This document shows, in pieces, positions 1 through 24,643 of a stretch of 24,643 nucleotides of DNA. Below the pieces are notes generated by a model. That model ran no database searches. It was not told the DNA's origin and saw only the letters and a list, made by a program, of their open reading frames with translations. The stretch comes from Promethearchaeota archaeon (GTDB lineage Archaea; Asgardarchaeota; Lokiarchaeia; Sigyniarchaeales; SOKP01): assembly GCA_048941285.1 (NCBI GenBank), contig JBHLNS010000046.1, positions 1-24,643 of the forward strand, in the 5' to 3' direction. Positions within the stretch are counted from its first letter, which is position 1, and each line of letters starts with the position of its first letter. The translations under genes were made by a program, and so were the position numbers.

Positions 1-671
1 TTACTTTCATCCTTAATCCTAATAAGAGATTTTAGAATTTCATCCGCTGTTCTTATCCTATCTATTACATGCCCTATTGTTGGATAATAAAAGTCGTGTG
101 CATCAATATGTTGCTGTATTTTTTGTTGATATGTTGATTTATACCAATTAACTAAATTGTCAACTTTACTTTTTAAATTCTTAATATAAAAATCCCTTTT
201 TATAGTCTTTATAAAATTCTCAATTACAGTTTGGTAAATAATAAGTTTGTGTTCATTATCTTCAATGTAAGTACTAATTGGTTTATACATTATTTTTTCT
301 ATATGGTACTTGCCGTTTTTGAATATAATTTGACATTCTCCAAACTTAAAAGATGCCAGTTTGGCATATGTACCACTTAGAACGTTTGAGCTTTCATCAA
401 AACCGATAATTTTATAACCATCATCAATATACTCGGAAATTTCACTTGAAATTATGTGATAAGGCATTTCTATGAAAACAGATTTAGTATTTATAAGACT
501 TTCATCATTATCAAATTTGTCTGTTTCTAATTCAATTTTCTCCTCTTCTGACCATTTCACTCTTCTTTCTTGGATGTATTCCTTGAACTTTTTAACTTCA
601 TCATCTATTGATCTTTCGGGTCTTTCTTCAAAGGATTTTTCCAAAGAAATTAATTCAAAATCAAACGATAT
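1..671 (-). CDS. NurA-like (RNase H-fold) nuclease; N-terminal ~220 aa only, runs off the left edge; absent from the ORF track
   Basis: Manual translation gives an open minus-strand frame from 698 to the window edge: ISFDFELISLEKSFEERPERSIDDEVKKFKEYIQERRVKWSEEE...GYKIIGFDESSNVLSGTYAKLASFKFGECQIIF...GHVIDRIRTADEILKSLIRIKDES. IIGFDES resembles NurA motif I (hhxhDGS) and RIRTADE resembles the conserved helical Glu. It lies directly downstream of herA. The start is uncertain: ATA at 671 behind GGTGAG, or TTG at 644. Confidence 0.65.
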   Translation of the reverse strand, partial: MSFDFELISLEKSFEERPERSIDDEVKKFKEYIQERRVKWSEEEKIELETDKFDNDESLINTKSVFIEMPYHIISSEISEYIDDGYKIIGFDESSNVLSGTYAKLASFKFGECQIIFKNGKYHIEKIMYKPISTYIEDNEHKLIIYQTVIENFIKTIKRDFYIKNLKSKVDNLVNWYKSTYQQKIQQHIDAHDFYYPTIGHVIDRIRTADEILKSLIRIKDES

Positions 672-677
672 TATTAT

Positions 678-684
678 CTCACCT
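678..684 (-). promoter_or_regulatory. Archaeal Shine-Dalgarno (AGGTGAG) for the NurA-like gene
   Basis: The minus strand reads ACAGGTGAG ATA ATA ATA TCG. GGTGA is the typical archaeal SD core. Confidence 0.5.
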
Positions 685-705
685 GTAAAAATTTTTACCT
701 AAACC

Positions 706-2448
706 TTACGGTAAACCTGTAGGAGGTGGTTTAATTCCTTGTGATTCAAATTTACTTGCAAATTCTTCATAGAATTTTTTTGAAACATTCTTAAAATAAT
801 CGTCATATAGAGGTATTCTTAATTTTTGAAAATTAGTAAGCCAAATCCCTGAAATCAGTGCAATCCCTCTAGTCCCTGTCAATGATTCCAAATCACTATA
901 TTGAATTCCTCCTCCTAAAGTTTTAGCGGCTGCTGTTTTTTCTCTATCAGATCTTAAAGGTAAGTTAATTACTGTATTCATGTTTGATAAAATCGTGTCA
1001 TCAATAGGAGAATACTGTTGTGATATAACTTCTAAACCTAAATTGAATTTTCTTCCTTGGCGTGATATATCTTTAAATACATTACTATATTTCATCATTT
1101 CAGGACGTAATATGCTAGGAGCTTCTTCAATTGTAAAAATTATTATTGGCATCTTTGTAGGATCCTTTATCGAGTTTCCAGTTTTCACATAAATCTTTTT
1201 TATATTGGCTTTGTAATTATCATAAAAATTTCTAGGAAGTGTTTGTTCTAACTTCTTTTCTAAAGTGGGTAAGTCTGTAGACGATTTGAGTGATTTTCTG
1301 ATATCAAATAACGTTCTTGCTAAAACACCATTAAATAGGAACTGTTCTAAATCAGAAATCATAGATGAATTAAAAATTATTATTCCTCCTTTCTCTAATT
1401 TTTTAACAATTTTTGGTAATTTACTAATTGCATTGGATTGAAACATATCTGAATATTCTAGCCAGTGCATTCGTCTTCTTATGGCTGCCATAGTTTTATC
1501 ATCATGGCCGCCTGGTGGCCTATAACCATCCGTTAACAAATTTTCGATATAATTGTCCTGATCATTTCTATATGCTGAAAATATGGCTCCTACCTGCAAA
1601 TCATTAAAAGTGCCAGTAGCGAAAAGATCTTCGGGTTTTATTTCTTGATAATTAATAATACATGGTTGAGCCATACTTTTTGCTTCAGCAGGAGGAATCC
1701 CTTTATTAGGATAAAGATAAAACCACTTTCCGAATAGTTTTTTATTGTATTGGGACGCTTTACAAATATGAAAAACTCCGTAATCAATACATCCTAAAGC
1801 ATATTCATCATGCATATCTATAGCTAGCATAGAAATTTTTGTTCCTTTGTTATTAACTATAACATTTGCATTATGTTGAAGCAATCCATCAATAAAAACT
1901 TGATTTAAATTTGATTTACCCATTCCTGTTGCTCCAGCAATAAAAAAATGATACATTAGATACTTATAGGGGAAAAAAACGTCAACTTTTGATTCGGAAG
2001 CTAAATTTCCCATAAATATTCCTTCTGGAGTGAAAATTTTTTTTAAATATTCTGATCTATCCTCCTGAATTTCAGATATTTTCATTGAGTGAGGTTTTAA
2101 AACCTCTTTTTCCATCAAATCTTCAATAATAAAAAATACATTGATATTGTGGTCAATTTTTTGCTTAGTTTTCTTATTTATTTCTGTACATATGATTGGA
2201 CGTCCTTGAATTACGTATTGTAATTCAGTTTCTAATTCAGCAGTGATATAATCAGTTATTTTTACATTCTTTAATTTTTGCCTTGTTAGGACATAATCTG
2301 AAATGGTTTGTTCATTTAGTATTTGAATAATTATAAAATATTTCCTCACATCGCTCTCGGCTTCGAGTTTAACAAATCCATGAAGATGGATATATTTTTC
2401 ATAAAAAATCTCTATGGTACTTTCCAGAGAATTTATTTTAATTATCAT
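706..2448 (-). CDS. herA: HerA/FtsK-superfamily ATPase (HerA-like DNA translocase)
   Basis: Walker A HFFIAGATGMGKSN, DMHDEY (canonical DxHGEY), Walker B FTIEEAP, and arginine-finger/sensor RQGRKFNLGLEVISQQ. The beta-rich N-terminus is compatible with a HAS barrel. Confidence 0.88.
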   Translation of the reverse strand: MIIKINSLESTIEIFYEKYIHLHGFVKLEAESDVRKYFIIIQILNEQTISDYVLTRQKLKNVKITDYITAELETELQYVIQGRPIICTEINKKTKQKIDHNINVFFIIEDLMEKEVLKPHSMKISEIQEDRSEYLKKIFTPEGIFMGNLASESKVDVFFPYKYLMYHFFIAGATGMGKSNLNQVFIDGLLQHNANVIVNNKGTKISMLAIDMHDEYALGCIDYGVFHICKASQYNKKLFGKWFYLYPNKGIPPAEAKSMAQPCIINYQEIKPEDLFATGTFNDLQVGAIFSAYRNDQDNYIENLLTDGYRPPGGHDDKTMAAIRRRMHWLEYSDMFQSNAISKLPKIVKKLEKGGIIIFNSSMISDLEQFLFNGVLARTLFDIRKSLKSSTDLPTLEKKLEQTLPRNFYDNYKANIKKIYVKTGNSIKDPTKMPIIIFTIEEAPSILRPEMMKYSNVFKDISRQGRKFNLGLEVISQQYSPIDDTILSNMNTVINLPLRSDREKTAAAKTLGGGIQYSDLESLTGTRGIALISGIWLTNFQKLRIPLYDDYFKNVSKKFYEEFASKFESQGIKPPPTGLP

Positions 2449-2604
2449 ATTGTTCTTTAATCTTTTCTCTTATAGATAAATATTATTATTTAATTTTAAT
2501 AAATAAAAAAATGTATTAATGGAAACTTACATTTGTTTTAGAGTCTTCTGAACTTATTATGTGAAAGCATAAATAAAATGAAAGGACTAAACAAGTTTAG
2601 TAGT

Positions 2605-4737
2605 CTATAAAAGATCAATTGCAGATTTAAATAAATCTTTCTTATCAATTTTCTTTTTTTGCTTCTCAGGCTTAAATTGAACTGAAGATTTTCTGTACAC
2701 CTTAGGACTCAGTTCAGACACAAATTGAGAGGTTCTTACTATCTGAGGACCTCGATAAGTATTTTTTATAGATGGAGATATTAGATAGAGTTGATCTTTT
2801 GCTCTTGTAAGGGCAACATAAAATACTCTACGTTCTTCCTCAAAAGTATCTGGATCTCCTACGCTCCTACTTGATGGGAATGAATCCTCACATAACATGG
2901 GGATAAAGACTATACGCCATTCAAGTCCTTTAGCTCTATGTATAGTAGATAATATTAATGGTCTCTCTTCTTCTGTTTGCTCTTCAACATGAACAGTTCT
3001 GGATTCTAAATTTGATAAATTTAGACTTAAATTTTCTAAGAATTTTCGAATAGTTGGAAAATTCTGAGCATACACACTTAGTTGTTTTAAATCGTCTACT
3101 CGTTCTTCCCAATTATCAAATTTCGATTTTAAGTGATCTTCAAGGACTTTTATTAAATTTTGAATAACCTCTGATGGATTATCTTCAGGTGTAAAATTAA
3201 TTAATTTTTTCACATAAGAAATTAAATTTTTTATTCCCTCCTTGGATATGCGAGATCCTTTTAATTTTTCAACATAAAACATCTTATTAATCAAGGCATC
3301 AATCGGATGTTCTATTATAGATATGGCTTCAAAAATTTTCGAACCAGAAGATGTACCAATTCCTTGAATTATTGAAAAAATTCTGGACCATGAGACTTCA
3401 TCATATGGATTCTCAATTATTTTTAAATGAGCTAAAATATCTTTAATATGTGCTCTTTCAAAAAACGCAACACCGGCTCTAACTTCATATGGGATGTTCT
3501 TCGCTCTTAATTCAAGTTCTATTCTTAGAGAATGAGAACCCGCCCTAATTAATATTGCCATCTCTTCTAAATCATATCCATCTGAACGTAATTTTAAAAT
3601 TTGATTAGCTATAAAACTTGCTTGTTCCATATCATCTCCTAAAGTTATTTGAAATGGCAACGTTCCTTTAGGACGCGTGGTTCGCATGGCCTTTTTAAAT
3701 TGCTTTTTATTATGTTCTATTGAGTTATTAGCCAGTTTTAAAATCTCAGGTACGCTTCTATAATTATATGTTATTGTATACCGCTTACAATTTTGGTATC
3801 TATTTTCAAAATTGAGAATATTTTCGAAATTGGCACCTCTAAATGCATATATGCTTTGGGCATCATCCCCAACAGCTATAACATTATGTTCTGGGTTCTG
3901 TTTAACGATTTTATATATAATCTCGTCCTGAATGTAGTTCGTATCTTGGTATTCGTCCACAAGAACATATTTTATGTTCTTTGCAATTAATTTAGCAACC
4001 GCTCTCTCATCCAATAACTGATTCCAATAAATTAATAAATCATCAAAATCTACCAAATTGTCTTGAGCTTTCTTCTCTCGATAAATCTTAAAGACTTGCT
4101 CTAATTTTTTGATGATTTCTTCACTTTCAAATTGAGAATATTTCCAGAGGATAACATCTCGAATAGATTTATTACAATTAATGGAAAATGACAAAATATC
4201 TTTTGCCATTCGAGAATTTGGAAATCTTTCTTGGAGTTCTTTAACCTTCGCTTTCTCAATTGAAAGTTTCATCAATAAACGTGAATCAGTTTCATCCATT
4301 ATTATATAATTTGTTTTTAAACCTAATGTTTTTGCATATTTTCTAATAAAACGATTCGCTATAGAGTGAAATGTTCCTCCCCAAATTCCTTTTGGTTTCT
4401 TTCCTAACAGTGTTTCTACACGCTTAATCATTTCATTAGCTGCTTTATTTGTAAATGTTACAAGCATAATTTGATTTGGTTTAACACTGGATAATAATAA
4501 TTTTGCCACTGAATAAGTAATTGTTCTTGTTTTCCCACTACCTGCACCAGCGATAACTAGCATAGGCCCCTTAATATTATCAATGATTTTCAATTGTTCC
4601 TCATTCAAATCCGTTTCAAAAGATATTTTATTATATTCCTCTATAATAACTGGAGGTTCTTCTAAAGATTCAGCATAATCTTCGTCATAGATCTCAAATA
4701 CATACTCTTCTTCTAGATTGTCTTTTTTCTCATTCAA
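2605..4737 (-). CDS. uvrD: UvrD/PcrA/Rep-family superfamily 1 DNA helicase
   Basis: LNEEQ, AGAGSGKT, VTFTNKAA, GTFHS, LVDEYQD, VGDDAQSIYAFRGA, NYRS, STIHRAKGLEW, EEERRVFYVALTRAK. TTG start. Confidence 0.96.
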   Translation of the reverse strand: MNEKKDNLEEEYVFEIYDEDYAESLEEPPVIIEEYNKISFETDLNEEQLKIIDNIKGPMLVIAGAGSGKTRTITYSVAKLLLSSVKPNQIMLVTFTNKAANEMIKRVETLLGKKPKGIWGGTFHSIANRFIRKYAKTLGLKTNYIIMDETDSRLLMKLSIEKAKVKELQERFPNSRMAKDILSFSINCNKSIRDVILWKYSQFESEEIIKKLEQVFKIYREKKAQDNLVDFDDLLIYWNQLLDERAVAKLIAKNIKYVLVDEYQDTNYIQDEIIYKIVKQNPEHNVIAVGDDAQSIYAFRGANFENILNFENRYQNCKRYTITYNYRSVPEILKLANNSIEHNKKQFKKAMRTTRPKGTLPFQITLGDDMEQASFIANQILKLRSDGYDLEEMAILIRAGSHSLRIELELRAKNIPYEVRAGVAFFERAHIKDILAHLKIIENPYDEVSWSRIFSIIQGIGTSSGSKIFEAISIIEHPIDALINKMFYVEKLKGSRISKEGIKNLISYVKKLINFTPEDNPSEVIQNLIKVLEDHLKSKFDNWEERVDDLKQLSVYAQNFPTIRKFLENLSLNLSNLESRTVHVEEQTEEERPLILSTIHRAKGLEWRIVFIPMLCEDSFPSSRSVGDPDTFEEERRVFYVALTRAKDQLYLISPSIKNTYRGPQIVRTSQFVSELSPKVYRKSSVQFKPEKQKKKIDKKDLFKSAIDLL

Positions 4738-4752
4738 TTTTAGATGCTGCTC

Positions 4753-5820
4753 TTATGTTAATTTTAACTTATTAAGCAAGGGTTTACTCCACTCTAATAT
4801 TTCAGGGAAATTTATTTTTTTCTGTTCAATAAATTTTTTGCGATTAAAATAAATAAATTTCTTTCTATCTTTTATAGTAATATTTGTAAATTTATATATT
4901 GGTTCATATGATAAGTGTTTTATATCAAAACTCTCTGCAAATTTTTCAATTGGCACTGGAGCATTATCTATAATAAATTGTAATTCATGTAATGTTACTA
5001 AATCAATAAATTCTAAATCTCTTGATTCTTCACCAACAATTTTCTCCCAACAATCTTTATATAATTCAACAAATAATGCATGCTTTCTTTCAGCTTCTTT
5101 TATTGAAATCTCTTTAGTTAGAATTATTTCAGAAATTTTTCTTTTCCAATCTTTAGGTAACCATTTAAGGGAATAAGAATAATTTAAAGCCCACTTCTCA
5201 TAAGGAGGATATTCATCATTTGCTAAAAAGGCCAAATCAATTAGGCCAGATACTGCATTAATTATCAATTGATTTGCTGTTAAAGCATCACCCCTATTAA
5301 TCCATTGTATTACTACCAAATCTCCAATATACATACATTTTCTAAAAGATTTTGAAAGGCAGTGAAATTTTTCTTGTGAGGTAAATACATCTTTTTCTTT
5401 AAATAAAGCCTCGATCTTACCTCTTGGATCGAACAATATTTCATTATATGATGCATCCCACTTTTTAATTAAATCCCAATCCTCTTTAATTTCTTTTTCA
5501 AATGAAAAAAATTCAATATCTACGTAGCAACCCCTCCATAATGCATCATTATGAGGAATAGGTCCCATTCCAGTAATCCAATGATTATAAATATCGTCTG
5601 CTAAATACACATTTAAATCTATTTCAGATAATTCATCCCCATAACCTCTGCTGAGACCTCCACAAAGAGTTATCCCAATTACCCCCACTTCATTTTTAAG
5701 TTCTTCTACGATTCTTTTTACATCTTCCATCATTTCCTTATATTTACCCTTCGAATAAATCGCTCCATAAGGTCTTTCTTGCCTACTTCTTATCCCAATA
5801 GTTTTGTTAAATAGTTCCAT
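4753..5820 (-). CDS. Pol-beta-superfamily nucleotidyltransferase with helical C-terminal domain (DUF4037-like)
   Basis: GITLCGGLSRGYGDELSEIDLNVY matches hG[GS]x9-13DhD (here EID), with a third acidic strand VDIEF, ILFDPRG and a NDEYPPYEKW motif. Confidence 0.75.
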   Translation of the reverse strand: MELFNKTIGIRSRQERPYGAIYSKGKYKEMMEDVKRIVEELKNEVGVIGITLCGGLSRGYGDELSEIDLNVYLADDIYNHWITGMGPIPHNDALWRGCYVDIEFFSFEKEIKEDWDLIKKWDASYNEILFDPRGKIEALFKEKDVFTSQEKFHCLSKSFRKCMYIGDLVVIQWINRGDALTANQLIINAVSGLIDLAFLANDEYPPYEKWALNYSYSLKWLPKDWKRKISEIILTKEISIKEAERKHALFVELYKDCWEKIVGEESRDLEFIDLVTLHELQFIIDNAPVPIEKFAESFDIKHLSYEPIYKFTNITIKDRKKFIYFNRKKFIEQKKINFPEILEWSKPLLNKLKLT

Positions 5821-5923
5821 TTTTCAATAATTATCTTTTAATAAAAAAATAAAATTAAATCTTGAGATACAATAATTCTCATCACATAAATATCCAATTA
5901 TTACTCAAGGATATAAAACTAAC

Positions 5924-6217
5924 TTATACAAGGCCGACTAAAATTTTAAAGGCGGCAGTCTCTTCCCCGTCATCTACAGATGTAATTGTATATGAAATAT
6001 CATGTTTATCTCTTACATTAGGTGCTACTCGAGCGGAAATGAATTTCATTCTTGGATTTGTATTTTTACCTTCCCAGATCCATACTTTTCTCGAGTGTTT
6101 ATCTATAAAAAGAATTATTTTATTTGAATCTAATAATTCAAATAATGGATGATTTTCCTTAATTTGTATTTCTTCAAAATCCTCTAATTCTTCATTAAAT
6201 TGATATATAACTATCAA
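5924..6217 (-). CDS. Single-domain gelsolin/villin-like protein (~97 aa)
   Basis: LLDSNKIILFIDKHSRKVWIWEGKNTNPRMKFISARVAPNVRD...ITSVDDGEETAAFKILVG follows the gelsolin-repeat consensus (LxSxDxFhLD...hWhWxG...long helix...VxEGxExxxF). The likely start is TTG at 6217 rather than 6295. Confidence 0.82.
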   Translation of the reverse strand: MIVIYQFNEELEDFEEIQIKENHPLFELLDSNKIILFIDKHSRKVWIWEGKNTNPRMKFISARVAPNVRDKHDISYTITSVDDGEETAAFKILVGLV

Positions 6218-6361
6218 AATAAAAACGAGTGAATTTCTTATACTATATAATAATAATTTTCTTAATGATTTATAAACTTTTGATATTCCTCTCAAATTAG
6301 CCTATAAACCTAAAATGAACTTATTAATTAAAGCCATTAAGATTTGGGAGATTTTACAATC

Positions 6362-6730
6362 TTAGTAATCTTTTTGAAATCTTCTTCTTCGTAACGTTGA
6401 GATGAGGTGTCCTCTTGAGAGTAACTGAATTCCAAATTGGGAGCTATATTCTCGAGAAAAATCTGTAACGACATTACAAATCATAATTCCCCCTTCAATA
6501 TTAGTATCAATACAAGCTTTATGTAATTGCCTCAATTGAGTAATTGAGATTTCTCTTTTCCAGTCTCGAACAAAAACTCCAAAAGTATTAAGTTTATTTT
6601 TTACAATAGCATCAAATGTCCAAGACTTACCAGATTTACCTTTAAATTGTACTGGGCCTTTAGCAAAATCGTATTTTTCAGAAAAAACACTTTTGGCTAA
6701 TTCAATTAATTCTTGGTCTCCTAATGACAT
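6362..6730 (-). CDS. Stand-alone Mrr-like (PD-(D/E)xK restriction-endonuclease fold) protein, probably catalytically degenerate
   Basis: KGKSGKSWTFDAIV...GVFVRDWKREISITQLRQL...GGIMICN..TDFSREYSSQFGIQLLSR has the Mrr_cat layout, but the (E/Q)xK position reads FVR. Confidence 0.65.
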   Translation of the reverse strand: MSLGDQELIELAKSVFSEKYDFAKGPVQFKGKSGKSWTFDAIVKNKLNTFGVFVRDWKREISITQLRQLHKACIDTNIEGGIMICNVVTDFSREYSSQFGIQLLSRGHLISTLRRRRFQKDY

Positions 6731-6871
6731 GAATTACACTATTTATGTAATATATAAATATTATTTCTATATGGATCTAAATATTATTTAAGTGGATATA
6801 TTACGTCTGTAATATCTTTTATATAGAAAGAGGAGAATTATCCTGACAAAAGCAAAATAATAGAATATATT

Positions 6872-7693
6872 CTAAAAACCCTCAATTTCAACAAATTTAA
6901 ACAACTTTATAAAAGAATATTCCCCTTCTGAATCAACACCATTTTCTTTTGTATAACGTAATAAATTTTGTTGTAAAAACTCAATTAATCCATTAGCTAC
7001 TTTATCACAAATGTTTCTGCAATCTAAAAAATTATGTTCATAATATTTACATTTGCTATTATATTTCTTACAAATTTTTTTCATTTGTAAGGATACTCCT
7101 TGAGCAGATAAAATAGTAATACAATCCCAAGTATCTTTAAAACCAGCTAAATTACTTGGAGAAGTCTGCATTAACAGCTTTAATAATCTTTTCCTGCATA
7201 AAATATCATCTAATCGATATTGTATAGCTTTAGCTTCTTTTCTGGCTTCAAGTTGGCAAAGAAAAATGTAATATTTAAGTAATTTTTCAGCTTTCTTTGT
7301 TTTAATGGGATCAAGGATCTTCCACCCCCTAGCTCTTTTACAACTTATTTCTTTATTGTCAAAATTATCAAAGTTCGTAGGATAAATCCAACATTGGGGT
7401 ATTTTAATCTGCGAGTCATGTACAATACATCCATTAATAGATTTATCGAATAGGAAGCATTTTCCTTTTTCTTCATCGAATCTTAATTTAAAACTGAAAA
7501 TATCTCCTCTAATAAAATCGTTTTCATTAGCATAACCTAGTTTTATATATTTTTCTGCTAATATTTTTGGTACATCAATCTGAATTGAACAACAATCTCC
7601 ACTACATATCTGCAAACAATTAGGGCCTTCAATTGCTGATTTCATTAAACTATTGAATTTTTTAACAACATCCCAGAATTTATCTACAACCAC
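6872..7693 (-). CDS. YkgJ/UPF0153-like cysteine-cluster (Zn/Fe-chelating) protein
   Basis: CLQICSGDCC, CFLFDKSINGCIVH, PQCWIYP, plus a second Cys group CKKYNSKC...DCRNIC. GTG start. Confidence 0.72.
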   Translation of the reverse strand: MVVDKFWDVVKKFNSLMKSAIEGPNCLQICSGDCCSIQIDVPKILAEKYIKLGYANENDFIRGDIFSFKLRFDEEKGKCFLFDKSINGCIVHDSQIKIPQCWIYPTNFDNFDNKEISCKRARGWKILDPIKTKKAEKLLKYYIFLCQLEARKEAKAIQYRLDDILCRKRLLKLLMQTSPSNLAGFKDTWDCITILSAQGVSLQMKKICKKYNSKCKYYEHNFLDCRNICDKVANGLIEFLQQNLLRYTKENGVDSEGEYSFIKLFKFVEIEGF

Positions 7694-7846
7694 AATAATT
7701 TTTCTTGATTAATTATGATATTTAATTGTATAAACGTTTGTTAATGAAAAGTTAAAGTATAAAAAGATCAACTTTATTATTTTGATAACAAATTTTGTAT
7801 AAAATTTTTTCTAAATCTAAATAATAAAAATATGAGAAGAATATCG

Positions 7847-9958
7847 ATGTCAGAAAATCTGGTTATTATTGATCTTACTGAAAACGAGAAAATAATTATT
7901 GATGGATCTCAAAATATAAAAGAACTTACTGGGAATGGCATGCTTAAAGTAAAAAATCCAACACAAAGAAGTCGATTGTGGAATCTAACATGTAATATTA
8001 AAGAAAATGTAAATACTTCTCTCGTCTCAAAAGAATTAACCATTGGAACATTAAATCCTACTCAAGAATTTATTAAAGACTATGAAATAAAAGAACTAAA
8101 AGATTCATCTTTGAAGTTTGAAGAAATTTTTGACACAGATAAATCAGACTCCAGCAAAATAAATAATACATTTCTATATAAAACAGATAATAAATGTAGT
8201 TTAAAACTTATCTTAACTAATCCATTAAACCTACCAATATTAGACATAAAGGTAAAAAGACAATTGCCCACATTTATTCAAGAAATCGAAATGAGGAAAC
8301 CTAATATTGGTGAGGCTAATTTAAAAGAAGAAAATGGGAATCGAATCCTTGCTTGGGAATTAACATCTTTAGAGGCGGGAAATAAAGCTGAACTTGAGAT
8401 CTTCTTTAGTGTGAATATGAAAGAATTATCTGCTCAAGAACTTGGAGCCTTGAAAATTAATTATTTAATTAATAATTATAAGTTAACTATGATAAATCCA
8501 GAAATAAGAGGGTTAACAGATTCGATGAGTGGAATTGACAGAGATGAGAGTTCTCAACCTGGTATGTGGGAATGTAATGTTGAATTTATTAATGAGTCTG
8601 GATTCCAAGTAAAACTCGAAGATGTAAAGGTAAATCAAAAGATTGCTACAGGAAGTGAAATTGTTGTATCTCAAACACCAGACAAAGTGTTGAATCCTGA
8701 TGAATCTTGGGATTATGATTTTCAGGTTGAAGCGAAAGATATCCCTGAATTAAGCTCAGAAATTGGTTTTACGCCTATGTATGTGGTAATTCCTAGGGTT
8801 TTTGGTGAAATTGTGAAAGAATCCACAATATATAATGTTTTAAGTGCAACTATTGATAAAGAAATAAAACCTCCAGAAGTGGATGCTTATGCTAATACTA
8901 ATATGGTTATTGAAAATATTATTGTAAATAATGGATCCGCACCAATTGAAAAATTTTTCTTATCAGATGAGCTTCCTCCTGATTTTGTTTCACCCTTAGT
9001 TAAAGATATTAAAATCCTGTTAGCTGATATAGATATAAGTTCAAGAGAAGAATACGTCCAAAAAATACTAATTGATCCAAGTGATCAAGATTTTTCTAAA
9101 AAACATCAAATTTATGTTGAATTACATAATCTTACAAATGAGCTTCTACCAGAAAAAAAGATGATAATCTCATATCCTCTAATAGCAAGAAATCCACGAC
9201 CACCTACCGAAACAAAATATATGACACCAGTAAAAATTGAGATTAATTGCCCAGTAGAGGGAAAATTTTTTATTAAAACTCCTGGAGAAGAACCAGAATT
9301 AAAAGTTAGATATGTTAAACGTAAATTAAAAACACTTAAAAGTATTAAACCGGGTCTTACTGAAGGGGAATTTAGCATTGGTGTAAGAGTTCAAAATAAA
9401 GGGGATGTTGAATTAGAAAATGTATTAGTTAAGGATATCATTCCTACGGGTTTTAGTCTAACTGAGTTTACACCTCCCATTGGTGCTACTCATGAACTAG
9501 TACAAGTAGGAGATTTATCAGAATTGCATGTAAAGGTTGGGGAGATAAGTGGGGGTGCTTCTGTTAATATTAATTACAATTGTTCCGGATCGGGTGATTA
9601 TCCTCGATCAGAACCAGTTGTAGTTGTCTTGGGTAGATCTGGTGGAGAGCCATCAAGCTCTTTGATAACATCTCAAGCGAGCATAGAAACACCAAAAGCT
9701 CATGTCGCAGACTCTCAAACTGGAAAAATTCATGATTTGTTTATTGAATTATTTAAAGCTATAGATCGTGCTCCAACTGCTCAAGCTCTTGGTGATATTT
9801 TAGAAAGGAAAAGAGATCAGCTACCACCAGGGCCAATTCTCCATCAAATCCTAGCCTATTCTAAGGAGTTGAAGGCTCTTGGTGATAAAATTATTGTTGG
9901 GTCGTTATATGATGAAGTAATGAATAAATTAAAAGATTTTAAAAATAAATACTATTAA
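7847..9958 (+). CDS. Cytoplasmic multi-beta-sandwich protein: mu-homology-like N-terminus, Ig/DUF11-like domains, linker, helical C-terminus
   Basis: Long ORF with no signal peptide or TM segment. Repeated Ig-type pattern (IVNNGSAPIEKFFLSDELPPDF; VQNKGDVELENVLVKDIIPTGF), Ser/Gly linker near aa 600-630, helical tail. The start is ATG 7847 or 7832. The CDS is certain; the domain call is tentative. Confidence 0.6.
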   Translation: MSENLVIIDLTENEKIIIDGSQNIKELTGNGMLKVKNPTQRSRLWNLTCNIKENVNTSLVSKELTIGTLNPTQEFIKDYEIKELKDSSLKFEEIFDTDKSDSSKINNTFLYKTDNKCSLKLILTNPLNLPILDIKVKRQLPTFIQEIEMRKPNIGEANLKEENGNRILAWELTSLEAGNKAELEIFFSVNMKELSAQELGALKINYLINNYKLTMINPEIRGLTDSMSGIDRDESSQPGMWECNVEFINESGFQVKLEDVKVNQKIATGSEIVVSQTPDKVLNPDESWDYDFQVEAKDIPELSSEIGFTPMYVVIPRVFGEIVKESTIYNVLSATIDKEIKPPEVDAYANTNMVIENIIVNNGSAPIEKFFLSDELPPDFVSPLVKDIKILLADIDISSREEYVQKILIDPSDQDFSKKHQIYVELHNLTNELLPEKKMIISYPLIARNPRPPTETKYMTPVKIEINCPVEGKFFIKTPGEEPELKVRYVKRKLKTLKSIKPGLTEGEFSIGVRVQNKGDVELENVLVKDIIPTGFSLTEFTPPIGATHELVQVGDLSELHVKVGEISGGASVNINYNCSGSGDYPRSEPVVVVLGRSGGEPSSSLITSQASIETPKAHVADSQTGKIHDLFIELFKAIDRAPTAQALGDILERKRDQLPPGPILHQILAYSKELKALGDKIIVGSLYDEVMNKLKDFKNKYY

Positions 9959-9994
9959 TTTCTTTAATTTCAATTTAAAAGATTTATTTATTTA

Positions 9995-10005
9995 TTTTTT
10001 TTTTT
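9995..10005 (+). terminator. Oligo-T archaeal terminator candidate
   Basis: T11 run ~37 nt after the 9958 stop, in a convergent intergenic gap. Confidence 0.45.
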
Positions 10006-10053
10006 GAACTTCTTTTCATTAAAAACCAAAGAAATATCAAAAATAAATAGGCG

Positions 10054-10410
10054 TTATAAATAGATATTTAACTTATCAATGTCTTCTTGAATTCGAGACA
10101 TCCGCTTTGTTTTTCCTTGCTCTTCATCAAATCCTTGGATATCTTCATCTAAATTCAATTGTTCTTCTTCATATACTTTTTCCACTTCCATTCCGTACCT
10201 CATAGCATATGCTACTAATTCAGGAATTAGAGAAACCATAGCTCTAAAGCTAAAAATTCCCGCCAATACTGATAATCTATTTATCATTTCACCAAAAGGA
10301 TCAAGATCCATTTTAGGATTTTTCATAATTTCCATTATCCTTTTAAATAACACTTCGTAAAATAATTCCCGCTCTTCTTTACTTAAATTTTCTTCTTCTT
10401 CTGCCATCAA
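10054..10410 (-). CDS. Small acidic helical hypothetical protein ending in an HbYX-like tail (-NIYL)
   Basis: 118-aa ORF with an amphipathic helical core and an acidic low-complexity tail. The start may be ATG at 10407. Confidence 0.7.
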   Translation of the reverse strand: MMAEEEENLSKEERELFYEVLFKRIMEIMKNPKMDLDPFGEMINRLSVLAGIFSFRAMVSLIPELVAYAMRYGMEVEKVYEEEQLNLDEDIQGFDEEQGKTKRMSRIQEDIDKLNIYL

Positions 10411-10566
10411 TAATACCTTGAATTTTAAATTACATTTTTAATCTAGTATCAAACTTGATTTATTAAATTTAGAAATATAATATAAAAAACTTTTCAATAT
10501 TCTTTTAATTAAAAAATATAGAATCGATATTGATTAAAACTAATTTAAACTTCTATTAATAATATT

Positions 10567-11199
10567 ATGCTCTTAGTAACAATTTTATTCGTATTCGTTT
10601 TCTCTTTTAACCTAGCATTGTATTGGGTTCTTTTTCTGAGAAATATAGATGAAGGAAAAAAACTCGTTTATTATAAAATATTTCCTATGTTTTGTACACT
10701 ATCTTTAATACCAATCCCATTTATTAACTCAAGTTTCTTAAGAATATTTTTTCCAAATAATTATAGTTATTTTAAAGATTTATGGATTTTTTTTGTATTA
10801 TTTGGAATCGCACTCATCATTTTAGGAATAATATTTATAAAAAGAGCAAATAAGGTGTATAAGGTTGAGTTGATGGATGAGAATAGTCCTGATCTAATTA
10901 CTAGAGGAATTTTTAAATTAATAAGGCATCCTATTCATTCATCATGGGGGCTTATATTCCTTGGAATTGCAATTATTTCAGATTCACTTGTTTCTTTAAT
11001 AATTAGCCCTTTAATTTTAATCTTGTTAGAGATAAATGCAATAATAGCAGAAAAATTAATCCTAATTCCTAAATATGGCAAATTTTATGAAAACTACAAA
11101 GAAAAAACCCCAAATAGAATAATTCCAACTCCCCTAAACCTTCTTTTAATAATCATGGCTGTTATAATAGTTTATGTAGGTTTTCTTAATTTTAATTAA
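10567..11199 (+). CDS. ICMT/PEMT-family integral membrane methyltransferase-like protein
   Basis: About 5-6 hydrophobic segments; LITRGIFKLIRHP motif and C-terminal KYGKFYENYKEKTPNRIIP. Confidence 0.8.
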   Translation: MLLVTILFVFVFSFNLALYWVLFLRNIDEGKKLVYYKIFPMFCTLSLIPIPFINSSFLRIFFPNNYSYFKDLWIFFVLFGIALIILGIIFIKRANKVYKVELMDENSPDLITRGIFKLIRHPIHSSWGLIFLGIAIISDSLVSLIISPLILILLEINAIIAEKLILIPKYGKFYENYKEKTPNRIIPTPLNLLLIIMAVIIVYVGFLNFN

Positions 11200-11315
11200 T
11201 ACTTTTTACTTTGAATGAATATTTCATAACCTATAAAATAAAAAAGGAAATACTCTATACATTAAATTGAATTAATAATAAAAGTTAAGCTTAAAATTTA
11301 GTGTAAAATAATTTT

Positions 11316-11322
11316 AGGAGGT
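11316..11322 (+). promoter_or_regulatory. Shine-Dalgarno AGGAGGT of pfpI
   Basis: AGGAGGT lies 6 nt before the ATG at 11329. Confidence 0.7.
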
Positions 11323-11328
11323 AAAAAA

Positions 11329-11841
11329 ATGGCAAAAAAAATTGCGTTTCTTGCTACTGATGGATATGAAGATTTAGAACTACATTATCCACGAATTCGT
11401 TTAATTGAGGCAGGATATGAAACAGAATTATTGAGTTTACATAGAAGAGAAATAAAAGGAAAACATGGTTATCCTATTAAACCTGATAAATTGATAAGAG
11501 AAGCAAATCCTAATGATTATGATGGTGTTATTATTCCTGGGGGTACAATAAATCCTGATCATTTAAGGAGAGATAAGGATATTATTAATTTTGTTAATAA
11601 AATCAATGATGATGGAAAATTAGTTGGTGCTATTTGCCATGCAGGCTGGGTTCTAATATCAGCAAAGATCATTAATGGGCGAAAAGCAACGAGTTATTTT
11701 GCGATTAAGGATGACATGATAAATGCTGGGGCATTATTTGAAGATGCATCTGTAGTAATTGATAATAATCTGATTACTTCACGTTCTCCTGATGATCTAT
11801 CTGATTTTATGCGATCAGTTTTAAAGTTTCTCGAACGCTAA
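11329..11841 (+). CDS. pfpI: PfpI/DJ-1-family intracellular protease/deglycase
   Basis: GYEDLELHYP, YDGVIIPGG, nucleophile elbow AICHAGW, LITSRSPDDL. Confidence 0.93.
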   Translation: MAKKIAFLATDGYEDLELHYPRIRLIEAGYETELLSLHRREIKGKHGYPIKPDKLIREANPNDYDGVIIPGGTINPDHLRRDKDIINFVNKINDDGKLVGAICHAGWVLISAKIINGRKATSYFAIKDDMINAGALFEDASVVIDNNLITSRSPDDLSDFMRSVLKFLER

Positions 11842-11879
11842 CAAAAAATTGGTTTAATAAGGAAATAAAAGATTTTTAT

Positions 11880-13103
11880 TTAATACAAAGTTTTAATCTG
11901 GGCTATATCTTCTTTAAGGATTTCTATGAAAATGTTTATTTGGTCTATTTGTTTATTAATTATTTCTATTTTTTTATCTATAATTTCTGAATCTGAAACG
12001 TTACTGTTTATTAGTTCTTTTCTAACAATAGAATAGGATCTTATTTGATTTAAGATATTTTGCATTCTTTTTATTTTAATTTGGAACAATTTCTTGTATT
12101 TTTTCAGATCTTCGAGTTTTATCTCAATACCCTCAATATAATTAAAACATTTGTCAATATTTTCTTCTTTTCTTAAATTCTTAAGAATTAATTCTATACT
12201 CATTAAAGTTTTTAATACAAACTCTTGTTGTTGTTTATCGATAGCTTCAATTTTAAAAGATGGTTCTGTATTTATTTCATCGAGTATATCTGAGGCATAT
12301 TTTATGCTAACTCTATTTGAAATATTTGGTAAAACTTCATGGTTTCTATTTACGTCTTCTAAACTTTCAGATTCATTAAAATCAGTTAATAGCTCTAATT
12401 CATCCAATTCTACCTTCGTAATTAACGGTGAAAATTTGACTTGCAATTTTTTCATACCGTAATATTCATTTTTTTGTCTTAAAATTTGAGTATAAATTTG
12501 GATAAAATCTTGTCCAATAGGAGCAAATAAGACCCCTCCATTCTCATCAAGTTGATTTAATAGAGGATGAATTTTGGATTGCTCAATAGCTCCAGTTACT
12601 AAAATTTTTTGCCAGGGACTTAATTCTGGCATTCCTAGAAGAGGATTCTTAACAACAATGGATATATTATCGTCTAACTTAAGGTTCTTGAGATTATTAG
12701 AAGTAAGTTTAGCAATTTCAGAATTAGCCTCAAGAATGATTATTTCTCCTTTAGGTGCCAATTTATGCGCTAGCGCTGCGATGTACCCGCTTTTCGCACC
12801 TAATATTAATAAATCGTCGTCATCAGTTAAAGAAAGACCTTGAAGCATAATTGATATCATATGTGGTGCAGAAATAGTTCTATAATTATTAGGATTTTGC
12901 TCATCATAATAAAATAGGTTTGGTACATCTTCATAAAGTTTGACAATGCTGAAAAATTTATCAGGAATAAACTTTTCTAAAGGAACCTCCATAAAAGCCT
13001 TAACTAAGCGTTTATCTTTTAAAATATCATTCAAAACTAATGAATCTACAAGACGTTTCTTTTTTAATCTTAATTTTTCATTAAGTCTTTCGTTTCTGTC
13101 CAA
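11880..13103 (-). CDS. Protein-L-isoaspartate O-methyltransferase (PIMT/Pcm)-like domain fused to a ~175-aa acidic/helical extension
   Basis: AFMEVPLEKFIP, TISAPHMISIML, GAKSGYIAAL, LLNQLDENGGVLFAPIG, VKFSPL. The SAM motifs are degenerate. TTG start. Confidence 0.82.
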   Translation of the reverse strand: MDRNERLNEKLRLKKKRLVDSLVLNDILKDKRLVKAFMEVPLEKFIPDKFFSIVKLYEDVPNLFYYDEQNPNNYRTISAPHMISIMLQGLSLTDDDDLLILGAKSGYIAALAHKLAPKGEIIILEANSEIAKLTSNNLKNLKLDDNISIVVKNPLLGMPELSPWQKILVTGAIEQSKIHPLLNQLDENGGVLFAPIGQDFIQIYTQILRQKNEYYGMKKLQVKFSPLITKVELDELELLTDFNESESLEDVNRNHEVLPNISNRVSIKYASDILDEINTEPSFKIEAIDKQQQEFVLKTLMSIELILKNLRKEENIDKCFNYIEGIEIKLEDLKKYKKLFQIKIKRMQNILNQIRSYSIVRKELINSNVSDSEIIDKKIEIINKQIDQINIFIEILKEDIAQIKTLY

Positions 13104-13200
13104 AATATTATCAACTTTTTATGCTAAAAAAATAAAAAAAATATTACTTATTATACTTTGTTATAATTTTTTTTAAATGTTTAAATAGGTCCCGTTGCAC

Positions 13201-13785
13201 ATGATGGTCTTAGATGTTGAGAATTTAAAAGATGCAAAAATTACATTAACTCTAATTTTCATTAATATTTTTCTTTTTATATTCACCTATTTTGCTCCTC
13301 CTGAAGTATTTCTAACTCTTGTGCAAGATAACAAAAGGGTCTTTGAAAATTTTGAAGTCTGGAGATTGTTCACATCAATTTTTATACATGCAGATCCCAT
13401 GCACCTTTTTTCTAATATGATTGCTTTGCTCCTTTTTGGCGCTACTGTTGAAACAAATTCATATATTACCCGGCTACAATATTTAGTTATATATTTTATC
13501 TCAGGTTTAATTGGAAATGTTTTCTCGTTATTATTGATACCAATAAATATAATTAGCTTAGGTGCATCAGGGGCTATTTTTGGATTAATAGGGGCGGCAT
13601 TTATAATTGTAGCAACTGATTATCGTCCTCTCTTATTTTTAGCTTTATTTTATGTTGGATTTTTCATTCTAACCTCTTTTTCACCAGGTATAAATTATTG
13701 GGCTCATATATTTGGTTTATTGGGAGGTATTTTATTTGGTTATCTTTTTTATATGCGTAAAAGAAAAATTCAATACAGATATTGA
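13201..13785 (+). CDS. Rhomboid-family intramembrane serine protease
   Basis: WRLFTSIFIH, HLFSNM, catalytic GASGAIFG and AHIFG, about 6 TM segments. The likely start is ATG 13201 or 13204. Confidence 0.94.
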   Translation: MMVLDVENLKDAKITLTLIFINIFLFIFTYFAPPEVFLTLVQDNKRVFENFEVWRLFTSIFIHADPMHLFSNMIALLLFGATVETNSYITRLQYLVIYFISGLIGNVFSLLLIPINIISLGASGAIFGLIGAAFIIVATDYRPLLFLALFYVGFFILTSFSPGINYWAHIFGLLGGILFGYLFYMRKRKIQYRY

Positions 13786-13821
13786 TTTTATCTTCAAAAA
13801 ATTGCAGCAATTCAATACAAT

Positions 13822-14475
13822 TCACTTCTTTTTATTAACTAACTCCATGCTAAAGTCTTTAGGGCAAATATCCCTAATTACACATATCTCACATTTAGGA
13901 CGAATTGGTAAACATATTTGTTGCCCAAACCTTACAAATAATCTATTAATTTTTAACCAGAGTTCCTTTGGAATGGTTCTCTTCAACGCGACTTCAGTTT
14001 TTATTGGATTTTTAGTTTTTACCCAATTCAATCTATTTGAAATTCTATGCACATGAGTATCAACAGGGATTGCGGGTACTTTAAAAGCGTAAACCAAAAC
14101 ACAATTTGCAGTTTTGCTTCCAACTCCTGGTAAATTAATTAAGGATTCATATTTATCTGGAACTAAACCGTCATATTTATTTATCAGAACATTTGAGACT
14201 TCTTTTATTCTAGCAGCTTTAACCCTATAAAAACCTGAAGATTTTATAAGATGTTCAATATCTTCAATATCCGCTTCTGCTATAGCTTTTGGCTCATTAT
14301 ATTTTTCAAATAATTTCTCAGTTGCTATTCGTGTATTTTCATCTCTAGTGCGTGCTGATAATATTGTAGAGACTAAAATTTTAAATGCATCTTGCTTCTT
14401 GTTAGCTAGTTCATCTAAATGGGCTTCTCCCTCCAGTTGAGTCTCTATCTTTTCTAAAATATCTTTATAACTCAT
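13822..14475 (-). CDS. nth: Endonuclease III (HhH-GPD DNA glycosylase with 4Fe-4S cluster)
   Basis: ILSARTRD, HhH LPGVGSKTA, PVDTHVHR, CLPIRPKCEICVIRDIC. Confidence 0.95.
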   Translation of the reverse strand: MSYKDILEKIETQLEGEAHLDELANKKQDAFKILVSTILSARTRDENTRIATEKLFEKYNEPKAIAEADIEDIEHLIKSSGFYRVKAARIKEVSNVLINKYDGLVPDKYESLINLPGVGSKTANCVLVYAFKVPAIPVDTHVHRISNRLNWVKTKNPIKTEVALKRTIPKELWLKINRLFVRFGQQICLPIRPKCEICVIRDICPKDFSMELVNKKK

Positions 14476-14476
14476 C

Positions 14477-15883
14477 TTATTTTTTTTCTAAAACATAAAT
14501 TTTTCTTTTTATTATTTGTCCTTTCTTGGTATCTATCAAATTTCTTACATATTCTTTGCGAAACCGAAGTTTCTGGTTAGTTTTTTTGGGAATCCTAAAT
14601 AGATCAATCATTGGTATAATTCTAAAGTTATTTTTATTTACAAGTTTTTCAACATTTACTTGTAAATCATTTCCATCTATAGTACTAATAATAGGAGAAA
14701 CAAATGTTATTCTAGAATTAGGTTTTAATATTTTACAAGCTTCTCTTAAAAACTCATCATATAAAGGAGTTAGTTCGTTATCTATTAATTCTTTAACCTG
14801 CGAATAATATGGTTTGTCTGTGTAAAAAGGTCCTAATTCTGGTTCAGTACATATACCATCAAAAAAGTTAAGATTGAAAGCACTTGATAAATTTCTCGAA
14901 TCATATTTTAAAATTCTTTGCTGAGTGAATGGAGGGATTTCTTCCTCCAATAATTCTAATAACCAATGAATATTACGAAGAGTGTTATTTACTTTCTTGT
15001 TGTCGATATCTGAGCCATAAAATTGAAAATCCTGCAAAATGGCGAATAATGCGATTGTTCCATTTCCAACAAATGGATCAATGATTTTGCTATTTTCTCT
15101 ATTCTGATATATGTTTAAGAAATTTAACAAGATTAATGCCAACTTAGGAGAAATTGCACTTTTAAATTCTTTAAAAGGCCGTTCTTCATCAATCTTCTTC
15201 TTAAAATTAGGATCATCTACAGTAAATGTTCTCGCAATGTATAAACCTTCTTCTGTGAAGCCAAAAATTATTTCTGCCCTATTTTCTTTAAGAAGTTCAT
15301 ATTTAATTACGTGATGCGGAAATATTGGATTCAAATTGCCTGATTTTATATATTTTTCAGGATATTGATAATACAATGTTTTTTCTGAGCCCTTTCTTTT
15401 GAGAATTTCCATTATCTCTTTATTCAAAAAAGGTAATAAATGTTTAACTAGAATTCTTGAGTAATATTCATCATCGTAAAGATTAGGATAAATTGATACG
15501 GCAAAAAACATACTCTCGTAAACTTTTGGAAATATTCCATTTTTTCCAATTAGAATATTGTCAATAACGTCCAAGATCTTTTTTCTTGCTTTCTCCACAT
15601 ATTTGTATTTATCAATTTCAACTGGAAAGGCATCTTGAATGGCATTAATGTCAATAAAATCATAAATTTGTGCGATTTTTTGACAACCCCCTAAAATAAA
15701 TTGAACTTCCATGAGCTTATTAATGTAATGTGGGTCTTGATGCAAATTATCAAATTCTACTATAGCCACGTTAGCAGAATAATCGATGATTTTTCCTTTA
15801 TTTGTAGAATATTTAAGATAATTATCTAACTCCGCAATTGAGAGTTGCCAATTAGACCCTAATACAAAAATAAATCTATCCAT
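14477..15883 (-). CDS. Trm11/Trm14-like (UPF0020) SAM-dependent RNA amino-methyltransferase
   Basis: ISPKLALILLN, IIDPFVGNGT, GSDID, DGICTEPELGP (variant of motif IV [D/N]PPY). The long N-terminus may contain a THUMP-like domain. Its stop is 1 nt from the nth start. Confidence 0.72.
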   Translation of the reverse strand: MDRFIFVLGSNWQLSIAELDNYLKYSTNKGKIIDYSANVAIVEFDNLHQDPHYINKLMEVQFILGGCQKIAQIYDFIDINAIQDAFPVEIDKYKYVEKARKKILDVIDNILIGKNGIFPKVYESMFFAVSIYPNLYDDEYYSRILVKHLLPFLNKEIMEILKRKGSEKTLYYQYPEKYIKSGNLNPIFPHHVIKYELLKENRAEIIFGFTEEGLYIARTFTVDDPNFKKKIDEERPFKEFKSAISPKLALILLNFLNIYQNRENSKIIDPFVGNGTIALFAILQDFQFYGSDIDNKKVNNTLRNIHWLLELLEEEIPPFTQQRILKYDSRNLSSAFNLNFFDGICTEPELGPFYTDKPYYSQVKELIDNELTPLYDEFLREACKILKPNSRITFVSPIISTIDGNDLQVNVEKLVNKNNFRIIPMIDLFRIPKKTNQKLRFRKEYVRNLIDTKKGQIIKRKIYVLEKK

Positions 15884-15940
15884 AATTAGAAGAAATACTA
15901 ATTAAATAGTTAAAGAAGAGATTAAATTTCTATTTTATTA

Positions 15941-17203
15941 TTAACTTCTATTCTTCGTACTCAACCATTCTTTAAAAGCGTTAGTAAGTTTACCCTTCCA
16001 GACAGCTTTTTTATTAAGATTATTTTCGAATTCAATTATATCTTGATCAGTGTACTCAGGAATTTCATTTTCATCCTCCTCCTCATCTGTCTCTTCGTGT
16101 TCTAGATCTATAGAAATTTCATACTTTTCTCCAGTTATATCTTCTAATTCACTTATTATATCTTCAAGGTCTTCTATCTTCCTAACAGCGACCGGTACTT
16201 TTTCCAATACCTCATCTTCAACAATTTCTTTATTTTCTGATTCTTTAATTGATTTCTCATACGTTTTACGCATTTCTACTCGTTCTTCTCTTAGTTTCTT
16301 TATTTCATCAATAATTTTATTATAATTATCTTTGAAATATTTTAAACTTACATTAATAAGATCTGAAATATTGCTCCATTTTTCCTGTTTAACAACAGTT
16401 TCTGCCCAATAGTATAAATCCATATTCAATTCAACTGTTACTGGTTTTCCCTCAGAATCTAGGCGACCTATTAAAAAACTTAGGATATTAGCTATTAAAA
16501 TATCATTATCAAAAGCAGAAAAGCCATACTCTCTAGCAAGTGATGAGAATATGCTAAAATTTCCAAATCCAACAACTTTGCCCTTAAAATACTCCACTAC
16601 AACTAGTAACGGAATTTTTGGGCTGTCTTCTTCTATCCAATACTCTCCATCATATCGTTTACGCCAACAATTCAATCCAGATTGTAATAACCAATCAACT
16701 TTTACACTTTTCTCATCTTCAACAAAATCCAAGATTCTAACAGAACAAGAACTGGATAACACGACTTTTTTTAAATTTTCTGTTATTACATGAGGTTTGA
16801 ATTTATCTATTACTGGTCTCTTTTGGAGATTAATATAATTTACAGAGTCTTGTACCTCGTCTGAGACAAATTCGAATCCAAATTTTCTAGTCAATTCATT
16901 TAAATTAGTACTATTTGTATAATCTGCTCCCGTTGAGCTGACAATTAAAAGGCTTCCTCCGGTTTTTACATAATTTTCAAGTGTATTAATCTCATTTGGT
17001 TGTAATTTTGTATTTTTTGGTGTTGAGAGTATTATAGTATTATATTTTTTAAGCTCATTAATTGAATTAAATCCTGATTCTATTTTCCCAAATTTATATC
17101 CAGAAGTGAAGATAAACTGCGTAAATTCATTAAAACTTGATGATTCTAGGGTTAAAATATTATTATGACTATAATCTAGAGCAATTGTAGCTTTTCCATT
17201 CAA
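15941..17203 (-). CDS. GIFT (GldG/IFT52)/DUF4350-like domain + ribbon-helix-helix-like segment + coiled coil + acidic linker + short C-terminal module
   Basis: IALDYSHNN, LKKYNTIILSTP, EINTLENYVKTGGSLLIV, NLNELTRKFGFEF, KGKVVGFGNFSIF, DNDILIANILSFL. Residues 253-294 are RHH-like. Confidence 0.68.
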   Translation of the reverse strand: MNGKATIALDYSHNNILTLESSSFNEFTQFIFTSGYKFGKIESGFNSINELKKYNTIILSTPKNTKLQPNEINTLENYVKTGGSLLIVSSTGADYTNSTNLNELTRKFGFEFVSDEVQDSVNYINLQKRPVIDKFKPHVITENLKKVVLSSSCSVRILDFVEDEKSVKVDWLLQSGLNCWRKRYDGEYWIEEDSPKIPLLVVVEYFKGKVVGFGNFSIFSSLAREYGFSAFDNDILIANILSFLIGRLDSEGKPVTVELNMDLYYWAETVVKQEKWSNISDLINVSLKYFKDNYNKIIDEIKKLREERVEMRKTYEKSIKESENKEIVEDEVLEKVPVAVRKIEDLEDIISELEDITGEKYEISIDLEHEETDEEEDENEIPEYTDQDIIEFENNLNKKAVWKGKLTNAFKEWLSTKNRS

Positions 17204-17314
17204 TTTTGTTCATACTCAGTAGTAAAATTTTAAAATAAAAATTGGTATATTCTTCTCACGTCTATATAAGATATAATTCTTCTATTCTTTAAATATTTTT
17301 AATTAGGTTTTATA

Positions 17315-17340
17315 TGTTTTTTTGTATTTACAAAAAAACA
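17315..17340. repeat. Perfect 12-bp inverted repeat with 2-nt spacer
   Basis: TGTTTTTTTGTA-TT-TACAAAAAAACA, read directly in the intergenic region. Confidence 0.85.
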
Positions 17341-17451
17341 CCTTGAAGCTCTTAACCTTTTAATACTTCGAGAACATGGTATAATTCATAATAAAAAATT
17401 CTCTAGGAGTGAAAATAAAAAGCTCAAATGACAAAGCTATAAAAGGGATTT

Positions 17452-18312
17452 CTAATTGTCCTTATAGCAAACGATATCTAAAACAACATGAAATAATTTT
17501 GGACCATAACTTTTTACTATTCTATACGATATTAATTCACTGTGAAAACCCTGTTCAAAGGCTATTTCGCTAAATTCGTTAAAAAGAATAATAAAATTAT
17601 CTTTTTCTACTACACCTTCATAATGAAATGTAGTTCCTTTATCTTCTACTAATGATAAAGCTTCTTTTATATAATCTTTTGGGGCAGGAAAAACACCCAT
17701 GATTACTCTGTCAGCTCTAATTCCTGCTTCACTAAGCTTTTCAACTTCAATCTTACAATTTCCTTTTATTGGTATAATTTTTTCTTCTAAATGATTTATC
17801 CTAATGTTTTCAACTAAATATTTATAAGATTCTGGATTAAATTCAATACTATAGATTTTACTTACTGGAGAATGTTTGGCTATTGGTAATGAGAAATATC
17901 CAATACCAGCAAACATGTCCACGATGATCTCTCCATTCTTTACTAACGTTGCGAGAAATCTCCTTTCGTTAATATTACCTTTACTAAACATAATTTTCGT
18001 TATATCAAATTTGTATATCAAATCATGTTCTTTATGTTCAACTATAGGGTTATCATCTCCTCCAATTAATTCAATGTTTTCTGGTTCTCTAAATTCTCCA
18101 ACTATTTTACCTCTATTTACATAAACTGATCTGATTTTTGGTAACAATTCTAAGTATGTGTTAGCAATCTGCCTTTCTTTATAAAACAATTTTTGATTCA
18201 ACTTTAGGATTATTAAATTTCCCAAAGTTTGGAAGCCACGTGGAAGAAGTGAGAGCTCTTCTTCATTCAAAATTCCTTTTAAGCTTTCTATTAGTTTGTT
18301 TTTAAAACTCAT
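17452..18312 (-). CDS. taw2: tRNA(Phe) wyosine-pathway aminocarboxypropyltransferase Taw2 (Trm5/TYW2 family)
   Basis: FDITKIMFSKGNINER, VDMFAGIGYFSLPIA, SIEFNP, ADRVIMG, FHYEG. It is ~286 aa and lacks the Trm5 D1 domain. The likely start is ATG 18312 (MSFKNK), not 18417. Confidence 0.78.
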   Translation of the reverse strand: MSFKNKLIESLKGILNEEELSLLPRGFQTLGNLIILKLNQKLFYKERQIANTYLELLPKIRSVYVNRGKIVGEFREPENIELIGGDDNPIVEHKEHDLIYKFDITKIMFSKGNINERRFLATLVKNGEIIVDMFAGIGYFSLPIAKHSPVSKIYSIEFNPESYKYLVENIRINHLEEKIIPIKGNCKIEVEKLSEAGIRADRVIMGVFPAPKDYIKEALSLVEDKGTTFHYEGVVEKDNFIILFNEFSEIAFEQGFHSELISYRIVKSYGPKLFHVVLDIVCYKDN

Positions 18313-18605
18313 GATAATTATGTCTAAAAAAGTATTTAATAATTTAAAATTTGAAATATTAAAATAAATTATTCTAAAAAGGAACAGGATGATTAATATG
18401 AGGGAAAAAATACCCAAAAGTAAGTGTATTATAGAAATAGTATTTGAACAAAAGGAGGAAGTGCAACTTTTATTTCACTTTCGGGTCTGATTTCTGAATC
18501 GAGTTAAATTATTATATAATAACAAATCAATCTTCATATAACAAAGAAGATTTTACCTCAATTTATATAAAAATATCATAATTGAAATAAAAAAGTGAAT
18601 TTATT

Positions 18606-20465
18606 ATGCCAAGTTTAGATGATCCAGAATTTTTAGTTGATGAAAATAAGGTATGGTTTACTGGGGGTTATTGGCCTGAAGGAGTGCCGAAACAACTAAG
18701 AGATGTTGAAAATGTGGAAATTTTACCTATGTGGGAATATTTCCTGAAAGCTGCTGATTTATATGGGACATGGAATAATGATATTTGTGTGTTTGTATAT
18801 GGACCATATATAGAATATGTAAAGCTACGGACTTTATTCGATTTTGCAAAAAAATTTGGGACTTTTCTCTATAAAGATCTAGGAATTAGAAAAGGAGATG
18901 TTGTTGCAATCGACCTACCAAACTCTATAAATTTTGTAGTTGCTTATATGGGATGTCAATATATTGGTGCAATAGCACAGGGTATCAATCCTACCTATAG
19001 ACCGCTGGAGCTTTTACATGCTTTAAATATGACTAAAGCAAAAGCTTTTGTTATGATGGATATGTTATATATTGCGGGTCCTAAAGATATTCTTCCAAAA
19101 ACGGAAGTAAAATTTGTAATACCATCTAATTTTGTGGATTTCCTGACAGCCAATGAGGGTACGATTGAAAAATTGGCTATTCCAAATGCTAAAGATAAAA
19201 TACCAAATGAAACAGAGCATTATAAAGTGTATTGGATGGATAAGATTATTAAAGAAACACAGCCAGAAGAGATTAAGGTCGATATTGATCCTTGGACAGA
19301 TCCGGCAATATATCTCATGACTGGTGGTACAACTGGACTACCCAAAGTTGCGATGCTTTCACATGCTAATTTAAGTGCTAATCTAAATATGATTAAAGAT
19401 TGGACCGGTATAGGAGCCGGTGTGGTGACCCTCGGTATTATCCCCTTTTTTCATAGCTTTGGTATGACAAGTGTCATGAATGCTGCTCTTGCAATAGGAT
19501 TGGTTATGCTTCTTTTCCCAAAGCCCCCCTCAGATGATGTTCTATGCGAAGCAGTAAATAGGATTGATGCTCCGGAAGGAATGATATATGTAGGCGTTGA
19601 GATGTGGTTTAAAAGGTTTACTGATTTTGTACAAGAAATGGGCATTGATGAATTTAAAAAGAAATATGATTTTTGGAAGAAATTGAAATACGCTTCGCAA
19701 GGAGCAGGTCCCCTGCATTCTTATGTACAAGAGCCTTTTGAGTCAATATTCTGCCCTATACGTGCCGGTTATGGTTTAACGGAAAGTTCACCTGTACACA
19801 GTATTGCGCCTTTCTGGGGCCCAACCAAGGATGGAAAATTGGGAATACCAATTCCGGGTGCAGATTGGGCAATATTTCCTTCTGATAATTTTGAGGTAGG
19901 GCCTATATGTGATGGAACGAAAGAAAAAGGCGGTTTTGGAATCGAAAATACAGGAGAGATATGTCTTGCGGGACCCCATATAATGTTGGGATACTTAGGA
20001 GAGCAAAAAGAGATTGAAGAGAACATAAAATATTGGGGTGGCAAACGGTGGTTATTAACAGGTGATATTGGTTTTATGGATGAGCATGGATGGGTTGAGA
20101 TACGAGATCGGAAAAAATCTTTAATCAAAGTTTCAGGACATTCAGTATTTCCAAAAGAAGTAGAAGAGCTATTAGGTATTCATGAAATGGTAGATGAAGT
20201 AGCTGTGGCAGGTATTCCTGATGAAATGACAGGTGAGGCAGTGAAAGCGTGGGTATCATTGAAGAAAGGATTTAAAGCTGATCGGGATATAACTAGTGAT
20301 CAATTAAAGGAATGGGCAAGAGAGAATATGGCTAAATGGAAAAGTCCAAAATATATCGAATTTGTCAGAAAAATGCCAGTTAGTGCAACGGGAAAAGTTC
20401 AGAGGCGTGAACTTCAAGAAAAAGATCTAAGTAAAATTGAAGAAGGTAAGCCCATTAAGGGTTAA
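18606..20465 (+). CDS. fadD: Long-chain fatty-acid--CoA ligase (ANL superfamily)
   Basis: MTGGTTGLPK, PFFHSFG, GYGLTESSP, GEICLAGPHIMLGY, LLTGDIG, DRKKSLIKVSG, SATGKV. Confidence 0.9.
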   Translation: MPSLDDPEFLVDENKVWFTGGYWPEGVPKQLRDVENVEILPMWEYFLKAADLYGTWNNDICVFVYGPYIEYVKLRTLFDFAKKFGTFLYKDLGIRKGDVVAIDLPNSINFVVAYMGCQYIGAIAQGINPTYRPLELLHALNMTKAKAFVMMDMLYIAGPKDILPKTEVKFVIPSNFVDFLTANEGTIEKLAIPNAKDKIPNETEHYKVYWMDKIIKETQPEEIKVDIDPWTDPAIYLMTGGTTGLPKVAMLSHANLSANLNMIKDWTGIGAGVVTLGIIPFFHSFGMTSVMNAALAIGLVMLLFPKPPSDDVLCEAVNRIDAPEGMIYVGVEMWFKRFTDFVQEMGIDEFKKKYDFWKKLKYASQGAGPLHSYVQEPFESIFCPIRAGYGLTESSPVHSIAPFWGPTKDGKLGIPIPGADWAIFPSDNFEVGPICDGTKEKGGFGIENTGEICLAGPHIMLGYLGEQKEIEENIKYWGGKRWLLTGDIGFMDEHGWVEIRDRKKSLIKVSGHSVFPKEVEELLGIHEMVDEVAVAGIPDEMTGEAVKAWVSLKKGFKADRDITSDQLKEWARENMAKWKSPKYIEFVRKMPVSATGKVQRRELQEKDLSKIEEGKPIKG

Positions 20466-20490
20466 TAAAATAAGGGTACACCAACTTATA

Positions 20491-20498
20491 TTTTTTTT
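20491..20498 (+). terminator. Oligo-T terminator candidate after fadD
   Basis: T8 run 26 nt after the stop, in a convergent gap. Confidence 0.4.
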
Positions 20499-20519
20499 AT
20501 TTTAAATTATATTCTATTT

Positions 20520-20885
20520 TTAAAAGCCTCTTAAAATATTCTTGTTTATTAATTTTGTTAATTCTATGCTTTCCTTTTTTCCTGACTTCTTATAATCTGC
20601 CATTGTAATAGAAAACAAATATGCATCTGTAGTTTCAACCTCTAAAACGTAAATTCTCCCTTTTTTTATCACGGAGGCTTTATTAATATTTAATAAGGGA
20701 ATTTTATACAATTCATTCAATTTCTTAAAATTAGAGTCTATTTCTGTCAAATTTATATTAGTTTTCTTCATTAACGATAAAGTTTTATTGGTCAATATTA
20801 TTCTTCCTAATTCCATGTCAAACTTCCAATTCTTAGGCACTTCTCCTTCACAAAAATATCCTTCAGCATCAAAAAGTAATGACAT
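20520..20885 (-). CDS. Stand-alone PH-like (GRAM/bPH) domain protein
   Basis: GRIILTNKTLSL, YKIPLLNINKASV, VLEVETTDAYLFSI and a terminal helix give the PH-fold strand/helix order. AAGGAG lies upstream. Confidence 0.6.
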   Translation of the reverse strand: MSLLFDAEGYFCEGEVPKNWKFDMELGRIILTNKTLSLMKKTNINLTEIDSNFKKLNELYKIPLLNINKASVIKKGRIYVLEVETTDAYLFSITMADYKKSGKKESIELTKLINKNILRGF

Positions 20886-20969
20886 AATTATATTAATTCT
20901 CCTTTTTTAATGGAATTAATATACTCTATTTAATAATTTCTACTTTCTTTTACCAGTGAGGGATCTCAA

Positions 20970-20991
20970 AATAATATTAGATAATATTATT
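20970..20991. repeat. 10-bp inverted repeat with 2-nt spacer between divergent genes
   Basis: AATAATATTA-GA-TAATATTATT. The arms are A/T only. Confidence 0.6.
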
Positions 20992-21055
20992 CAATAAATT
21001 TTTAAGTATAAAATAGCACTAAAAATATTAAAAAATAAACTATATATTGAAAAAA

Positions 21056-21586
21056 ATGTCGTTATTAAAAACTCGGGAATTTATACTTCAAGAAAAATTG
21101 ATCTCTTTAAGGGATAAAGGTAAAATAATGAACTTAAATAAAGAAGTTATCGGTACTTTCGCTGGAAAAGTAATAAAGATTGGTAATACTTACCGTATAA
21201 GAGATCTTGAAGAGAATCCTGTCCTAACAGTTCATGAAAAAGTAATTTCAATGCGTTCAACATATAAATTCTATAAAGGCGGGGAAGAAGATGAAGATAA
21301 ATACATTGGGAAACTTAAAAGAAAAATAGTGGCTGTTAAACCAAATTACTGGTTTGAGGATCCGAATGAAAATAAAGTTTTTGCAATGAAGGGAAATATA
21401 TGGACTTTAAAGTATAAGATATTAAAAGATAACAAAGTTGTTGCTGAAATACATAAAAAACTATTTAAGAGTCTTATCAAAGGAACATATGGAGTAAAAA
21501 TGTCTCCTGACTTAGATGATGATTCTGCTATGCTCGTATTAGGCATTGTCTTGATGCTTCATCATGAAAAGGAAGAAAATAGATAA
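21056..21586 (+). CDS. LURP-one-related / scramblase (tubby C-terminal-like) protein
   Basis: FILQEKLISLRD, repeated beta hairpins, MKGNIWTLKYKI, VVAEIHKK, GTYGVKM, and hydrophobic C-terminal helix MLVLGIVLML. The start is ATG 21056 or TTG 21047. Confidence 0.82.
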   Translation: MSLLKTREFILQEKLISLRDKGKIMNLNKEVIGTFAGKVIKIGNTYRIRDLEENPVLTVHEKVISMRSTYKFYKGGEEDEDKYIGKLKRKIVAVKPNYWFEDPNENKVFAMKGNIWTLKYKILKDNKVVAEIHKKLFKSLIKGTYGVKMSPDLDDDSAMLVLGIVLMLHHEKEENR

Positions 21587-21601
21587 CAAATTGATTTTCT
21601 C

Positions 21602-21610
21602 TTTTTTTTT
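21602..21610 (+). terminator. Oligo-T terminator candidate
   Basis: T9 run 16 nt after the 21586 stop. Confidence 0.4.
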
Positions 21611-21765
21611 ATTAATTTAAATGCCTGGAAGTGATTTATATTTTTTAGATGTTTTTCTTATATCTTACTAATATCACTCTCATCTTTTAATTTGGGATAG
21701 ATTTATATTCATAGACTTTTATGTAATTCATACATTTTTTCATTATTTTTCCTTGTGGGGTATTT

Positions 21766-22632
21766 ATGGTACAAGTACAAACTAGGTATATTAATATTGC
21801 ATGTCCAAGTTGTGGTTCTGAAAAAACAGTAAATATTCCAGAAACACTTTTTACAGAAAAAAAATTTGGACATGTAAAAATCCAAGTTCCACAAGGAGCG
21901 GTATGTCAGGATCATGTATTTGTGGTATTATTAGATATTAAAGGCCGAATTCTTGGATACCAAACTGTTGATTTATCAGTATCATCAACTACTGAATCAA
22001 AACCAAAAGAAGAAGCTCATTTAGAAAAGACAGAAGCAACAGGTTTAAGGAAATTAATTGAAATGCTCGGATTTAGATGTCTAGCAGGATTAATTCATAC
22101 TAAAATATTTAATTATCAACCATACGTTATTATCAAAAGAGATTTTGAATTGAATGTGGATGAAGTCAATAATTTTCTTGATGATATCGTTCCTGAAATG
22201 TATAAGAATAAAAGAGTTTTAAAACATATTGAATACAATGACTATGTTTTTCCTACTGCAACCTATTTCTACGCGTTGGTTAAAAACCAAAGAAAAAGGG
22301 CTTTTCTTATAAACCTCGACAAACATATCATTCAAATGCCTTGGCAAACTGGTTTAGATCTTGAGAAAGGATTTATTACTTCAGCATTAAAGAATGAGGA
22401 TCATATCGAGCAAATAAAATACTTATCATTTTATATCTCTAAGTTTTTAGAAGATGTAGATAAAACAAAGATAATTATTGAGTCAGTAAGGAAAATTTCA
22501 AAAAAAGATGTAGTTAAAAAGCTAAAGGAAATAGCAATTACTTCAACTGTCACTAAAGAATATATTAGTTCTATAAAAGAATTCCTCCATAGACGAGGAT
22601 CCCCTGAAATAGCTCAAAAAATCAATGATTAA
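21766..22632 (+). CDS. Hypothetical protein with N-terminal Zn-binding module (CPSC...CxDH) and possible cDENN-like domain
   Basis: IACPSCG...GAVCQDHVFVVLLDIKGRILGYQTVD, a linker, then an alpha/beta domain. Confidence 0.65.
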   Translation: MVQVQTRYINIACPSCGSEKTVNIPETLFTEKKFGHVKIQVPQGAVCQDHVFVVLLDIKGRILGYQTVDLSVSSTTESKPKEEAHLEKTEATGLRKLIEMLGFRCLAGLIHTKIFNYQPYVIIKRDFELNVDEVNNFLDDIVPEMYKNKRVLKHIEYNDYVFPTATYFYALVKNQRKRAFLINLDKHIIQMPWQTGLDLEKGFITSALKNEDHIEQIKYLSFYISKFLEDVDKTKIIIESVRKISKKDVVKKLKEIAITSTVTKEYISSIKEFLHRRGSPEIAQKIND

Positions 22633-22664
22633 AAATAATTAAAATAGATTTATTTAAAAAAATC

Positions 22665-24290
22665 TTATCTATTTAAAAGTTTATATGTTTTTCGCATAAT
22701 CTTATAGAGATTTAAGTATTCTTTAAAAAGCCTATCATAGATTCCTCTATTCTCTGGATTTGGGGTAAAAACATTTGATATGTCACAACATCTTTGAATT
22801 TCATCCCATTTAAGATATCCCAAACCTACTGAAGCAATAAAAGCAGCACCTCGAGCATTTGCTTGAATTGGATCACTTACTTGATTTATTTTTCTATCTA
22901 GAATGTCGGCAAATATTTGACACCAGACATTGCTTTGTGCACCACCGCCAATAATATTAATTTCTGGAATAACAATGTCCTTTTTCGTCATTCCTGGAGT
23001 TGATCGTATTTTATGTTTCTGAATAAATTTCTCTACATAAATAAACAACCATTTTATATTATACGCTACACCCTCAAATATTGCCCTTATTAAATGTTCT
23101 CTGGACATTTCTAATGAGATATTGAAGAGTCCTCCACGAATTTTTGAATCGTCTACTGGAGACCTTTCGCCAATCAACCATGGAGTAAATATCAGATTAT
23201 TTGACCCTGCAGGAACTGTTTCTACAATCTTATCAAAAATCTTATAGACATCAGGAACTGCTTCTTCTCTTAAAAGTTCATCTTTATGATAAAGAATTTT
23301 GTCTCTTAGAAATGATAGAGCTCCACCCGCAATTTCTTGTTCATTTGCTAAGATATATCTTCCTGGAATTGCTGATGGTAAACTTGCCATATTATGAAAG
23401 ATATCGACGCGTTTGAAAGGAATATGACACCCAATCCAATCAGAAGTGCCAATATAGATATGAGTCTCATAATCCTGAACTGCTCCAGAGCCTATATTAG
23501 CTGAAGGAACATCAGGAGCACCCATAACTACTTTTGTACCTCTATTTAAACCAATCTCATCTGCTACTTCATTTTTAATTGGGCCTAAGATATCAATTGC
23601 ATTTTTTAAATCAGACGGAAATTTATTAATATCGACTTTAAACATTTTTGTGAGTTTTTTAGAGAGTCTAGCATTGTAGAGATCTCTAATATCAGTAATC
23701 CAATGGAGTGCTATTGATGGAATTGAAGCAGCAAATTTCCCTGTCAATTTCAGATTTATGTAGTCTTGAGGTTCTAAAAACATAAATGTTTTGTTATAAA
23801 TATCAGGAAATTCATTTTTTATTAATAATATATGAGAAATCGGATCTTTTCCATGAAATCCAGGACCGCCTGCAGCTCGCTTTAATAAAACCAGCATTTT
23901 ACGTATATTATAACCAGATACTTTAAGTATTCCCTTGTTAAATTTCTCAATGTAATCTGCTCCTCGAGTATCCATCCAGATAATCGAATTCATTAAATGA
24001 TTACCATCATTATCAAGTGCTACAGTTCCACTCCATTGGCTTGTATTACAAACTCCTACTATATCATCAATCGGTATTCGAGCATTATCGATGACTTTTT
24101 TAGATGTTTTTATAATAGCATTCCACCAATCATCCGGATCTTGTTCTACCGCTCCACCTTTAGTTGCATATAAAGGTACTTCTTGAAAAGCCCATTCAAG
24201 TACTTCTCCTTCTGTTGATACTATAGCTGATTTTGGACCCCCAGTTCCATGATCTATTGCTAGAATATATTTTCTTTGTGTATTAGACAT
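22665..24290 (-). CDS. FGGY-family carbohydrate kinase (xylulokinase-like)
   Basis: LAIDHGTGGPK, VEQDPDDWW, IIWMDTRG, FTPWLIGERSP, IRAIFEGVAY, IIGGGAQSNVWCQIFADIL. Confidence 0.92.
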   Translation of the reverse strand: MSNTQRKYILAIDHGTGGPKSAIVSTEGEVLEWAFQEVPLYATKGGAVEQDPDDWWNAIIKTSKKVIDNARIPIDDIVGVCNTSQWSGTVALDNDGNHLMNSIIWMDTRGADYIEKFNKGILKVSGYNIRKMLVLLKRAAGGPGFHGKDPISHILLIKNEFPDIYNKTFMFLEPQDYINLKLTGKFAASIPSIALHWITDIRDLYNARLSKKLTKMFKVDINKFPSDLKNAIDILGPIKNEVADEIGLNRGTKVVMGAPDVPSANIGSGAVQDYETHIYIGTSDWIGCHIPFKRVDIFHNMASLPSAIPGRYILANEQEIAGGALSFLRDKILYHKDELLREEAVPDVYKIFDKIVETVPAGSNNLIFTPWLIGERSPVDDSKIRGGLFNISLEMSREHLIRAIFEGVAYNIKWLFIYVEKFIQKHKIRSTPGMTKKDIVIPEINIIGGGAQSNVWCQIFADILDRKINQVSDPIQANARGAAFIASVGLGYLKWDEIQRCCDISNVFTPNPENRGIYDRLFKEYLNLYKIMRKTYKLLNR

Positions 24291-24643
24291 ATTTTATATA
24301 AATGCTATTAAAGTAAATAAAGATTTTCCGATGGAAAAAACTTAAAAAAACAAGTGTTGCAGAAACTAAATGAATTGTCTTTGAAAATGTCTTAAATCAG
24401 TTTTATAATAAATTCAGAAATGAGATGTAGAAAATATTATATATTCATAATTATTATTTAATACCTTAGGTCAATAGGTGCAAGAATAAAATTCTTTTAA
24501 TAAACAAGTTAAACAAGAAAAAATTTTGAAATCTTCAATTTCACAACAATTTAACTGGAAAAAATTATTTTTTTTTTTTACTATTTTAATCTCAATTTCA
24601 TCAAGTTGGATTCTTATATCAAAATGTAATAATATAGTTGAGA

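Follow-up and report, generated by a model that had tools for sequence, protein, structure and literature searches.

In eukaryotes, genome stability depends centrally on proteins that control Rad51 filaments by mimicking the FxxA oligomerisation motif (BRCA2, RECQL5, the BRC variant of Srs2, Rad52, and others). The helicases of the UvrD family are 3'-5' translocases on single-stranded DNA. Characterised UvrD-family enzymes (UvrD, PcrA, and Srs2) remove recombinases (PMC4999840). BRC variant (BRCv) motifs, whose motif 1 reads FXTA(S/T), are present in RECQL5 and MCM9, and yeast Srs2, Sgs1, Mph1, and Pif1 are predicted to have them (PMC7949153). The one in Srs2 lies C-terminal to the UvrD-type core, at aa 836-860, and promotes the interaction between Srs2 and Rad51 in vitro (PMC5239998). 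Both BRC and BRCv motifs are short F-x-[ST]-A peptides that sit in disordered regions outside the catalytic core and copy the oligomerisation motif of the recombinase itself (PMC7949153 and the available part of PMC7837696). In RadA, according to the accessible text of PMC1874592, the beta-strand that bears the Phe runs directly into helix alpha5.

We analysed a helicase gene of an Asgard archaeon (Promethearchaeota) whose product ends in a peptide resembling these motifs. The window, i.e., the whole stretch of DNA that was analysed, has 24,643 nucleotides. The helicase gene and its parts are the following:

2605..4737, minus strand: coding sequence of a UvrD/PcrA-type SF1A helicase, 710 aa, TTG start (translation and Pfam).
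4645..4737, minus strand: disordered, clade-specific N-terminal extension, residues 1-31 (alignment and AF2 model).
2698..4611, minus strand: helicase core, residues 43-680, which aligns with PcrA/UvrD/Rep (profile, structure, and AF2 comparisons).
2632..2682, minus strand: basic disordered linker, residues 686-702 (translation and AF2 model).
2608..2631, minus strand: FKSAIDLL, residues 703-710, putative mimic of the RadA polymerisation motif (translation, conservation, and comparison with RadA).

This is the only gene of the genome that matches PF00580, i.e., the sole UvrD-family member. Pfam detects UvrD-helicase (E 2.7e-73) and UvrD_C (E 1.6e-56) over residues 44-653, with scores well above the cut-offs (247.4 bits vs 23 for PF00580, the UvrD-helicase N-terminal domain, and 192.7 vs 25.6 for PF13361, UvrD_C). 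The scores for the NCBIfam equivalogs are, on the contrary, below the cut-offs for PcrA (455.9 bits vs 911.2), UvrD (367.4 vs 1144), and Rep (353.8 vs 951). The protein thus belongs to the UvrD/PcrA/Rep family without being equivalent to one of its named enzymes at the equivalog level. It has all the helicase domains of the bacterial UvrD, PcrA, and Rep, SF1A enzymes that also dismantle RecA filaments, and differs from them in these low equivalog scores, in lacking the Tudor-like domain, and in having an acidic N-terminal and a basic C-terminal extension that are specific to the clade. The alignment with the PcrA model stops at position 652 of 725, and that with the PcrA structure 1pjr at residue 645 of 724. 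Because both end before the Tudor-like domain, this domain has no counterpart in the helicase. Its absence had been proposed from the sequence and is borne out by these two alignments and by the AF2 model, where no folded domain is found past residue 685. At the other end of the protein, relatives that do not belong to the clade can be aligned only from about residue 37 onwards, and the N-terminal extension contains a conserved acidic-aromatic stretch in which F14 and E15 are invariant.

The original prediction called the enzyme "Srs2-like". This stands only as an analogy: the closest relatives outside the clade are bacterial helicases of the UvrD/PcrA type, at about 40-44% identity. The best matches among solved structures are PcrA, UvrD, UvrD1, and Rep, all solved-structure matches are bacterial, and our searches returned no Srs2 sequence. 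A profile search of genome contigs with the helicase alignment gave mostly bacterial loci and one archaeal locus. The analogy is one of architecture: Srs2 of Saccharomyces cerevisiae also has an SF1A UvrD-type core followed by a non-catalytic C-terminal region with an element for interaction with the recombinase, of which the Asgard tail has a candidate. Srs2 acts on filaments of recombinase on single-stranded DNA, as would be expected, by analogy, of the Asgard helicase (PMC4999840; PMC13470658). In contrast to Srs2, the Asgard tail has only about 25 residues, and no PCNA- or SUMO-interaction motifs were seen in it.

The stop codon of the gene occupies positions 2605-2607, the C-terminus of the protein reads ...KKDLFKSAIDLL-stop, and the 710-residue translation terminates in ...VQFKPEKQKKKIDKKDLFKSAIDLL followed by the stop. 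The AF2 model shows coil at residues 686-705, with pLDDT below 50 at residues 691-701, and a four-residue helix at 706-709. The translation, the coil, and the low pLDDT agree with the basic flexible linker leading to FKSAIDLL-stop that had been described initially, and the model places the FxxA motif in a disordered, accessible region. Among homologues, 22-30 residues separate the last core motif from the Phe, and K/R make up on average 7.1 of the 20 residues that precede it (35%). The motif closes the protein in 43 of the 101 distinct tails, which end with the 8-mer, and is internal in the other 58, where it is followed by up to 16 residues, most of them basic; in the 38 of the 101 tails whose extension has 5 residues or more, K/R account for 51% of the extension. 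BRC motifs have a second module, hydrophobic-(L/F)-x-x-(D/E), some 14 residues further on; it was not found in the 101 distinct tails, where the extensions are lysine-rich instead. A comparison of the last 30 residues with solved structures gave one irrelevant match (E = 1).

The tail resembles the RadA proteins of the genome itself. The two canonical ones, a short one of 332 aa and a long one of 420 aa, have the polymerisation motifs GFKSADKIW and GFKSAEDVW (in the contexts GFKSADKIWEKR and GFKSAEDVWEHR), with an FKSA identical to that of the helicase tail. The pattern FKSA.[DEK][LIV][LW] occurs three times in 1.10 million ORF residues: in these two RadAs and in the tail. The motif of the Methanococcus voltae RadA (1t4g, GFKSGIDLLKQR), FKSGIDLL, is identical to FKSAIDLL at 7 of the 8 positions, and other solved recombinases have FKTALEV (S. 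solfataricus) and FMRADEYL (P. furiosus). Judged by sequence, the 8-mer of the helicase falls inside the known diversity of RadA motifs. It has the F-x-[ST]-[AG]-x-[DE]-hydrophobic pattern of the RadA/Rad51 polymerisation motif, which comprises the beta0 strand and the start of helix alpha5, and the model of the helicase parallels RadA in running as coil to F703 and then into helix 706-709. The differences are that the copy in the tail belongs to a helicase, and not to a recombinase in which it would connect the N-terminal domain to the ATPase domain, and that it lacks both the Gly in front of the RadA motif and the W-E-K-R that is conserved further along the helix in Asgard RadA. The differences from BRC and BRCv motifs are that the host is archaeal and the predicted target is RadA, that the motif lies at or near the C-terminus in a lysine-rich tail, and that, lacking the phi(L/F)XX(D/E) module of BRCv (PMC7949153), it runs on into a first turn of helix, like RadA.

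Profile methods did not single out this similarity. With a RadA-motif profile of 12 columns, dominated by IWEKR, the helicase was outside the top 12 matches in the proteome, and with a profile of the tail the short RadA ranked 7th of 5413 ORFs with a non-significant score. Other motif-like matches in the proteome were rejected as docking motifs, since they lie inside folded enzymes (alcohol dehydrogenase and the beta subunit of F420-hydrogenase). No clear co-variation between tails and RadA was found: RadA is almost invariantly FKSA and the tails have FQTA, FTTA, FITA, or FISA. The sole hint comes from genus g6, where RadA has FLTAD and the tails FTTAD and FLTAD.

The conservation of the motif is much stronger than that of its surroundings. 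Among the matches listed, 118 of 120 homologues (70-100% identity) retain F-x-[ST]-A-x-x-[LIVM], and the exceptions are one Y-K-T-A and one truncated, partial sequence. In the Asgard family f1, it is present in 29 of 31 helicase loci derived from genomes (10/11 and 19/20), across 9 genera and down to 46% identity; one of the loci without it reads F-S-T-G. The linker, on the contrary, varies in length and sequence and cannot be aligned across these loci. Only three columns of the tail, F703, A706, and L709, are invariant or nearly so. Across 35 loci, the motif is encoded with 4 codons for Ala, 8 for Ser/Thr, and 2 for Phe, and this synonymous turnover indicates selection at the protein level. 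The expectation that F and A would be conserved among orthologues thus survived, since in about 150 orthologous tails F (once Y) and A (once G) are effectively invariant. The stronger expectation of an invariant terminal FxxA throughout Asgard orthologues held for the two residues, but the motif is often not terminal and is confined to this one family. RadA was present in 20 of 20 genomes in one search and in 47 of 49 in another, and in all tail-bearing genomes that were searched at E<=1e-60.

We think that the helicase tail is, on balance, probably a RadA-docking peptide that acts by motif mimicry, in a manner analogous to BRC and BRCv motifs, including that of yeast Srs2. In family f1, the usual C-terminal domain of a bacterial-type UvrD/PcrA SF1A helicase has given way to a disordered, lysine-rich tail of 25-40 residues. 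Its conserved linear motif, F-x-[ST]-A-x-[DE]-L-[LIV], is short and reproduces the part of the RadA polymerisation motif that forms the beta-strand and the initial turn of the helix. We infer that the Phe and Ala of the tail insert into the pocket that takes RadA's own motif, which would be available either on free RadA or on the protomer at the end of a filament whose pocket is unoccupied. Such a site is defined in the RadA ATPase domain of P. furiosus, which is monomeric when deprived of the FxxA linker, as described in the available text of PMC4856416. The flanking basic residues may contact an acidic patch beside the pocket, or DNA. The accessible part of PMC7837696 reports that a basic patch beside FxxA motifs is predicted to contact an acidic patch of Rad51, and that the latter is structurally conserved in archaeal RadA. 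Docking would tether the helicase to RadA, and the likeliest outcome would be that RadA filaments are remodelled or stripped, which is the effect that UvrD, PcrA, and Srs2 have on RecA and Rad51. Taken as a whole, this anti-recombinase outcome, i.e., docking on RadA followed by remodelling or stripping of the filament, is a tentative proposal, with somewhat less than even prospects.

Two further genes neighbour the helicase gene:

706..2448, minus strand: HerA-like ATPase, 580 aa, 156 bp downstream of the helicase gene and on the same strand (DUF87).
3..644, minus strand: divergent NurA-family nuclease, N-terminal 214 residues, cut by the end of the contig (family comparison).

The HerA-like protein matches DUF87 (51.8 bits vs a cut-off of 23.2) and is below the equivalog cut-offs for HerA. 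The NurA fragment in the window has itself no match, and 18 of the 43 members of its family match PF09376. The contig breaks inside nurA, and another contig (C64) carries the remainder of the gene, followed by genes for an Mre11-like protein (Metallophos) and a Rad50-like protein (AAA_23, SMC_N, and a weak zinc hook). The order helicase-herA-nurA-mre11-rad50, all on the same strand, is that of the cluster in genus g1. The herA-nurA context invoked in the original prediction is therefore real and even extends to mre11-rad50, but the linkage was seen only in g1, where the genes are adjacent in 7 genomes; in 9 genomes of other genera the two are on different contigs. The interpretation of P0002 and P0004 as a defence-type HerA module, with weak PADLOC matches to HerA and mad8, was set aside when the mre11/rad50 continuation was found. 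In a single genome (G065), radA and the helicase gene share a strand, with radA 140 bp upstream; a suspected second case (G099) failed our check, and adjacency of the two genes as a general rule was rejected.

This context is compatible with a role in favour of recombination, where the tail docks on RadA and the helicase, together with HerA, NurA, Mre11, and Rad50, carries or loads RadA onto newly made 3' single-stranded DNA. Functional parallels exist: RecB, the SF1A helicase subunit of RecBCD, loads RecA, and the BRC repeats of BRCA2 chaperone Rad51 monomers. BRCA2 has several such repeats, which counts against the parallel since each helicase has a single motif. All the evidence for motif mimicry is shared by this explanation, which is also favoured by the position of the helicase gene at the head of the resection cluster in g1 and by the available text of PMC4856416, from which a pocket-binding peptide would most easily bind monomeric RadA cores. 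Yet the linkage to resection genes concerns one genus and the tail is found in 9, and the precedents of UvrD, PcrA, and Srs2 are of removal of recombinases (PMC4999840). We regard loading as rather unlikely.

The tail could also dock on another partner, such as UvrB, MutL, PCNA, RPA/SSB, or the HerA-like ATPase, in which case its likeness to RadA would be coincidental. The genome encodes UvrB and MutL alongside its sole UvrD-family helicase, so the main job of the enzyme may be excision or mismatch repair. Furthermore, the C-termini of UvrD-family proteins have many differing, lineage-specific endings, and the similarity to RadA is short and non-significant by profile. Two distant homologues finish with F-x-R-A-D-E-L, and the atlas clusters closest to them are bacterial; should these homologues be bacterial too, an ending of this kind would occur where there is no RadA. 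A metagenome scan gave only relatives at about 40% identity, none of which has this ending. On the other hand, tail-less helicases exist in two other Asgard families, f2 and f9 (9 loci in 8 genomes), and UvrB and MutL were both present in the 5 of these genomes that were searched. The tail is therefore an add-on that is not needed for a partnership with UvrB or MutL. The HerA-like gene is present in 24 of 71 genomes of the family and the helicase in 64 of 68, which argues against HerA as the partner. The consensus of the PIP box is Q-x-x-[LIVM]-x-x-[FYW][FYW]; inspection of the homologue tails revealed no such pattern (Q-x-x-[LIVM]-x-x-[FY][FY]), no conserved Q, and no aromatic pair. Finally, the positions at which the tail is invariant (F, S/T, A, acidic, hydrophobic) are those of RadA motifs. 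A different partner is thus, in our view, fairly improbable.

The tail might have no protein partner at all and be an auxiliary DNA-binding or auto-regulatory element whose terminal amphipathic turn folds back on the helicase. Its strongly basic composition fits this, as does the monomer model, where the tail has low confidence and no fixed position. But DNA binding does not necessitate an invariant F-x-[ST]-A, it is F, A, and L that are conserved in position while the basic residues are not, and most of the distinct tails have basic residues on both sides of the motif, which makes this explanation very unlikely. That the motif is a functionless four-residue pattern arisen by chance, a caveat of the original prediction, has next to no probability: a bare F-x-x-A occurs 2857 times in the 3891 ORFs of the genome and is meaningless alone, but retention in nearly all homologues and f1 loci despite synonymous codon turnover and a divergent linker refutes chance, and it is this conservation, together with the identity to the cognate RadA motif, that sets the tail apart from it.

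If the tail docks on RadA as we propose, the helicase would be an archaeal functional counterpart of the BRC-variant motifs of Srs2 and RECQL5 and, to our knowledge, the first non-eukaryotic helicase that targets a recombinase by mimicking its oligomerisation motif. Our literature search found no report of an archaeal helicase with FxxA mimicry and no previous description of this tail. It is conceivable, although we would not yet bet on it, that the device with which eukaryotes control Rad51 arose independently in an Asgard lineage, on a UvrD helicase of bacterial type, the tail aiming the translocase at RadA filaments. A conserved, minimal system with a single motif, a small soluble helicase, and a thermostable-type RadA would provide a simple model to couple pocket binding to the removal or loading of filaments by a translocase. 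Regulation of Rad51-family recombinases through the FxxA pocket would then exist in the archaeal relatives of eukaryotes, and the system would inform whether such regulation by mimics predates eukaryotes in these relatives or arises readily by convergence. For the family itself, a major one among Asgard archaea, the tail points to the helicase that likely acts for or against recombination.

The window encodes a UvrD/PcrA-type SF1A helicase whose last eight residues, FKSAIDLL (residues 703-710), resemble the motif through which the recombinase RadA polymerises. The genes discussed below are organised as follows.

2605-4737, - strand: UvrD-family helicase, ORF of 710 codons
156 bp downstream of the helicase, same strand: HerA-like ATPase (Pfam)
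4753-5820, - strand: nucleotidyltransferase/DUF4037 protein of 355 aa (Pfam), between the 122-aa gene and the helicase
6362-6730, - strand: 122-aa protein, whose position upstream of the helicase is kept in three relatives (loci L007, L134 and L135)

The UvrD-helicase and UvrD_C domains (Pfam) span residues 44-653 of the helicase. None of the PcrA, UvrD and Rep models of NCBIfam reaches even half its equivalog cut-off; the closest solved structures are PcrA, UvrD, UvrD1 and Rep, with an alignment reaching approximately residue 680. Past the last core element, the translated ORF reads ...VQFKPEKQKKKIDKKDLFKSAIDLL-stop, exactly the C-terminus that the original prediction had given. The accompanying claim, that no Tudor-like domain follows the core, is borne out by the PcrA model (NCBIfam), which aligns no further than position 652 of 725, and by an AF2 model (82-sequence alignment, mean pLDDT 71) lacking a folded domain beyond residue 685. 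The tail is predicted to form a coil at 691-701 (pLDDT <50) and a four-residue helix at 706-709, which fits the strand-then-helix layout of the RadA motif. At the other end of the protein, residues 1-31 (window 4645-4737, - strand) form a disordered extension with a conserved acidic-aromatic stretch (EEEYVFE.YDEDY); F14 and E15 are invariant. This extension, which might act as another docking peptide or pair with the helicase's own basic tail, is missing in bacterial relatives and in those of two other Asgard families (f2 and f9; our genome belongs to f1), whose alignments begin near residue 37-44.

The genome encodes two canonical RadA proteins, with inter-domain linkers GFKSADKIWEKR (332-aa RadA) and GFKSAEDVWEHR (420-aa RadA), and the FKSA of the tail is the polymerisation tetrapeptide of this cognate RadA. 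The pattern FKSA.[DEK][LIV][LW] occurs three times in the 1.10 million ORF residues of the genome: in both RadAs and in the helicase tail. Among solved recombinases, the aligned motif is GFKSGIDLLKQR in Methanococcus voltae RadA (identical to FKSAIDLL at 7 of 8 positions), FKTALEV in S. solfataricus RadA and FMRADEYL in P. furiosus Rad51, and orthologous tails such as FQTADELL, FTTADKLL and FISADTLL also conform to the RadA pattern. The similarity is short: with a 12-column profile made from the Asgard RadA motif, to which the IWEKR continuation contributes most, the helicase is not among the top 12 matches, and a 9-column tail profile run against 5413 ORFs ranks the short RadA 7th, with a non-significant score. 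Other motif-like matches in the proteome lie inside folded enzymes and were discarded as docking motifs. RadA is almost invariantly G-F-K-S-A in f1 (94/122 RadA sequences where the anchor located the site; 17 f1 loci) and the x positions of the tails are variable, hence there is no real co-variation between the two; the single hint comes from genus g6 of f1, where the short RadA has FLTAD and the tails FTTAD or FLTAD. Counting all RadA-type genes, the genome has three (loci L001, L002 and L003, on contigs C68, C70 and C36). The 332-aa protein is canonical, the 420-aa one combines a CxxC...H...H element at its N-terminus with a long acidic region, and the third (408 aa) has an extra C-terminal HhH-like region and the linker motif DFTPAAKI. 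Only the long RadA type was seen in f2 genomes.

A bare F-x-x-A is uninformative, with 2857 occurrences across the 3891 ORFs of the genome, and conservation is what counts. Among the 120 homologues listed by a word-indexed search (70-100% identity), 118 have in their tail F-x-[ST]-A, then an acidic and a hydrophobic residue; the two exceptions are a Y-K-T-A and a truncated partial sequence. F703, A706 and L709 are the sole invariant or near-invariant positions in the last 25 columns of the 82-sequence alignment. Tails taken straight from f1 genomes, covering nine genera with identities down to 46% and unalignable linkers, contain F-x-[ST]-A in 10 of 11 loci in one set and 19 of 20 in another, the exceptions being a tail-less second paralogue (genome G207) and an F-S-T-G variant (genome G270). 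Over 35 loci, the Ala is encoded by four codons, the Ser/Thr by eight and the Phe by two, which argues for selection on the peptide and not on the DNA. The Phe lies 22-30 residues after the last core motif in 101 distinct tails. The 8-mer is the C-terminal end in 43 of these and the other 58 run on for up to 16 residues; hence, the motif is not necessarily terminal. The expectation of a conserved terminal FxxA in Asgard orthologues thus holds in f1 for the Phe and the Ala, but the motif is often internal and the f2 and f9 proteins have no tail. Given a motif that is conserved, matches RadA and lies in a disordered region, and given its context, we infer that the tail is probably a short linear motif that docks on RadA.

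The helicase was predicted to lie by herA-nurA, and this is correct. The gene after the HerA-like ATPase is interrupted by the contig end; its counterpart in close relatives encodes a 390-aa protein, from a family in which 18 of 43 members match Pfam NurA, and is followed by genes for an Mre11-like phosphoesterase and a Rad50-like ATPase. In our genome, the remainder of nurA, then mre11 and rad50, are at the end of contig C64, abutting the window's first base. At this junction (window 1-3 and C64:105700-106337), the last 190 codons of C64 carry on the truncated nurA ORF with a two-residue overlap, placing the assembly break inside nurA and making the cluster complete, up to mre11-rad50. The linkage was seen in one genus only (g1, that of our genome), where helicase and herA are adjacent in 7 genomes; they are on separate contigs in 9 genomes of other genera. 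A serious, though less likely, alternative is that the helicase loads RadA in coupling with the adjacent resection machinery. The HerA-like gene is found in just 24 of 71 f1 genomes and is thus not a universal partner of the tail. In another genus (g4, genome G065, locus L127 on contig C8), a short radA (3757-4755) lies 140 bp upstream of a helicase (4895-7030) on the same strand, and this helicase ends in ...NFKTANDLL. A suspected second radA-helicase adjacency was checked and rejected. Our genome also encodes four DUF87/HerA-type ATPases and a second nurA (C1:84788-86068; L129 8789-10069, - strand; Pfam E 1.8e-18) that stands alone, with no HerA gene beside it and unrelated neighbours (Pus10, an rRNA dimethylase and a Ras-family GTPase). 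On the other side of the helicase, the 122-aa protein has only a weak Mrr_cat match, below the Pfam cut-off. Its AF2 model (pLDDT 69) is that of a small protein with a PD-(D/E)xK nuclease fold, with NucS/EndoMS (2vld, 5gkj), AF1548 and Card1/Can2 nuclease domains as top Foldseek matches. In L134, L135 and L007, the 122-aa gene and the helicase have no ORF of 100 aa or more between them, and the 355-aa gene has the look of a recent insertion.

With a threshold of E <= 1e-100, helicase matches cover 64 of 68 f1, 5 of 7 f2 and 3 of 76 f9 genomes; the 27 further Asgard families sampled have none. RadA was found in 20/20 and 47/49 genomes searched. The f2 and f9 proteins (39-45% identical; 9 loci in 8 genomes) end approximately 15-40 residues past the last core motif, without a tail, and all five of these tail-less genomes searched encode UvrB and MutL. 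Our genome also encodes both, and the helicase is its sole UvrD-family gene. The tail is therefore a family-specific addition, occurring independently of UvrB and MutL, to a helicase that probably also performs ordinary UvrD work. In one orthologue (L147, G135:C172:700-1500), approximately 40 residues follow the motif, with a zinc-ribbon-like CxxC...CxxC ending. The closest relatives beyond Asgard are bacterial (approximately 40-44% identity). In a 50%-cluster search, the motif is confined to the four closest representatives (48-57% identity). Two distant representatives, P0261 and P0345 (41% and 38% identical to the helicase, 41% mutually), both terminate in F-x-R-A-D-E-L, closely like the P. 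furiosus-type F-M-R-A-D-E-Y. Distant, mostly bacterial relatives (P0268, P0293, P0295, P0305, P0308, P0318 and P0320; L160-L239) have several other recurrent endings, among them [FL]L..[IV]D[DE]L with acidic surroundings (7 of 150), EFDPADESQ..WED, IDL.ARMRGMW and PFDQWLIDEAY; one Parcubacteria record falls within a cluster of these. Endings this varied and lineage-specific make the C-terminus a general docking-peptide site in this helicase family. There is a small chance that the f1 tail docks on a protein other than RadA.

The tails are rich in lysine and arginine, with a mean of 7.1 per 20 residues upstream of the Phe (101 distinct tails) and 51% in extensions of at least 5 residues after the motif (n = 38). 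A purely DNA-binding or auto-regulatory tail is improbable. An eLife study (PMC7837696) proposes that, in FxxA-bearing partners of Rad51, a nearby basic patch engages an acidic patch beside the pocket, and reports that archaeal RadA conserves the latter in its structure; the lysine-rich flanks fit this proposal. In docking on RadA, Phe703 and Ala706 would enter the polymerisation pocket of the ATPase core, assisted by the basic flanks.

Functionally, the closest known elements are the BRC repeats and the BRC-variant motifs of helicases. BRC-variant motif 1, FXTA(S/T), is found in RECQL5 and MCM9 and predicted in yeast Srs2, Sgs1, Mph1 and Pif1 (PMC7949153); that of Srs2 (aa 836-860) lies C-terminal of a UvrD-type core and, in vitro, promotes binding to Rad51 (PMC5239998). 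In contrast, the tail described here is archaeal and a single module, which runs into the first helical turn as in RadA and lacks the second BRC module, and the nearest relatives of its host helicase are bacterial. The available evidence points to analogy, and the helicase should not be classed as an Srs2 orthologue. The observation behind the original prediction of an Srs2-like helicase is confirmed, and its RadA-docking interpretation, which passed each of the tests run, is partly supported. Recombinase-mimicking FxxA motifs were already known from BRC and BRC-variant elements; full-text searches of the literature (main texts) did not turn up any archaeal helicase described as having a RadA-type FxxA tail. 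The tail would hold a 3'-5' SF1A translocase on RadA, either free or in filaments on ssDNA. Overall, we tentatively favour remodelling or stripping of RadA filaments as the possible outcome, because UvrD, PcrA and Srs2 each take recombinase filaments apart (PMC4999840; PMC13470658).
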